Shown: positions 1 to 13,439 of the stretch, one piece after another
How the letters are laid out: each line of letters opens with the position of its first letter
How positions within the stretch are numbered: position 1 is the stretch's first letter
IMG/VR virus record: IMGVR_UViG_3300029653_000151
Coordinates: 1-13,439 of that record
Direction: 5' to 3' (one strand)
DNA length: 13,439 nucleotides
Source of the DNA: a virus
Lineage: Duplodnaviria; Heunggongvirae; Uroviricota; Caudoviricetes
The notes under the pieces: model-generated
The model's input: only the letters and a program-made list of their open reading frames with translations
Database searches by the model: none
Told to the model about the DNA's origin: nothing
Made by a program: the position numbers and the translations under genes

Positions 1-342
1 ATGATGAAAAAAAGTATTCTGGCGTTTCTGTTACTCACCAGTTCTGCAGCTGCGCTGGCGGCACCGCAGGTGATTACCGTCAGCCGTTTTGAAGTGGGTA
101 AAGACAAATGGGCGTTTAATCGCGAAGAGGTGATGCTGACTTGCCGACCAGGTGATGCTTTGTATGTCATTAACCCAAGTACTCTCGTGCAGTATCCTTT
201 AAACGATATCGCACAAAAGGAAGTTGCCAGTGGGAAGACTAAAGCCCAACCCATTTCGGTGATTCAGATTGATGATCCTAACAATCCCGGCGAAAAAATG
301 AGTCTGGCACCGTTTATAGAGCGAGCTGAAAAACTCTGTTAA
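1..342 (+). CDS. yebY: Small secreted/periplasmic protein, 113 aa, with an N-terminal signal peptide ([22 protein letters not shown]); resembles the DUF2511 protein YebY
   Basis: Complete ORF from ATG at 1 to TAA at 340-342; hydrophobic signal-peptide-like N-terminus with an AxA cleavage motif; followed by a strong hairpin terminator. Name is from recalled similarity to E. coli YebY (113 aa), not a search. Confidence 0.6.
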
Positions 343-372
343 TTACCTAAAATAGCCTTTTGATTTCCAATA

Positions 373-412
373 AAAAACCGCCTCAGTTCTTTCACCAGAA
401 CGGGCGGTTTTT
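373..412. terminator. Bidirectional rho-independent terminator (interrupted stem ccgcc..gttct / agaac..ggcgg, with A-run upstream and T-run downstream)
   Basis: Inverted repeat ccgcctcagttct / agaacgggcgg at about 378-407, flanked by aaaaaa (373-377) and ttttt (408-412), so either strand reads a stem followed by a U-run. Sits 30 bp after the yebY stop. Confidence 0.65.
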
Positions 413-499
413 AACATTTAAGCTGATGACCACCACGCTTTTTATTGACCATTTTGCACGCAAACTGGAAAACCTGGCGTCGTCATCTATTCTTAAAGA

Positions 500-602
500 G
501 CAAGGCAACTAAGCCTGCATTAATGCCAACTTTTAGCGCACGGCTCTCTCCCAAGAGCCATTTCCCTGGACCGAATACAGGAATCGTATTCGGTCTTTTT
601 TT
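500..602 (+). ncRNA. sdsR: SdsR (RyeB)-like small RNA, about 103 nt, ending in an intrinsic terminator
   Basis: Sequence gcaaggcaactaagcctgcattaatgccaactttta...ccaagagcc...ggaccgaatacaggaatcgtattcggtcttttttt matches my recollection of enterobacterial SdsR; a sigma-S-type -10 (ctattct, 486-492) lies 7 nt upstream; a 10-bp perfect hairpin plus T8 run at 569-602 forms the 3' end. No protein-coding signal. Confidence 0.55.
569..602 (+). terminator. Rho-independent terminator (10-bp perfect stem gaccgaatac / gtattcggtc, 7-nt loop, T8 tail)
   Basis: Perfect inverted repeat 569-578 / 586-595 followed by ctttttttt (595-602). Confidence 0.8.
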
Positions 603-733
603 AATTGTATTTAAAATCAATCAGTTGCAAACGTCTTCCCGAAATTCCCCGAAATTTACTCGAATTTCTGTATTCCGGTCTTTTTTGGTTATATCACAAC
701 CAAAATACATTTAACAATCCATTTACGTTAAAA
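603..733. other. Candidate prophage attachment region (attL side), between the sRNA terminator and the integrase stop
   Basis: Integrase 3' end abuts this interval, as attP abuts int in lambda; it holds tandem cgaaatt-type direct repeats (about 640-668) and a partial copy of the SdsR terminator arm (gtattccggtctttttt, 663-679). The exact core cannot be set without the other prophage end. Confidence 0.3.
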
Positions 734-1810
734 TCAGAGTAGTAAGTACGTTTTTTCTCTCTCATCAAGATACATTTTTGTTGTCTTCTCCGATGTGTGG
801 CCAAGTAGACGCTGAGCAAATTCTTCTCCACATGTTTCTTTGTACAATCGTCCAGCCAGACTTCTGATCTCGTGAAAAGTTGGTGGGTTTTCACTGAACT
901 GGATACCTGTTAATTTTCTGGCTGCGACAAATTTTTTTGTCAGGCCATCCGGGTGAATGCTGCCGTCAGGGCTGTTTTTTCTAATCCCGGCACTGATTAG
1001 ATAATCTCCCCGGCTTACCAGGCGGCACTGTTCAACTACTGTACCAAGCCGTAGACCAGCGACAGGAAGGCTGAGTGACAGGGGGATAGCAATCATCATT
1101 CCTGTCTTAATTTGCCTGATGTGGAGACGATCATCATAAATATCACTAAAGCGCATATTCGTTATGTCTTCGCGACGTTGTCCTGTTACAAGGGCTAAAT
1201 CCATAGCTAATGGGAACCATGCCGGAAGTTGATCTGCTGCCTCCCTGATGCAGTTGTATGTCTTTAGTTTCAGTCGTTCTCTTGTAACTACTATTTTCGG
1301 TGCTCTTGTTGGCGTTACTGGATTTTGAGATATACGTCCATCAACAATGGCCTCACGAAACATATCAGACAACACAGAACGCATTGATCCTGCCATTGTG
1401 TTTTTCCCTCCTTCAATCCACAAATCAAGAAACTCGGCAATATGGCGAGTGGTTATTTCTGTCAGTAAAATTTCCCCCAATTTTTCTTTTATTGTCTCCA
1501 GTTGATTTACCCGAATTTTATAAGTATTTCTGGACACTTTTCTCCTTATAAGAATCGTTTTGTAACGTTCAATCCAGTCTGCCATAGTAAATGAGTCGAA
1601 CCCTTTAAGCTTTTCAATTAAGGCAGCAGGAGAGTAGTTTTTGTATATATAATGATTTGCTTCAATTGCCTGCGCTACTGCATCTCTTCTTGAAATTTTA
1701 CCTAGTGTAAATTCTTCTTTCGTCAGAGGGTTGCGCCAGTAATATGCTTTGTCCCTCCTTCGATATGTTAAGTTTTTAGGCAAATTGGGATCGTATTTTT
1801 TCCGCTGCAT
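734..1810 (-). CDS. int: Lambda-family tyrosine integrase (358 aa)
   Basis: Aligns by eye along its length with lambda Int (N-terminal arm-binding region PNLxYRxxxYYxxRxPxTxEEFxLG; C-terminal catalytic region with HxxR and a terminal tyrosine in TTKMYLDE). Start overlaps the excisionase 3' end by 35 nt. Confidence 0.9.
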
Positions 1811-2057
1811 GTTTTAACTTCTCCAGTAACGGACTGTCTCTCCCTTGTCGCCCATTAGGCTGATGGTGTGTTATATCGGTATCAACCTTATTTGGGTTGA
1901 TATAGAAAGCCTCCGGAACCACCCTGTAACTCCTCCCGTGTAGTTCAGGTGCAGGATAAATGTTTCCATTCCTTGCCCATCGTCTCAGCGTTGATATTGA
2001 TGGTGGGTTATCCGGATATCTGAGTTTTCCCCACGTTTTGAGTGTCACAAGATTCAT
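1776..2057 (-). CDS. xis: Excisionase (Xis-like), 93 aa
   Basis: N-terminus MNLVTLKTWGKLRYPDNPPSISTLRRWARNGNIYP resembles lambda Xis; sits directly upstream of and overlapping int. Start set at the second ATG (2057), which has AAGAGG 7 nt upstream; the ATG at 2063 is the alternative. Confidence 0.75.
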   Translation of the reverse strand: MNLVTLKTWGKLRYPDNPPSISTLRRWARNGNIYPAPELHGRSYRVVPEAFYINPNKVDTDITHHQPNGRQGRDSPLLEKLKHAAEKIRSQFA

Positions 2058-2163
2058 TGCCATACCTCTTACGATATGACCGCCAGTAAATATACAGAAT
2101 ACTGGCGGATGTGGTTGATTTTTAATAATCAGCTATGAAGTTCTAATTTGTATATAATGCAAC

Positions 2164-2352
2164 TCACGAGGACAGAAGTTTCTCGCAATTAAAATTTATC
2201 AGCTTTACTTTCTGCTCTCTGGAAACGCCTGCTTCTTTTTTTCCTGAGAGCATTTTTTCGCATTCTGATTTCGTTAATTTAGATTTTGAATATCTTGTCC
2301 AGTTAGTAGGAGTGCCACCTTCCTTTTCAATAGTGGCAGTAATTTTATACAT
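2164..2352 (-). CDS. Small hypothetical protein (62 aa) in the position of Rac ydaC/rcbA
   Basis: ORF with GGAGG 5 nt upstream of the ATG at 2352; occupies the slot between xis and ralR. Identity is by position only; alternative starts at 2364 and 2424. Confidence 0.45.
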   Translation of the reverse strand: MYKITATIEKEGGTPTNWTRYSKSKLTKSECEKMLSGKKEAGVSREQKVKLINFNCEKLLSS

Positions 2353-2539
2353 GAACACCTCCATTATTATTTCCAGTAGTTCGTTTATTCCATCTTTCGA
2401 GTGCTTCTTTTTCACTTCCACCATAGCCAGTTCGGGATTCGCATCCGTTGCATTTTGCCCGGTAATATCCTGAAATTGCTTTCACCGTAACAGATGGACA
2501 ACCACAAAACGGACATGGTTTAACATCGTCATATCTCAT
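2345..2539 (-). CDS. ralR: RalR/Lar restriction-alleviation protein (64 aa), zinc-ribbon (CPFCG..CNGC); reported toxin of the RalR/RalA type I toxin-antitoxin pair
   Basis: MRYDDVKPCPFCGCPSVTVKAISGYYRAKCNGCESRTGYGGSEKEALERWNKRTTGNNNGGVHV matches my recollection of K-12 RalR, including its 64-aa length. In-frame upstream ATGs at 2551 and 2578 are alternatives. Confidence 0.8.
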   Translation of the reverse strand: MRYDDVKPCPFCGCPSVTVKAISGYYRAKCNGCESRTGYGGSEKEALERWNKRTTGNNNGGVHV

Positions 2540-2595
2540 AATTTTTGTCATAAAAACTGTCTCACGTTGGCGGTGCATTACACCGCCAGGCTGAA

Positions 2596-3405
2596 TTATT
2601 CTTCTGAATTATCGATTACACTGTATTCCCCGGTTAATACAGAGGAGTCTGCCGGATCGATTGTCAGTGGTTCCTTTTCATCCATTGATACTGCACGCTG
2701 GATTTCAATTGAGACAGGCAGGTATTTAAACAGGCGACGAATAGCCGTTTTTTTTGCCATTTCTTCCCAGTGAGTTACCCATGGCCCGTTATTACCAGCC
2801 TTACTCTGGCTGCGCACCAGTTCAATCTGTTTGCGCGTCATAACTTCAAACTGAGTCCCTCCGTCTTTCAGTCTTGCGACAGCATAGACGTGGGTCACTG
2901 GTGCATCTTCGTTTTCTCCCGGGCGGTGTATTAACTTTTCATCAAGGCCAAATTCAAAACTAAACTCGTCACCTTCACGGACAACACGGGCTGACAGGCT
3001 GGCGATTTGACCAGAACGGCGAGCCAGATCAATCATGCCGCGATAACCAATGATTAGCTGAACGTTCTTTTTACCGCTCTTTTCGTTTTTATTACCAAAA
3101 GGCAGTAAATATGCGTGGCCGAGGGCGCTACCTGGCTCAAGGCCGAGCTGTGAACACTGAACGATCGCACTGACAAAACTCATGGTGTCACAGTTTCCTA
3201 GCGCCGGAACCTTACGAATTTCTGTGGTGGCGATACGTATCATTCGTTCAGCCGTCATATGGCGTGGGAGAGCTGCTGCCAGTTGCTCTTTCATTGATGG
3301 CTGATTAATAAAGCTGATCACGTCGTTATTTTTTACTGCTGCTGGTGCACGGTTTCCCTGGGTTTTTTGCAGATCGGCTTTTGCGATAGGTGGTTGCTTA
3401 GTCAT
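2596..3405 (-). CDS. recT: RecT single-strand annealing recombinase (269 aa)
   Basis: [36 protein letters not shown]... matches recalled Rac RecT throughout; start chosen at the MTKQ ATG (3405), which overlaps the recE 3' end. Confidence 0.92.
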
Positions 3406-6074
3406 TTGCATACTCCTTAGCCCAGCGGGGCAGTGATAACGTTTTAATAGCTGGCCATTCATCGGTATTCAGGCAGTCAGCCAGGGTCCTCAGATTGCGG
3501 TGATATTCCTGCTGGCCTGCCAGTTTTGCTTCTTCGCCCATCATGAAAATCTCAACCGGGTAACGTCCGCATTCAACAGTTGTGCTGGCAACCAGAAAAA
3601 CGAAAGTTGGCAGCACACCAAACTGTGCTTCATAACCGTCACTGTAGAATGCATCCTGAACGTGATAGCGGTAGTCGTAATAAGCCGTTTTGAATCGTTG
3701 AATATCCGCTGTGGTTTTCACGTCCATGATCCAGTGAAATTCAGGGATAATTTTGTCCGGACGGCACCGACACAAAATTCCTGTTTCAGGATCTTCCCAG
3801 TAAATTGATGATTCAGCGTGTCCGGCGCTTTCAACAAGCCATTGACCCAGCGGCAAAGCCATAACGCTCTGATACATGAGTTCAATTTTCCGGCCTTCTT
3901 CGGCAGTGATAACCGTTTTTCCTGTGCTTGCGCATTCCATCAGAAACGCTTTCTCCTCTTCTTTTCCGGCGGTTGTACGGCGGTTAAATTCAGGTGCCAC
4001 GATAAAGCGGTTACTGAATTCTTCCGGTTCAAGTACACGGCAGTGGAAAGCGGTTCCTAAATCGAGCGTTTTTGTCTTTGTGGTGTCCACTGGGGGCATT
4101 TTTACGCCACAAATACAGAGCCGGAGTATCAGCAATGTCGTCGAGCTGAGACTTACTGACACCGGGACCCGCGTGGTAATTCTCATTCGAAATTCCGTAA
4201 TAAATACCAGGCTCTATGTCTCCTGCGATTACGGGATCTGCGACTTCGCCAGTTTCATCACTGCAATCGCGATGCGGATCGCTGCCAGCATTCTCATTGT
4301 GCGGATGTTCAGGGCCTTCCATTTCCTCCGGATCTTTTTCCTGAGATTCATCCAGATTTTCTTCATTAAAGGTTTCCTGATATGTGGTGTCGCCCATCAC
4401 CGCGCCACAATCAGGGCAGTTGCCGCCACCGCTCTGACCGCGGGCGGCACAGACTTTTTCCGGTTCCTGTTGCGCTACTGGTTCAGATTGTTTCGTTTCT
4501 GGCTCATTTTTCTGTGCATTTTGGCTGTTTTGTTCCGCTTTCTGGTTGTTTTGTTCCGATTTGGGCTGGTTCTGGTTCACAGAATCTCGGGTTTCAATTC
4601 CCTTAACCCATTTCGGATCATTCGGGTCGCTAATCCCTTCAACAAATTCTCCGCGAGAGGCAGCCAGTAATTTGTCTGCATCGACAGGATTTTTGGGCGG
4701 AATGTTTTTCCGGGCTTCATAGAGTTCTGCCCGCAGTTTCTGATATTTCGCATCAACAGAATTTACCTGTGACTGAGCATCCAGCGGCTGCGTGTCCTGA
4801 TGATGTTCAGTTGCATCCGGTTCCACTGTTTCAGCCGTTGCCTGTTCATCTGCCATTGCGCAAGATGGTTGCAGTTTTTCTTCATCATCCTGTTTTTCTT
4901 CTTCTGTTACACGCTGCGGCATCGGGGCAGAGGAACGACCGCAGGCAATATCCACGATTTCTGGATCAGGGTTGGCATGATCAGTTTCAGTCAGTACTTT
5001 GTTAAGATATTCAGTGACGTGTGCGGGGATAACCTCGATCCCAATTGGTGCTTCTTTTACGGACGCAACCACGATGGCGCGGGAATAATCCAGCCCGCCA
5101 GGCATGGTGATGAATTTGTCGCGGAAAACAGAAAAGGGCGGTTTATTTTCAGCGATAATTTCCTCGACACGTTTAGCGTGTGCCGGATGAAGGTTATAAA
5201 TGTCCACGTCCATTGAACGAGCCAGTACGCCAGTGGCTACGTCGCGCGCCAGTGACGTCAGATCGTGAATGAAACCTTCGCCGCGATCGGTGAGGTTCCC
5301 GCCGCCAGCATTAGCGCCGGAAGCCGTGCGCGTGATGCGTGAAACACGATTTCCTTTCATCCACTCTTTTGTCAGCAGACCGCGATCGGTGTAGTCTGCG
5401 TCCAGGTATGCTTCGAAAAAAGCAGTCATCAGCCCCAGGCTTGAATTGCCTGGATTAGGGAAAACTCTGTCAGTATCACGCACCAGTTTGTGGAGATCGC
5501 GAATTTCCAGCGGGTCGAGCAGGCTGGTTTTGTGGGAAACAGCCAGGGCAGTAACGGCTGGTAGTTCTTCAGCTCGTGCAATGTGTAATGCCTGTAGTTC
5601 GTTGCGTGAAACGTGCGTTACCGGTTTTTCGCTGCCGTGTTGAGCAAGCCAGCGAATGGGCAGCTCCTGACCGGAAATCGGGAGTAGCATATTCTCCTCA
5701 ATCTCCGTCATGTCTTCGCCATTAACATTGGTATTGTCAGTGCTGGCTGGCTTGTCCTGCGCAGAGGATGAGGGCGCGATAAATACCATTGTGATGCCAT
5801 CTTCCCCGCCTTTTTCGTAACGGTTGCAGAATTCCGTATCAAATACGCCTTCTGGTGGAAGGTCATCAACAACGGGCAAATTGACGCGAACAGGTTTTTT
5901 AAAGTCATCTTCATCGTAGCCAGCATCGTCAATCGCAACAGCACCACGGGAGATGGCAATGGATAATTTTTTCGCTTCAGCCCAGTAGAAACCGCCTTTA
6001 ATACCGAGACGTTTTCTTACTTTGTCATTTTTTGCTTCGTAATACAGTGGGTAAACTTGTTTATCGGTGCTCAT
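3398..6074 (-). pseudogene. recE: recE (exonuclease VIII) split by a frameshift into a 681-aa N-terminal ORF (4029-6074) and a C-terminal nuclease-domain ORF (3398-4186)
   Basis: Two minus-strand ORFs in different frames overlap by 158 bp and together read as one RecE. The upstream frame reaches ...[10 protein letters not shown] then runs into nonsense and a stop; the downstream frame continues [19 protein letters not shown]... through the PD-(D/E)xK motif (RPDK...IMDVKT) to ...WAKEYAND. The switch sits at a G5 run (plus 4092-4096). Confidence 0.75.
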
Positions 6075-6143
6075 TGCTTTTTAACCTCAACTCAGATTAA
6101 AATTAATGCGAGTGATGAATAAATGTCCCAGGTTCTTCACTCA

Positions 6144-6174
6144 GGCCTGCACAGTGTGCAGGCTTTCTTTTTTT
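6144..6174 (+). terminator. Plus-strand-oriented intrinsic terminator-like hairpin (gcctgcac agt gtgcaggc, then tttcttttttt)
   Basis: 8-bp perfect stem 6145-6152 / 6156-6163 followed by an 11-nt T-rich run on the plus strand only; no plus-strand gene lies upstream. Confidence 0.5.
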
Positions 6175-6180
6175 CAGATT

Positions 6181-6450
6181 TCACCTTTTAATTTCATTGC
6201 AATCAGAGTTGCCAGAAATTCGGCTTTTTTTTTCTGCGGGCAGATTCTTTCCTATGTGCACCAGACACATTTTTTTAACACCATCGTTAAGTGTTTTAAC
6301 GTTGCCTGATGGACCGTCGATATCAACCACAGTGAATGGGGTTTCTTTATTTTCTGTCTTAATCACGTAGCCAATACGCTTTCCTTCCAGGGTAACTTCG
6401 TGAACAATGTCATCAGTAGTAACAACAGTGGCTTCATAACTGGTAATCAT
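6181..6450 (-). CDS. racC: RacC-like protein (89 aa)
   Basis: MITSYEATVVTTDDIVHEVTLEGKRIGYVIKTENKETPFTVVDIDGPSGNVKTLNDGVKKMCLVHIGKNLPAEKK... matches recalled Rac RacC; AAGGAG 6 nt upstream of the ATG at 6450. Confidence 0.75.
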   Translation of the reverse strand: MITSYEATVVTTDDIVHEVTLEGKRIGYVIKTENKETPFTVVDIDGPSGNVKTLNDGVKKMCLVHIGKNLPAEKKSRISGNSDCNEIKR

Positions 6451-6524
6451 GTTTTTCTCCTTAATTAAGGTTGAGCGAATCCCTGCCATTGCTGGCATAA
6501 ATTCAGTTTCGGATAGTCAGTTAA

Positions 6525-6695
6525 TTAAAGTTCGTGTGCCATCTGGTCTTTTTCGGCACAGATTTCACTACAATATTTTTTCATTTCCGTCGTTGGTATA
6601 ACTCCACGCATGAAATGAAGTGGTCTTGTAATGATTTTGCTTTCTTCAATTTCTTTATTGCAAAGGTGATAAGCACATTTTATTTTCTTAGTCAT
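6525..6695 (-). CDS. ydaE: YdaE-like small cysteine-rich protein (56 aa), below the size cut-off of the supplied ORF track
   Basis: Hand-translated minus strand: [56 protein letters not shown], stop TAA at 6525-6527. Its ATG overlaps the kilR stop (TAATG), indicating translational coupling. Confidence 0.7.
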   Translation of the reverse strand: MTKKIKCAYHLCNKEIEESKIITRPLHFMRGVIPTTEMKKYCSEICAEKDQMAHEL

Positions 6696-6916
6696 TACCA
6701 TGACTCCGCCTTTACAGGTAAACCATCACGACCGAGGAAGACTTTAATCATGCAGTCAGAAATGCATGTTTTTGTAGTCAGGCTACGAATATAAAGTTTT
6801 CGCTTTTTAATATTGTTTGCCGAGGCGATATATGTCCGACCTTCATGAAGAACATAATCGCCAGGGGTCACACACTGACGTGGTATTTCATCAGTTCCGA
6901 AGTGATGAGCAATCAT
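6695..6916 (-). CDS. kilR: KilR cell-division inhibitor (73 aa)
   Basis: [73 protein letters not shown] matches recalled Rac KilR; GGAG 6 nt upstream of the ATG at 6916. Confidence 0.8.
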
Positions 6917-7324
6917 AATTATCTCCATTTTTACAAATGAATTTTGTCGATGCGGTGCCTGGTGCCTCCAGGTGACGTTAACCAGTTAACAATTAACGCC
7001 GGATAATCCACCCATAACACTGATGCTTTTAACTGTGCCGCGTGCGCTTAGCCGCATTCACTGCATCACAAAATTCACTTTAAAAAGGGGCGGCAGGGCA
7101 GCCACGGAGTAGAACTGATGCCGCCAAAGACTACACATAGCAATGTCGTTATTTACAACCGGAGGCGCACTCCCACCATTTAAATTTAACAGACAAGAAC
7201 GACTCTTTATGGATATCGGAAATGCGCCTTCGTGTTGTGCCCGGTTTTATTTCACCACCTCCGGGCTTTGGTGGTTTCTGCTATACCCCTACAGCGAGAA
7301 TATTGAATTAATCCAAATAATGGA

Positions 7325-7477
7325 TTAGCAAGTATTTCTGGCAAGCCAGCGACGTGCGCCAGCTTCGGTTTTAAACGTTTTGCTTTTGGTATACGTCATG
7401 GCGGTGAATGTGCCGTCCTGATTGGGAAACACGCCACATACCAGAGATTCGTTGTTGCCAAGATCGATAGTATCCAT
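7325..7477 (-). CDS. Small Rac-type protein (50 aa), YdaG/YdaF-like
   Basis: MDTIDLGNNESLVCGVFPNQDGTFTAMTYTKSKTFKTEAGARRWLARNTC; GAGG 5 nt upstream of the ATG at 7477; first ORF downstream of the PL-like promoter. I cannot say from memory whether it is ydaF or ydaG. Confidence 0.5.
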   Translation of the reverse strand: MDTIDLGNNESLVCGVFPNQDGTFTAMTYTKSKTFKTEAGARRWLARNTC

Positions 7478-7659
7478 GTTGACCTCATTTCCCCTTAACG
7501 CCGGGTGGCGGAACGTTTTATCTACTGCGCTTTGTATCAATCAACAACTGCCGTCATGTTCGTATGCCTCAGGCTGGCTACTTAGCCCTGTTCAGTGGCT
7601 GGATAACTCGAGGTATTGTCCTGCCGTTCTCTGGTGGGGCGTTGTTTGGATATGCTTAT

Positions 7660-7710
7660 TAAACACAATACGTTTTCTTGTGTCAACACGGAATGTGTTT
7701 TGTGGTGGGT
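7660..7710 (-). promoter_or_regulatory. PL-like leftward early promoter with overlapping operator-like palindromes
   Basis: On the minus strand: -35 TTGACA (plus 7691-7696), 17-nt spacer, -10 TTTAAT (plus 7668-7673). Overlapped by inverted repeats acacaa-N9-ttgtgt (7673-7696) and aacac-N5-gtgtt (7695-7709) that resemble the palindrome between racR and ydaS. Confidence 0.5.
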
Positions 7711-7736
7711 GTCATATGATGATGGTACAAAAAAGC

Positions 7737-7759
7737 CCGCTGATAGCGGGCTGATTGGC
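7737..7759 (-). terminator. Rho-independent terminator downstream of racR
   Basis: Minus strand reads GCCCGC-tatca-GCGGGC followed by TTTTTT (plus: aaaaaa 7737-7742, gcccgc 7743-7748, tgata, gcgggc 7754-7759), 24 bp after the racR stop. Confidence 0.75.
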
Positions 7760-7782
7760 ATATTACTGTGATAGCAAGATCA

Positions 7783-8202
7783 TTACTCCGGTGGGGGATT
7801 ATCTTTAAGCCTGCCTCTCAAATATTTTTCTACATACTCATCGATTTCTTTTAGCCGGACTTCAAATAGCTCAATCATTCGTTGTTGTTCTGAGCCCGGT
7901 AGCTGGTTAAACAACTCAAGAAGTTTTCGTTGGGATTCATTTAACCACAATTCAGAAGATTCCTGTTCTCCAAAGAGGAGCTCAGGAGGAGATATGCCAA
8001 GTGCCTTTCCCAATATGACAGCGTCATGCACTCCAACATTTCTGCTGCCCGCCTCATAGTTACCTATACGCGATTGCGTCCATCCGCAGATTTCAGCAAG
8101 TTTTCCTTGAGATAAACCAAGCTTCTGCCTGCGCTCTTTAAGACGCATTGCAATTTTGTCATTGAGCCTACTAGCGGCAATTTTTTCGTTTTCTTTTTCC
8201 AT
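7783..8202 (-). CDS. racR: RacR-like XRE/cI-family prophage repressor (139 aa)
   Basis: N-terminal helix-turn-helix (LSQGKLAEICGWTQSRIGNYEAG); divergent from the cro-like ydaS across an operator-bearing intergenic region. Shorter than the 158 aa I recall for K-12 RacR, so allelic identity is uncertain. Confidence 0.7.
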   Translation of the reverse strand: MEKENEKIAASRLNDKIAMRLKERRQKLGLSQGKLAEICGWTQSRIGNYEAGSRNVGVHDAVILGKALGISPPELLFGEQESSELWLNESQRKLLELFNQLPGSEQQRMIELFEVRLKEIDEYVEKYLRGRLKDNPPPE

Positions 8203-8298
8203 TGCATCCTTGTATCACGAATCGTGATTTACATAAAACACAAAATAGCTTGACCATATAACACAAGGTGTGTTTAAAATTGTCATCGGAGGTTTTCA
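8203..8298. promoter_or_regulatory. Divergent promoter/operator region between racR and ydaS
   Basis: Perfect 15-bp palindrome atcacga-a-tcgtgat (8214-8228); second palindrome aacaca-agg-tgtgtt (8260-8274); -35-like TTGACC (8250-8255) and AT-rich -10-like taaaat (8275-8280); GGAGG 6 nt before the ydaS ATG. Confidence 0.6.
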
Positions 8299-8541
8299 AT
8301 GAACAAAATTTCAACATATCGAAAACAGCTTGGGCTGTCTCAAAGACAACTTGCTGTTCAGTTAGGGTGGATACAAAGCCGACTGGCAAATTACGAAGCA
8401 AATTTTCGTACCCCTGGACTAGAGGAGTGCAGAAAAATTGTTTCTACCCTTAATCGGCTTGGCGCTCATTGTGGACTTGACGATGTATTCCCCCCAGACG
8501 GTAAGCATAGCGAAAACAGCATAGGAGCGGTTGATTCATGA
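8299..8541 (+). CDS. ydaS: Cro-like helix-turn-helix protein (80 aa), YdaS-like
   Basis: HTH segment LGLSQRQLAVQLGWIQSRLANYEA; divergent from the repressor; stop overlaps the ydaT start (ATGA). Confidence 0.7.
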   Translation: MNKISTYRKQLGLSQRQLAVQLGWIQSRLANYEANFRTPGLEECRKIVSTLNRLGAHCGLDDVFPPDGKHSENSIGAVDS

Positions 8542-8963
8542 AAATCAGGCATAAGCACATCGAATCAGTGTTGTTAGCCCTGGCAGCCGAAAAAGGGCAG
8601 GCGTGGGTCGCTAACGCAATTACTGAAGAATATCTGCGCCAGGGGGGGGGCGGCGAATTGCCCCTTATACCAGGCAAGGACTGGAACAATCAGCAGAATA
8701 TCTATCACCGTTGGTTGAAAGGTGAAACGAAAGCGCAAAGGGAAAAAATTCAGAAACTGATCCCTGCGGTTCTGGCAATTCTTCCGCGCGAGCTGCGTCA
8801 CCGACTCTGCATCTTCGATACCCTGGAACGCCGTGCATTACTGGCGGCGCAGGAAGCGTTGAGTACGGCAATTGATGCGCATGATGATGCAGTCCAGGCC
8901 GTTTACCGGAAAGCACATTTCAGCGGTGGTGGGTCGCCCGGCGATTCTGTCGTAGTGCATTGA
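8538..8963 (+). CDS. ydaT: YdaT-like protein (141 aa)
   Basis: Position directly after ydaS with ATGA overlap; length matches the roughly 140 aa I recall for K-12 YdaT. Contains a G9 homopolymer (8642-8650) encoding Gly-Gly-Gly-Gly. Confidence 0.65.
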   Translation: MKIRHKHIESVLLALAAEKGQAWVANAITEEYLRQGGGGELPLIPGKDWNNQQNIYHRWLKGETKAQREKIQKLIPAVLAILPRELRHRLCIFDTLERRALLAAQEALSTAIDAHDDAVQAVYRKAHFSGGGSPGDSVVVH

Positions 8964-9007
8964 TTGAAATTAATCGTGCCGGATTGTTTTGTTCGGTATC
9001 AGTTAAA

Positions 9008-9426
9008 TGTAACGACGCGAGCGTTACAAGGTGAAAACAAATGGCTTCAAACTGGATAAAGCTCGAGGTTATTACGCCGGATAAGCCGGAAATATTCAGG
9101 CTTGCTGAGATTCTGAATATTGATCCAGATGCCGCATTAGGGAAGGTTATTCGCTTCTGGGCATGGGCGGATCAACAAATGATAGACGGTAATGCAGATT
9201 GTAACGCTCGCGGCGTTACAAAAAGTGCAATAGATCGCATCACTTTTATGGCTGGTTTTGCTGATGCGTTAATTCAGGTTGGATGGCTGGTCGAAAATGA
9301 CGTTGGGCTTTCTCTACCTAACTTTGAACGTCATAACGGAAAAAGCTCAAAAAAACGGGCGGTTACAAACGAGCGAGTTACAAAAATACGCGAACTGAAA
9401 CGAAAGGGTAACGCTGCCAGCGTTAC
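9008..9426. repeat. Cluster of gtaacg-N7-cgttac palindromes and gttaca half-sites: candidate origin iterons or regulator binding sites
   Basis: tgtaacg-acgcgag-cgttaca (9008-9028, upstream of the ydaU ATG); ttgtaacg-ctcgcgg-cgttacaa (9199-9221); direct half-sites gttacaaacgagcgagttaca (9362-9382); gtaacg-ctgccag-cgttac (9408-9426). Sites 1 and 2 are the same 21-mer in opposite orientation with one mismatch. Confidence 0.5.
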
Positions 9427-9829
9427 ACAAACGGATCAAAAAGCGTTACCAGAGGAAGAGGAAGAGGAAGATATAAATACTGATCTCCCCCTAAATCCCC
9501 CTCGCCAAAAACGAGCGTCTAAAAAATTCGAGCCGGAGGCTATCGAGCTGCCTGACTGGTTGCCGGAAACACTCTGGCATGAGTGGGTTCAGTTCAGGCA
9601 GGCATTGCGAAAACCGATTCGAACGGAGCAGGGCGCTAACGGGGCGATACGGGAACTGGAAAAATTCCGTCAGCAGGGTTTTACACCTGAGCAGGTGATT
9701 CGACACAGCATCGCCAATGAATACCAGGGCTTGTTCGCACCGAAAGGTGTTCGGCCTGAGACGTTGCTCCGACAGGTTAACACCGTCTCGTTGCCGGACA
9801 GTGCGATCCCGCCAGGCTTCAGGGGGTAA
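9041..9829 (+). CDS. ydaU: Phage replication initiation protein, lambda O-like / YdaU-like (262 aa)
   Basis: Sits directly upstream of a DnaC-like loader as in O-P type modules; carries internal palindromic repeats and an acidic EEEEEED stretch. Confidence 0.65.
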   Translation: MASNWIKLEVITPDKPEIFRLAEILNIDPDAALGKVIRFWAWADQQMIDGNADCNARGVTKSAIDRITFMAGFADALIQVGWLVENDVGLSLPNFERHNGKSSKKRAVTNERVTKIRELKRKGNAASVTQTDQKALPEEEEEEDINTDLPLNPPRQKRASKKFEPEAIELPDWLPETLWHEWVQFRQALRKPIRTEQGANGAIRELEKFRQQGFTPEQVIRHSIANEYQGLFAPKGVRPETLLRQVNTVSLPDSAIPPGFRG

Positions 9830-9835
9830 CAGACC

Positions 9836-10582
9836 ATGAAAAATATTGCGACAGGCGGCGTTCTGGAGCGTATCCGCAGACTGACCCCACCACATGTAAC
9901 CGCCCCATTCAGAACGGTTGCGGAGTGGCGTGAGTGGCAACTTGCTGAAGGCCAGAAACGTTGCGAGGAGATCAACCGCCTGAATCGTCAGTTGCGGGTG
10001 GAAAAAATTCTGAATCGCTCTGGCATCCAGCCGTTGCACCGTAAATGCTCGTTTGCGAATTACCAGGTGCAGAACGACGGCCAGCGATACGCGTTAAGTC
10101 AGGCGAAATCCATCACCGATGAACTGATGACCGGGTGTACAAATTTTGCGTTCAGCGGAAAACCTGGTACCGGGAAGAATCACTTAGCGGCAGCTATCGG
10201 GAATCGCCTGCTGAAAGACGGTCAGACAGTGATTGTGGTTACCGTGGCTGATGTTATGAGCGCCCTGCACGCCAGCTATGACGACGGGCAGTCAGGCGAA
10301 AAATTTTTGCGGGAGCTGTGCGAAGTGGATCTGCTGGTTCTTGATGAAATTGGCATTCAGCGCGAGACAAAAAACGAGCAGGTGGTGCTGCACCAGATTG
10401 TTGATCGCCGGACAGCGTCGATGCGCAGCGTGGGGATGCTGACAAACCTGAACTATGAGGCCATGAAAACATTGCTCGGCGAGAGGATTATGGATCGCAT
10501 GACCATGAACGGCGGGCGATGGGTGAATTTTAACTGGGAGAGCTGGCGTCCGAATGTCGTCCAGCCAGGAATTGCGAAGTGA
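9836..10582 (+). CDS. ydaV: DnaC/IstB-like AAA+ helicase loader (248 aa), YdaV-like
   Basis: Walker [16 protein letters not shown] and Walker B LLVLDEIG; 248 aa matches the length I recall for K-12 YdaV. Confidence 0.85.
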
Positions 10583-10604
10583 TTTTTACCTGGAGGAAAT
10601 TTTA

Positions 10605-11366
10605 ATGGAGACTGTTTTTGACGCACTGAAAGCAATGGGAAAAGCCACGTCGGTAGAACTGGCTGCGCGACTTGATATCAGTCGTGAAGAGGTACTGAAC
10701 GAGCTGTGGGAACTGAAAAAGGCTGGTTTCGTTGATAAAAGCGTATACACCTGGCGTGTGGCTGATAACAACGTTCAGCAGGAACAGCCAGCGCCAGAAG
10801 AACAGCCGGAAGAAACCACCACGGCGACAGTAGCGAAAATCTCAGAGTGCGATTTAACCGCAACGATTGAACAACGCGGACCACAAACGGCGGATGAACT
10901 GGCTACGTTTTTCGGCATCACATCACGCAAAGTGGCTTCAACGCTGGCAATGGCAATCAGCAAAGGGCGTCTGATTCGCGTGAATCAGGGCGGTAAATTT
11001 CGTTACTGCATACCGGGTGCTGATTTACCGGCAGAGCCGGAAGCTGCATCCGTAGCGGAAACCGATGGTAAAGCCTTTCCTCAGCCAGCAGGTGTTGCGT
11101 TACCAGTACAGGAAATGATGGCACAGGAAGAAATGAAAACAGAAATCGTGGAAGACATTGTGAGGTTACAGCCATCGATCACCGAAATGAAAGCAGATGA
11201 CCTGATTCTACCATCGCTGCATGTGGCTAACCGCGAGCTGCGCCGGGCGAAAAGTGATGTCCAGAAGTGGGAGCGAGTCTGTGCTGCGCTGCGGGAGCTG
11301 AACAAGCACCGGGATATTGTTCGACAGATTACTGATTCTTCCCGCCGTGTTGTATCGGAAAAGTGA
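10605..11366 (+). CDS. Hypothetical phage protein (253 aa) with two winged-helix-like segments, an acidic linker and a C-terminal coiled-coil-like tail
   Basis: GGAGG 7 nt upstream of the ATG at 10605; segments [30 protein letters not shown] and [32 protein letters not shown] look like winged-helix DNA-binding units. Possibly the intact counterpart of ydaW; not verified. Confidence 0.55.
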
Positions 11367-11381
11367 TTGCCGGAGGCGCTT

Positions 11382-11774
11382 ATGGCAAAAGTATTTACAC
11401 CAGAAGAGCGGGAAGAAGTGAAGGCGCGCATTGTGGAATTCGTGCGCCTGAGCGGACGAGAAACTTTTCGACAACTGGCAGATAAAACGGGTGTCAGTAA
11501 GACCGCTATTCGTCGTTTATCTGGTGCGCTTGCGGCCAGTGGTGATGTCTGGCTCTCTGGTTGCGGGGTATTTCCATCAGAGCAGGCGTATCGCGTATGG
11601 CGTAAGACACCGGAGAAGGCTGCTGACCCGACACTGATTCGAAAGTTACCTGACGGAGAAATACGTCGTTACAACAGACGGCAGAACATAATTTGTCGTG
11701 AGTGCCGCCAGAGCGAAGTTATGCAGCGTGTGCTGGCGTTCTATCGGGGAAACTTTCAGGAGGTGATGGAGTGA
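11382..11774 (+). CDS. Hypothetical phage protein (130 aa) with a possible HTH and a CxxC pair
   Basis: GGAGG 5 nt upstream of the ATG at 11382; stop overlaps the next gene's GTG start. Confidence 0.55.
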   Translation: MAKVFTPEEREEVKARIVEFVRLSGRETFRQLADKTGVSKTAIRRLSGALAASGDVWLSGCGVFPSEQAYRVWRKTPEKAADPTLIRKLPDGEIRRYNRRQNIICRECRQSEVMQRVLAFYRGNFQEVME

Positions 11775-12067
11775 GGGTCAGAGTTTATATTGCCGGTCCA
11801 ATGACGGGATATGAAAATTTCAACCGTGAGGCGTTTCACAAGGCGGAAGAGGAACTGAAACGGGAAGGGCATACCGTCTTAAACCCGGCAGTACTTCCGG
11901 ACGGGCTGACACAGCCGCACTACATGGATATTTGCATGGCAATGATTCGTTGTGTGGATGCGATTTACATGCTGAATGGCTGGCAGCGGTCAGCGGGCGC
12001 TAAGGCAGAGCTGGCACTGGCGGAGAAACTGGGGCATGCAGTGATTTATCAGGAGGTGGCTCAATGA
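11771..12067 (+). CDS. DUF4406-like protein (nucleoside 2-deoxyribosyltransferase-like fold), about 98 aa
   Basis: Motif VYIAGPMTGYENFNREAFHKAEEELKREGHTVLNPAVL is typical of the DUF4406 / deoxyribosyltransferase-like family as I recall it. GTG start at 11771 with GGAGG 7 nt upstream; the ATG at 11801 is the alternative. Stop overlaps the next start (ATGA). Confidence 0.55.
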   Translation: MRVRVYIAGPMTGYENFNREAFHKAEEELKREGHTVLNPAVLPDGLTQPHYMDICMAMIRCVDAIYMLNGWQRSAGAKAELALAEKLGHAVIYQEVAQ

Positions 12068-12525
12068 GAGAGGTTAACTATGAGGCGCTTCGTGAGGCAG
12101 CACAAAACTATCAGTCGACGCTGGCGTGGTATCAGGCTATCCCGGACAGCCCAAATGCTGAACGGGATTGTGATGCGGCTCTTGCTGCGTTTAAGCGTCA
12201 CATCCGTCATCGGGAAGCGGATATTATCGCTGATTTGCTGGATGGACTGGAAGAAGCAAAATCACAACTCAAAGAGCAGCGTGAGTATTACGAAGGCGTT
12301 ATCTCTGATGGGAGCAAGCGTATTGCTGAACTGGAAGCGCGGGAAGTTCAATTACCGACTCGCTACGACCTTCGATATGGACACCCGATAAATGCAGATG
12401 AGCGACATGTCATGATACCTAAAGAAAATGGCAGTTGGCTTTACCTGATTGACCTAGAACACGCATTACGCGTCTCTGGCATTCGCATCAAAGGAGAGGA
12501 GCATGGAAATAAAACCAGAGGATGA
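12064..12525 (+). CDS. Hypothetical phage protein (153 aa) with a central coiled-coil-like region
   Basis: ORF translationally coupled to its upstream neighbour (ATGA); no recognisable motif. Confidence 0.5.
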   Translation: MREVNYEALREAAQNYQSTLAWYQAIPDSPNAERDCDAALAAFKRHIRHREADIIADLLDGLEEAKSQLKEQREYYEGVISDGSKRIAELEAREVQLPTRYDLRYGHPINADERHVMIPKENGSWLYLIDLEHALRVSGIRIKGEEHGNKTRG

Positions 12526-12859
12526 GTTAAGCAATATCGTTTTATTTCCGGTAAAAGAGGATGACCCTCGTAATCAGGTTAATTTTCTTTATGAGCCATC
12601 GGAAAGACCATATTGTCATCACGCCTCTGTCCGGGTTGACGAAAAAGAGCGTCAGGTCCGCTGTAAAATCTGCGGTGCAGTTGTGGAGCCATTTGACTGG
12701 ATGCTCTCTGTGGCGAAAAGAGAAACCAGACTGGCAGATGATGTAAGGCACTTGCGCCAGGAGGAGCGGGAAAGGCGAAAAAATATAGAAAAGCTAATTC
12801 AGATTGAGCGTAACGCGAAAGCGCGGATACGCAGGGCGACAAAATCCAGAACTGAATAA
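12503..12859 (+). CDS. Hypothetical phage protein (118 aa) with a zinc-ribbon-like C..HH..CxxC segment and a basic coiled-coil tail
   Basis: GGAGAGGAG directly upstream of the ATG at 12503; CHHASVRVDEKERQVRCKICG motif; overlaps the 3' end of the preceding ORF. Confidence 0.5.
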   Translation: MEIKPEDELSNIVLFPVKEDDPRNQVNFLYEPSERPYCHHASVRVDEKERQVRCKICGAVVEPFDWMLSVAKRETRLADDVRHLRQEERERRKNIEKLIQIERNAKARIRRATKSRTE

Positions 12860-12982
12860 TTAAATTTAGCTCTGTTAAAAATTTAATCCTTAACCGGAGG
12901 GATTTCTGCACCCTCAGAACATCAGGAGGCCGTCCGAAAGGGCGGTAGTGAAATGCGAAAATTCAAAATAATTATTGAAACG

Positions 12983-13439
12983 TAGACTGGCCCCCTGAAT
13001 CTCCAGACAACCAATATCACTTATTTAAGTGATAGTCTTAATACTAGTTTTTAGACTAGTCATTGGAGAACAGATGATTGATGTCTTAGGGCCGGAGAAA
13101 CGCAGACGGCGTACCACACAGGAAAAGATCGCAATTGTTCAGCAGAGCTTTGAACCGGGGATGACGGTCTCCCTCGTTGCCCGGCAACATGGTGTAGCAG
13201 CCAGCCAGTTATTTCTCTGGCGTAAGCAATACCAGGAAGGAAGTCTTACTGCTGTCGCCGCCGGAGAACAGGTTGTTCCTGCCTCTGAACTTGCTGCCGC
13301 CATGAAGCAGATTAAAGAACTCCAGCGCCTGCTCGGCAAGAAAACGATGGAAAATGAACTCCTCAAAGAAGCCGTTGAATATGGACGGGCAAAAAAGTGG
13401 ATAGCGCACGCGCCCTTATTGCCCGGGGATGGGGAGTAA
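12983..13439 (+). mobile_element. IS2 (IS3 family) insertion sequence, partial: terminal inverted repeat, leader and orfA; the rest lies beyond the window
   Basis: Starts with tagactggccccctgaatctccagacaaccaatatcac..., which I recognise as an IS2 terminus; followed by the InsC ORF. IS2 is about 1.3 kb, so it runs past the window end. Confidence 0.85.
13074..13439 (+). CDS. insC: IS2 OrfA (InsC) transposase DNA-binding subunit, 121 aa
   Basis: [58 protein letters not shown]... matches recalled IS2 InsC; stop TAA at 13437-13439. The frameshift-fused OrfAB would continue beyond the window. Confidence 0.85.

Follow-up and report, generated by a model that had tools for sequence, protein, structure and literature searches.

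SdsR (RyeB) is among the most abundant RpoS-dependent small RNAs and regulates porins, tolC and mutS; together with RyeA it has been described as a toxin/antitoxin pair of RNAs. The last 23 bp of ryeB serve as an attachment site for horizontally acquired DNA and as that of the Salmonella phage PhiW104 (Balbontin et al. 2008, J Bacteriol 190:4075, as cited in PMC7380047). A passage of PMC7380047 places the PhiW104 site inside ryeA and states that lysogeny modifies the 5′ part of that gene; passages there and in PMC10969437 describe a lowered transcription of ryeA and a raised transcription of ryeB in the lysogen. ryeB is named among the known phage targets listed by Bobay et al., and 'RyeB' is used as a target label in an island-naming scheme. 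Most transcription of pphA in K-12 starts at the sdsR promoter and reads through into the gene; transcription of sdsR is itself subject to interference from the ryeA promoter (PMC6610125). A related strategy is that of P4, P22 and Sf6, which integrate into the 3′ ends of tRNA or tmRNA genes (Williams 2002, as cited in PMC3603311). A literature search found no description of the E. coli sdsR site or of the attP of the phage family considered here, and the locus is unmentioned in Nakamura 2021.

An earlier note on the stretch of DNA analyzed here (the window, 13,439 nucleotides) had placed a prophage at the SdsR/RyeA locus next to yebY. The analysis confirmed this observation and supported its interpretation. 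The window opens with yebY (1-342, plus strand), a conserved host flank gene identified by Pfam (DUF2511, E = 1.5e-44) and annotated by RefSeq in strain CEA601S and in K-12. It is followed at 373-412 by a hairpin with a perfect 10-bp inverted repeat (373-382 / 403-412), which is bidirectional: it serves as the yebY terminator and as the 3′ end of a K-12-type RyeA (at about 370), and in alignment to K-12 the RyeA annotation stops at this hairpin. The stop codons of yebY (342) and of the integrase gene (734) enclose 391 bp, in which the earlier note saw no credible protein gene. The same conclusion was reached here. Four small ORFs in this gap (45-89 aa, all with TTG starts) gave no Pfam match even at E ≤ 1, and RefSeq annotates no CDS in the gap of the near-identical genome CEA601S. 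The small ORFs at 360-742 were rejected as genes, Pfam matches and RefSeq CDS being absent.

On the far side of the gap, int (734-1810, minus strand) encodes a lambda-family tyrosine integrase with an N-terminal arm-binding domain. Pfam detected Phage_integrase (PF00589, E = 1e-16), Phage_int_M (PF22022) and Arm-DNA-bind_1 (PF09003, E = 2e-6); comparison with lambda Int structures gave E = 5e-72, and all six catalytic residues are conserved, R212, K235, H313, R316, H338 and Y347 aligning with R212, K235, H308, R311, H333 and Y342 of lambda Int. The start of int is overlapped by xis (1776-2063, minus strand; PF07825, E = 6.5e-14), annotated 'excisionase' by RefSeq in CEA601S. The genome of CEA601S is 99.95% identical to window positions 1-12,982, with one mismatch per 12.2 kb in the prophage and four per 342 bp in yebY, and its prophage of about 46 kb extends from int beside yebY to tail-fibre genes beside pphA. 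The 3′ end of SdsR is 131 nt away from the integrase stop, in line with the proximity noted earlier, and the distance is about 135 nt in both species-representative loci found. Matches listed in an Int search of species-representative genome contigs were to E. coli and Shigella loci only. A second Int type, 53% identical and with the same core, occurs in IMG/VR and is absent from E. coli.

Rfam covariance models, run at the curated gathering threshold, matched both small RNAs. A complete sdsR gene is located at 499-602 on the plus strand: RF00111 (SdsR_RyeB) matched 503-602 (+) over model positions 1-100 of 100 with 118.1 bits (cut-off 38; E = 4.8e-23), and the alignment with K-12 sdsR covers 499/500-602, in agreement with the SdsR-like sequence recognized earlier at about 500-602. 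The sigma-S-type -10 element reported upstream of it was found together with further features of that type. Features of sdsR known to confer sigma-S selectivity are C at -13, G or T at -14, C at -8, an A/T discriminator and a 16-bp spacer (Fröhlich et al., PMC3333887). Counted from G500 as +1, the promoter read from the sequence (466-496, plus strand) has T486 at -14, C487 at -13, the -10 element TATTCT at 488-493 with C at -8, the discriminator TAA at 494-496 and the -35 element TGGAAA at 466-471, separated by a 16-bp spacer. It thus appears to agree with this description in every feature as well as in its location downstream of yebY.

The hairpin terminator with a perfect 10-bp stem, also seen earlier, is the Rho-independent terminator of SdsR (568-602, plus strand). 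It consists of the stem 569-578 / 586-595, the 7-nt loop AGGAATC at 579-585 and the U-tract at 596-602; the stem can be extended to 11 pairs (568-596), followed by TTTTTTT, and it folds with -15.8 kcal/mol (z -4.0). Two bases of the lysogen terminator differ from the K-12 type: a G·U pair has become A-U, and UCUCUUUUU has become UCUUUUUUU, which lengthens the U-run. We considered whether the A-U pair in the phage-derived half of the terminator makes the hairpin more stable, and rejected this, as ViennaRNA gave -15.8 kcal/mol for both versions. With identical hairpin energies in host and lysogen, the U-tract is the sole difference and a claim of a stronger terminator is without computed support.

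The point at which host and phage homology part was located by megablast of window positions 1-1000. All 5,426 complete E. coli genomes matched 1-603, and 228 of them extended into int. This places the break at the last base of the SdsR terminator and not in yebY or in int, the two positions that would have contradicted the earlier reading. An empty site of the K-12 type, in which the pphA-ryeA/sdsR-yebY interval is contiguous, is present in 5,188 of the 5,426 genomes (95.6%), and about 238 sites are occupied or disrupted. Another event observed at this site is an IS4-like insertion inside sdsR. The segment 604-733 occurs in exactly 228 of the 5,426 genomes; a query spanning the far junction (attR) was likewise fully covered in exactly 228, and elsewhere its match started at the first base of the core described below. 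The description of the locus as an insertion hot spot agrees with published work (PMC7380047), but in E. coli the site does not appear to be one for diverse DNA, since 228 of the approximately 238 non-empty sites carry one integrase/attP family.

The earlier note also proposed that the att core overlaps or abuts the sRNA genes. Alignments and breakpoints identified a 32-bp core common to attB, attP, attL and attR, CGAA[T/A]ACAGGAATCGT[G/A]TTCGGTCT[C/T]TTTTTA, which in the window (attL) occupies 572-603 and therefore comprises the final 31 nt of sdsR and one further base. The matching repeat expected at the far end of the prophage was found in CEA601S (locus L002, 3148-3179), where it adjoins pphA at a distance of about 46 kb. 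The four sites were compared using K-12 for attB, the window for attL, CEA601S for attR, and a phage record and an IMG/VR contig for attP; attR was taken from CEA601S and M11, as the far junction of the window's own genome falls outside the window. In the phage record (pPE4, PP818812.1) and the contig (L007) attP is intact, with P arm, core and P′ arm (604-733 in the window) continuous. The Int proteins of these two are 97.5% and 98% identical to that of the window, respectively, and the Xis of L007 is 99% identical. The existence of such attP-bearing sequences, and a prophage in CEA601S that is nearly identical although its neighbouring yebY has diverged, are indirect evidence that the element may excise and integrate.

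Three positions distinguish attP from attB, and they allowed the exchange to be traced. At 576, 588 and 597, K-12 attB has T, G and C, and attP of pPE4 and L007 has A, A and T. The attL sites of the window, CEA601S, M11, L011 and L012 have T, A and T, and the attR sites of CEA601S and M11 have A, G and C. The mismatches thus segregate reciprocally in two independent lysogens, CEA601S and M11, the latter being counted as independent because its P arm is just 92% identical. The pattern suggests that strands were exchanged between 576 and 588, within ACAGGAATCGT (577-587), that is, in the terminator loop AGGAATC and two bases on either side; this interval is deduced from polymorphisms and geometry, not from cleavage mapping. 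A decayed copy (L005) has G at the position equivalent to 588 in attL, which implies that variants of attP or attB exist and blurs the deduction to that extent. The arms of the terminator stem, 10-bp inverted repeats around a 7-bp spacer, are probably the core-type Int sites flanking the overlap. Excision from the lysogen is predicted to yield the attP junction CGAAAACAGGAATCGTATTC... and an attB restored to T, G and C.

The P′ arm has the elements expected next to such a core. The IHF consensus AATCAATCAGTTG, a candidate H′-like site at 615-627 (plus strand) between core and arm repeats, is the sole exact match to WATCAANNNNTTR in the 13.4-kb window and is kept in pPE4 and in the divergent L008 arm; IHF probably binds there. 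A search of the P arm for IHF sites returned one-mismatch matches only, at chance frequency. Three tandem 10-bp repeats, CCCGAAATTC, CCCGAAATTT and ACTCGAATTT, follow at 638-667 (plus strand) as candidate arm-type Int sites P′1-P′3. Three of the five matches to CYCGAAWTT in the window fall within 638-667, against 0.85 expected in the whole window, and related copies are also present in the P arm. Together with the arm-binding domain of Int, the order of these elements resembles C′, H′ and P′1-P′3 of lambda. The bases contacted by Int, IHF and Xis are predictions. Further along, a block at 658-704 is conserved between two otherwise divergent P′ arms; it folds weakly (z about -2) and contains a partial second copy of the right half of the core, GTATTCCGGTCTTTTTT, at 669-686 and an 8-bp inverted repeat at 681-688 / 697-704. 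We considered the copy at 669-686 as a relic of an earlier host integration. Free-phage attP also has this copy, and the divergent arm conserves it; it is thus phage-borne, and the idea was rejected.

The consequences for RyeA follow from the position of the core. RF00101 (SraC_RyeA) matched 606-462 on the minus strand with 180 bits (cut-off 37; E = 3e-42), showing that the RyeA partner is indeed present at the locus, and a RyeA/SraC-homologous body antisense to sdsR extends over 370-603 on the minus strand. The earlier suggestion that this partner may be altered proved correct. The start of K-12 ryeA (272 nt) lies 37 nt past the core toward pphA, which leaves the sigma-70 promoter and the 5′ end of the gene at attR: the promoter and the first 37 nt align to the far junction by pphA and not to window positions 604-733, a displacement of about 46 kb. 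Judged from this alignment, the ryeA of the window is a 5′-replaced gene and not an intact one of the K-12 type, with the region complementary to SdsR and the RyeA terminator intact at attL. At attR the native promoter faces the P arm of the phage, toward a strong hairpin with a U-run behind it (-19.3 kcal/mol, z -5.1), which the terminator scan missed due to its long loop and which folding recovered.

Overall, we consider it about 90% probable that a lambda-like prophage of Rac type uses its Int/Xis to recombine attP with the 3′ end of sdsR, leaving 572-603 as the attL core. The sequences of the four att sites, the breakpoints, the reciprocal distribution of the mismatches, the catalytic residues of Int and the frequency in the population are direct results. 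The attB is the SdsR Rho-independent terminator itself, and the exchange maps to the loop region at 577-587. The attP brings its own copy of the terminator, so that integration rebuilds a full-length sdsR in which the distal half of the stem and the U-tract have become phage DNA; the phage-derived part amounts to the 3′-terminal 15-26 nt or so. The ryeA gene is split by the same event. Its body remains opposite sdsR, preceded by the P′ arm and the 3′ end of int, and its sigma-70 promoter and first 37 nt are left by pphA about 46 kb away, aimed into the P arm.

A competing reading of the junction assigns 604-733 to the host, as a variant of the 5′ region of ryeA, and moves the edge of the prophage nearer to the integrase stop. 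It can draw on the consensus start of Rfam SraC_RyeA, AAUUAAAAAAAGACCG, which fits the window junction (606-591) better than it fits K-12. However, 604-733 is joined to the P arm in both the phage record and the IMG/VR contig, it is present in exactly the 228 int-bearing genomes and in none of the 5,188 with an empty site, and the far-end repeat is the 32-bp core and not a site at 733. By these three observations the host-variant reading is refuted, and we leave it virtually no chance. With the integration into the sdsR terminator accepted, the question becomes what is transcribed against SdsR in the lysogen. The expression of RyeA has probably been lost or re-wired, and the sdsR-promoter read-through that drives pphA in K-12 has probably been lost; both statements lean on analogy and geometry, which make such regulatory consequences plausible. 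From the int stop to the core, the minus strand showed no terminator-like site. There are therefore two candidate sources of antisense RNA over sdsR, int transcripts that read through and a promoter-like site in the P′ arm. The latter site, a putative sigma-70-like match of 9/12 found by consensus scan (604-631, minus strand), has the -35 TTTGCA at 631-626, a 16-nt spacer and the -10 TACAAT at 609-604, and would start a shortened RyeA-like RNA near 597. The scan gave two such matches in the 600-bp region against 0.9 expected.

Two outcomes were weighed on this basis. We give roughly even credence to an effective loss of RyeA at attL, with antisense RNA arising only by read-through from int or the early-left genes, SdsR de-repressed, and pphA deprived of its main promoter. 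This agrees with the native RyeA promoter and first 37 nt being at attR, with the absence of a terminator-like site between the int stop and the core, with the dependence of pphA on sdsR read-through and the interference of the ryeA promoter with sdsR in K-12 (PMC6610125), and with the changes described for PhiW104 lysogeny in a passage of PMC7380047 (ryeA lowered, ryeB raised). Those Salmonella changes speak against the other outcome, in which the P′ arm supplies a replacement promoter and a shortened, chimeric RyeA (about 230 nt, with its start near 597) keeps the control of SdsR roughly as it was. We regard this as possible but rather doubtful. The match adjoins the core and faces into it, a -10-like hexamer is kept at this site in pPE4 and L007 and is a perfect TATAAT in the L008 arm, and the SdsR-complementary region of RyeA and its terminator are intact. 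Nevertheless, the match is weak, it overlaps the IHF consensus, and its -35 element varies (TTTGTA in L011). An effective loss of RyeA has difficulties of its own: a stable lysogen usually makes little Int, and read-through may then be negligible; the P′-arm promoter may act at attL; and the native RyeA promoter at attR would yield an RNA complementary to the last 26 nt or so of SdsR, ending at the P-arm hairpin. A more speculative idea, which we think improbable, is that the phage senses its own integration state through the host pair SdsR/RyeA. In the free phage, transcripts leaving int would cross attP and stop at the P-arm terminator, and in the prophage they would gain a 3′ extension of about 230 nt perfectly antisense to SdsR, so that sigma-S-induced SdsR and RNase III could destroy int/xis mRNA in stationary phase. 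If true, lambda sib retroregulation would have an analogue here that is driven by a host sRNA; on prophage induction the cell would fill with RNA against SdsR, and late-operon read-through across attR could turn on pphA, a homologue of the lambda phosphatase.

Integration into the sdsR terminator has practical consequences for work on this sRNA pair. This prophage family occupies the site in about 4% of complete E. coli genomes, among them non-O157 EHEC serogroups, e.g. O103, O111 and O45. By the layout of the locus, the sdsR-pphA and ryeA-sdsR couplings are physically broken in the lysogen. Three elements known from K-12 can thereby no longer work in the described way: the native ryeA promoter that faces sdsR, the transcriptional interference between the two promoters, and the sdsR-promoter read-through into pphA. 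Studies of SdsR/RyeA in such strains should allow for a prophage-altered locus. As the same principle had been reported in 2008 for Salmonella, the finding, although correct, is an ordinary one, an E. coli case of a known kind and not conceptually new; it is a clean case of an sRNA terminator hairpin used as an integrase target in the fashion of a tRNA stem-loop. What is added here are the exact core, the exchange interval, the lambda-like layout of attP and the population figures.

Compared by description, PhiW104 is the closest known parallel in its choice of target. Its attachment site also lies in the last 23 bp or so of ryeB, internal to ryeA and downstream of yebY, and its integration likewise preserves ryeB at the cost of the 5′ part of ryeA, which is replaced; the exchange interval at 577-587 overlaps the start of the corresponding last 23 bp of sdsR (580-602). 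Here, in contrast, a Rac-like lambdoid with recET, ralR/RalA and kilR resides in E. coli. The ryeA/ryeB hot spot as described receives many kinds of DNA, whereas the occupied E. coli sites nearly all carry one integrase family. With Rac of K-12, which is located at ttcA with a different integrase, the prophage shares the early-left set of xis, DUF1187, ralR with the RalA sRNA, recT, recE, ydaE and kilR; unlike Rac, it has a full late gene set in CEA601S.

The recombination machinery is closest in design to that of lambda and HK022. Here too Int (358 aa) combines an arm-binding, a core-binding and a catalytic domain with all catalytic residues, and its gene is overlapped by xis. In attP, an IHF consensus separates the core from three tandem arm repeats on the side of int, the opposite arm also has repeats, and the inverted core sites, here predicted from the sequence, are separated by a 7-bp spacer. 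The Int proteins of 434 and HK022 are only about 39-41% identical to that of the window (HK022 about 41%). The core sequence and the arm-repeat motif (CCCGAAATT) also differ, and attB is an sRNA terminator and not the gal-bio intergenic region. In the use of its target the phage behaves like the tRNA/tmRNA 3′-end integrators P4, P22 and Sf6: attB is the symmetric stem-loop of a conserved single-copy RNA gene, and attP holds the 3′ part of that gene, so that the gene is regenerated on integration. The difference lies in the target, a regulatory sRNA that depends on Hfq and is overlapped by an antisense gene; regenerating sdsR therefore necessarily truncates ryeA.

Comparison of the window with the closely related E. 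coli strain CEA601S revealed that most mismatches between them lie in the host flank. Four of the five mismatches fall within yebY (1-342; positions 8, 150, 154 and 183), and the 12.2 kb of prophage contain a single mismatch and two indels. Because the prophage is nearly identical while the yebY flank has diverged, the sequences suggest recent spread or recombination. The match to CEA601S ends at 12,982, which suggests a mosaic junction near this point. In the recE region (3398-6074, minus strand) an additional G is present at 4096 relative to CEA601S, so that recE is read as two ORFs (3398-4186 and 4029-6074); the additional G is either a frameshift or a sequencing error. At 11568 a G present in CEA601S is absent from the window, at the same place as a gene that RefSeq flags as frameshifted in that strain.

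The P′ arm (604-733) was found at 233 places in 228 of the 5,426 complete E. coli genomes. It occurs twice in five of them, for example in NZ_CP074853.1, and this doubling may reflect tandem or secondary lysogens in a few strains. In the one two-copy case examined, a second P′ arm was not found in the 40-kb region around one copy. At the far end of the prophage, the P arm beside pphA in CEA601S (locus L002) contains a strong hairpin at 3442-3477 (-19.3 kcal/mol, z -5.1). A U-run is present only on the side serving the int/RyeA direction, and none follows the hairpin in the late-gene direction, toward pphA; because of this, late transcripts might cross attR into pphA. In strain CFSAN027350, a prophage belonging to the int/attP family of the window has tccP2, which encodes a type III effector, close to the far end (NZ_CP037941.1 region L011, 39209-40102); prophages occupying the sdsR site can thus bring virulence cargo.

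Decaying copies of the same element were identified in Shigella flexneri CP182556.1 (L004) and E. coli CP178302.1 (L005), at 2501-3850 of each locus. Matches to Int fall in two frames in both, indicating a frameshift, and an IS3-type ALIL pseudoknot is located upstream in both. SdsR of the Shigella copy scored only 81 bits; attL of the E. coli copy has G at the position equivalent to 588, and its T-run is altered. In E. coli strain 2017-03-3CC (NZ_AP027783.1) the match to the window ends at 515 and an IS4-like element, ISVsa5, lies inside sdsR (about 3516-4900 of locus L010). Insertion of ISVsa5 into sdsR is another route by which the sRNA pair is disrupted.

Phage record PP818812.1 bears the label 'Actinobacillus phage vB_Apl-pPE4', which names Actinobacillus pleuropneumoniae as the host. 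The Int that it encodes shares 97.5% identity with that of the E. coli prophage in the window, and the attP core of the record is the 3′ end of E. coli sdsR; the assignment to an Actinobacillus host looks doubtful. Two IMG/VR contigs, L008 (9600-10500) and L009, carry a variant attP with the P arm and core unchanged and a divergent P′ arm, which retains an IHF consensus and a block with a partial copy of the core. The integrase of this variant has only 53% identity, over the C-terminal half, and the variant attP was not found among the E. coli genomes. This combination suggests that modules were exchanged at the att core.

Covariance-model matches were also obtained inside the prophage. A DicF-like sRNA (7088-7139, minus strand; Rfam RF00039, 60.9 bits against a cut-off of 48) is located in the early region, close to kilR. 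The antitoxin sRNA RalA (2168-2346, plus strand) lies opposite the ralR toxin gene (2345-2539, minus strand) and is full-length, with a score of 222.7 bits against a cut-off of 170 (Rfam RF02694). RalA and ralR constitute a Rac-type type I toxin-antitoxin pair, situated close within the prophage edge.

Follow-up and report, generated by a model that had tools for sequence, protein, structure and literature searches.

The window under study, i.e. the whole stretch of 13,439 nucleotides, starts with yebY, the first entry (1-342) in the list of open reading frames of this 13.4-kb sequence. It is followed on the plus strand by sdsR (ryeB), the gene of a small RNA, at positions 503 to 602, which matches the Rfam family RF00111 over its full length (1-100) and with 118 bits against a gathering score of 38. 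The antisense RNA SraC/RyeA is located on the minus strand, where the part covered by Rfam (RF00101, 180 bits) extends over 462-606. Two minus-strand genes lie further to the right: int (734-1810; Pfam PF09003, PF22022, PF00589) codes for a lambda-type tyrosine integrase of 358 amino acids, and xis (1776-2063) for the excisionase (Pfam PF07825, E 6.5e-14), which is also named excisionase in the annotation of NZ_CP166713. The window is the E. coli yebY-sdsR/ryeA region, continued from about position 604 by a lambdoid prophage.

We further report that the antitoxin RNA RalA (2168-2346, with ralR) and the DicF RNA (7088-7139), both found with Rfam, form a Rac/Qin-like early region together with recET, kilR and ydaT-like genes. 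This early region is joined to a different integrase and att site, pointing to a mosaic lambdoid prophage; the integrase and att site presumably differ from those of Rac in K-12.

To locate the border between host and phage we compared the window with all 5426 complete E. coli genomes. Positions 400-603 are matched by every one of them (5426/5426), and the match continues into 604-1000 on the integrase side in 228. The segment 604-733 taken by itself is found in exactly 228 of the 5426 genomes, only in those which carry this int, and 5198 are without this P' arm. Checked against prophage-free genomes, as the initial annotation had suggested, 604-733 is absent at this locus and is therefore not native host sequence. 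In strain CEA601S, which is identical to the window, the prophage measures approximately 45.6 kb and lies between yebY-sdsR and pphA. Its far end (attR) reads ttgacgaaaACAGGAATCGTgttcggtctctttttatctg, in longer context ...ttgttgacgaaaACAGGAATCGTgttcggtctctttttatctg..., followed by the pphA flank. The empty site (attB) of K-12 reads GACCGAATACAGGAATCGTGTTCGGTCTCTTTTTATCTG, and in the longer context of the K-12-type site ...GACCGAATACAGGAATCGTGTTCGGTCTCTTTTTATCTGTTAAAAGCC..., leading on to pphA. The prophage is bounded by an attL and an attR, with empty sites in related strains.

The joined phage site (attP) was found in two records of the phage collection, PP818812 (pPE4) and OK490361, where P arm, core and the window segment 604-733 are contiguous. 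PP818812 is 96% identical to the window over 604-1810, while in the second joined-attP record, Salmonella ZC-S1_prp, the int DNA is 73% identical. The order in PP818812 and ZC-S1_prp is P arm, GACGAAAAC AGGAATC GTATTCGGTCTTTTTTTAATTG..., the equivalent of 604-733, and then int. The segment 604-733 is the phage P' arm. The comparison of attL, attR, attB and attP places the crossover in the sdsR terminator and makes all features between 604 and 686 internal to the P' arm of the phage. We consider it very probable that a lambdoid prophage with a Rac-like early region has integrated into the intrinsic terminator of sdsR (ryeB), that 577-733 is its attL junction, and that its P' arm carries lambda-like sites. 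The proposal that an att region lies beside int is borne out by the same comparison.

Two observations concern the records themselves. PP818812 is labelled 'Actinobacillus phage vB_Apl-pPE4', and yet 96-97% identical to the E. coli prophage in integrase and arm; the Actinobacillus host label appears doubtful, as the attP there suits the enterobacterial sdsR terminator. On the P-arm side of Salmonella ZC-S1_prp (L004, 1-369) the effector gene sopE is located at a distance of about 2 kb from the attP core.

The terminator hairpin of sdsR consists of two perfect 10-bp inverted stems (569-578 and 586-595) with a 7-bp loop between them, an arrangement typical of the cores used by tyrosine recombinases. 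This hairpin is the attB core, and its stems are the inverted core-type sites. The left half-site (B/C position; 569-578, plus strand) reads GACCGAATAC, is host DNA and serves also as the 5' stem of the terminator; in attP its place is taken by GACGAAAAC. The right half-site C' (GTATTCGGTC) together with the T-run (586-603, plus strand) is phage-derived and identical to the attP of pPE4. Between them lies AGGAATC (579-585, plus strand), the loop of the terminator, which we infer to be the 7-bp overlap (strand-exchange) region because it lies in a block that is identical in all four att sites. In the following, base 582 as the center of this overlap is position 0. The identical block comprises the 11 bp of ACAGGAATCGT (577-587) in attL, attR, attP and attB, and the exchange took place inside it. 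Judged from the sequence and by analogy, the exact cleavage positions would flank AGGAATC. The overlap of about 7 bp between the inverted core-type sites is the same in attP and attB.

Downstream of this block attL differs from the host. Positions 588 and 597 are A and T in the window, compared to G and C in K-12 and in attR of CEA601S. At attL, positions 588-603 with the sdsR 3' stem and U-tail are phage DNA and rebuild the gene, so that the phage supplies approximately the last 15 nt of sdsR. The initial annotation had assigned the rebuilding of the target to a second copy of the terminator arm further to the right; it is the first copy (586-603) that does so, matching attP and differing at 588 and 597 from attR and K-12. 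In the phage-supplied segment 586-603 the terminator stem is perfect, a U-A pair replacing the U-G wobble of K-12, and the run of U is continuous (U7 compared to UCU5 in K-12).

In the P' arm the IHF consensus AATCAATCAGTTG is located at 615-627 (+33 to +45, plus strand), the sole WATCAANNNNTTR match in the 13.4-kb window. By sequence this is a candidate site for the bending protein between the core and the P' arm sites, equivalent to H' of lambda. It is followed by three candidate arm-type Int sites on the plus strand: P'1 (CCCGAAATT, 638-646, +56 to +64), P'2 (CCCGAAATT, 648-656, +66 to +74) and P'3 (CTCGAATTT, 659-667, +77 to +85). These are the three tandem cgaaatt-like units described in the initial annotation, and they are real: none of 200000 Markov sequences contained a triple repeat like the one at 638-667. 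With Tandem Repeats Finder a period of 10 is obtained for 638-656, and the pattern CYCGAAWTT has five matches in the window compared to 0.85 expected, three of the five being the tandem units at 638-667. While the features were described correctly, the block starts at 638 and not at 640.

On the other side of the core, the P arm in the attP of pPE4 and in attR of CEA601S contains GTCCCGAAATT, TTCTCTAAAAA and ACTCGAAAAAA with an 11-bp period between approximately -151 and -120, the outermost site lying at about -150. In the family, P arms carry two or three tandem xxCCGAAxx units between approximately -153 and -120, which are clearer in some members than in others. The check for the same repeats near attR thereby came out positive, as the motif occurs in the phage arm beside it. 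Arm-type repeats are located on both arms, tens of bp from the core, and are kept across 29 diverged arms.

The protein that would bind these sites is a full-length homologue of lambda Int. It aligns with lambda Int (5j0n/1z1b) with an E-value of 5e-72, residues 8-353 corresponding to residues 10-348, and it possesses an N-terminal arm-DNA-binding domain (PF09003, 28.1 bits at a cut-off of 22), a core-binding domain and a catalytic domain. This three-domain build is the same in lambda Int at 38% identity. Further points in common with lambda are xis beside int, int beside the P' arm, and a core made of an inverted repeat around a 7-bp spacer. The spacing of the sites agrees as well. The IHF site at +33 to +45 corresponds to lambda H' at +32 to +44, P'1 (+56 to +64) to +51 to +63, P'2 (+66 to +74) to +64 to +74, P'3 (+77 to +85) to +75 to +86, and the outermost P-arm site (about -150) to lambda P1 at -145. 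Based on sequence and on this analogy the repeats at 638-667 are very good candidates for arm-type Int sites, their positions fitting lambda P'1-P'3, as the initial annotation had supposed.

If the analogy holds, IHF bound at 615-627 would fold the P' arm back onto the core. The arm-binding N-domains of Int would occupy the three 10-11-bp repeats at 638-667 and the three similar units of the P arm, while the C-terminal domains of the same arm-bound molecules would bind the core. The resulting intasome could carry out integration and, with Xis, excision.

Several features deviate from lambda. The target is the terminator of a small RNA compared to the gal-bio intergenic site, and the arm motif is CCCGAAATT compared to CAGTCACTAT. 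Unlike in lambda, the arm motif of this phage is similar to the core half-site (CCGAAT). In the P arm there are three direct units in tandem, whereas P1 and P2 of lambda are separated and oppositely oriented, and because of this arrangement the intasome of this phage may differ from that of lambda in detail. A further difference is an additional C'-like box after P'3, for which reading the lambda attP sequence beyond P'3 revealed no equivalent.

This box is the second copy of the terminator arm. GTATTCCGGTCTTTTTT at 670-686 equals the 16-mer GTATTCGGTCTTTTTT (586-601) plus one inserted C, with a distance of 84 bp from start to start. It comprises the C'-like box proper, GTATTCCGGTC (+88 to +98), and T6, on the plus strand, and is kept in the phage P' arm as the 'duplicated terminator arm'. 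The near-repeat of the SdsR terminator 3' arm and U-tail had thus been recognized rightly, and among 200000 Markov sequences of 130 nt, 6 contained a copy as good as this one. Its location is 670-686 rather than the 663-679 given at first, and an end of the feature at 682 would cut the copy, which runs to 686. The statement that a matching 5' arm is missing is correct: no local hairpin was found at the second copy, the fold of 630-700 having -8.5 kcal/mol and a z-score of -0.09, and a terminator scan, whose only find was the sdsR terminator at 568-596, gave nothing at 670-686. What is present there is a U-run without a hairpin. If the longer segment 560-700 is folded, the second copy pairs with the 5' stem of sdsR in a read-through RNA, with a z-score of only -1.56.

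We scanned viral contigs for the core, which gave more than 100 junctions. After removal of near-duplicates, 29 P' arms with less than 85% identity were aligned. Outside the core, the columns that remain conserved belong to the IHF site (TCA...TTA), to three CGAAA cores spaced by about 10.5 bp, to the C'-like box, and to a GTTATA[TC]CA / ACCATAACA box. The flanks of the arm repeats vary by subfamily (CCCGAAATT, GTCCGAAAAT, CACGAAAAT, CCACCAAAATT), which is the pattern expected if they co-evolve with the N-domain of Int. A copy of TATTCGGTCT with at most two edits occurs at an offset of 92-97 in 25 of the 29 non-redundant arms, compared to a chance expectation of 0.03 per slot; in two control slots it occurs in 0 of 29 arms. 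Here the offset is counted from the start of ACAGG..., and 92-97 corresponds to 83-86 bp from C'.

The C'-like box is present in the attP of the phage records, and several arms have the exact core sequence in it, e.g. TCGTATTCGGTCTTTTT in L086. In two arms (L087, L096) the repeats have drifted while the box is still core-like. One subfamily has a degenerate box (TATCCTGTCT), and the extra C of the window is missing in some close relatives. The box also occurs in the Flyfo siphovirus, whose Int is 50% identical, and in prophages of Serratia, Yersinia and Pantoea at yebY-sdsR. It was not found in an unrelated integrase family which uses the same sdsR core (L047, L048, L038). The int stop codon and the box are immediately adjacent in most subfamilies.

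Every relative that could be placed on a locus targets the same sdsR core. The genome scan for relatives gave only two close loci, and the profile scan of viral contigs close relatives only. A protein search led to relatives with 60-74% identity, of which the fetched ones from Serratia, Yersinia and Pantoea are located at yebY-sdsR with the same core and box. Some members show peculiarities of their own. The class-A arms (L007, L019, L118 and similar) have an extra TTTTCGGTCT-like motif at approximately +43 to +52 (offset 48-57 from the core start), just ahead of P'1, so that this subfamily has core-like motifs on both sides of the arm-repeat triplet. In L019 two sdsR cores (556-575 and 8867-8886) are 8.3 kb apart, indicating tandem elements at the hot spot, and a microsatellite with at least seven GGAAAC copies lies directly in front of the second core. 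In L211 (1880-1940, minus strand), a relative with an Int of 69% identity, the terminal part of a leucine-rich-repeat effector-like gene stands in place of the P' arm. The switch occurs exactly at GGTCTTTTTGG of the box, and the segment downstream of it is present in duplicate; as there are Ns in this record, an assembly error is possible. The integrase of a Rahnella contig (L131, protein P0096; 64% identical) does not adjoin yebY/sdsR and possibly has a different target; we looked for the att site of this integrase and did not find it. On the same contig an ORF of 488 amino acids resembling a membrane protein converges on the integrase, and GTTATTCATT[CA]TAG is repeated about 270 bp apart.

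Integration at this site affects the RNA encoded on the opposite strand. Through the insertion of the prophage, the native promoter and 5' end of ryeA come to lie on the attR side. The -10 box of ryeA in K-12 lies approximately 45 bp to the right of the sdsR end and reads TATGGT (the reverse complement of ACCATA), as taken from the promoter-mutation primer PM_RyeAF (PMC6610125). In the window, TGATATAAC (688-696, minus strand) is a candidate extended -10-like box reading leftward, 7 nt upstream of the C'-like box, and its sequence suggests that it could act as a promoter. Its offset from the core is 111-116, the ryeA -10 box of class-A relatives and of K-12 being found at 107-112; among the arms the GTTATA[TC]CA box is conserved at an offset of about 110. 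The promoter scan reported another leftward match, TTTGCA-16-TACAAT (604-631, minus strand), which overlaps the IHF site; one match compared to 1.2 expected in shuffles is not significant alone.

The K-12 sequence from the ACCATAACA box on to pphA can be aligned by MAFFT with the stop region and last codons of class-A integrases, ...KYLDARGAEYVMV*. Comparing the K-12 sdsR-pphA spacer to the phage arms by blastn gave one weak match (E 1.8e-4), and reading this spacer as a fossil int end rests mainly on the MAFFT alignment and on codon-level inspection. On this basis the native ryeA promoter, and perhaps pphA too, may be a prophage fossil. A K-12-type spacer in L001 (1706-1840) aligns with the P' arm end and last int codons of L015, L126 and L087 save for a deletion of about 36 bp, and there the K-12 ryeA -10 (TATGGT), which was defined by experiment, falls at the ...YVMV-stop codons of the integrase. 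In the window itself, 687-733, downstream of the int stop, contains in the int frame a short stretch ending in ...ILVVI-stop. The stop region of this stretch and the int stop region of the relatives have roughly equal offsets from the core. The stretch resembles what would be left of an earlier integrase C-terminus after replacement of the int 3' end. In the subfamily of the window int ends approximately 50 bp further right than in most subfamilies.

Which role the second copy plays can be discussed on these grounds. The initial annotation took it to be the att core, i.e. a duplicated sdsR 3' end that marks the crossover and rebuilds the target, and indeed 670-686 is a near-exact copy of the sdsR 3' arm with its U-tail, positioned between sdsR and int. 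The host/phage junction, however, lies at 587-603 and not at 670. It is ACAGGAATCGT plus the first copy that attL and attR have in common, attR has the core only with no second copy beside it, and 604-686 is contiguous phage DNA in the attP records. The second copy lies 67 bp deep in phage DNA, at a distance of about 90 bp from the crossover. A core duplication repeated at the other end of the prophage is found for the first copy, not for 670-686, so that the comparison of the four att sites refutes this assignment and leaves it with practically no probability. Almost as improbable is a weak intrinsic terminator on the plus strand, formed by P'3 and the box, that would stop transcription reading through from sdsR, or coming from phage late genes across attP, ahead of its antisense passage into int. 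Several relatives do have an inverted repeat of P'3 and box (CCGAAT-N6-ATTCGG) followed by a T-run, and sdsR read-through transcripts exist in K-12 (PMC6610125). In the window, however, the stem is reduced to 5 bp with a bulge, the segment 630-700 folds no better than shuffled sequences (see above) with the terminator scan negative there, and class-A relatives are without the T-run. A terminator at the second copy was rejected for these folds at shuffle level and the negative scan.

An unlikely reading, though one to be taken more seriously, is that the second copy is a relic without function, left behind by a former attP core or by tandem integration at this hot spot and since passed on with the phage arm. 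The sdsR site is occupied repeatedly and sometimes in tandem, as by the two cores of L019. Relics also seem to persist here, since 687-733 resembles an older int 3'-end leftover, and the box is imperfect in several subfamilies. Yet it keeps the same offset in 25 of 29 arms despite diverged neighboring spacer columns. It is found across Int subfamilies of only 50% identity in hosts from Escherichia to Yersinia and Pantoea, and in class-B phages it is non-coding and nevertheless better conserved than its flanks. The box could instead work at the level of RNA or promoter: a leftward promoter in the P' arm would replace that of ryeA, the box would form the first 11 nt or so of a prophage-specific RyeA, and the 5' end of this RNA would repeat the SdsR terminator stem. 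The K-12 ryeA -10 box aligns with the class-A int stop region, TGATATAAC, 7 nt upstream of the box, has been kept with an offset close to that of this -10 box, and lysogeny of a ryeB-integrating Salmonella phage reportedly alters the 5' part of ryeA with RyeA down and RyeB up (PMC7380047). On the other hand, the hexamer TATAAC is without the near-invariant final T and the promoter scan is silent on it. K-12 RyeA works without a recognizable box, and the minus-strand fold is ordinary (z-score -1.0). The unrelated integrase family at the same sdsR core has no box, an argument that the box is tied to the Int clade and not to the function of sdsR/ryeA. We assign a low probability to this role at the RNA or promoter level.

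Rather than a crossover scar, 670-686 is a C'-like box, conserved and located outermost in the P' arm at a distance of eight helical turns (84 bp) from C'. It belongs to the attP of this Int clade and appears to be under some constraint. As the box abuts the int stop codon in most relatives, its conservation could also be inherited context. With low confidence we suggest that it may be an accessory Int-binding site which holds the core-binding domain of the P'3-bound Int, or else an inverted partner of P'3. A more far-reaching proposal combines three elements: the box would be a working fifth Int-contact element, i.e. a clade-wide core-type half-site, the P' arm would give RyeA its 5' end and promoter in lysogens, and the K-12 ryeA promoter would be a fossil of a phage int 3' end. 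We put this combination forward tentatively, being possible but rather doubtful as a whole.

The attachment site as such is of a known kind. Balbontin 2008, as cited in PMC7380047, PMC3333887 and PMC3603311, describes the final 23 bp of ryeB as a hot spot for the attachment of phages. The site found here falls within it: the exchange block 577-587 sits 15-25 nt from the sdsR 3' end, and ryeB is regenerated. The Salmonella hot spot used by PhiW104 (Balbontin et al. 2008, J Bacteriol 190:4075) is the same site, the last ~23 bp of ryeB and internal to ryeA, and there, too, integration restores the 3' end of ryeB with phage sequence and exchanges the 5' part of ryeA. A ryeB-integrating Salmonella phage reportedly changes the ryeA 5' part, with less RyeA and more RyeB in lysogens (PMC7380047). 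The hot spot is taken by many different elements, as was also seen in our junction scan of viral contigs. In contrast to PhiW104 the element described here is a prophage of E. coli whose early region is Rac-like. A copied 3' end of a gene for a structured RNA also forms the attP core of phages integrating into tRNA or tmRNA genes, where the recombinase site is a symmetric stem and phage bases likewise regenerate the gene at attL; here this regeneration becomes visible as two SNPs. The difference is that the target is the Rho-independent terminator of an sRNA, and that with ryeA on the opposite strand integration also strips the promoter and 5' end from ryeA.

While a lambda-type attachment site at a published hot spot is ordinary, the present analysis maps attL and attP at base resolution in a widespread family of prophages, which is found in 228 of 5426 complete E. 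coli genomes and has relatives in Salmonella, Citrobacter, Serratia, Yersinia and Pantoea. In lysogens the sdsR 3' end is phage-made and the ryeA promoter region is exchanged for another, a point of relevance to how SdsR and RyeA are regulated there. The perfect stem and the U7 tract should lower sdsR read-through, which drives pphA in K-12, and should shield int from antisense transcription. The conserved C'-like box raises the testable question of how this Int clade builds its intasome. If the box were indeed a working Int-contact element, it would represent a feature outside the lambda model that is kept across a deep clade of sdsR-targeting integrases.

Follow-up and report, generated by a model that had tools for sequence, protein, structure and literature searches.

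A probably genuine one-base insertion in recE of a Rac-like lambdoid prophage from human-gut Escherichia coli

The gene recE, which encodes exodeoxyribonuclease VIII (RecE), is divided between two overlapping open reading frames in the 13,439-nucleotide stretch of DNA analysed here as a whole (the window). This arrangement raises the question of whether the downstream frame is a nuclease gene in its own right, the remnant of a gene broken by mutation, or the result of an error in the sequence. The locus is considered, with good confidence, to carry a genuine, recent and lineage-specific one-base pseudogenising insertion in the recE gene of an otherwise unchanged lambdoid prophage. Frameshifts that kill a gene in this way are ordinary and already known in kind; this one affects a well-known prophage gene and creates no new stand-alone enzyme.

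The recE locus and its reading frames

The features of the locus are as follows.

3398 to 6074, minus strand: recE (exodeoxyribonuclease VIII) of a Rac-like/lambdoid prophage, a frameshifted pseudogene whose intact allele encodes 891 amino acids
4029 to 6074, minus strand: ORF A, 681 amino acids, comprising RecE residues 1-661, a 20-residue out-of-frame tail and a TGA stop codon
4029 to 4091, minus strand: out-of-frame end of ORF A as read from the translation, 20 codons and the TGA (4031-4029)
4092 to 4096, minus strand: frameshift site, five G on the plus strand (G5), equal to five C on the coding strand (C5)
3398 to 4186, minus strand: ORF B, 262 amino acids from the ATG at 4186, ending in KEYAND and a stop codon
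4099 to 4097 (ATG) and 4090 to 4088 (GTG), minus strand: candidate internal starts of ORF B, neither with a Shine-Dalgarno (SD) sequence
2596 to 3405, minus strand: recT, encoding the partner annealase (RefSeq annotation of identical DNA; Pfam PF03837), with its own SD sequence, AAGGAG

The original prediction identified the gene as recE and ascribed its split to a single extra base. Its coordinates and readings were all correct, both frames lying on the minus strand, and the gene assignment was confirmed by a megablast search of 5,426 complete E. coli genomes, in which 2677 bases of the window fell on annotated recE. The annotated gene is present at 100% identity in four complete genomes and spans 2676 bases in them compared with 2677 in the window. 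Base-by-base alignment bore out the one-base insertion, with G5 in the window against G4 in the intact gene. The coding strand of the window reads AAA AAT GCC CCC AGT GGA, whereas the intact allele reads AAA AAT GCC CCA GTG GAC (KNAPVD). Deletion of one G from the window restores an uninterrupted RecE of 891 amino acids that is identical to the annotated protein WP_103687675.1.

The frames of ORF A and ORF B join at the C5 run. ORF B starts with MRITT, and its native RecE reading follows the ATG at 4099 (233 amino acids) or begins at the GTG at 4090 (230 amino acids). The latter is the start picked by gene callers, and its 230 amino acids are the last native RecE codons. The ATG at 4099-4097 is in frame with downstream RecE solely through the extra base, as had been proposed. 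The N-terminal Exonuc_VIII domain (Pfam PF06630) was detected in ORF A at residues 52-189 (128.3 bits, cut-off 25), and the Pfam profile search gave no match to PF12684 in ORF A. The sequence shows the predicted ORF A product to be an N-terminal part without the catalytic centre. It holds the first 21 or so residues of the nuclease domain, and residues 606-635 of the crystallised domain remain in it. In the RecE family a single frame codes for both domains. Here one additional base interrupts that frame behind codon 661, which makes the locus a pseudogene of the RecE family. A 264-amino-acid open reading frame on the plus strand (3876-4670), antisense to recE, was rejected as spurious because it arises from the extra G alone, which fuses two shorter antisense frames (4061-4669 and 3873-4148 once the sequence is repaired).

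The gene adjoins and overlaps recT in the early-left operon of the prophage, as is typical of the family; the start of recT overlaps the stop of recE by 8 nt. According to the RefSeq annotation of identical DNA, the minus-strand order is repressor region, DUF1391, kilR, ydaE, a hypothetical gene, recE, recT, ralR, DUF1187, xis and int, with yebY beyond int. In E. coli MSB1_4I (NZ_LR898874.1), the closest complete genome, the prophage runs on into a full lambdoid late region with terminase, portal, capsid, tail and lysis genes. This gene order and the MSB1_4I late region identify the locus as an early-left operon of the Rac type, carried by a lambdoid prophage that is largely complete.

Several other elements were identified in the window. 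The RalA antitoxin sRNA (Rfam RF02694, 222.7 bits) is located opposite the ralR toxin gene (RalA at 2168-2346 on the plus strand, ralR at 2345-2539 on the minus strand), and RalR/RalA is a type I pair known from Rac, placed just downstream of recT. SraC/RyeA (minus strand) and SdsR/RyeB (plus strand) were found by Rfam at 462-606, between yebY and the integrase end; because these sRNA genes adjoin the integrase end, the prophage appears to be integrated beside ryeA/ryeB. A match to the DicF antisense sRNA (RF00039, 60.9 bits) is present at 7088-7139 on the minus strand, between kilR and the DUF1391 gene. The end of the window (about 13074-13439) lies inside an IS2 element of the IS3 family, which occupies the same place in MSB1_4I.

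Origin of the extra base

The whole 13.4-kb window matches MSB1_4I end to end. From position 500 to 13439 the sole difference is the extra G at 4092, and the first 500 bases, which form the chromosomal yebY flank, differ by four substitutions and one A7/A8 difference. CEA601S also carries G4 at the frameshift site. The intact WP_103687675.1 allele, present in MSB1_4I, CEA601S and three other complete genomes, is nucleotide-identical to the window over the whole gene save this one base, and the identity of MSB1_4I to the window extends over the whole prophage part. The genomes with this allele have C4 (GCC CCA GTG), whereas the window has C5 (GCC CCC AGT G). The G5/G4 change is a deterministic sequence difference, and chance is therefore not at issue.

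With an 81-nt probe that had the run at its centre, matches were obtained at 1821 places in 1733 complete E. coli genomes. None of these places matched at 100% identity or carried the extra base; identity was at most 98.8%, and the best matches (98.8%, 80-base span) differed from the window by the one-base gap alone. The C5 22-mer AAAAATGCCCCCAGTGGACACC had no matches in IMG/VR, the JGI metagenome contigs or the GTDB representative genomes, and these collections thus supplied no independent carriers. Because none of the 1733 genomes has the extra base, the shift is neither conserved nor programmed, and the site is no recurrent hot spot. Programmed frameshifting was rejected on this ground.

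The exact 681-amino-acid product is recorded on four metagenome contigs (ENA, JGI/IMG), the longest of 203,942 bases. Three assemblies carrying G5 were retrieved.

ENA ERZ918259, contig k127_52278: MEGAHIT k127 assembly of run ERR912081, 100% identity to the window over 13109 bases
Logan assembly of ERR912081: 100% identity to the window over 4418 bases
ENA ERZ27256485, contig k119_47755 (50.7 kb): MEGAHIT k119 assembly, 100% identity to the window over 8090 bases

At least two of the three derive from one run, ERR912081. The project PRJEB9576 is the XieH_2016 gut shotgun cohort of UK twins.

A sequencing or assembly artefact, in which the true DNA would have G4 and an intact recE and a homopolymer miscall would have been carried into the contig, is now unlikely; a sequencing error at the homopolymer had been offered as an option. 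The extra base does sit in a homopolymer, the classic spot for an indel error, and it is a singleton among the 1733 complete genomes and absent as a 22-mer from the three collections searched. Two of the G5 assemblies share a run, and another assembly, GCA_900448355.1, bears an artefactual frameshift three bases away. Against this, G5 is present in all three assemblies, two by MEGAHIT and one by Logan, although assembler or k value differed between them. Contig names of the MEGAHIT type (k127_ and k119_) imply short reads, and in short reads indels in 5-base runs are rare. Comparison of 12.9 kb of prophage with the closest relative revealed no second indel, whereas the error-laden GCA_900448355.1 contains about 25 one-base indels in 8 kb. 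An assembler artefact or a long-read homopolymer artefact is unlikely because three short-read assemblies carry G5 and there is no other indel. Judged from these sequence comparisons, the extra base is very likely a true mutation.

Two apparent carriers of the split gene were rejected. In the NCTC assembly GCA_900448355.1 the gene caller reports the same 230-amino-acid C-terminal product (STF45420.1 / UniProt A0A376LNA3), but there the recE split comes from one A too many in the adjacent A5 run and not from the C run; this error-laden assembly therefore does not support the C5 allele. The run in question is located at 3990-3996 of UGAB01000002.1, three bases upstream of the C run, and reads A6 for A5; both 'exonuclease VIII' records are by-products of this error. 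The Logan contig SRR7411251_20216, which also yields a 230-amino-acid product, has C4, and its gene call was cut by the end of the contig.

Other length differences and broken frames were observed in these relatives. In CEA601S, PGAP marks the DUF977 gene as frameshifted: the G4 run of the window (11565-11568), also G4 in MSB1_4I, is G5 in that genome. This represents another homopolymer frameshift within the same prophage lineage. The hypothetical gene at 6174-6450 (minus strand), just upstream of recE, is annotated by PGAP as 'frameshifted' in both close relatives, and since its sequence is identical in them it is a second, older broken frame in the operon. At 372-377, downstream of yebY, the window and CEA601S have A7 and MSB1_4I has A8; because CEA601S also has A7, this is a natural length polymorphism of the chromosomal flank.

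The nuclease domain in the downstream frame

The original prediction placed the nuclease domain in the downstream frame. This was correct for the PD-(D/E)XK catalytic residues, all of which are present in ORF B (H652, D748, D759 and K761 in K-12 numbering), but the domain itself is cut at PF12684 profile position 25/26. The profile is matched at positions 1-222 in the intact protein and at positions 26-222 in ORF B (87.6 bits). ORF B aligns with positions 35-265 of the PDB 3H4R chain (E = 8e-158, about 5 substitutions), which has 265 residues, namely RecE 606-866 and four extra. Because the His at chain position 51 is His-652, a catalytic-domain residue of RecE named in a review, ORF B supplies K-12 residues 636/637-866. 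It begins 30 residues inside the crystallised domain (606-866) and covers about 88% of it. The RecE nuclease domain has been described as residues 564-866, with a crystal of 606-866 and an active E588 fragment of 279 amino acids (review and later paper), and the documented active or crystallised fragments begin at residue 564, 588, 602 or 606. The suggestion that ORF B is close to a minimal RecE in size, and could be active alone, is not supported by these boundaries.

The homology search retrieved a large number of natural relatives that consist of the single domain (about 270 amino acids) and cover 95-100% of the intact-domain query. Such RecE-like nucleases occur widely in Enterobacterales, Aeromonas, Pseudomonas and Orbaceae, and the motif SNEDYHxGxGxSKSQLD is invariant in them. 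Alignment of the intact RecE domain with 15 of these homologues identified the segment missing from ORF B as the best-conserved part of the domain. The lost motif is SNEDYHxGxGxSKSQLD..PA, and ORF B starts after SNEDYHxGxGxSKSQLD. The lost segment contains 11 invariant positions (N5, Y8, H9, G13, S15, K16, S17, L19, D20, P26 and A27) and six nearly invariant ones (S4, G11, Q18, I22, W31 and A35), so ORF B does not constitute a complete single-domain nuclease. The catalytic residues are invariant in the same alignment (H52, D148, D159 and K161). In lambda exonuclease, Arg-28 in the N-terminal part binds the 5'-phosphate and is required for processivity. By analogy, the N-terminal motif of RecE may play a role like that of the Arg-28 region.

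Translation of the nuclease domain from the ATG at 4099 had also been proposed, and this start has no SD sequence. The SD:anti-SD energy is -1.5 kcal/mol at both ATG 4099 and GTG 4090 and -3.5 kcal/mol at ATG 4186, compared with -6.7 kcal/mol for native recE, -8.6 kcal/mol for recT and a mean strand background of -2.07 kcal/mol. The other genes of the window range from -4.1 to -10.7 kcal/mol, with -5.2 or stronger in all but one. None of the ORF B starts thus has an initiation signal of its own as expected for a stand-alone nuclease gene. Coupling by termination and reinitiation is unlikely because ribosomes translating ORF A stop 60-70 nt past those starts. Leaderless or SD-independent initiation of ORF B may occur.

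It is very unlikely that the locus works as a split gene in which ORF B, translated from ATG 4099, GTG 4090 or ATG 4186, supplies a nuclease acting with RecT. The presence of all four catalytic residues and of most of the crystallised domain in ORF B speaks for such a gene, as do the activity of C-terminal RecE fragments on their own (the truncated RecE used in recombineering) and the natural occurrence of single-domain relatives. However, ORF B starts 30 residues inside 606-866 and 48 inside E588, lacks profile positions 1-25 of PF12684, and is without the motif that every natural relative of about 270 amino acids retains. It also has no SD sequence before any candidate start, is poorly placed for coupling, and belongs to an allele that is conserved in none of the 1733 genomes. 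Since a ribosome-binding site and the first 30 or so residues of the domain are both missing, no active exonuclease is expected from ORF B; the predicted inactivity of the 636-866 fragment is drawn from conservation and domain boundaries.

Equally little weight is given to a leaky correction, in which the P-site tRNA-Pro would slip by +1 from CCC to CCA in GCC-CCC-AGU and yield traces of full-length RecE. The geometry permits this slip, as GUG would enter the A site and the wild-type KNAPVDTT would be restored exactly. In E. coli, CC[C/U]-N sequences are the classic places for +1 slips, which reach up to 1% at codon 2, and CCA is a better pairing partner than CCC for the cmo5UGG tRNA-Pro; unprogrammed +1 frameshifting, however, is typically below 0.003% (PMC4519876). 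The site in recE is an internal codon without a known stimulator, its next codon (AGU) is not very rare, and the arrangement is conserved in no relative, which rules out a programmed device. Because the allele is a singleton, the slip could only be an accidental leak. The 681-amino-acid product might conceivably reassemble with a C-terminal fragment translated at a low level, since the domain is split directly behind its conserved N-terminal motif and the two pieces together hold every residue of the domain. That recE is not fully dead, by either slippage or reassembly, is regarded as highly improbable. If slippage did take place, recE would be a leaky gene sensitive to tRNA modification or EF-P.

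Consequences and comparison with known RecE systems

The preferred reading is that of a broken gene. C4 would have become C5 on the coding strand of recE in the Rac-like lambdoid prophage of a human-gut E. coli strain, likely by replication slippage in the short homopolymer. Ribosomes starting at the normal recE ATG would read 661 native codons, shift frame, add 20 wrong codons and stop at 4031-4029. The catalytic part, with H652, D748, D759 and K761, would be stranded in the downstream frame, and no active exonuclease would be expected. The recT gene would keep its own SD sequence and lose any translational coupling to recE, and it may suffer polarity from the approximately 630 untranslated bases ahead of it. 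RecET-type recombination from this prophage has probably been lost in the strain, and recT expression may drop.

The locus should be annotated as a frameshifted recE pseudogene and not as two genes; its importance is small beyond that. Database entries for a 230-amino-acid 'exonuclease VIII' are by-products of such splits. Real and artefactual homopolymer mutations can be told apart by counting the other indels relative to the nearest relative and by checking independent assemblies.

The gene resembles recE of the Rac prophage of E. coli K-12 (UniProt P15032; PDB 3H4R) in several respects. Both have the same domain order, PF06630 in the N-terminal part and the PD-(D/E)XK domain PF12684 in the C-terminal part. 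The four catalytic residues are shared, and ORF B aligns end to end with 3H4R. The recE gene overlaps recT in both, with ralR/RalA, xis and int downstream. The repaired allele of the window encodes 891 amino acids compared with 866 in K-12. The prophage of the window differs from Rac in that it adjoins yebY and ryeA/ryeB and has a relative with a full late region. A further difference from K-12 is the loss of the recE frame behind codon 661, the counterpart of K-12 residue 636.

The RecE truncations used in recombineering (E564, E588 and E602/E606) are also C-terminal fragments; they share the catalytic core with ORF B and function together with RecT. Because they begin 30-72 residues upstream of ORF B, the conserved motif at the N-terminal end of the domain is retained in them, and unlike ORF B they are expressed from engineered ribosome-binding sites. 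The natural single-domain nucleases of Hafnia, Xenorhabdus, Proteus, Aeromonas, Serratia, Pseudomonas and others share 53-64% identity with the RecE domain and cover 95-100% of residues 626-891. They start about 5 residues before GIYYDISNEDYH and thus include the segment that is missing from ORF B.

Follow-up and report, generated by a model that had tools for sequence, protein, structure and literature searches.

A Rho-independent terminator between racC and recE of Rac-like prophages and the short antisense RNA that it probably ends

Introduction

The locus considered here raises a simple question, of what transcript is ended by a strong terminator-like hairpin that points against the genes around it. 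The hairpin is found directly upstream of the recE start in a viral sequence (Caudoviricetes; IMG/VR record IMGVR_UViG_3300029653_000151, positions 1 to 13,439; this whole stretch of 13,439 nt is referred to below as the window), in an operon that is read leftward, from the minus strand. The first-pass annotation of this DNA, made from the letters and the open reading frames (ORFs) alone, proposed that the hairpin ended an unannotated transcript antisense to the 5' region of recE, and that such an RNA, or the structure itself, could contribute to the silence of wild-type Rac recE. Here we ask whether the terminator is genuine, what RNA would end at it, and whether this RNA is a plausible regulator of recE.

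The Prophage and Its Gene Context

As to the identity of the DNA, the window is not the Rac prophage of Escherichia coli K-12 itself but a Rac-like prophage carried by other strains of the species, situated beside yebY and ryeA/ryeB. Over positions 5900-6600, identity is 100% with a prophage of E. coli CEA601S and 99.6% with one of O55:H7 CB9615, the prophage being inserted after yebY and adjoining the ryeA/ryeB small-RNA locus. The gene order (int, xis, ralR, recT, recE, racC, ydaE, kilR) is that of Rac. The match to the CEA601S prophage stops at 12983-13439, marking a mosaic boundary on the side of the replication and late genes. The earlier statement that no plus-strand gene lies upstream of the hairpin holds, as the PGAP annotation of the CEA601S prophage has minus-strand genes only, from int to the DUF1391 gene; the plus-strand ORFs that the ORF list places inside recE are short and mechanical.

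Both recE and the racC-like gene are frameshifted in the window copy. An extra G at 4092, compared with the near-identical CEA601S prophage, splits recE into ORFs 4029-6074 and 3398-4186, and recE in the window strain is probably a pseudogene. In the racC-like gene a run of ten T at 6224-6233 (A10 on the coding strand, versus A8 in K-12) puts the last ~17 codons out of frame, so that the stop codon falls either at 6174-6176 or, in the shifted frame of this copy, at 6181-6183.

Several other structured elements are recognized in the window. The SraC/RyeA (minus strand) and SdsR/RyeB (plus strand) pair occupies 462-606, directly beside the integrase gene (734-1810, minus strand), and a strong plus-strand hairpin at 568-596 is the SdsR terminator. 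Upstream of kilR there are a DicF-family RNA (7088-7139, minus strand; 60.9 bits, above the Rfam gathering score) and an STnc100-like stretch (6909-7098, minus strand); the place equivalent to that of the DicF-family RNA is occupied in K-12 Rac by kilS, with a sub-threshold DicF match of 39 bits (8411-8466 of locus L002). A further terminator-like hairpin, also very strong, with the sequence AGCCCGCT-ATC-AGCGGGCT and then TTTTT, is found at 7734-7752 on the minus strand; it coincides with a weak Trp-leader match (7727-7813, minus strand) and may be an early-left terminator or an attenuator.

A One-Directional Terminator in the racC-recE Spacer

In the window sequence the spacer from the racC-like stop codon to the recE start measures 100 nt, and it contains a hairpin on the plus strand (Table 1), whose stem begins at a distance of 69 nt from the recE ATG and whose T-run touches the racC stop codon, sharing its last T (6174) with that codon on the opposite strand. 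The stem-loop (6143-6165) has 10 pairs, six of them G-C, around a 3-nt loop, and ranks first among the terminator-like sites that the terminator scan identifies in the window. The hairpin with its core (gcctgcac/gtgcaggc), the T-run, the plus-strand orientation and the proximity to the recE start had all been pointed out in the first-pass annotation, and the sequence and the scan bear them out. Read from the minus strand, the stem leads into CTGAGTGAAG, with no T-run, and the element is thus terminator-like on the plus strand only, in keeping with a leftward transcription that has to proceed into recE.

Weak terminator-like sites are in no excess in the window, with 13 observed versus 15.6 +/- 4.8 in shuffled sequences. 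Under strict requirements (8 or more pairs, 5 or more of them G-C, and 6 or more T in 8 positions), only 6% of 100 sequences simulated from the window by a first-order Markov model had any site, on either strand, with a mean of 0.1 per sequence. This rarity, together with the top rank in the scan, places the hairpin far beyond chance.

Table 1. Features of the racC-recE spacer region, and the RalA locus, in the window.
Feature	Position	Strand	Basis and remarks
Candidate sigma-70 promoter (TTGCTT 6074-6079, 18-nt spacer, TAAAAT 6098-6103)	6074-6103	+	Predicted; in the invariant block
recE start codon; Shine-Dalgarno GAGG	6074-6072; 6088-6085	-	ORF list, PGAP, sequence; within the invariant block
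Predicted antisense small RNA, about 63-66 nt	6110-6174	+	Predicted 5' end; 3' end by homology with K-12
5' hairpin GAGTGAtGAA / TTCtTCACTC, 13-nt loop	6110-6142	+	Fold of the predicted RNA
Terminator stem-loop	arms 6143-6152 (AGGCCTGCAC) and 6156-6165 (GTGCAGGCTT); loop AGT 6153-6155	+	Terminator scan, fold, comparison
U-tract TTTCTTTTTTT	6164-6174	+	Window sequence; directly 3' of the stem
racC-like gene, convergent with the predicted RNA	6174-6450	-	PGAP (frameshifted pseudogene in CEA601S)
RalA antitoxin small RNA (Rfam RF02694)	2168-2346	+	Rfam search

A Transcript Ends at the Orthologous Hairpin in K-12

The Rac prophage of K-12 has a hairpin at the orthologous place, ATAGCCTGCG-CCATA-CGCAGGCTAT followed by TTCTTTC, the stem differing from that of the window by compensatory changes (A-U to G-C and A-U to U-A). 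A published Term-seq data set (Adams et al., 2021; PMC7815308, supplementary file 1) includes a curated plus-strand 3' end at MG1655 position 1417486. The T at this position belongs to the T-run behind the orthologous hairpin and is the seventh nucleotide past the G-C core of the stem. Two of its entries give average reads of 185,664 (first sheet, LB at OD 0.4) and 146,140 (further down), and among the 49 plus-strand entries in the first part of the table a tRNA alone exceeds it, SokC being given 66,698 reads and SgrS 6,222 (PMC7815308). The gene name of the site occurs three times in the three-sheet file, and the site is classed solely as 'antisense racC', with no discussion in the accompanying text (PMC7815308). 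The spacer sequence is present in one copy in the one MG1655 record among the matches listed, and cross-mapping of reads is therefore unlikely. A repeated element, also considered for this locus, is ruled out, the sequence being single-copy in K-12 among the matches listed.

With the stem-loop and the U-tract found in the window, and an in vivo 3' end found at the K-12 ortholog, we conclude that the hairpin with its T-run is a genuine Rho-independent terminator of the plus strand. Mapping of plus-strand 3' ends, which the first-pass annotation had named as the check on its proposal, thus gives a positive result at the orthologous site in K-12 (1417486), and for the window by homology only. We regard a plus-strand RNA with its 3' end at the hairpin as real in K-12; by the same homology, the corresponding RNA of the window allele would be expected to end at about 6170-6174.

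The Candidate Promoter and the Predicted RNA

As to the other end of this transcript, the combination TTGCTT-18-TAAAAT (Table 1) is the sole plus-strand site of its quality between 5900 and 6150, promoter-like sites of that quality occurring about once per kb per strand. Its -35 element is poor (3 of 6 consensus positions) and its spacer is 18 nt long; it is not listed by a stricter consensus scan, K-12 has TTGTTT at the position of TTGCTT, and the list of Kim et al. (2012) contains no start site at the spacer locus. From this candidate, the RNA would most likely start about 7 nt after TAAAAT, at G6110 or A6111 (about 1417423 in K-12). Such a start would produce an RNA of 63-66 nt, with the first nucleotide opening a 5' hairpin in both of the alleles discussed below.

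The candidate promoter overlaps the recE start codon and Shine-Dalgarno sequence on the other strand. The block that contains it is nearly invariant between alleles and could be conserved for recE translation alone; as the same block carries the recE Shine-Dalgarno sequence and start codon, its conservation is not proof of a promoter. In the leftward mRNA, 6075-6109 (minus strand) has a weak, G.U-rich fold that includes the recE Shine-Dalgarno sequence, GAGG being paired with UUUU.

The predicted RNA has a marked tendency to fold, with a minimum free energy of -26.8 kcal/mol (z -4.5) for 6110-6175 of the window. In the K-12 allele an equivalent 5' hairpin is built on a different sequence (z -4.9), and both alleles have the same shape, a 5' hairpin with the terminator hairpin adjacent to it, despite only 50% identity in the body. 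In both of these diverged alleles, the 5' hairpin opens exactly at the predicted start, and stem substitutions in the 5' hairpin of relatives result in G.U pairs on the plus strand.

Judged by its reading frames, the predicted spacer RNA is non-coding. No conserved plus-strand ORF was found, the window allele having no stop codon before the terminator and K-12 having an unrelated ORF of 9 codons. A coding function was also considered for the 67-codon plus-strand ORF at 6106-6309 and rejected, as this ORF runs through the terminator and is absent in K-12. Likewise, the minus-strand spacer contains no ORF for a toxin of which the RNA might be a type I antitoxin, and the RNA stops at the racC stop codon.

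Searches of Rfam 15 gave no match at E-values up to 1, either for positions 6075-6180 of the window or for the K-12 spacer, and the same searches did find RalA, DicF, SraC and SdsR elsewhere. The RNA has no annotation in the RefSeq record of K-12, which lists ralA and kilS nearby. No racC entry is present in the supplementary tables, as far as they were accessible, of a paper on small-RNA prediction from Hfq RIL-seq (PMC8175672), and racC and recE are likewise without mention in the available files of a survey of size-selected small RNAs (Shinhara, 2011). Full-text searches of the literature by name terms, by hairpin sequence and by coordinate found no paper describing an RNA from the racC-recE spacer.

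Of the readings that we have weighed, the likely one, in our judgement, is that of a cis-antisense small RNA of about 65 nt, abundant and convergent with the leftward racC-recE operon. Its predicted gene is antisense to the interval between racC and recE, two genes that share the response of the other leftward Rac genes to the silencing of racR.

Two Alleles around an Invariant Block

The spacer exists in two alleles. The K-12 type is present in 1597 and the window type in 282 of the same 5426 complete E. coli genomes, and no third allele was found, either in some 150 loci on viral contigs or in the collection of E. coli genomes. Beyond Escherichia and Shigella, RacC relatives were limited to two MAG contigs identical to E. 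coli and one weak, unrelated match. Along the locus, identity between the window and K-12 amounts to 58% for the first 180 nt of recE, 31 of 32 positions for the block from the recE ATG to TAAAAT, 50% for the next ~40 nt (the RNA body), 68% for the terminator stem-loop, with pairing kept, and 92% for racC. A block of 32 nt is thus almost invariant between flanks of 50-58% identity, and the divergence of the alleles begins directly after the -10 element. The first ~60 codons of recE come in two very different versions, at 58% identity (loci L164/L165 versus the window and L002). The N-terminal alleles of recE and the spacer alleles recombine independently of each other, which makes the invariant block an island, or a recombination joint, between two swappable segments.

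The terminator, in turn, is conserved in structure. Across 27 distinct relatives, 97% of the cells of the terminator helix are paired, and three of its ten pairs are changed on both sides, these compensatory changes mostly reflecting a single split between two clades; the pair counts refer to the terminator helix only, as the 5' hairpin is misaligned between alleles by MAFFT. The stem is kept throughout under a series of loops (AGT, ACT, GTT, GTC, ACA, TGA and CCATA versus TATGG), and the T-rich plus-strand tail is kept in every variant, in differing sequences (TTTCTTTTTTT, ATTTCTTTC, CTTTTTCCC). Some of the loops are exact inversions of one another (CCATA versus TATGG; AGT versus ACT), for example in loci L012 and L029, and such inversions are a signature of hairpin-templated loop inversion.

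As to the strand on which selection may act, seven single substitutions are found in stems. Five of them lead to G.U pairs on the plus-strand RNA (C.A on the minus strand), one, at a loop-closing pair, does the reverse, and one breaks pairing on both strands; the asymmetry of 5 versus 1 is not significant by our own binomial estimate (one-sided p about 0.11). In one variant clade the plus strand folds at -22.7 kcal/mol, versus down to -13.3 kcal/mol for the minus strand. This pattern of substitutions, coming from few events, is suggestive of selection on the plus-strand RNA.

Possible Action on recE

The proposal of an antisense transcript stands in part: a plus-strand 3' end is found at the hairpin in K-12, but the overlap with the 5' end of recE does not survive, given the start predicted here, with which the RNA covers the racC-recE spacer only and does not reach the recE coding sequence or its Shine-Dalgarno sequence. 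The terminator would then end a short, abundant, non-coding RNA whose gene fills the spacer and opposes the leftward early operon. The RNA so predicted would be perfectly complementary to the racC-recE mRNA spacer, over a stretch bounded by the racC stop codon and by a point ~21 nt before the recE Shine-Dalgarno sequence, and, by virtue of this perfect complementarity, would pair with that mRNA. Pairing would probably begin by loop-loop contacts and proceed to a duplex of ~60 bp immediately ahead of the recE ribosome-binding site. Cleavage by RNase III or an uncoupling of recE from racC would then be expected, and either would lower recE from leaky or induced leftward transcripts. Our hypothesis, by analogy with the OOP RNA of lambda and the sar RNA of P22, is that the spacer RNA lowers recE expression.

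As to the silence of recE, the main silencer is RacR. Knock-down of racR by CRISPRi derepresses racC, recE, recT and ralR (bioRxiv 10.64898/2026.09.06.749655), and as these genes are derepressed together, repression by RacR explains the silence of recE. Another connection between the two genes that flank the spacer is that, for retron-Sen2, racC and recE are reported to form a pair of blocker and trigger (bioRxiv 10.1101/2020.06.22.160242). A more elaborate idea is of a two-allele specificity cassette, with promoter and terminator conserved and the body swapped, which might set the RacC:RecE ratio during induction, or by which a resident prophage might silence recE only in an incoming phage of the same allele; we would call it distinctly improbable.

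Alternative Explanations

One alternative dispenses with a dedicated small-RNA gene, the terminator serving to insulate racC, ydaE and kilR from long antisense transcripts begun in recE or recT. It would agree with the missing start site in Kim et al. (2012), with the weakness of the candidate promoter by consensus, with the fact that Term-seq reports 3' ends only, and with the absence of the RNA from small-RNA catalogues, as far as their accessible parts go. However, the reads at 1417486 in the cited portion of the Term-seq table are very high, above those of SokC and SgrS, which is unusual for pervasive antisense RNA, and the invariant block holds the sole promoter-like site at the right distance. 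The coincidence of the 5' hairpin with the predicted start in both alleles also argues for a defined gene, and, with the first 180 nt of recE at 58% identity, a promoter inside recE would not be common to the two alleles. We therefore consider insulation alone unlikely.

Another alternative is that the RNA acts mainly in trans, on mRNAs of the host or of other prophages, in the manner of DicF and possibly via ProQ or Hfq, its antisense position being incidental. Consistent with this are the abundance of the RNA in a lysogen whose leftward operon is under repression and the long U tail of the window allele, which is of the type bound by Hfq. Small RNAs that are encoded by prophages and act on host targets are also known, a DicF homolog being present in the same window. 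The tail of the K-12 RNA, in contrast, is a short AUUUCU and hardly any part of this RNA is single-stranded, racC is missing from the accessible Hfq RIL-seq prediction tables (PMC8175672), and the 50% identity of the body between alleles is an ill fit with a conserved trans seed. Within the window, the sole other complementarity is a 10-mer inside recE, which by our own estimate is at chance level. A primary role in trans appears to us quite unlikely.

A third alternative places the function of the hairpin in the leftward mRNA, where it would stabilise the 3' side of a processed racC message, be a site of RNase action or weakly terminate leftward transcription, with the plus-strand T-run a by-product. 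The hairpin does follow the racC stop codon at a distance of 8 nt, and in K-12 the complementary strand folds equally well (-25.3 versus -24.7 kcal/mol), but the minus-strand stem has no T-run, the mapped 3' end is on the plus strand, the T-rich tail on the plus strand persists in all variants despite sequence differences, and the stem substitutions favour the plus strand, one clade losing about 8 kcal/mol on the minus strand only. We find this alternative very hard to sustain, and a leftward terminator in particular is ruled out, there being no U-tract on the minus strand. Finally, the arms form an almost perfect DNA palindrome, but there is next to no chance of its being a fortuitous inverted repeat or a protein-binding site at the DNA level, with no role in RNA, as such hairpins are rare in simulations, an in vivo 3' end maps to this one, G.T substitutions in relatives break the DNA symmetry and keep the RNA pairing, and the loop varies freely over a fixed stem.

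Significance and Comparison with Known Systems

If the reading of a cis-antisense small RNA is true, then an abundant, unnamed small RNA is expressed from K-12 and from about one in three complete E. coli genomes; its gene has a fixed candidate promoter and a fixed terminator and a body that comes in two very different versions. This RNA would be located directly before recE, the exonuclease gene of the RecET recombination system, and between the reported blocker and trigger genes of a retron, and could offer a handle on the tuning of leaky or induced recET expression. The -10 element of the candidate promoter is in untranslated sequence and can be mutated, which makes it a concrete and cheap handle.

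As to the terminator itself, generic Rho-independent terminators share with it a G+C-rich stem, a short loop and a U-tract, with the 3' end within the U-tract (seen here at the ortholog). Compared with a generic terminator between convergent units, the spacer hairpin is one-directional, the other strand having no U-tract.

As to the RNA, several known systems resemble the one predicted here. One example is OOP of phage lambda, a 77-nt antisense RNA transcribed from pO and complementary to the 3' end of cII, whose action is RNase III-dependent cleavage of the cII mRNA. In common with OOP, the spacer RNA would be a short RNA of a lambdoid phage, with its own constitutive promoter (a candidate one here) and a strong intrinsic terminator, directed against an early operon, extending over the end of a gene and the spacer next to it, and present in the lysogen. 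The two differ in location, OOP belonging to the rightward cII-O region and the spacer RNA to the leftward recombination region, where the overlap would be purely intercistronic, and there is neither sequence similarity between them nor an Rfam match.

Another example is sar of phage P22, an antisense RNA of 68-69 nt that arises from within the arc-ant intercistronic region and represses translation of ant. In this case, too, the RNA is of similar size, originates from an intercistronic spacer and is convergent with its operon, the downstream cistron being the presumed target here. However, sar covers the ribosome-binding site of ant, whereas about 21 nt would separate the spacer RNA from the recE Shine-Dalgarno sequence, and direct occlusion is thus not expected.

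A third example is RalA, which is encoded in the same window. It is, likewise, a plus-strand RNA convergent with a Rac-type leftward operon and ending where a gene on the minus strand has its 3' end, but it is 179 nt long and is paired with the toxin gene ralR, whereas the spacer has no toxin ORF and no sequence relation to RalA. Overall, the spacer RNA would represent an unnamed example of a well-known class, the prophage cis-antisense small RNAs with an intrinsic terminator.

Follow-up and report, generated by a model that had tools for sequence, protein, structure and literature searches.

Positions 7656-7699 of the window (i.e., the whole stretch of 13,439 nucleotides that was analysed) most likely hold the early-left promoter and operators of a Rac/Qin-like lambdoid prophage, the equivalent of PL/OL, under the control of a 139-aa DicA-like repressor. 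We assign this reading a probability of roughly 0.8. Control of both divergent early promoters by the prophage repressor is textbook for lambdoid phages, and the operators found on either side of the repressor gene suggest that one repressor very probably shuts both early operons here.

The window is ~99.9% identical to NZ_OZ547117, an E. coli prophage whose integration site adjoins yebY. Its arms are Rac-like as judged by tblastn with the K-12 Rac proteins (recT 99%, ralR 98%, kilR 94.5%, ydaT 93% and ydaV 96%), whereas the central control module between them is, by sequence comparison, not Rac-like. This module is present in 153 of 5426 complete E. coli genomes (~3%), and its carriers include O145, O103, O111 and some O157 strains. 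The coordinates of the features discussed below are collected in Table 1.

Table 1 Features of the control module and adjoining genes; promoter, operator, leader and terminator assignments are predictions
Feature	Position	Strand	Sequence or remark
-35 hexamer of the PL-like promoter	7686->7681	minus	TTGACA, read from sequence
-10 region of the PL-like promoter	7656-7663	minus	TTTAAT (7663->7658, 17-nt spacer) or TAATAA (7661->7656, 19-nt spacer)
OL2	7685-7699		AACACGGAATGTGTT, perfect; abuts the -35 on its upstream side, with a 2-bp overlap
OL1	7662-7676		AACACAATACGTTTT, one mismatch; takes up the promoter spacer, with a 2-bp overlap onto the -10
OR1	8260-8274		AACACAAGGTGTGTT, perfect; within the spacer of the PR-like promoter
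OR2	8237-8251		AACACAAAATAGCTT, degenerate; 23 bp from OR1, overlapping the PR -35 by 2 bp
Candidate OR3 or Cro site	8215-8229		ATCACGAATCGTGAT, perfect palindrome; adjoins the repressor start codon
PR-like promoter	8250-8280	plus	TTGACC (8250-8255), followed by TTTAAA (17-nt spacer) or TAAAAT (19-nt spacer)
Leader of the leftward transcript	7478-7650	minus	~100-170 nt, directly downstream of the promoter
DUF1391 gene (ydfA/ydaF-like, 50 aa)	7477->7325	minus	first leftward gene; Pfam DUF1391 E = 5e-30
DicF-like sRNA	7139->7088	minus	Rfam RF00039, 60.9 bits versus a gathering score of 48
kilR	6695-6916	minus	tblastn 94.5% to K-12 Rac
Prophage repressor gene (139 aa)	7783-8202	minus	N-terminal HTH_3 and DicA-like C-terminal part
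Intrinsic terminator of the repressor gene	7752->7727	minus	8-bp stem with 6 G-C pairs, 3-nt loop, T-run
Cro-like HTH gene (80 aa)	8299-8541	plus	Pfam HTH_3; followed by ydaT (8538-8963, Pfam YdaT_toxin)

The PL-like promoter lies on the minus strand ~40 bp past the terminator of the repressor gene, a hairpin followed by a T-run, and thus just where the original prediction had placed it. TTGACA-17-TTTAAT is the sole sequence in the 13.4-kb window that matches the sigma-70 consensus at 11 or more of 12 positions on either strand. However, shuffled sequences contained 0.23 such matches on average and at least one in 19% of cases, so that statistical significance cannot be claimed for the hexamers by themselves. 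Our promoter scan missed the site because TTTAAT has no A at position 2, a conserved base of the -10, and in the alternative TAATAA the T of position 6 is missing. The hexamers and spacer of the original prediction are therefore present, but to call the promoter near-consensus was an overstatement in view of this -10. A promoter scan of the minus strand between the terminator and the DUF1391 gene returned nothing better.

The homologous promoter of phage pAEv1818 reads TTGACA-18-TAATAT. In independently fetched relatives the -10 is invariant, and the -35 is changed only in single sequences, at 7681 and 7682. Moreover, six other repressor types carry a TTGAC-type -35 with a 17-nt spacer 17-21 nt before a conserved leader, as exemplified by TTGACA-17-TATAGT in K-12 Rac and TTGACA-17-TATATT in another locus (L060). 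The promoter, although imperfect in its -10, would thus be placed and oriented as a lambdoid early-left promoter whose position is kept across repressor types, and transcription is predicted to start near 7646-7652 (i.e., at ~7650).

Inverted repeats overlapping this promoter had been said to match those of the intergenic region upstream of the repressor gene, and a motif comparison confirmed this. AACACNNNNNGTGTT occurs perfectly at 7685-7699 and 8260-8274 and with one mismatch at 7662-7676. The 15-bp operator form AACAC-N5-GTGTT has three matches in the window versus 0.39 expected, with none outside these two regions, and this number was reached in 0 of 200 shuffles. Site starts are 23 bp apart in the left and right regions alike. 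Both promoters also share one register, in which the -35 is followed by 4 nt, a 15-bp operator and TTTAA, while a second site overlaps the -35 by 2 bp. As this layout is equal when read the way each promoter transcribes, the left and right units are mirror images, as in lambda, and the lambda-like OL/PL-OR/PR architecture of the original prediction therefore stands with respect to motif, spacing and register.

Two operators are recognisable on the left, and two plus a variant palindrome on the right, versus three per side in the lambdoid scheme. A third left operator was found at 7700-7726 neither by eye nor in a search for CAC-N5-GTG. The variant palindrome next to the repressor start codon is one base off the operator half-site, lies 22 bp from OR2 (centre to centre) and has a single position that varies among 46 relatives. 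The same ATCAC-N5-GTGAT site is present in pAEv1818 upstream of the PL -35. Judging from these features, the palindrome is a candidate OR3 or Cro site.

To follow the conservation of the sites, we used 18 relatives chosen without reference to the motif, 12 of them via the DUF1391 protein and 6 via whole-region BLAST. Within this set, 1 of 30 half-site positions in OL1, OL2 and OR1 is variable versus 14 of 23 positions in the centres and linkers (Fisher p = 4e-6). In the left region, the variable positions cluster at 7669-7693, that is, in the operator centres and the 4-nt linker. In OL1, the centre positions 7669-7671 are variable and the sole half-site change, at 7675, occurs in one sequence. 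The same pattern of half-sites and centres holds in 46 unique sequences, a set in which 7648-7668 is invariant by construction owing to the fetch pattern. Among these 46 relatives, the half-sites of OL2 are invariant and all five of its centre positions vary. OR1 likewise combines invariant half-sites with a variable centre in the relatives, and the left half-site of OR2 is invariant.

The variable positions stand out as polymorphism hot spots, comprising the operator centres (7667-7671, 7690-7694 and 8265-8269) and the linker (7677-7680). Nucleotide diversity at these hot spots is 0.12-0.24 (0.14-0.24 for the PL operator centres and the 4-bp linker), whereas the repressor gene has 0.02 at its third codon positions and the half-sites have 0.00, and the 46 unique sequences comprise 27 OL haplotypes. 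The hot spots are probably the positions that the repressor does not contact. Tentatively, and with the odds against it, they could also mean diversifying selection acting on the affinity of the repressor or the strength of the promoter, and hence an induction set-point tuned strain by strain.

The repressor gene encodes a protein with an HTH_3 domain (Pfam E = 1.6e-13); Pfam shows HTH families only, and an S24 peptidase or self-cleavage domain is absent in this search. It aligns with DicA of Qin at 29% identity over 129 of 139 aa (E = 3e-15). The NCBIfam DicA model gives it 57 bits, below the naming cut-off of 101 bits, and by this score the protein is a distant relative of DicA rather than an orthologue. 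The same repressor was found in none of the phages of the phage collection, where the top relatives are 66% and 63% identical. Since it lacks a self-cleavage domain, inactivation would probably proceed through an antirepressor rather than through RecA-stimulated cleavage, by analogy with DicA, for which an antirepressor was also considered the more likely route of induction (PMC10448788). The terminator of the gene starts 30 nt past the stop codon according to the terminator scan and is nearly invariant among the 46 relatives. No convincing hexamers of a PRM equivalent were seen at 8203-8260, and dicA has likewise been reported to lack convincing promoter hexamers (PMC3441716).

The rightward gene had been taken for ydaS. 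Its product is instead a Cro-like protein that shows no similarity to YdaS and is also unrelated to DicC of Qin. The HTH of this protein aligns with that of the repressor (WIQSRLANYEA versus WTQSRIGNYEA, 45% identity over 42 aa).

We then compared operators across repressor types. The repressor of Citrobacter phage Chris1 (ON041214) is 66% identical and has an identical recognition helix (QSRIGNYEAG), and the DNA of this phage has no BLAST similarity to the window except in part of the repressor gene. Chris1 carries AACAC-N5-GTGTT twice on either side of its repressor gene (4 matches versus 0.07 expected), with a downstream pair that is 23 bp apart and whose first site is fused to TTGAC. Repressors with altered helices are accompanied by altered outer half-site bases on both sides of the gene: CTCAC-N5-GTGAG in the E9/pPE4 type (65% identical, helix SGSSRIANYE) and GACAC-N5-GTGTC in pAEv1818 (helix STASRVGNYE). 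Across 13 repressor types, obtained from 80 DUF1391-anchored IMG/VR loci plus the window, K-12 Rac, Qin and the E9 locus, a left region has more 7-mers in common with the right region of its own type than with right regions belonging to other types (mean 9.4 versus 3.2, permutation p = 5e-5).

A comparison of the window with the E9-type prophage also bears on the borders of the exchanged segment. The E9-type prophage encodes a 99% identical Cro-like protein (L011, 1965-2213) despite the 65% identity of its repressor and CTCAC versus AACAC half-sites, and the two prophages become homologous again from the cro ATG on one side and from just past the PL -10 on the other. Because a near-identical Cro-like protein serves two repressor types with different operators, the swapped module appears to exclude cro, and the exchangeable immunity module to consist of PL/OL, the repressor gene and OR/PR.

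Several other explanations of the sites have to be weighed against this reading. According to the original prediction, they are bound by RacR. The Rac-like arms (kilR, recT and ydaT) would favour a K-12-type RacR, as would K-12 Rac itself, which has the RacR consensus twice around the equivalent promoter. However, the window encodes no homologue of RacR, the repressor shows no similarity to K-12 RacR (BLASTP E = 2.4), the published consensus WTAGGC-N3-GCCTAW has zero matches in the window with up to two mismatches allowed, and the window motif AACAC-N5-GTGTT is absent from K-12 Rac. RacR as the repressor of this window is thereby ruled out in favour of a DicA relative, and we regard action of a K-12-type RacR at these sites as extremely improbable. 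It is also unlikely that the Cro-like protein is the chief ligand of the sites, or that it shares them with the repressor, each with site preferences of its own as in lambda, instead of leaving them to the repressor alone. The resemblance of the two HTH motifs would allow this, and repressor and Cro-like protein use common operators in lambda and CP-933P (PMC8630535). Yet the 99% identical protein of the E9-type prophage adjoins CTCAC-type operators, and the outer operator bases therefore track the repressor and not Cro. Use of the sites by both proteins fits a PL/OL under repressor control, whereas use by Cro only does not. The Cro-like protein may occupy the same sites, so that sequence alone does not tell which protein binds.

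The hexamers might also be inactive as a promoter, in which case the sites would be no more than a roadblock or a distal anchor for repressor looping to OR, and transcription of the leftward genes would come from elsewhere. The missing A of the -10 and the frequency of comparable matches in shuffled DNA would agree with this. We nevertheless consider it quite improbable, since the minus strand offers nothing better before the DUF1391 gene, the -35 and spacer are equally far from the leader in six other repressor types, both hexamers are invariant or nearly so among relatives, and the counterparts in Qin and CP-933P are active (PMC10448788, PMC8630535). Finally, a chance resemblance of the left and right regions has some room, because half-sites of 5 bp are short and the word AAACACA by itself shows no enrichment in the window (5 matches versus 2.6 expected). 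Against this stand the full-site count, equalled by none of the 200 shuffles, the identical spacing and promoter register in both regions, the conservation of half-sites next to variable centres, and the recurrence of the pattern in phage Chris1, so that the probability of mere coincidence is negligible.

We next turn to the leftward transcript of the proposed PL. Directly downstream of the promoter lies a leader that is conserved in at least eight repressor types including K-12 Rac. A role as structured, put- or nut-like RNA was unsupported: the single-sequence fold had a z-score of +0.8, the consensus fold was weak (-10 kcal/mol, with two covarying pairs and no significant covariation), and the leader had no match in Rfam and no similarity to HK022 in phage BLAST. 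A terminator-like hairpin with a weak T-run is present antisense to the leader (7617-7641, plus strand).

The original prediction let the leftward operon begin with ydaG. However, tblastn with the K-12 proteins detected no YdaG in the window, and likewise no RacR and no SieB; the DUF1391 gene and DicF come first. The DUF1391 protein is 92% identical to YdfA and 88% identical to YdaF, and the DicF-like sRNA, located between the DUF1391 gene and kilR, has its own terminator at 7105->7090. DicB gave no tblastn match on the window, with kilR in its place. As judged from its sequence, the start of the leftward operon is dicBF-like. Past kilR, the annotation of the near-identical record continues leftward with ydaE-like, racC-like, recE, recT, ralR and rcbA-like genes to ~2146. 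Because the DicF terminator intervenes, expression of kilR and recET from the PL-like promoter would need read-through. The dicB gene of Qin is thought to depend on a similar read-through of the DicF terminator. The claim that one repressor governs both operons is therefore supported by the operators common to both sides, but needs the qualification that kilR and recET are reachable only past this terminator.

Some further observations concern the Rac-like arm on this side. In the window, recE is represented by two overlapping ORFs (4029-6074 and 3398-4186, spanning 3398-6074) and the racC-like gene by two tblastn segments. The annotation of NZ_OZ547117 gives recE as intact, and the window differs from this record by three indels, one being a T9 versus T8 run near 6225. 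The split genes reflect either real frameshifts or homopolymer sequencing errors. The SraC/RyeA and SdsR/RyeB sRNA genes are found at the prophage's integrase end, on its host side, and the antitoxin sRNA RalA lies opposite ralR (462-606 and 2168-2346 are the positions given for these sRNAs taken together).

Among characterised systems, the closest relative of this region is dicBp/DicA of Qin, while the immunity region of Chris1 is its closest twin at the level of sequence. DicA represses dicBp, and its operators lie on both flanks of dicA (PMC10448788, PMC3441716). Both prophages thus have a repressor of the same broad family (29% identity), a promoter right after the repressor gene that is directed away from it, an operon with DUF1391 first (ydfA, 92%) and with DicF, and operators on both sides of the repressor gene that are related to those of the divergent region. 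They differ in that Qin has operators of the TTAGT...ACTAA type instead of AACAC-N5-GTGTT and in that the window carries a Cro-like protein unrelated to DicC and a cargo of kilR and recET instead of dicB. Chris1 shares with the window the 66% identical repressor and its identical helix, the motif twice per side, the downstream pair at 23 bp and the fusion to TTGAC. In contrast, its neighbouring genes differ, with a cII-type activator annotated among them, and its DNA is dissimilar by BLAST beyond part of the repressor gene. A literature search found no experimental work on the immunity region of this phage.

With lambda, the window has in common that divergent early promoters flank the repressor gene and that repeated operators of a single consensus overlap each promoter and are arranged as mirror images, with ~23-24 bp between centres. 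Unlike in lambda, however, the sites measure 15 bp (5-5-5) instead of 17 bp, the left side has no more than two recognisable ones, the OL-OR distance is 575 bp as compared to ~2.3 kb, an S24 self-cleavage domain is missing from the repressor, and the first gene is DUF1391, with no equivalent of N or nutL recognised. In CP-933P, reporter fusions have shown that PL933P with its OL operators is regulated by PaaR2 and YdaS (PMC8630535). This prophage is also Rac-like and carries ydaT, and its PL resembles its PR in the -35 and -10 and has operators common with the divergent region (PMC8630535). It differs from the window in its PaaR2 repressor, in its operator sequence and in the toxin-antitoxin genes between the repressor gene and PL.

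K-12 Rac resembles the window in its arms, layout and conserved leader, whereas its repressor and operator (WTAGGC-N3-GCCTAW) are unrelated and it has ydaG, sieB and a better -10. Upon loss of racR expression in K-12, ydaG, ydaF, kilR, ydaE and racC are up 40- to 70-fold (PMC6765115). The operator consensus of RacR has been described with footprints confined to the racR-ydaS region (PMC9638921), and its regulon as uncharacterised (PMC11014345). In our comparison, TTGACA-17-TATAGT is located on the minus strand between ydaG and racR of K-12 (NC_000913.3, about 1419626-1419668; L002, 8627-8669). One perfect and one 1-mismatch match to the RacR consensus, at L002 8630-8644 and 8655-8669, overlap the -35 and the spacer plus -10 of this promoter. 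We found no description of these ydaG-racR sites in the RacR literature (PMC9638921, PMC11014345).

Taken together, our analysis suggests the following mechanism. Dimers of the 139-aa repressor would bind the two 15-bp AACAC-N5-GTGTT sites of the left region, where OL1, lying in the spacer and touching the -10, and OL2, abutting the -35, would jointly occlude RNA polymerase. The same repressor would act on the same motif at the mirror-image PR-like promoter (8237-8274) before the Cro-like gene, so that both early operons would be off in the lysogen. Once the repressor is inactivated, probably by an antirepressor, transcription would start near 7650 and proceed leftward via the leader, the DUF1391 gene and DicF and, after read-through of the DicF terminator, into kilR, ydaE, racC, recE, recT and ralR.

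The finding represents a standard lambdoid arrangement and leaves the concept of the lambdoid switch unchanged; its new element is the operator specificity that is predicted here for a repressor so far uncharacterised. It corrects a tempting mis-annotation, as control by RacR is not implied by Rac-like arms. Moreover, it yields a testable operator consensus, AACAC-N5-GTGTT, together with a map of the promoters, for an immunity type that ~3% of complete E. coli genomes carry. The cargo that it silences would be kilR (an inhibitor of cell division), the sRNA DicF, the recombinase RecET and the toxin RalR.

Follow-up and report, generated by a model that had tools for sequence, protein, structure and literature searches.

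The window analysed here, a 13,439-nucleotide stretch of a tailed-phage record (IMG/VR IMGVR_UViG_3300029653_000151), covers part of an E. coli prophage in which a repressor gene diverges from a cro-like gene followed by ydaT, with operator palindromes between the divergent genes (Table 1). The cro-like gene and ydaT overlap by ATGA at 8538-8541. This architecture, the three open reading frames, the overlap and two of the palindromes all lie where the initial annotation had placed them; to these we add a leftward operator and promoter, a middle operator and two YdaT boxes. Homology to the Rac prophage of K-12 stops at 7642 and restarts at 8532, with no K-12 DNA match over 7642-8531, and we therefore conclude that an immunity cassette of 890 bp was exchanged here. 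On either side the identity to K-12 Rac is 84-93%, bar 7490-7641 at 76%. Only ydaT matches K-12 Rac; the repressor, the operators and the cro-like gene make up a DicA-type immunity cassette. Of 5426 complete E. coli genomes, 153 (about 3%) carry it as a single unit, among them O157:H7, O145, O111, O103 and O55 strains.

Table 1. Genes, predicted regulatory sites and RNA features discussed in the text, in window coordinates
Feature	Position	Strand	Details
Second YdaT box	2115..2132	.	TTGATTTTTAATAATCAG; between xis/int and the RalA sRNA gene
RalA sRNA	2168-2346		
Leftward early promoter with operators (P_L/O_L analogue), predicted	7658..7699	-	TTGACA 7686 to 7681, 17-nt spacer, TTTAAT 7663 to 7658
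Weaker leftward site	7662-7676	-	AACACAATACGTTTT; 23 bp from the strong site
Strong leftward operator	7685-7699	-	AACACGGAATGTGTT; third CACRNNNYGTG match in the window
Intrinsic terminator of the repressor transcript	7734..7752	-	8-bp GC-rich stem, then T run; terminator scan
Repressor ORF	7783-8202	-	139 aa
Predicted repressor maintenance promoter, extended -10 (P_RM analogue)	8209..8217	-	TG 8217-8216, TACAAG 8214 to 8209
Repressor-proximal operator (O_R3 analogue)	8214..8228	.	ATCACGAATCGTGAT; ATCACGA-A-TCGTGAT, perfect 7-nt arms
Putative middle operator (O_R2 analogue)	8237..8251	.	AACACAAAATAGCTT; left half-site alone good
Rightward early promoter (P_R analogue), predicted	8250..8278	+	TTGACC, 17-nt spacer, TTTAAA; read from sequence
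O_R1 analogue in rightward promoter spacer	8260..8274	.	AACACAAGGTGTGTT; AACACA-AGG-TGTGTT, perfect 6-nt arms
cro-like ORF	8299-8541	+	80 aa
Predicted -10 of YdaT-dependent establishment promoter (P_RE analogue)	8504..8509	-	TATGCT; predicted start near 8497
YdaT box	8531..8548	.	TTGATTCATGAAAATCAG; spans the ydaT start codon; one mismatch to TTGATT-N6-AATCAA
ydaT ORF	8538-8963	+	141 aa

The repressor carries a Pfam HTH_3 domain (E 1.6e-13, residues 21-75), which is followed in its AF2 model (pLDDT 86.8) by a C-terminal helical hairpin, with helices at 89-99 and 103-133. Pfam detects no S24/LexA-type cleavage domain, and in the model the hairpin is all that follows the HTH. Over residues 14-135, that is, full length, the protein is 29% identical to DicA of prophage Qin (E 3e-15), and the NCBIfam DicA model aligns positions 4-131 of its 135 to it with 57 bits, below the cutoff of 101; it classes as DicA-like, and not as DicA proper. 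The cI protein of mEp213 is 57% identical in the N-terminal half, a match that ends at residue 80, and full-length relatives of 122-143 aa occur across the Enterobacterales. A Foldseek search of the model against the PDB matched the HTH domain only and gave no specific fold relative for the C-terminal hairpin; a SinR-like two-domain layout aligned at high rmsd. The terminator behind the repressor gene folds as RNA at -17.1 kcal/mol (z = -2.97).

For the cro-like protein, Pfam returns only generic HTH families (HTH_3, HTH_19, HTH_31), but the Cro proteins of VT1-Sakai and mEpX1 are 54% identical to it, and it matches PDB 28tn_A (E 8e-15). Its HTH is 45% identical to that of the repressor (E 2e-10), and the two recognition helices are nearly alike (GWIQSRLANYEA in the cro-like protein, GWTQSRIGNYEA in the repressor), so the cro-like protein should read the operators of the repressor and share them with it. 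BLASTP found no similarity between the cro-like protein and DicC.

The initial annotation had named the three genes racR, ydaS and ydaT, noting that the first two products are shorter than those of K-12, for which it gave the correct lengths of 158 aa for RacR and 98 aa for YdaS (YdaT of K-12 has 140 aa). Of these names only ydaT stands. Against K-12 RacR, BLASTP gives the repressor nothing beyond a chance alignment (11/36, E = 2.4), and the cro-like protein does not align with K-12 YdaS at E ≤ 100. Neither ORF can be extended to the K-12 length, because each starts at the first start codon after a stop; near-identity to the K-12 proteins after a reassessment of starts, an outcome that would have overturned the initial annotation, is ruled out for both, and its guess of a distinct immunity type was right.

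YdaT is 93% identical to K-12 YdaT and, as in the K-12 Rac module, its gene follows the cro-like gene of a Rac-like prophage. It belongs to PF06254 and to PHROG 163, the CII-like activators (E 2e-35), matches PDB 3c4r and 8bt1, and conserves the H-R-W residues with which the K-12 protein contacts DNA (residues from PMC11879457). By homology, then, it is a CII-like activator with a POU-type HTH and a tetramerising helix. YdaT has been described as a DNA-binding activator with defined boxes (PMC9986795, PMC11879457). The box consensus, TTGATT-N6-AATCAA, comes from CP-933P (PMC9986795), and the K-12 equivalent of the box over the ydaT start codon, ATGATTCATGAAAATCAA, is footprinted by YdaT and needed for activation (PMC11879457).

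The intergenic region between the divergent genes measures 96 bp, and its three operators are centred at 8221, 8244 and 8267, that is, at -19, -42 and -65 relative to A8202. The repressor-proximal palindrome lies 11 nt from the repressor ATG, and its centre lies 19 bp from that ATG. The palindrome at 8260-8274, which shows one mismatch when read as 7-1-7, falls between the -35 TTGACC (8250-8255) and the -10 TTTAAA (8273-8278) of the rightward promoter. Midway, with its centre 23 bp from both neighbours, we infer a third functional operator at 8237-8251: a repeat search found a direct repeat underlying it (CATAAAACACAA / CATATAACACAA, 23-bp spacing), and its half-site TTTTGTGTTTT is kept in the Salmonella relative. 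The short palindromes themselves, which the repeat search did not report, were located by eye and by pattern search. Their common form is NNCAC-N5-GTGNN, and the core CACRNNNYGTG occurs three times in the window against 0.78 expected.

In loci of Citrobacter, Aeromonas, Salmonella, Serratia and Klebsiella and in a record named Actinobacillus phage pPE4, which are six of the seven relatives that belong to other genera, operator-type palindromes stand at matching positions, one about 19 bp and another about 65-69 bp away from the ATG of the repressor, and a third about 85-120 bp past its stop. The repressor-proximal palindrome is at 19-20 bp in five of the seven, and also in pAEv1818 if an upstream ATG is used. 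The Yersinia relative has no such palindromes, and the right arm of its repressor-proximal site alone remains. Among the relatives, the flanking bases of the operators covary across both arms (AACACA..TGTGTT, TTCACA..CGTGAA, GACACA..TGTGTC). We take the palindromes to be real operators.

The proposed promoters were placed by conservation across the relatives. A generic promoter scan, which requires A2 and T6 in the -10, returned none of them; the rightward promoter is absent from it because its -10 lacks both. For that promoter a start is predicted near 8285, with a Shine-Dalgarno GGAGG at 8289-8293, and a -35 TTGAC/TTGAT and a T(T/C)TAAT-like -10 are kept in Chris1 and pAEv1818. Only 6 nt separate the -10 predicted for the repressor from the ATG, so that the mRNA would begin at A8202 and have no leader. 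The arrangement of GTG-n-TAnnnn, 6 nt and ATG recurs in six of the eight family members, the gap being 7 and 9 nt in the other two. Reasoning from the mRNAs of lambda cI and PaaR2, which have no leader (PMC8630535), we consider the repressor mRNA probably leaderless too, although AAGGA, 4 nt before the repressor ATG, is a possible Shine-Dalgarno and speaks against this. Both TTTAAA and TACAAG are weak -10 matches. The predicted divergent starts are about 83 bp apart.

As in lambdoid switches, where a divergent HTH repressor/Cro pair with spaced palindromic operators over both promoters is joined by a second operator set on the leftward early promoter, such a set is found here at 7658-7699 and is kept in relatives: in Salmonella, Serratia, Chris1 and pAEv1818 the operator is likewise fused to TTGAC(A/T), a 17-18-nt spacer and TTTAAT, TTTAAA or TAATAT. 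The leftward operon begins with a DUF1391 gene and continues with a DicF-like sRNA, kilR, racC, recET and more. An N/nut system is not apparent in the window.

Taken together, we hold it to be very probable that this region is the lysis/lysogeny (immunity) switch of a Rac-like lambdoid prophage located beside yebY, with a specificity unlike that of K-12 Rac. We suggest that the DicA-type repressor would bind the 15-bp palindromes, as a dimer or higher oligomer, at three intergenic sites spaced by 23 bp and at one or two more, at least, on the leftward promoter, past its own terminator. Bound there, it would silence the rightward promoter, keeping the cro-like gene, ydaT and the replication genes off, and the leftward promoter, keeping off the DUF1391 gene, the DicF-like sRNA, kilR, racC, recET and others. 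The operator next to the repressor ATG overlaps the repressor's own -10, an arrangement that would bring about negative autoregulation, and this operator would also be the first target of the Cro-like protein. On infection or derepression YdaT, the CII analogue, would bind the box over its own start codon and activate a promoter lying 20-21 bp from it, whose transcript would run antisense across the cro-like gene and into that of the repressor; a second probable target is the box upstream of xis/int.

The repressor has no self-cleavage domain, and induction would therefore most likely proceed through an antirepressor, the route demonstrated for DicA and for Gifsy repressors, rather than through RecA-stimulated cleavage. 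Repression by DicA, which has no RecA cleavage site, is lifted by the antirepressor Rem, and such proteins may be supplied in trans by other prophages (PMC10448788). In a full-length prophage with identical regulators, the gene at the rem position, next to hokD, showed no BLASTP similarity to Rem, no antirepressor was found, and no LexA box was seen by eye upstream of that gene.

How this switch relates to known systems can be read from four comparisons. With racR-ydaS-ydaT of K-12 it shares its position in a largely homologous prophage, the divergent layout, ydaT itself, a YdaT box over the start codon and a second one upstream of xis/int. In contrast, neither the repressor nor the cro-like protein is related in sequence to its K-12 counterpart, and the operators differ, K-12 having a longer intergenic region with four RacR operators and three promoters (PMC11879457). 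Moreover, ydaS and ydaT are 22 bp apart in K-12, whereas the genes overlap here; sieB is absent here, and the N-terminal half of YdaU differs. With DicA and the Gifsy repressors the repressor shares its short length, an HTH with a C-terminal helical domain and the lack of a RecA cleavage domain, and the leftward operon, opening with a DUF1391 gene and carrying a DicF-family sRNA, has a dicBF-like character. What separates it from DicA-DicC, besides an identity that falls below the NCBIfam cutoff, are a Cro partner unrelated to DicC, the failure to find a Rem-like antirepressor, and operators of the CAC-N5-GTG type where the dicA-dicC region has TTAG/CTAA-type palindromes.

Further parallels in organisation are with CP-933P and lambda. 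In CP-933P, PaaR2, YdaS and YdaT have been shown experimentally to act as CI, Cro and CII (PMC8630535), and the same type of circuit is proposed here, with a YdaT-family activator, the TTGATT-N6-AATCAA box where ydaS meets ydaT, evenly spaced palindromes in an intergenic region of 96-97 bp, and a leaderless repressor mRNA, which is shown there and predicted here (PMC8630535, PMC9986795). Unlike the present locus, CP-933P has a paaA2-parE2 toxin-antitoxin pair behind the repressor; the YdaT proteins are only about 30% identical, and the operator sequences differ. The likeness to lambda lies in three operators at 23-bp spacing, with centres about -19, -42 and -65 from the repressor start, and in the distance between the divergent promoters. 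In lambda the divergent starts are 82 bp apart and O_R2 lies at -42. As in lambda, an activator made from the rightward transcript would activate a promoter pointing backwards and, probably, that of int as well. The differences are that the repressor here is without the S24 cleavage domain, and that the part of CII would be played by an unrelated POU-type tetramer reading an inverted, and not a direct, repeat.

It could be argued that these are the genes and sites of a recently active phage, whose switch no longer works in a decaying prophage copy. The copy may indeed be decaying: recE is split by a frameshift (an extra G) relative to an otherwise 99.9%-identical prophage, and at the right end identity to the intact prophage extends to 12982 and an IS transposase gene starts at 13029. 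Nevertheless, we find an inert remnant unlikely, as the three regulator ORFs, the operators, the hexamers of both promoters, the terminator and the boxes are all intact, and the regulators and sites show 100% identity to their counterparts in a full-length prophage that carries lysis, head and tail genes. Furthermore, should leftward transcription still yield kilR and the DicF-like RNA, a repressor that silences them stays under selection even in a defective prophage, as seen for RacR and DicA.

The initial annotation had leaned towards a toxin-antitoxin-like unit, in which the repressor mainly restrains two toxic proteins and its loss kills through YdaS and YdaT. In K-12, racR is essential, and ydaS and ydaT are toxic if derepressed or overexpressed (PMC5700377, PMC5700373); RefSeq labels the ydaT product here "toxin YdaT family protein", and with 93% identity to the K-12 protein some YdaT-linked toxicity on derepression is plausible. 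However, the toxin-antitoxin label has been disputed in print even for K-12 (PMC5917428), YdaS and YdaT of CP-933P have been shown to form no toxin-antitoxin pair (PMC8630535), and the Rac and CP-933P papers treat the trio as CI/Cro/CII analogues (PMC5917428, PMC8630535, PMC11879457). At the present locus, moreover, two of the supposed partners are not homologues of RacR and YdaS, all three proteins are HTH DNA-binding regulators, YdaT being an activator with defined boxes (PMC9986795, PMC11879457), and the leftward operon, apparently controlled by the repressor, offers in its DicF-like sRNA and kilR, known division inhibitors, an alternative source of lethality. We accordingly give this explanation little credence, and consider the locus best read as a lambda-like CI/Cro/CII switch with an immunity type of its own. 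Finally, that these are true racR and ydaS orthologues, short through mis-chosen starts or truncation, may be suggested by where, and in which orientation, they lie in a prophage that along most of its length matches Rac at 84-93% identity, but it is refuted by the BLASTP results and the gap in DNA homology over 7642-8531, the ORFs being already maximal and matched by full-length relatives of similar size across the Enterobacterales.

On the repressor-sense strand, a TAnnnT hexamer lies 20-21 nt from the YdaT box in all seven contexts that differ in sequence downstream of it, against a background probability of 0.02 for each. The second box, which is also present in K-12 (L001 2504-2521), is flanked on each side, at exactly 20 nt, by a -10-like hexamer, TATATT (2094 to 2089) towards xis and TATAAT (2153-2158) towards RalA, and we infer that it is a P_I analogue. 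Two further candidates, at 8960-8977 (2 mismatches) and 10971-10988, were dropped as within chance, 1.35 being expected at ≤ 2 mismatches. The relatives with longer YdaT-family proteins (Chris1, pAEv1818, Salmonella and Klebsiella L009) have no box match at ≤ 2 mismatches and were therefore excluded from the geometry test; those proteins presumably read a different site.

We tentatively propose that YdaT may be a class-II-type activator working from a fixed position, both at the repressor-establishment promoter, which would lie just within the cro-like gene, and at the xis/int-ralA box of Rac-like prophages, with a palindromic box centred about -41.5 to -42.5 from the start and the -10 lying 20-21 bp beyond. 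The published assignments are different: in K-12 the YdaT-dependent promoter is placed elsewhere, at PracR4, about 190 bp from the box (PMC11879457), and for CP-933P the box has been reported to lie downstream of the proposed promoter's start or over it (PMC9986795). If our proposal is right, the YdaT-dependent promoter of K-12 Rac would adjoin the box (-10 TATGAT), and YdaT would couple repressor establishment to integrase/excisionase expression, much as lambda CII does, which would account for the reported rise of xisR/intR and the excision of Rac after RacR depletion. The xis/int-ralA box had previously gone unremarked, and this geometry would supply a concrete mechanism for a coupling between RacR loss and Rac excision that has been published but not explained.

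Annotators of Rac-like prophages can easily name the genes in this place racR and ydaS and label ydaT a toxin. The present analysis corrects that habit, in that two of the three genes are unrelated to their K-12 namesakes and the unit is a phage immunity switch; carriers of the cassette should be neither immune to nor cross-regulated by K-12-type Rac elements. As to how such cassettes are exchanged, both YdaT boxes lie exactly at mosaic junctions (8531/8532 and 2114/2115), which suggests that they may double as crossover points for the exchange of immunity and integration modules.

The window holds a Rac-like lambdoid prophage integrated next to yebY, with a gene order of yebY (partial), int, xis, ralR/RalA, recT, recE, racC, ydaE, kilR and a DUF1391 gene, to the right of which come the repressor/cro-like/ydaT region, ydaU/ydaV-type replication genes and more early genes. 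A full-length prophage of E. coli AF3, which retains lysis, head and tail genes, is 99.9% identical to it across 12,982 bases. DNA matches to K-12 Rac cover positions 2114-7641 in four separate blocks, mostly at 84-93% identity, the last of them (7490-7641) at 76%; there is then zero match to K-12 Rac DNA over 7642-8531, and the match restarts at 8532 and extends to 8961. With homology on either side, this stretch of 890 bp is an exchanged block. It is a classical lambdoid immunity cassette, holding the repressor and cro-like genes, the operators between them, and the predicted leftward promoter with its operator. Of 5426 complete E. coli genomes, 153 carry the cassette (coverage of at least 80%), every copy being chromosomal and 95-100% identical; matches containing ydaT occur in 1509 genomes. 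The locus is most probably a heteroimmune version of a kind of system that is well understood, itself uncharacterised and ordinary in design.

The initial annotation had named the three genes racR, ydaS and ydaT and suggested a distinct immunity type. Its reading frames, the ATGA overlap and the K-12 lengths it gave (RacR 158 aa, YdaS 98 aa) agree with our ORF calls and with K-12 MG1655. The naming holds for ydaT, whose product is 93% identical to K-12 YdaT by protein comparison with MG1655, but not for the other two: the repressor aligns with K-12 RacR only by chance (E = 2.4), and the cro-like protein gives no alignment with K-12 YdaS. Nor does near-identity emerge when the starts are re-assessed; each ORF was called from the earliest start codon that follows a stop, so the 139- and 80-aa frames cannot be extended to 158 and 98 aa. 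With an immunity block that has no K-12 DNA match, and a repressor and cro-like protein unlike RacR and YdaS, the suggestion of a distinct immunity type is borne out.

The repressor is a full-length homolog of DicA (29% identity, residues 14-135, E 3e-15), the repressor of prophage Qin, which lacks a RecA cleavage site (PMC10448788). The NCBIfam DicA model aligns with it end to end but, at 57 bits, falls below the cutoff of 101. The DNA-binding domain of mEp213 cI matches the N-terminal half of the repressor at 57% identity, up to residue 80. Pfam detects no S24 peptidase domain; the AlphaFold2 model (pLDDT 86.8) consists of an HTH domain and a helical hairpin (helices 89-99 and 103-133), and a structure search with it matched the HTH part and nothing else. 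Across the Enterobacterales, relatives 122-143 aa long are frequent and bear generic names only. The cro-like protein is 54% identical to Cro of VT1-Sakai and of mEpX1 and matches PDB 28tn_A (E 8e-15). Its HTH is 45% identical to that of the repressor, with almost the same recognition helix, as expected if both proteins read the same operators.

Both palindromes reported in the initial annotation are present, and they share the core CAC-N5-GTG. A pattern search for CACRNNNYGTG returns three copies in the window against 0.78 expected, and the third, beyond the repressor terminator, continues on the minus strand into what we infer to be the leftward early promoter, with a weaker site in the promoter spacer, 23 bp from this operator. 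When a half-site between the two palindromes is included, the three intergenic sites have centers exactly 23 bp apart. We compared seven relatives (the pPE4, Citrobacter phage Chris1, Aeromonas phage pAEv1818, Salmonella, Serratia, Klebsiella and Yersinia loci), whose repressors are 57-83% identical to that of the window. Six of these loci carry palindromes of this type at distances of about 19 bp and 65-69 bp from the repressor ATG, and a further one 84-118 bp past the repressor stop. The exception is Yersinia, where no palindrome is complete and the proximal site keeps nothing but its right arm. Among these relatives the outer operator bases covary, changing on both arms together, which is good comparative evidence that the sites would bind symmetric dimers.

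The right arm of the proximal operator (GTG), the next base and TAnnnn make up an extended -10 in each of the eight family members. In six of them exactly 6 nt separate it from the ATG, an arrangement that predicts a leaderless repressor mRNA. Leaderless translation has been shown for PaaR2 and was likened there to lambda cI (PMC8630535). AAGGA, 4 nt before the repressor ATG, is a possible Shine-Dalgarno sequence, which leaves the leaderless reading uncertain. With a start at A8202, the operator centers would fall at -19, -42 and -65, about 83 bp separating this start from the predicted rightward one. In lambda the P_RM and P_R starts are 82 bp apart and O_R2 lies at -42.

Features of the window (coordinates on the window; strand in brackets where given)
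Feature	Position	Sequence or size	Remark
SraC/RyeA and SdsR/RyeB, host sRNA pair	462-606		directly between yebY and the integrase end of the prophage
Second YdaT box	2115-2132	one mismatch	between xis/int and the RalA sRNA gene
recE, two overlapping ORFs	4029-6074 (-) and 3398-4186 (-)		
G run in recE	4092-4096	one extra G	
DicF-family sRNA	7088-7139 (-)		Rfam RF00039, 60.9 bits
Predicted leftward promoter	7686->7658 (-)	TTGACA-17-TTTAAT	
Third operator	7685-7699	AACACGGAATGTGTT	
Repressor terminator	7734-7752		
Repressor gene	7783-8202 (-)	139 aa	
Proximal palindrome	8214-8228	ATCACGA-A-TCGTGAT	perfect; 11 nt from the repressor ATG
Half-site	within 8237-8251	AACACAA	
Distal palindrome	8260-8274	AACACA-AGG-TGTGTT	6-nt arms perfect; between TTGACC (8250-8255) and TTTAAA (8273-8278)
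Predicted rightward start	~8285		
cro-like gene	8299-8541 (+)	80 aa	
YdaT box	8531-8548	TTGATTCATGAAAATCAG	over the ydaT ATG, exactly where K-12 homology restarts
ydaT	8538-8963 (+)	141 aa	overlaps the cro-like gene by ATGA, 8538-8541
G run in ydaT	8642-8650	nine G	
ydaU, N-terminal half	8962-9467		
Segment with probable insertion sequence	12983-13439		ORF from 13029

YdaT of CP-933P and K-12 Rac is a tetrameric activator with the site TTGATT-N6-AATCAA, and in K-12 a box over the ydaT start codon has been footprinted and is required for leftward transcription towards racR to be activated 29-fold (PMC9986795, PMC11879457). This box and a second one are present in the window, where 0.12 boxes with one mismatch are expected; the second coincides exactly with a mosaic junction to K-12 Rac, and K-12 has the same box (2504-2521 of its Rac locus), there too at a homology boundary. 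On the repressor-sense strand a TAnnnT hexamer follows 20 or 21 nt past the box in seven contexts with unrelated intervening sequences, against a background chance of 0.02 per context: at the ydaT box in the window (TATGCT), K-12 (TATGAT), Serratia (TACTCT), phage Tritos (TAGTTT) and Klebsiella phage ST405-OXA48phi1.2 (TAGCAT; a sequence with three mismatches to the consensus, read by eye and outside the list of boxes with at most two), and on the xis side in the window (TATATT) and K-12 (TAACAT). Such spacing would put the box center near -42, as with a class II activator, and we hypothesize that a YdaT-dependent promoter adjoins the box. The published K-12 promoter PracR4, however, is ~190 bp from the box and disagrees with a box-adjacent promoter.

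On its other side, the second box has TATAAT exactly 20 nt away, in agreement with the RalA 5' end; -10-like hexamers thus stand exactly 20 nt off on both sides, and the box may serve the xis-side promoter, the RalA promoter or both. It is possibly a P_I analog coupling YdaT to integrase/excisionase expression. Expression of xisR/intR rises about 100-fold when RacR is lowered (PMC11014345), and the Rac literature searched makes no mention of a box near these genes.

The toxin-antitoxin-like behavior that the initial annotation attributed to the K-12 trio is indeed so reported, YdaS and YdaT having been called toxins (PMC5700377, PMC5700373), but the label has been challenged from genetic context (PMC5917428), and later CP-933P and Rac experiments favor CI/Cro/CII roles (PMC8630535, PMC11879457). 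In the window, the same repressor also appears to keep in check a leftward operon that carries a DicF-family sRNA and kilR, which would place two cell-division inhibitors under the predicted leftward promoter; lethality of repressor loss, if any, therefore need not stem from the cro-like protein or YdaT. The sRNA lies between the DUF1391 gene and kilR, in a region homologous to the K-12 stretch annotated kilS. DicA and the Gifsy repressors have no RecA cleavage site; small antirepressors, Rem among them, relieve their repression (PMC10448788). Since the repressor here is built in the same way, induction through a small antirepressor is our best guess by analogy. No antirepressor was found, the AF3 gene beside hokD (the rem position in Qin) being unrelated to Rem.

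The position of the SraC/RyeA and SdsR/RyeB pair indicates that the attachment site adjoins these sRNA genes. Relative to the otherwise 99.9% identical AF3 prophage, an extra G splits recE, either as a pseudogene or through a sequencing error. K-12 Rac has sieB (superinfection exclusion), whereas the window has no counterpart (7300-7660, compared with 7627-8465 of the K-12 locus) and passes almost directly from kilR-side homology to the DUF1391 gene. Only the C-terminal 124 residues of the YdaU replication initiator are common with K-12 YdaU (81% identity); the N-terminal half is a different module, presumably origin-binding, and marks a second mosaic exchange immediately right of ydaT. AF3 identity ends at 12982 and the next ORF resembles, by the look of its product, an IS-family transposase OrfA, so that the early-right region of this strain is probably interrupted by an insertion sequence. 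The G run inside ydaT, which codes for consecutive Gly residues, exceeds that of K-12 by 3 nt (protein GGGG versus GGG). Among the near-identical matches in E. coli, several have 3 nt less overall. The run falls within what has been described as the long variable loop of the YdaT HTH, and a slip of +/-1 in the tract would inactivate ydaT.

In a few genomes and in the record PP818812.1 ("Actinobacillus phage vB_Apl-pPE4", 2176-2905), an identical cro-like gene goes together with a repressor that shares only 63% identity with that of the window and with different outer operator bases. The record, whose cro-like gene encodes the same protein as the window's, also has ydaT, kil and recE of the E. 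coli Rac type, and by its looks pPE4 is a Rac-like phage of enterobacteria, not one of Actinobacillus. It offers a natural test case for the importance of operator flanks to one identical Cro.

Follow-up and report, generated by a model that had tools for sequence, protein, structure and literature searches.

The ydaT gene of a Rac-like lambdoid prophage contains a run of nine consecutive G nucleotides (G9), and this tract is probably a mutational hot spot that arose by accident and through which the gene is easily inactivated, not a phase-variation device maintained by selection. Judged by allele sequences, G9 is a rare, derived form of ydaT whose ancestral run was six G (G6). In public assemblies, forms with one G fewer (G8) or one more (G10) occur in backgrounds otherwise identical to G9. 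Throughout, the window denotes the whole stretch of DNA that was analysed, 13,439 nucleotides in length.

The ydaT gene and its prophage setting

The window is the left half of the prophage, which lies beside copD-yebY and the ryeA/sdsR sRNA locus. Its genes are arranged in the order integrase, excisionase, ralR/RalA, recT, recE, kilR, a DicF-like RNA, a repressor gene on the minus strand, a cro-like HTH gene, ydaT, and the ydaU-like and ydaV replication genes. In the window, as in its annotated twins, ydaT follows the cro-like gene, is divergent from the repressor gene, and precedes the replication genes, and this flanking gene order fixes it in the cII position of the lambdoid early-right operon. 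The features relevant to the analysis are as follows.

7783..8202, minus strand: immunity-region repressor gene, CI/RacR-like and divergent (Pfam HTH_3 and HTH_31, annotation)
8299..8541, plus strand: Cro-like HTH gene (YdaS analogue), with a 4-nt overlap with the ydaT start (Pfam HTH_3, annotation)
8531..8548, plus strand: predicted YdaT-box TTGATTCATGAAAATCAG, from a pattern search, with one mismatch to TTGATT-N6-AATCAA and the ydaT ATG in its spacer
8538..8963, plus strand: ydaT, the 141-aa G9 allele of a CII-like transcription factor (translation, Pfam PF06254, RefSeq WP_016236035.1)
8640..8678, plus strand: codons for residues 35-47, the loop from alpha2 to the recognition helix alpha3 of the HTH (AF2 model, family alignment)
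8642..8650, plus strand: G9 homopolymer, running from the last base of the Gln35 codon through GGG GGG to the second base of GGC
8658..8963, plus strand: in-frame TTG (Leu41) to stop, a putative separate 101-aa ORF in the gene calls of G8 contigs
9041..9829, plus strand: ydaU-like replication gene (RefSeq 'phage replication initiator YdaU family')
9836..10582, plus strand: ydaV replication gene (Pfam IstB_IS21 and Bac_DnaA)

The window protein matched the Pfam family PF06254 (YdaT_toxin) with an E value of 5.2e-11 and a score of 43.3 bits, against a cut-off of 21, and the identical gene is called ydaT in RefSeq. Most of its 119 homologues are annotated as YdaT family proteins. Homology is full length and end to end with two structures in the PDB, 8BT1 (CP-933P YdaT) and 3C4R, both of which are CII-analogue factors of lambdoid prophages. 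At the DNA level, the gene is 92% identical to that of Rac YdaT from K-12 (P76064), with which it shares the same slot, a predicted YdaT-box over the start codon, and the predicted fold. The window protein differs from the Rac and CP-933P proteins in having one extra loop glycine (141 versus 140 amino acids) and a G9 run instead of G6, and the cro-like and repressor genes of the window are of a different immunity type from the RacR/YdaS of Rac.

YdaS and YdaT are seen in the literature as analogues of Cro and CII and not as a toxin-antitoxin pair, and no evidence of toxin-antitoxin behavior was found in a 2010 study (PMC5917428, PMC9986795, PMC11879457). YdaT forms tetramers and is a transcription factor with a POU-like HTH that recognizes the target TTGATT-N6-AATCAA (PMC9986795). 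The Rac protein activates a reverse promoter for the repressor via a YdaT-box over its own ATG, and its over-expression or de-repression is lethal (PMC11879457). The preliminary description of the tract had drawn on the reported toxicity of YdaT; the 'toxin' label is a historical misnomer, and this CII-like transcription factor has toxic effects only on over-expression (PMC5917428, PMC9986795, PMC11879457). The operator predicted at the ydaT start in the window, TTGATTCATGAAAATCAG, corresponds in position to the YdaT-box footprinted in Rac, ATGATTCATGAAAATCAA (PMC11879457). A second and weaker YdaT-box-like inverted repeat, TTGATTGAAATTAATCGT, with two mismatches, lies at window positions 8960-8977 and spans the ydaT stop codon. 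We speculate that a YdaT tetramer could bridge the predicted boxes at the two ends of the gene.

Elsewhere in the window, Rfam matches were obtained to SraC/RyeA and SdsR/RyeB at the prophage-chromosome junction (462-606), to the RalA antitoxin sRNA opposite ralR (2168-2346), and to the DicF-like RNA between kilR and the repressor gene (7088-7139). From about position 12983 to its end at 13439, the window departs from four of five sister prophages and runs on into a copy of IS2, as in strain MSB1_4I. The window is identical to none of the complete genomes and so derives from yet another strain.

The nine-G tract and its presence in other assemblies

Nine consecutive G were read from the sequence at 8642-8650. 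They lie in frame as CAG GGG GGG GGC GGC GAA, encoding Gln35 Gly36 Gly37 Gly38 Gly39 Glu40, and translation thereby confirmed the earlier claim that the tract specifies four glycines in ydaT. The companion claim, that gain or loss of a single G would truncate YdaT, held as well; the predicted G8 product stops after 59 amino acids and the predicted G10 product after 62. A tract capable of slipping, situated inside an ORF (codons 35-39) and truncating the product upon a change of one nucleotide, is a feature of contingency loci. The G9 is the only G/C run of seven or more in the window, the runner-up being a C6. When the window is shuffled by mononucleotide, a G/C run of nine or more arises about 4% of the time, and related prophage DNA from IMG/VR had just two such runs in 1.23 Mb. 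An overlapping function on the minus strand was considered and rejected, as that strand has short mechanical ORFs alone (8450-8689 and 8574-8801) and Rfam gave no match at the tract.

Five complete genomes (CEA601S, AF3, AF10, AF14, and MSB1_4I) contain the same prophage at the same copD-yebY site, 99.9% identical and with G9. The sixth G9 genome, 61_150228, has the tract in another immunity context, with flanks that differ within 30 nt on both sides, and its sequence suggests either an independent G6-to-G9 expansion or short-patch recombination. In that genome (L137, NZ_AP026099.1), the G9 ydaT is found at 2923-3348 behind a different YdaS-type cro gene and repressor; its substitutions 27-40 nt upstream of the tract resemble K-12, and its bases 22 nt downstream resemble DEC5A. 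The exact 141-aa product was encoded by 276 contigs and indexed in 653 blocks of a public collection. G9 products of five other protein backgrounds were found in 59, 115, 20, 6, and 5 contigs, and the K-12-type G9 product was found in 3. Four other homopolymers vary in length among six near-identical prophages; the G9 does not.

The tract had been flagged initially as a likely site of sequencing error, and for the G9 state that worry can be dismissed. An error in the window itself, with a true length of G6 or some other value, is scarcely credible. At another site, 4092, the window does have a homopolymer indel that seems private to it (G5 versus G4), but six complete genomes share its G9, as do three contigs from IMG/VR or JGI and the 276 contigs with an identical protein, and these independent assemblies effectively refute such an error. 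The indel just mentioned lies in recE on the minus strand (4088-4092), where all relatives covering the site have G4, and it splits recE, 891 aa elsewhere, into ORFs 3398-4186 and 4029-6074. Either the frameshift is private to the window or the source assembly has a homopolymer error at this site.

Tract lengths among ydaT alleles

Tract length was surveyed in 5,426 complete E. coli genomes by means of synthetic probes whose variable flank positions had been replaced by N. The masking ensured that ranking was set by tract length alone, since plain BLAST mixed tract length with flank substitutions. The numbers of complete genomes with each tract length were as follows.

G5: 3 (D4, D9, and FDAARGOS_1285), all annotated 'frameshifted'
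G6: at least 723 exact, the common allele
G7: 1 (DEC5A), annotated 'frameshifted'
G8: 0
G9: 6
G10: 0

More than 99% of ydaT alleles were G6 (CAG GGG GGC GGC, 140 aa), including that of K-12 (CGCCAGGGGGGCGGCGAA), and the G9 allele was present in 6 of the approximately 1,430 complete genomes with ydaT. A sample of IMG/VR yielded 112 G6 alleles, one G5, and seven interrupted runs (three GGGGGA, three GGGAGG, and one AGGGGG). All seven sequenced phages with a ydaT match, over 421 to 423 nt, had the G6 allele length. A flank-independent pattern for G7 or longer retrieved three IMG/VR contigs and one JGI contig, and a lineage-specific pattern with the CTTATACC flank had no matches in IMG/VR. Comparison across the ydaT alleles of other genomes, which had been proposed as a check on the tract, showed that its length is not invariant, with lengths from G5 to G10 recorded among assemblies, and that interrupted runs occur. 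Nor is the long tract conserved across alleles in the way that would be expected of a contingency locus, there being at least 723 genomes with G6 versus 6 with G9.

The G9 allele equals the common G6 run plus exactly GGG, which keeps the frame. The closest allele with a shorter tract that was fetched, the G7 of DEC5A, is only 2 to 3 substitutions from the G9 alleles. This origin of G9 from G6 by an in-frame GGG was not seen in the preliminary description.

The glycine run in the predicted YdaT structure

An AF2 model of the window protein (mean pLDDT, 81) has predicted helices at residues 5-19, 21-34, 48-59, 65-81, and 84-128, and Gly36 to Gly39 would open the loop formed by residues 35-47. 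The model and the alignment to 8BT1 and 3C4R indicate an N-terminal POU-like HTH with a long alpha2-alpha3 loop and a long C-terminal helix. In the crystal structure of CP-933P YdaT the equivalent loop is Leu35-Glu49, and within the YdaT family it is unusually long, at 9 to 23 residues, with no conserved residue (PMC9986795). Homologues in the family alignment have two or three glycines at the site of the run. Two residues of the recognition helix, R58 and W59, are invariant in an alignment of 30 sequences and have counterparts in Rac (R57/W58) and CP-933P (R60). Because the insertion opens a loop of variable length, we infer that a fourth glycine is tolerated and that the 141-aa protein is probably still a working CII-like regulator.

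G8 and G10 derivatives of the G9 allele

Predicted products of tracts from G5 to G12 in several protein backgrounds were looked up by exact sequence, and the counts given are of contigs. Truncated YdaT matches as such were rejected as evidence of frameshifts at the tract: one 101-aa match, P0018, starts just past the tract, but its contig has a G6 tract and a 1-nt deletion further upstream. Because of this ambiguity, such matches were replaced by the exact look-ups of synthetic products, which gave the following counts.

Window type (MKIRHKH): G6, 3; G7, 1; G8, 11-17; G9, 335; G10, 7-11; G11 and G12, absent
L137 type: G6, 0; G7, 0; G8, 1; G9, 115; G10, 0
DEC5A type: G5, 16; G6, at least 1,000; G7, 6 or 12 (two look-ups, indistinguishable); G8, 1; G9, 20; G10, 0
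MKIKHEH-LVPG type: G6, 47; G8, 1; G9, 6; G10, 5

For the window type, G8 was found in 11 contigs by look-up and in 17 contigs that were read, and G10 in 7 by look-up and in 9 that were read for the commoner of its two products. In gene calls, the 101-aa ORF beginning at Leu41 was called at 8120-8425 in contig L141 and at matching positions in L143-L150. In the K-12 background, the G8-type truncated product was present in 24 contigs, the G5-type in 221, and the in-frame G9 in 3; the greater abundance of G8, a +2 variant, than of its in-frame neighbor may reflect one much-sequenced lineage.

Approximately 26 of 502 contigs in the pooled G9 backgrounds were out of frame, compared with 4 of 1,430 complete genomes of the G6 type (odds ratio, about 19; p = 3e-12), a comparison that spans different data sets, all assemblies on one side and complete genomes on the other, and in which contigs do not equal phylogenetically independent lineages. 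Expressed as frequencies, G8 and G10 occurred on about 5% of contigs in G9 backgrounds, and variants of one nucleotide made up about 0.3% of G6 alleles. None of the six G9 alleles among complete genomes was out of frame. In the L137-type background 1 of 116 contigs was, which makes the out-of-frame excess uneven across backgrounds. The notion that the tract is prone to slippage gains support from these data, as G8 and G10 in public assemblies are about 20 times commoner than one-nucleotide variants of G6, and with their truncated products the same excess bears out the proposal of an easy route to inactivation. Indel rates in E. coli increase exponentially as runs lengthen, with G:C runs of 8 bp already standing out as outliers (PMC8510543).

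Ten G8 and seven G10 contigs had no further indel relative to the window over 0.6 to 12 kb, aside from polymorphisms known among the G9 genomes. The G8 and G10 contigs fell into both sub-haplotypes defined by A or G at 7670 and had private SNPs and no common derived SNP, so that they look like recurrent, independent events and not one clade. One identical G8 contig was recovered in six samples, and G10 was found twice within a single study series, in separate samples, and also in an isolate assembly from NCBI. The IMG/VR G10 contig is two substitutions from G9 contigs. At the contig level, lengths corresponding to ON and OFF states of a contingency locus were thus both present among close relatives, with the possibility that some are artefacts.

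Origin and consequences of the long tract

We propose that in-frame slippage by GGG would have converted CAG GGG GGC GGC to CAG GGG GGG GGC GGC. The added glycine would open the length-variable HTH loop of a regulator that probably still works, and the longer run would be an accidental by-product, far more open to replication slippage. From this allele, G8 and G10 derivatives encoding fragments of 59 to 62 amino acids would then have arisen repeatedly. Those fragments should be null alleles because they are without the recognition helix and the tetramerisation helix. Such nulls could persist because ydaT is repressed in lysogens and needed only at the establishment of lysogeny, or because it is harmful when de-repressed. 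By analogy with lambda cII, loss of YdaT is expected to impair the establishment of lysogeny and not its maintenance. A prophage with G8 or G10 should therefore be maintained normally, yield progeny that are poor at establishing lysogeny, and be protected from YdaT-mediated killing on de-repression.

Several observations weigh against a hot spot of this kind. At a run of nine G, some or all of the G8 and G10 calls could have arisen as artefacts of the library or the assembly, contigs are not independent counts, different data sets supplied the frequencies of G6 and G9, and the complete G9 genomes and the L137-type contigs are wholly or almost wholly in frame. The presence of G9 on at least six protein backgrounds could also reflect recurrent expansion, recombination, or selection for a long tract. 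It may be argued that the tract is stable and that the G8 and G10 of the databases, together with G5 and G7, are errors of sequencing, PCR, or assembly, an account that we regard as unlikely but worth keeping in view. The complete assemblies of the three G5 genomes and of DEC5A (G7) were each made with a single technology and may well contain long-read homopolymer errors, and FDAARGOS_1285 has a frameshifted ydaU next door. The private extra G in recE, the differences among the six near-identical prophages at other homopolymers, and the fact that several G8 and G10 contigs are short, derived from metagenomes or Logan, and of unknown coverage also fit with error. However, the G8 and G10 contigs have no other homopolymer indels over as much as 12 kb, and a noisy assembly with six 1-nt insertions in 6.4 kb (L011) still has G9. 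Errors would likewise not readily give an identical G8 contig in six samples or G10 in two samples and an isolate assembly, and assemblers working by majority rule should keep the consensus at the per-read error rates of a 9-mer.

It is improbable that the tract is an evolved contingency locus, in which a long G run has been selected as a reversible, stochastic ON/OFF switch of a CII-like regulator, such that lysogens would hedge between lysogeny-competent and lysogeny-incompetent phages or pre-empt YdaT toxicity on de-repression. The tract does lie in the 5' third of ydaT, where changes of one nucleotide give early stops, the backgrounds in which G8 and G10 both recur are identical to that of G9, the G9 tract itself extends to hundreds of contigs and at least six protein backgrounds, and YdaT expression is lethal on de-repression (PMC11879457). 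Against this, G9 occurs in 6 of about 1,430 complete genomes with ydaT and in none of the seven sequenced phages, the family-wide state is G6 or shorter with synonymous interruptions tolerated, and no reversion event could be demonstrated. About 95% of contigs of the G9 lineage are ON, and the two states are therefore not balanced. Mismatch repair in E. coli is efficient, and this species is not known to use homopolymer switches widely. The ydaT gene is silent, being repressed, in lysogens, and thus the OFF state would be without an obvious phenotype for selection. Published cases of phase variation by homopolymers in prophage regulators of E. coli were sought in the literature, and nothing specific was found. 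The stochastic on/off switch suggested in the preliminary description is thus unsupported, given a long tract that is rare and derived from G6, interruptions such as GGGAGG and AGGGGG that are tolerated, an in-frame majority of about 95%, and silence in lysogens. A true phase-variable switch in a regulator of lysogeny establishment, reversible and serving bet-hedging in E. coli, is a reading that we consider very unlikely; lysogens would then keep making virions unable to establish lysogeny, with the 'clear-plaque' behavior of cII nulls, or would hold prophage copies that are protected against killing by YdaT upon de-repression. Programmed ribosomal or transcriptional slippage at the G run is a matter of speculation, and RNA polymerase slippage is documented mainly for A/T runs.

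If the G8 and G10 alleles are real, the accidental hot spot would be a natural E. coli case in which one in-frame slippage, from G6 to G9, created a site of repeated knockout. It would bear on the decay of 'toxic' genes in cryptic prophages; the ydaT locus has been described as one that 'remains unmutated' (PMC11879457). For annotation, ydaT pseudogenes labeled 'frameshifted' cluster at the tract, and for users of these strains, the CII-like function may differ between subcultures. No new mechanism is implied, as slippage hot spots are already well known.

Comparison with known systems

The ydaT tract resembles the contingency loci of Neisseria, Haemophilus, Campylobacter, and Bordetella in being a G run of at least 8 in the 5' part of a coding region, with ON and OFF lengths among very close relatives, and slipped-strand mispairing would be the mechanism in both. 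It differs from them in that the long tract is rare and derived, OFF forms account for about 5%, the host is proficient in mismatch repair, and the gene is silent in the lysogen. A parallel may also be drawn with the hot spots of E. coli mutation-accumulation experiments, such as the 8-bp G:C runs of leu tRNA genes (PMC8510543), with which the 20-fold excess of one-nucleotide variants at G9 over those at G6 is consistent. The evidence for ydaT, however, is natural variation among prophages and not laboratory rates, and its run would have been made by an earlier +3 slippage. Lambda cII is a functional analogue: its product is an HTH tetramer that activates the promoter for repressor establishment and has toxic effects on over-expression (PMC5917428, PMC11879457). 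There is no sequence homology between the two, YdaT being composed of a POU-like domain and a four-helix-bundle tetramer (PMC9986795).

Other length polymorphisms in the window

Three further sites in the window vary in length among relatives. A T9 run at 6225-6233, which is A9 on the coding strand of a small minus-strand ORF (6181-6498), is T8 in about 12 loci and T9 in 8 loci. The T9 form is labeled 'frameshifted' in RefSeq and the T8 form encodes an intact hypothetical protein of 91 aa; the two states of this A/T run are more evenly balanced than those of G9. In the ydaU-like gene, a tandem hexamer, (AGAGGA)x3, at 9451-9468 encodes a Glu-rich stretch; it has one copy fewer in L151 and one more in L133 and L136, an in-frame polymorphism. 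An intergenic run at 371-377, after yebY, is A6 or A7 among the six near-identical sequences.

Follow-up and report, generated by a model that had tools for sequence, protein, structure and literature searches.

Why would a prophage keep three copies of one palindrome in and just before the gene for its replication protein? The window, that is, the whole 13.4 kb stretch of DNA that was analyzed, is an E. coli Rac-like prophage with the gene order integrase, recT/recE, kilR, cI-like, cro-like, ydaT, initiator and ydaV. A sequence-only reading of the window had taken the palindromes as a candidate replication origin with a parallel in phage lambda. Comparison of the locus with its relatives across several phyla supports this candidate-origin interpretation, and here we set out which parts of it stand, which have to be redrawn, and how probable the competing explanations are.

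Gene neighborhood

The cI-like repressor is encoded on the minus strand at 7783-8202, followed by the cro-like gene at 8299-8541 and ydaT at 8538-8963; the YdaT, Cro-like and cI-like proteins, all DNA-binding, are encoded directly upstream of the initiator gene. The latter occupies 9041-9829 on the plus strand, with its ATG at 9041, and specifies a 262-aa replication protein. Six nucleotides past its stop codon begins ydaV (9836-10582, plus strand), encoding a DnaC-like helicase loader (NCBIfam PRK12377, 5e-153; DnaC, 2e-90; Pfam IstB_IS21) that is likely the partner recruited by the initiator. Rac-like prophages with an initiator of this family are present in more than one quarter of complete E. 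coli genomes.

Dyads and half-sites in the window

The palindrome GTAACG-N7-CGTTAC occurs exactly three times in the window, with exact cores at 9009-9027, 9201-9219 and 9408-9426, as the earlier reading had noticed. Only 0.01 copies are expected from 200 shuffles, and allowing one mismatch reveals no fourth copy in the window. The full dyads are spaced 192 and 207 bp apart, confirming that the spacing is wider than that of lambda (20-24 bp). The 6-N7-6 palindrome is exact, but the real unit proves to be longer, with a family consensus of 8+3+8.

The dyads themselves carry no strand assignment. Dyad 1 (TGTAACG-ACGCGAG-CGTTACA, 9008-9028; with flanks, TGTAACGACGCGAGCGTTACA) matches the core exactly and is non-coding; it lies in the gap between ydaT and the initiator gene, just ahead of the Shine-Dalgarno sequence, with 13 nt between its end and the ATG at 9041. 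An upstream copy of this kind is specific to the enterobacterial clade. Dyad 2 (TGTAACG-CTCGCGG-CGTTACA, 9200-9220; with flanks, TGTAACGCTCGCGGCGTTACA) falls within the codons for CNARGVT (aa 54-60), in a low-confidence loop of the N-terminal domain, at a position (+149/+161) that is kept across the initiator family. Dyads 1 and 2 had been described as the same 21-mer in opposite orientation; they are indeed reverse complements, but they agree at 21 of 22 positions and are not identical. Dyad 3 (GGTAACGCT-GCC-AGCGTTACA, 9407-9427; with flanks, GGTAACGCTGCCAGCGTTACA) is a perfect 8+3+8 palindrome and a perfect match to the family consensus. It lies within the codons for GNAASVT (aa 123-129), in a disordered linker, and its position (+338 to +400) is the most widely conserved in the family. 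Both in-gene dyads thus encode xNAxxVT, as had been pointed out, and do so in one codon phase.

Half-sites accompany the dyads. Two direct GTTACA half-sites, present where the earlier reading placed them (9362-9367 and 9377-9382, plus strand), encode part of AVT and RVT and are possible auxiliary sites. They are confined to the E. coli clade, and only close relatives contribute to the count of orphan GTTAC in the +310 bin; the DNA-level role of the pair is uncertain because distant family members read RALTNRRVA at this position. An orphan half-site, GCGTTAC (9443-9449, plus strand), encodes A-L-P and adjoins the purine tract described below. Within 90 bp of that tract there are one full dyad and otherwise half-sites only. 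Across the family, half-sites occur in just two parts of the gene, between +130 and +220 and between +310 and +430.

Distribution across the family

How far does the association between motif and gene extend? A scan of viral contigs by DNA alone, using TGTAACG-N7-CGTTACA, returned 119 loci, about 80 of which encode a homolog of the N-terminal domain (N-domain) at 36-100% identity. Dyads recur in these loci at -31 to -43, near +149/+161 and at +340 to +400. To remove selection bias, a second set of 240 loci was retrieved with peptide patterns taken from outside the dyad codons, and exact GTAACG-N7-CGTTAC sites were counted within -200 to +700 of the gene start. The dyad was found in 158 of the 240 loci, with 322 sites in or just upstream of the gene and none in the approximately 984 kb of flanking sequence from the same loci. 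At least one site is present in all 80 loci of the close viral set (216 sites), in 32 of 80 of the distant viral set, where protein identity is 30-43% (33 sites), and in 46 of 80 species-representative genomes (73 sites). Both the density of the motif elsewhere and its conservation in relatives, which the sequence-only reading had singled out as informative, thereby favor it: the dyad extends from the close loci down to 30-40% protein identity and into other phyla.

The genome set comprises isolates of Akkermansia, Stieleria, Novipirellula, Pantoea and Samsonia together with many MAGs, and spans several phyla, with the proviso that some MAG-derived assignments could reflect mis-binned phage contigs; in its Pseudomonas members the dyad mostly has one mismatch. 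The family also occurs in Xanthomonas, Ralstonia and Pseudomonas phages, in epsilon15-like Salmonella phages and in prophages of Akkermansia and Planctomycetes. In vB_EcoS-673R7, a complete Rac-like phage of 37.8 kb, there are three dyads, all at the initiator gene. The epsilon15 genome has two dyads of a variant class (GTCCGC, below), again only at the initiator gene, beside which it has no loader gene. Most family members lack the upstream dyad and have in-gene copies only. Homologs of cI, cro, ydaT, the C-terminal domain and ydaV are absent from most distant dyad-bearing loci; of the gene products, only the N-domain is present wherever there are dyads. The family is nearly absent from plasmids (2 of 72,556 PLSDB records) and is therefore not a plasmid replicon.

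Selection on the DNA

Alignment of 156 distinct sites gives the consensus (T/G)GTAACGC(T/A)-NNN-AGCGTTACA, with 8+3+8 symmetry. Family members translate the linker dyad in either of two codon phases, as xGT-AAC-GCx, giving xNAxxVT, or as GTA-ACG...CG-TTA-C, giving VTxxxL(Q/P); the third phase would produce a TAA stop. Conservation at the flank positions C6, A11, G12 and A19 is the same whichever phase is used, and the non-coding upstream copies show it to an equal degree. Synonymous positions are similarly fixed. At peptide-defined N...VT motifs, Asn is encoded by AAC in 99% of cases (background 65%), Val by GTT in 96% (background 32%) and Thr by ACA in 68% (background 20%), while at VT...L motifs GTA, ACG and TTA each reach 97% (backgrounds 11%, 27% and 11%). 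These contrasts are conservative, since the background frequencies include other half-sites. The bias persists at a locus GC of at least 0.55, with GTT at 47 of 50 positions and TTA at 21 of 22. In enterobacterial relatives the central bases change freely between arms that stay constant, and this includes the non-coding upstream site; at the upstream dyads (-31 to -43) the arms are invariant and the spacers free to vary. These patterns show strong selection on the dyads as DNA rather than on the peptide. By the same evidence, namely, synonymous fixation, a second reading frame and non-coding copies, the NAxxVT peptide is a consequence of the DNA element.

Variant dyad classes

Loci without the exact motif mostly carry variant dyads with the same 6-N7-6 geometry at equal gene positions. 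One class is GTCCGC-N7-GCGGAC, often in the form GTCCGCAT-NNN-ATGCGGAC, and includes epsilon15. GTCACG-N7-CGTGAC and CTAACG-N7-CGTTAG likewise occupy the same gene positions in divergent clades, and a Pseudomonas clade has GTAACG...CGTTAG. One further clade departs from this geometry, with GTCCCC-N3-GGGGAC at +429.

The classes cluster on a neighbor-joining tree of the N-domains. A single alignment column, residue 113, is fixed within classes and different between them; it lies within a conserved basic helix (residues 103-122) and is V in proteins paired with GTAACG or CTAACG dyads, K in those with GTCCGC and Q in those with GTCACG. Taken together, the pairing of dyad class and residue 113 suggests a simple recognition code, a correlation that is a lead rather than proof because the classes are phylogenetically clustered.

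The GA polypurine tract

A 21-nt purine run, AGAGGAAGAGGAAGAGGAAGA, lies at 9451-9471 on the plus strand and encodes EEEEEE. No purine run in the window is longer. The (GAGGAA)3 repeat reported earlier is contained in it, at 9452-9469, about 10 nt to the right of where it had been placed (9442-9460). An A/T patch, TATAAATACT, follows directly at 9472-9481. The tract has a GC content of 0.40 and is purine-rich rather than clearly A/T-rich.

The tract is a feature of the family. In 136 of 181 non-redundant loci the tract position, on the coding strand at +300 to +560, contains the longest purine or pyrimidine stretch in the entire locus of about 5 kb; its median length is 20 nt. It is usually (AGAGA)n, read EKRREEK, and in the window (GAGGAA)3, read E6. 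AGA makes up 93% of Arg codons within the tract, compared with 5% in the N-domain, and does so even where the locus GC is 60-67%. The first six nucleotides after the family tract are 76% A/T. Directly before it stands a half-site matched to the dyad class and followed by C(T), i.e., GCGTTAC-C, GCGTGAC-C, GCGTCAC-C or TGCGGA(C/G)-C, and the family keeps the junction order of dyad, class-matched orphan half-site, C(T) and (AGAGA)n or (GAGGAA)n. We propose that the tract and the A/T patch (9451-9481) form an unwinding or single-strand entry region.

The initiator protein

Is the gene ydaU, as the earlier reading called it? Its C-terminal half is YdaU-like, but aa 1-138 are not. Residues 139-262 are 81% identical to aa 162-285 of K-12 YdaU over 124 aa, the only region aligned by BLASTP. 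The N-domain (aa 1-138; 9041-9454, plus strand) belongs to no Pfam or NCBIfam family. Compared with aa 1-161 of K-12 YdaU (DUF1376) it shows no similarity, with no PF07120 match and an hhalign probability of 0.16%; its profile likewise fails to match lambda O (hhalign probability 0.25%; no Phage_rep_O match). The whole protein matches PHROG 2509, 'replication initiation protein', with E=2.2e-89 (residues 1-262 against profile positions 1-277 of 277), and the tblastn matches include the 'replication initiation protein' genes of epsilon15, CP2 and phiPSA1. Relative to K-12 YdaU, the protein is a chimera, and all three palindromes fall within, or just ahead of, the portion of the gene not shared with K-12. 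On these grounds we propose that the N-domain is the putative dyad-binding module. Judging by these alignments, 'ydaU' annotations span two unrelated N-terminal modules, each with its own repeats.

The C-terminal domain (aa 170-262; 9548-9826, plus strand) is DnaT-like, matching PDB 2ru8 (E=1.3e-4) and 9zbt (4.4e-4). Some relatives match Pfam PF17948 (DnaT), and many others with different C-terminal domains keep the dyads and the tract. Structure comparison of the initiator gave only weak matches. In the AlphaFold model the pLDDT is 74, with values below 50 at residues 52-55 and 123-138. The former is the loop coded by dyad 2 and the latter the linker coded by dyad 3, and the model suggests that both are segments that can tolerate sequence imposed by the DNA.

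A proposed lytic origin

What, then, do the palindromes do? Most likely, as far as comparative sequence data can tell, the dyads are initiator-binding sites used for starting replication of the phage genome, and we consider it probable that the palindromes, the orphan half-site and the GA tract together constitute a lytic replication origin in and just upstream of the initiator gene. In the proposed mechanism, dimers of the N-domain would bind each 19-bp dyad, whose 8-bp arms are centered about one helical turn apart, and the conserved basic helix (aa 103-122) would probably take part in binding. A further protomer may occupy the orphan half-site next to the tract, and the bound complex would destabilize the A/G-rich tract at 9451-9481. 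The DnaT-like C-terminal domain could then hold single-stranded DNA and recruit host DnaB via the DnaC-like YdaV. Dyads 1 and 2, which are distal and about 200 bp apart, may strengthen or loop the complex, and upstream dyad 1 may also dampen expression.

Several observations count against this model. The dyad spacing of about 200 bp is unlike that of any well-studied iteron array; the tract, at a GC of 0.40, is purine-rich and not clearly A/T-rich; an RNA hairpin with a folding energy between -8 and -12 kcal/mol could form at each dyad; and the one published primer pair found for 'oriJ' of K-12 Rac, whose N-domain is different, maps in ydaV, not in ydaU. Searches of the available literature found no description of the dyad sites and no binding, unwinding or replication data for the family. 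A paper on replication of 'Eru' Stx phages concerns other genes.

A different way for such an origin to fire would be through its own transcript, a possibility that we hold only tentatively and regard as doubtful. Transcription of the initiator gene would lay purine-rich RNA over (GAGGAA)n or (AGAGA)n and could form an unusually stable R-loop with the pyrimidine template strand, while initiator bound at the adjacent half-site and dyad would load DnaB on the displaced strand via its DnaT-like domain. Initiation would then be sequence-targeted and primosome-style on a self-contained cassette. If true, the protein, its binding sites and the melting tract would all be held within about 450 bp of one gene, in several phyla, and the cis-element would dictate the GNAxSVT loop and the ALP-EKRREEK linker, not the reverse.

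Could the dyads instead be nothing more than operators or roadblocks, with the initiator or another regulator controlling the replication operon and the origin lying elsewhere? Dyad 1 directly precedes the Shine-Dalgarno sequence and start codon, autorepression by plasmid Rep dimers bound to inverted repeats is known, and the location of the published oriJ primers in ydaV would fit an origin outside the initiator gene. Yet the upstream copy is absent in most members, which have dyads inside the gene only, and +161 and +368 are poor operator positions. A promoter scan of the ydaT-initiator gap predicted none, and the idea that dyad 1 overlaps a promoter was therefore dropped. Control of the operon also leaves the conserved junction of half-site and polypurine tract unexplained, and ydaV is missing from most dyad loci, epsilon15 having no loader gene beside its initiator. 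We judge an operator role alone to be unlikely.

Appreciably less probable is that the repeats act as hairpins in mRNA or single-stranded DNA, in processing, translational control or primosome assembly, and not as duplex sites. Stable RNA hairpins are predicted for the three dyads (-7.7, -11.9 and -10.0 kcal/mol, z-scores between -2.6 and -5.1), the two arms change in concert from clade to clade, and the DnaT-like domain hints at primosome chemistry. Against this, the stem is identical across phyla without compensatory drift and exists in only four or five discrete classes, and conserved one-mismatch variants create G-G or G-A oppositions, not wobble pairs. The orphan half-sites, which are unable to form a hairpin, are nevertheless conserved and co-vary with the dyad class. 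Rfam offers no matching family: its covariance models gave only a chance-level match (E=0.8), outside the dyads.

We assign a similarly small probability to recognition of the dyads by some other binder (a host factor, YdaT, Cro or cI), their location in the initiator gene being incidental. Such proteins are encoded immediately upstream in the window, and the TGTAACG half-site bears a loose resemblance to LacI/GalR-type half-sites. However, almost none of the distant loci that retain the dyads encode YdaT, Cro or cI, a single host-factor specificity shared by phages of Enterobacterales, Pseudomonas, Akkermansia and Planctomycetes is implausible, and the dyad classes follow the N-domain tree. 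Further candidates, namely a packaging site, a methylase or restriction site, and an operator of the LacI type, were rejected because the motif is confined to the initiator gene and tracks the N-domain across phyla.

The last explanation, that the repeats merely encode an NAxxVT peptide needed by the protein and have no role as DNA, was raised by the sequence-only reading, and the two in-gene window copies do encode xNAxxVT in the same codon phase, but it retains next to no probability: synonymous positions are fixed, identical DNA is read as VTxxxL(Q/P) in another frame, non-coding upstream copies exist, and the coded segments are a low-confidence loop or linker.

Comparison with known systems

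How does the proposed origin compare with that of lambda, which the earlier reading invoked? The parallel holds in architecture, with in-gene dyads followed by a polypurine tract, and fails in arrangement, since here the dyads are dispersed and accompanied by half-sites, whereas lambda has tandem iterons. Lambda O contains four 18-bp dyad iterons (39034-39118), with an 18-nt purine run, aaaagaaaaaagaaaaga, after iteron 4. The lambda origin lies in the middle of O and each iteron is an inverted repeat; unwinding needs no more than two iterons and the neighboring tract, whose single strands are bound by O (PMC7466680). In both systems, dyad-symmetric sites of 18-19 bp lie inside the coding sequence of the initiator, an A/G-rich polypurine tract comes after the last site, in the linker that joins an N-terminal DNA-binding part to a C-terminal loader-recruiting part (putatively so in the present protein), and a helicase-loader gene lies downstream. 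Unlike in lambda, the initiator is unrelated to O and the loader is DnaC-like, not P. The four lambda iterons are in tandem 20-24 bp apart, while the window dyads are separated by 192 and 207 bp; one of them is outside the gene, and the sites that cluster close to the tract are half-sites only. The tract itself is (GAGGAA)n or (AGAGA)n, where that of lambda is A-rich. Most likely the element is analogous to the lambda origin, not homologous.

The closest comparison by gene order is the K-12 Rac prophage, which shares the succession of repressor, cro-like gene, ydaT, initiator and ydaV, and the C-terminal region with its 81% identity. K-12 ydaU has neither GTAACG dyads nor a GA tract, and the N-terminal 138 aa are unrelated. 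Its linker does contain a repeat cluster of its own, GATGTTCAAACA, in direct and inverted copies. Repeats of its own combined with a different N-domain fit the exchange of N-domain and cognate sites as one module.

Rep proteins of iteron plasmids (pPS10, pSC101 and F-type RepA) bind inverted repeats as dimers and direct repeats as monomers. The present initiator differs in having no Rep_3 or winged-helix-pair signature in Pfam and in being nearly absent from plasmids, and no promoter overlaps the inverted repeat. In SPP1, the binding boxes of the G38P initiator (oriL) are inside its own gene 38 and a helicase loader is encoded downstream; candidate sites inside the initiator's own gene and a downstream loader are found here as well, but there is no Phage_rep_org_N match, and the sequence and architecture of the sites differ. 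Finally, aa 170-262 match the C-terminal, single-stranded-DNA-binding domain of DnaT (primosomal protein I), which differs in lacking a sequence-specific origin-binding domain and acts in PriA-dependent restart.

Implications

That an origin may lie inside the gene of its initiator is textbook knowledge. An origin of this family combining the following four features was not found described in the searchable literature: a 19-bp dyad that persists from phylum to phylum and is translated in two frames; specificity classes that are discrete and co-vary; sites that are scattered, not in tandem; and an (AGAGA)n tract, constrained as DNA, that also supplies the charged linker of the protein. The locus offers a concrete candidate origin and a probable initiator-site code for a widespread and still unstudied family of phage initiators. 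It is also a clean natural case of a cis-element overlapping coding sequence, in which the needs of the DNA visibly shape codons and even peptide segments. The signature of dyad and GA tract could serve to annotate prophage origins, and compact initiator/origin cassettes with orthogonal specificities could follow.

Residue 113 is the sole column of the alignment that is constant inside each dyad class yet differs among classes. Valine accompanies dyads with GTAACG or CTAACG arms, while lysine is found with GTCCGC and glutamine with GTCACG. In the window, this valine is encoded by codon 113 (9377-9379), within the basic helix formed by amino acids 103-122 (9347-9406). From the alignment, residue 113 is a candidate determinant of specificity.

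Within the segment at 35244-35576 of the epsilon15 genome (NC_004775.2, L364), the initiator gene holds two GTCCGC-N7-GCGGAC dyads and an orphan GCGGAC. The longest polypurine run of that genome, a series of AGAGA repeats at 35554-35576, is also located within this gene. The otherwise richly annotated epsilon15 record carries no annotated origin, and no helicase-loader gene adjoins the initiator.

The acidic tract encoded at window positions 9452-9469 differs in length across the E. coli relatives (E4, E6, E8, and EEEKEE); the GA tract thus grows and shrinks by hexamer units. A degenerate extra left half-site, GTAATG (9189-9194; codons G-N-A), is located 6 nt before dyad 2 and matches a four-amino-acid insertion, NADC, seen in the enterobacterial clade only, a pattern suggestive of half-site duplication. 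One divergent clade of viral contigs (L272-L281) lacks any 6-N7-6 dyad and possesses instead a conserved palindrome, GTCCCC-N3-GGGGAC, at about +429 from the gene start. Therefore, the geometry of the site may have changed in this clade.

The minus-strand recE of the window (3398-6074) seems to be broken into two ORFs that overlap, one at 3398-4186 and the other at 4029-6074, whereas a single 2676-nt recE is annotated in a genome identical to the window across the 1-kb initiator-region query (8900-9900). The split may reflect a frameshift, and the prophage may therefore be partly defective.

Where in K-12 might oriJ lie? Primers said to frame oriJ (PMC3945230, supplementary file 4) map within ydaV, at 5241-5395 of the K-12 ydaU-ydaV locus (L001) and 260-415 bp downstream of ydaU; the equivalent segment of the window is at about 10093-10250. 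The linker of K-12 ydaU contains four direct copies of (A)GATGTTCAAACA together with inverted copies (L001 4472-4578; NC_000913.3, about 1421471-1421577), and this cluster precedes the C-domain common to K-12 YdaU and the window protein. Plausibly, these repeats are the sites cognate to the DUF1376-type N-domain, and the cluster is possibly the true oriJ.

Follow-up and report, generated by a model that had tools for sequence, protein, structure and literature searches.

The window analysed here, a stretch of 13,439 nucleotides, represents a Rac-like lambdoid prophage that has inserted beside yebY in E. coli. It is 99.96% identical to a yebY prophage in the chromosome NZ_LR898874, for which PGAP gives the gene order int, xis, ralR, recT, recE, kilR, cI-like repressor, cro-like regulator, ydaT, replication gene, ydaV and five CDSs. 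These five genes form the block described below, which is bounded by a conserved spacer:

ORF1, 10605..11366, + strand: 253 aa; full-length YdaW-type protein (DUF1627); PGAP WP_016236033.1
ORF2, 11382..11774, + strand: 130 aa; DUF977, lambda Ren homologue; PGAP WP_001141099.1
ORF3, 11771..12067, + strand: 98 aa, GTG start; DUF4406, predicted minimal member of the NDT/DNPH1 superfamily
ORF4, 12064..12525, + strand: 153 aa; Ead/Ea22-like mosaic protein
ORF5, 12503..12859, + strand: 118 aa; small CHCC zinc-ribbon protein with a basic C-terminal helix
Non-coding spacer, 12860..12952, + strand: conserved; bounds the block; contains a GAAA-loop hairpin

All five genes are genuine, and their translation is coupled. 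The extent, strand and overlaps that a preliminary description had given for the block agree with the sequence and with the RefSeq/PGAP CDSs: stop and start codons overlap in GTGA at 11771-11774 (ORF2/ORF3) and in ATGA at 12064-12067 (ORF3/ORF4), ORF4 and ORF5 overlap by 23 nt at 12503-12525, and NCBI PGAP calls exactly these five CDSs in NZ_LR898874. A Shine-Dalgarno-like motif is present at every ORF start, including GGAGG 5' of 11382 (ORF2), AGGAGG 5' of 11771 (ORF3) and GGAGAGGAG before the ORF5 start at 12503. A frameshift fusion of ORF4 and ORF5 was considered and found unnecessary, since ORF5 has its own strong Shine-Dalgarno motif and lies in the +1 frame.

Each of the five proteins matched a curated or PHROG family far above chance in profile-HMM searches (PF07789, PF06163, PF14359, PF13935 and phrog_1621). 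The descriptors chosen earlier, a tandem winged helix for ORF1, DUF4406 for ORF3 and a zinc ribbon for ORF5, were correct, as judged from the HTH matches, PF14359 and the invariant Cys and His residues. The label of five uncharacterised ORFs holds in that none has an experimentally defined function, but named relatives exist for three of them (YdaW, lambda Ren and Ead/Ea22). The NCBIfam scan was uninformative for all five proteins, PDB sequence searches with each protein and with the DUF4406 profile returned nothing significant, and a search of Rfam placed no RNA family within the block.

Position within the early operon

The DnaC-like replication gene precedes the block and the nin/hok region follows it. 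This is the position of lambda ren, and gene order confirms the suggested placement directly 3' of the replication genes. Only 22 nt separate ydaV from ORF1. Scans from cro to the end of ORF5 returned no promoter-like site on the + strand, and no + strand terminator-like site past 10395. With neither type of site and so short a gap, the block is apparently the downstream end of the early rightward operon. The earlier proposal of one transcription unit needs correcting: a unit of these five genes alone is unlikely, given the gap to ydaV and the lack of a promoter-like site of its own. On this reading the block would form the variable distal end of the prophage's early rightward (replication) operon, and its five genes would be expressed together after induction or infection because of the shared operon and the translational coupling.

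Properties of the predicted proteins

ORF1 matched PF07789 (E = 2.9e-87) and phrog_630 (E = 2e-126). Two winged-helix regions, aa 4-46 and 84-130, were recognised from many concordant sub-threshold HTH matches, and the C-terminal part is a helical tail. YdaW of the K-12 Rac prophage (b1361) is 92% identical over the first 151 residues, and its gene occupies the same place after ydaV. By this comparison ORF1 is full-length YdaW and K-12 ydaW is a truncated copy, a remnant from which the K-12 Rac deletion took the C-terminus together with the following genes, whereas the form in the window is intact at 253 aa. In an overexpression screen, truncated K-12 ydaW acted as a blocker of RcaT, the toxin of retron-Sen2 (bioRxiv 10.1101/2020.06.22.160242). 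Paralogy of ORF1 with ORF2 or Ren was rejected, the pairwise similarity not being significant.

ORF2 matched PF06163 (E = 2.4e-41) and phrog_142, 'Ren-like exclusion protein' (E = 1.4e-43), and aligned with lambda Ren in BLASTP (4e-9, 29% identity, 90 aa). It consists of a winged helix and a C-terminal ECRQSxxMxRVLAxY motif that is common to lambda Ren. Membership in the same PHROG 142, the motif (ECRQS..RVLA.Y) and a location 3' of the replication genes are shared by both proteins, and on these sequence grounds ORF2 is a lambda Ren homologue and DUF977 is the Ren family. The two differ in length (130 aa versus 96 aa for lambda Ren) and in exact position, as lambda ren directly follows P whereas ORF1 separates ORF2 from the loader gene; moreover, ORF2 falls in Pfam DUF977, while lambda Ren itself matched no Pfam model. 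The name 'LygF' on ORF2 homologues was discarded as a mere label from the Salmonella Enteritidis literature that carries no function. Lambda can grow on non-lysogens without ren, and its escape from Rex exclusion reportedly requires Ren (Toothman and Herskowitz 1980). Thomason et al. regard lambda Ren as likely to act in DNA replication, and their two-hybrid assays detected contacts of the Rex proteins with O and with Ren (bioRxiv 10.1101/2021.04.19.439022).

ORF3 matched PF14359 at E = 5.7e-38 (129.7 bits against a cut-off of 22) over profile positions 2-91 of 91. Its AlphaFold2 model (pLDDT 91, pTM 0.85) was compared with the PDB by Foldseek, and the top 32 matches were all NDT, DNPH1, MilB or BcmB (probability 1.0, TMq 0.62-0.75, with TM 0.70-0.75 for the best). 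The chains of SPARTA TIR domains were weak matches at ranks 33 and 45. In this model ORF3 has the flavodoxin-like alpha/beta fold of NDT, DNPH1 and MilB, which bears out the earlier remark that DUF4406 shares a fold with the nucleoside deoxyribosyltransferases. The protein nevertheless differs from that superfamily in belonging to a separate Pfam family, PF14359, in lacking a significant sequence match to any solved structure, and in its length of 98 aa as compared with 130-160 aa in characterised members. Being short, ORF3 may lack substrate-binding elements.

Among 40 ORF3 homologues D53, S74, G76 and E80 never vary and Y6 hardly does; in 43 more remote DUF4406 representatives E80, S74 and G76 are likewise constant. 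The resulting motif, Tyr6/Asp53/Ser74-x-Gly-x3-Glu80, has a spacing like that in DNPH1 and DmtZ. Its Tyr, Asp and Glu are candidates for the NDT triad, a nucleophilic Glu with supporting Tyr and Asp/Asn. The proposed equivalence of catalytic residues is based on this spacing and on an hhalign register that places Y6, S74, G76 and E80 on Y24, S98, G100 and E104 of DNPH1; that alignment is not significant (E = 0.49) and was used as a register check only. The corresponding hhalign comparison of the DUF4406 profile with L. leichmannii NDT was not significant either. DmtZ is, like ORF3, encoded by a phage, and is a proven dAMP N-glycosidase/transferase of the NDT superfamily with a Tyr6/Asn77/Glu103 triad (PMC12884076). 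A further difference is that ORF3 is not associated with PurZ or other Z-genome genes. The fold and the conserved residues make it probable that ORF3 is a working enzyme, an N-glycosidase or transferase with a nucleoside or nucleotide as substrate. The predicted reaction breaks the bond between base and sugar in a (deoxy)nucleoside or (deoxy)nucleotide via a covalent Glu80 intermediate; while phage DNA is being made, the enzyme could in this way remodel or sanitise the nucleotide pool.

DUF4406 extends over 18,469 cluster representatives and 526 phage genomes; among its members are records whose names point to N4-type phages of Ruegeria, Roseovarius and Dinoroseobacter. Domain fusions were considered as a clue to its substrate, but the actinophage matches annotated as 'deoxycytidylate deaminase', 'MazG-like pyrophosphatase' and 'hydrolase' proved to be single-domain proteins of ~122-128 aa with inconsistent names. 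The 43 longest close representatives contained no recurrent second Pfam domain, and the fusion argument was abandoned.

ORF4 matched PF13935 (E = 9.5e-12, 46.1 bits against a cut-off of 27), with only aa 3-66 aligned to profile positions 2-80 of 139, and phrog_250 (E = 1.3e-40). The coiled-coil segment at 12247-12336 of the window (nt 1643-1732 of the query) has 90% nucleotide identity to lambda ea22. These matches describe ORF4 as a mosaic of an Ead/Ea22 family N-terminus, a coiled coil and an unrelated C-terminal domain, the N-terminus being shared with the lambda Ea22 / P22 Ead family and the coiled-coil segment with lambda ea22. An NMR structure of lambda Ea22 has been published (PMC10834534) and should be included in the PDB, though ORF4, with its C-terminal domain, found no match among PDB sequences at E <= 10. 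ORF4 also differs in place, since the Ea22 family is located in the exo-xis region and ORF4 in the rightward operon after the replication genes; it has neither the Ea22-type C-terminal domain nor the exo-xis location. It is probably an oligomeric coiled-coil protein of the Ea22 type in which the C-terminal domain has been swapped.

ORF5 matched phrog_1621 (E = 2e-56) and no Pfam family. C38, H40, C54 and C57 are invariant in the family, and the long, basic C-terminal helix (LRxEExxRRxNIEKLIQIERNAKARIRR) is nearly so. In the AlphaFold2 model (pLDDT 74) the ribbon comprises aa 43-61 and the helix aa 63-117; a fold search with this model gave no significant match, only a local zinc-ribbon resemblance to TFIIB (E = 0.39). 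The protein is predicted to bind nucleic acid or another protein through its zinc ribbon and basic helix. In Serratia, Erwinia and Yersinia prophages the homologues are found among NinB, NinG, NinH, RusA and Q, and there they stand between RusA or NinH and the Q antiterminator gene, immediately ahead of the latter, a neighbourhood shared with the small nin-region proteins of lambdoid phages. ORF5 nevertheless matches no named Nin family in Pfam, and its position in E. coli is much further upstream, by the replication module. An Ead N-terminus with coiled coil is, rarely, naturally fused to an ORF5 protein (P0123 and P0124), a hint of a functional link between ORF4 and ORF5.

About 2,200 of 5,426 E. 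coli genomes contain the spacer at 12860-12952 with 90% identity or more, and it is unannotated there; phage Rac-SA53 has kept it behind different genes. It contains a GC-rich hairpin with a GAAA loop (12929-12946); its folding energy is no different from that of shuffled sequence (z = -0.93).

Linkage and distribution of the genes

The full block, in one place and with at least 80% of the query, was found in 461 of 5,426 complete E. coli genomes, and parts of it in 3,322. Fifteen different colinear subsets of the five genes occur in IMG/VR loci. When these loci were anchored on ORF1, ORF2 followed in 66 of 67, while ORF3 was present in 3, ORF4 in 5 and ORF5 in 15 of the 67. Across 80 DUF4406 loci from different species, DUF977 lay upstream in 3 of 78 neighbours and Ead downstream in 2 of 72, and ORF5 was present in a single locus; the neighbours there are a mixed set of early phage genes (methylases, RusA, DnaB, lambda P, DUF968 and exonucleases). 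When loci were anchored on the nearly identical ORF4 allele, ORF3, ORF4 and ORF5 were strongly associated (46/46 and 40/46), though this sample is highly redundant and the linkage may reflect recent common descent; a functional sub-module of ORF3 to ORF5 within E. coli lineages is conceivable.

Exchange is also visible at the nucleotide level. Strain M15 carries identical ORF2 to ORF5 behind a lambda-P-type replication module, with an ORF1 that is 67% identical, and nucleotide homology to the M15 prophage begins at the border to the replication genes (10569). Homology to Rac-SA53 breaks off within ORF4, at 12107, and is found again in the spacer (12881-12945). The component genes did not co-occur across independent lineages: five-gene linkage is not conserved, and only ORF1 and ORF2 are tightly linked.

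Interpretation

The block is best read, with a probability of about 70%, as a mosaic, colinear array of individually exchangeable early-operon accessory cassettes and not as one machine. The array takes the place that ren has in lambda, with the replication genes on one side and the nin/hok/Q region on the other. ORF1 and ORF2 are a tightly linked winged-helix pair and, judged from lambda Ren, probably act in replication-associated or exclusion-related processes. Weak anti-exclusion precedents exist for two of the cassettes. What the analysis shows directly is the identity of the genes, the fold of ORF3, the conserved residues and the mosaic distribution; the biochemical activities and phenotypes are inferred throughout.

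The preliminary description had suggested the block as the most plausible place for an accessory or counter-defence module; in such a module the five gene products would act together against a host or prophage immunity system. Tight translational coupling, the near-identical recurrence of the five-gene order in the 461 genomes and behind two different replication modules, the kinship of ORF2 with a protein needed against Rex exclusion and the effect of truncated ydaW on RcaT all speak for it. Packing and start/stop overlaps are, however, usual throughout lambdoid early operons and are no sign of joint function; linkage was lost once the sample was no longer anchored on the same alleles, 15 colinear subsets exist, and PADLOC gave no significant matches. 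The ORF1-anchored counts, the 80 DUF4406 loci and the placement of ORF5 elsewhere leave this module improbable, and the check across prophages largely returned the lack of conserved linkage that its proponent had named as telling against it. Still less probable is a prophage defence or superinfection-exclusion system guarding the lysogen, for example by nucleotide depletion through the DUF4406 enzyme under winged-helix control. Prophage accessory regions often hold defence genes, and the NDT/TIR-like fold also occurs in defence effectors, as the weak SPARTA matches recall. Against this, ORF3 and ORF4 matched no PADLOC model, ORF5 reached E = 0.013 at best, and ORF1 and ORF2 had weak HTH-type matches only (best E about 3e-4). 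The genes moreover belong to the lytic early operon, where they come after cro and the replication genes and have no promoter-like site of their own, so they should be repressed in a lysogen, and DUF4406 also occurs in the N4-type records, those phages being virulent.

A role in replication, in which the ORF1-ORF2 pair and perhaps the entire block serve as accessory factors that tune initiation or the switch to late replication and are not host-conflict genes, is unlikely though it has several points in its favour: the pair directly follows the helicase-loader gene with 66/67 linkage, both proteins are winged-helix, the work of Thomason et al. connects Ren with replication and the Rex proteins with O and Ren, and DUF4406 elsewhere often lies beside DnaB, lambda P, methylases and RusA. 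The dispensability of ren on non-lysogens weighs against it, as does the occurrence of the pair behind both DnaC-type and lambda-P-type modules, which indicates that it is not matched to one initiator system. Rather unlikely, too, is a broader idea that the replication-nin junction of Rac/Stx-type lambdoid prophages is an anti-defence island, with YdaW-types directed at retron-type toxins, Ren-types at Rex-like exclusion, and DUF4406 as a counter-defence N-glycosidase destroying a nucleotide immune signal or toxic nucleotide. Weak anti-exclusion precedents exist for two of the cassettes.

As an array of separate cassettes the finding is ordinary as it stands. Hundreds to thousands of E. coli genomes carry RefSeq entries identical or nearly so to the five proteins, whose families are catalogued but functionally uncharacterised. 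Its value lies in corrections and leads. The corrections are that K-12 ydaW is a truncated copy of ORF1 and DUF977 is the Ren family. The lead is DUF4406, a very large phage-associated branch of the NDT/DNPH1 group that has kept an invariant candidate nucleophile. Its substrate, once found, would annotate thousands of phage genes and could disclose a new nucleotide-pool or anti-immune activity.

Prophage setting and gene content

By nucleotide comparison the window can be assigned to a Rac-type lambdoid prophage of E. coli, integrated beside yebY. Against E. coli MSB1_4I (NZ_LR898874) it shows 99.96% identity, the differences being four substitutions and two single-base indels. The gene order annotated by PGAP in that chromosome is yebY, integrase, excisionase, ralR, recT, recE, kilR, cI-like repressor, cro-like regulator, ydaT, replication gene, ydaV, five CDSs and IS2; ydaV encodes a DnaC-like helicase loader (NF009043, 5e-153). 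The five CDSs, here called the block, match exactly the five ORFs delimited in the preliminary description:

10605-11366, + strand: ORF1, DUF1627 (PF07789, 2.9e-87)
11382-11774, + strand: ORF2, DUF977 (2.4e-41) and PHROG 142 'Ren-like exclusion protein' (1.4e-43)
11771-12067, + strand: ORF3, DUF4406 (5.7e-38)
12064-12525, + strand: ORF4, Ead/Ea22 N-terminal region (PF13935, 46 bits)
12503-12859, + strand: ORF5, phrog_1621

The overlaps described for them are also present (GTGA at 11771-11774, ATGA at 12064-12067, 23 nt at 12503-12525). Since Shine-Dalgarno motifs were found on inspection of the sequence, all five ORFs have family matches (E-values 1e-11 to 1e-126), and homologues with 45-95% identity occur throughout Enterobacterales (for ORF3, in many phyla), the ORFs are real genes, as originally described.

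Consensus scans identified no + strand promoter-like site within the block and only one + strand terminator-like site downstream of cro, which is weak and lies inside ydaV. As ydaV and ORF1 are 22 nt apart, these scans favour reading the five genes as the end portion of the early rightward operon, and not as a transcription unit of their own, which the earlier description had thought probable.

At the attachment border on the yebY side, Rfam matches SraC/RyeA and SdsR/RyeB; it further matches the RalA antitoxin RNA, opposite ralR, and, in the immunity-proximal region, a copy of the DicF sRNA (sites listed: 462-606, 2168-2346, 7088-7139). Compared with the intact recE of NZ_LR898874 (891 aa), the window copy (3398-6074, - strand) has one extra nucleotide, G at 4096, and is broken into two ORFs of 681 aa and 262 aa, so it is probably a pseudogene in the window strain. 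In the stretch 12953-13439, a DUF7167 gene starting at 12953 is interrupted by IS2 at 12983, after codon 10 (MRKFKIIIET); strain M15 has the gene uninterrupted, with 60 aa.

Linkage of the five genes

The block is interpreted here as accessory cassettes, each exchangeable on its own, that occupy the position of ren in prophages of the Rac/Stx type. The five-gene arrangement is common and already annotated. Some part of the block was present in 3,322 of 5,426 complete E. coli genomes, and only 461 carried 80% or more of it at a single site. A spread sample of E. coli showed many other arrangements: ORF1-ORF2 by itself, ORF1-ORF2-ORF5, DUF4752 or other genes inserted, and ORF5 adjoining an HNH endonuclease gene. 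With each gene used in turn as anchor, IMG/VR loci extending 2.3 kb or more on either side contained 15 different colinear subsets. Downstream of ORF1 alleles (67 loci), ORF2 was present in 66, and ORF3, ORF4 and ORF5 in only 3, 5 and 15, respectively. Strong co-occurrence across ORF3-ORF5 was seen only with the near-identical ORF4 allele as anchor, a redundant sample whose members are related by recent descent.

In a set of 80 DUF4406 loci, each from a different species, DUF977 was the upstream neighbour in 3/78 and an Ead-like gene the downstream neighbour in 2/72. ORF5 occurred in a single locus, L004; this contig bears the label of a Collinsella MAG, and its sequences share 94-97% identity with ORF3 and ORF5 of E. 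coli. The other genes next to DUF4406 were early phage genes of diverse kinds (C5, Dam and N6 methylases, RusA, DnaB, lambda P, DUF968, exoribonuclease, lysozyme). In Serratia, Erwinia and Yersinia prophages (L475-L479), ORF5 homologues occupy a fixed place at the nin-region end, after RusA or NinH, which they overlap by 4 nt, and before Q, which follows directly or, in Yersinia, after one small ORF.

Homology to M15 starts at 10569, where an unrelated replication module adjoins; that to phage Rac-SA53 stops at 12107 and picks up again in the spacer 3' of ORF5. Recombination breakpoints coincide with cassette boundaries, and the distribution is one of classical lambdoid mosaicism. A five-gene accessory or counter-defence module, as initially envisaged, is not supported, linkage being variable in E. 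coli, IMG/VR, species-level and other-genus loci. Well-characterised nin-region proteins lacking conserved linkage had been named beforehand as what would speak against such a module; the mosaic distribution shows the lack of linkage, although the genes are not well characterised.

The 93-nt spacer (12860-12952) is without annotation. About 2,200 of 5,426 E. coli genomes have it at 90% identity or more, a number well above that for the five-gene block; Rac-SA53 keeps it behind different genes. It contains a GC-rich hairpin (12929-12946) with a GAAA loop and no U-run, and the folding energy of the spacer is no different from that of shuffled sequence (z = -0.93). The spacer may mark a boundary between mosaic segments, or serve in processing or termination.

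Relatives of YdaW, Ren and Ea22

ORF1 has two winged-helix regions followed by a helical C-terminus. Over its first 151 residues ORF1 shares 92% identity with E. coli K-12 YdaW (b1361, 186 aa); the two diverge beyond, so K-12 ydaW is a truncated remnant of this gene at the Rac deletion endpoint. ORF2 matches lambda Ren in direct BLASTP (4e-9), with a common C-terminal ECRQSxxMxRVLAxY motif. Lambda ren lies directly 3' of P, and escape of lambda from Rex exclusion classically requires Ren. Given the similarity and this position, ORF2 is the counterpart of Ren, and a counter-defence flavour is plausible by homology. According to a preprint, Ren is likely replication-related, and two-hybrid contacts link the Rex proteins with O and Ren (bioRxiv 10.1101/2021.04.19.439022). 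For ORF1 such a flavour is plausible from a single hit: in an overexpression screen, the truncated K-12 ydaW scored as blocking RcaT, the toxin of retron-Sen2 (bioRxiv 10.1101/2020.06.22.160242), beyond which the searchable literature gave no hint of ORF1/YdaW function.

The coiled-coil stretch of ORF4 has 90% DNA identity to lambda ea22; its C-terminal 60 residues had no match among solved structures in a PDB sequence search. Ea22 proteins are modular and favour lysogeny in lambda and Stx phages (PMC7093339, PMC10834534), where their genes lie in the exo-xis region, unlike ORF4. Within the coiled-coil region, residues 65-116 (12256-12411) match MucB_RseB at 23.6 bits, barely above the Pfam gathering cut-off of 22.3. 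This match is probably spurious; a variant allele is named 'RseB domain-containing' by PGAP.

ORF5 has no Pfam family. It contains invariant C38-x-H40 and C54-x2-C57 and a near-invariant basic helix; its C-terminal helix is arginine-rich (ERNAKARIRR). The predicted structure (pLDDT 74), in which a helix of 55 residues comes after a small ribbon, had no significant neighbour in a structural search. In two rare proteins, from E. marmotae and a metagenome (P0123, P0124), an Ead/Ea22 N-terminus and coiled coil are fused in frame to an ORF5-type zinc-ribbon protein (junction ...RIAELEARE on the Ead side, IKPEDELSN... on the ORF5 side), the ORF4-type C-terminal domain being absent. They may be a deletion chimera, or hint at ORF5-type modules as Ea22 C-terminal domains.

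The proposed DUF4406 enzyme

The AlphaFold2 model of ORF3, from a 40-sequence alignment, is confident (pLDDT 91, pTM 0.85). Its top PDB fold matches are nucleoside 2-deoxyribosyltransferases (NDTs), DNPH1/Rcl, MilB and BcmB (probability 1.0, query TM 0.70-0.75), and a BFVD fold search returned many phage proteins annotated as NDTs. Across 40 homologues D53, S74, G76 and E80 are invariant and Y6 nearly so; S74, G76 and E80 remain invariant among more distant DUF4406 representatives. The Ser-x-Gly-x3-Glu spacing equals that of S98, G100 and E104 in DNPH1, and the Asp-to-Glu spacing of 27 is similar to those of DNPH1 (24) and phage DmtZ (26). DmtZ, a dAMP N-glycosidase and phosphodeoxyribosyl-transferase, has the triad Tyr6/Asn77/Glu103, of which Tyr6 and Glu103 are essential by mutagenesis, while Asn77Asp impairs activity (PMC12884076). 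We infer a correspondence of the putative ORF3 catalytic residues to those of known enzymes, for which the sole computed alignment was not significant. On the basis of fold and conserved residues, ORF3 is proposed to be an active enzyme with N-glycosidase or transferase activity towards a nucleoside or nucleotide.

Apparent fusions of DUF4406 to nucleotide-metabolism domains were annotation noise. The family is very large, with 18,469 representatives at E <= 1e-3, and is present in 526 of 50,697 phage genomes, among them phages of Arthrobacter, Vibrio, Gordonia, Mycobacterium and Pseudomonas and records named N4-type roseophages. With a family of this size, the DUF4406 enzyme is the only component of the block that merits follow-up.
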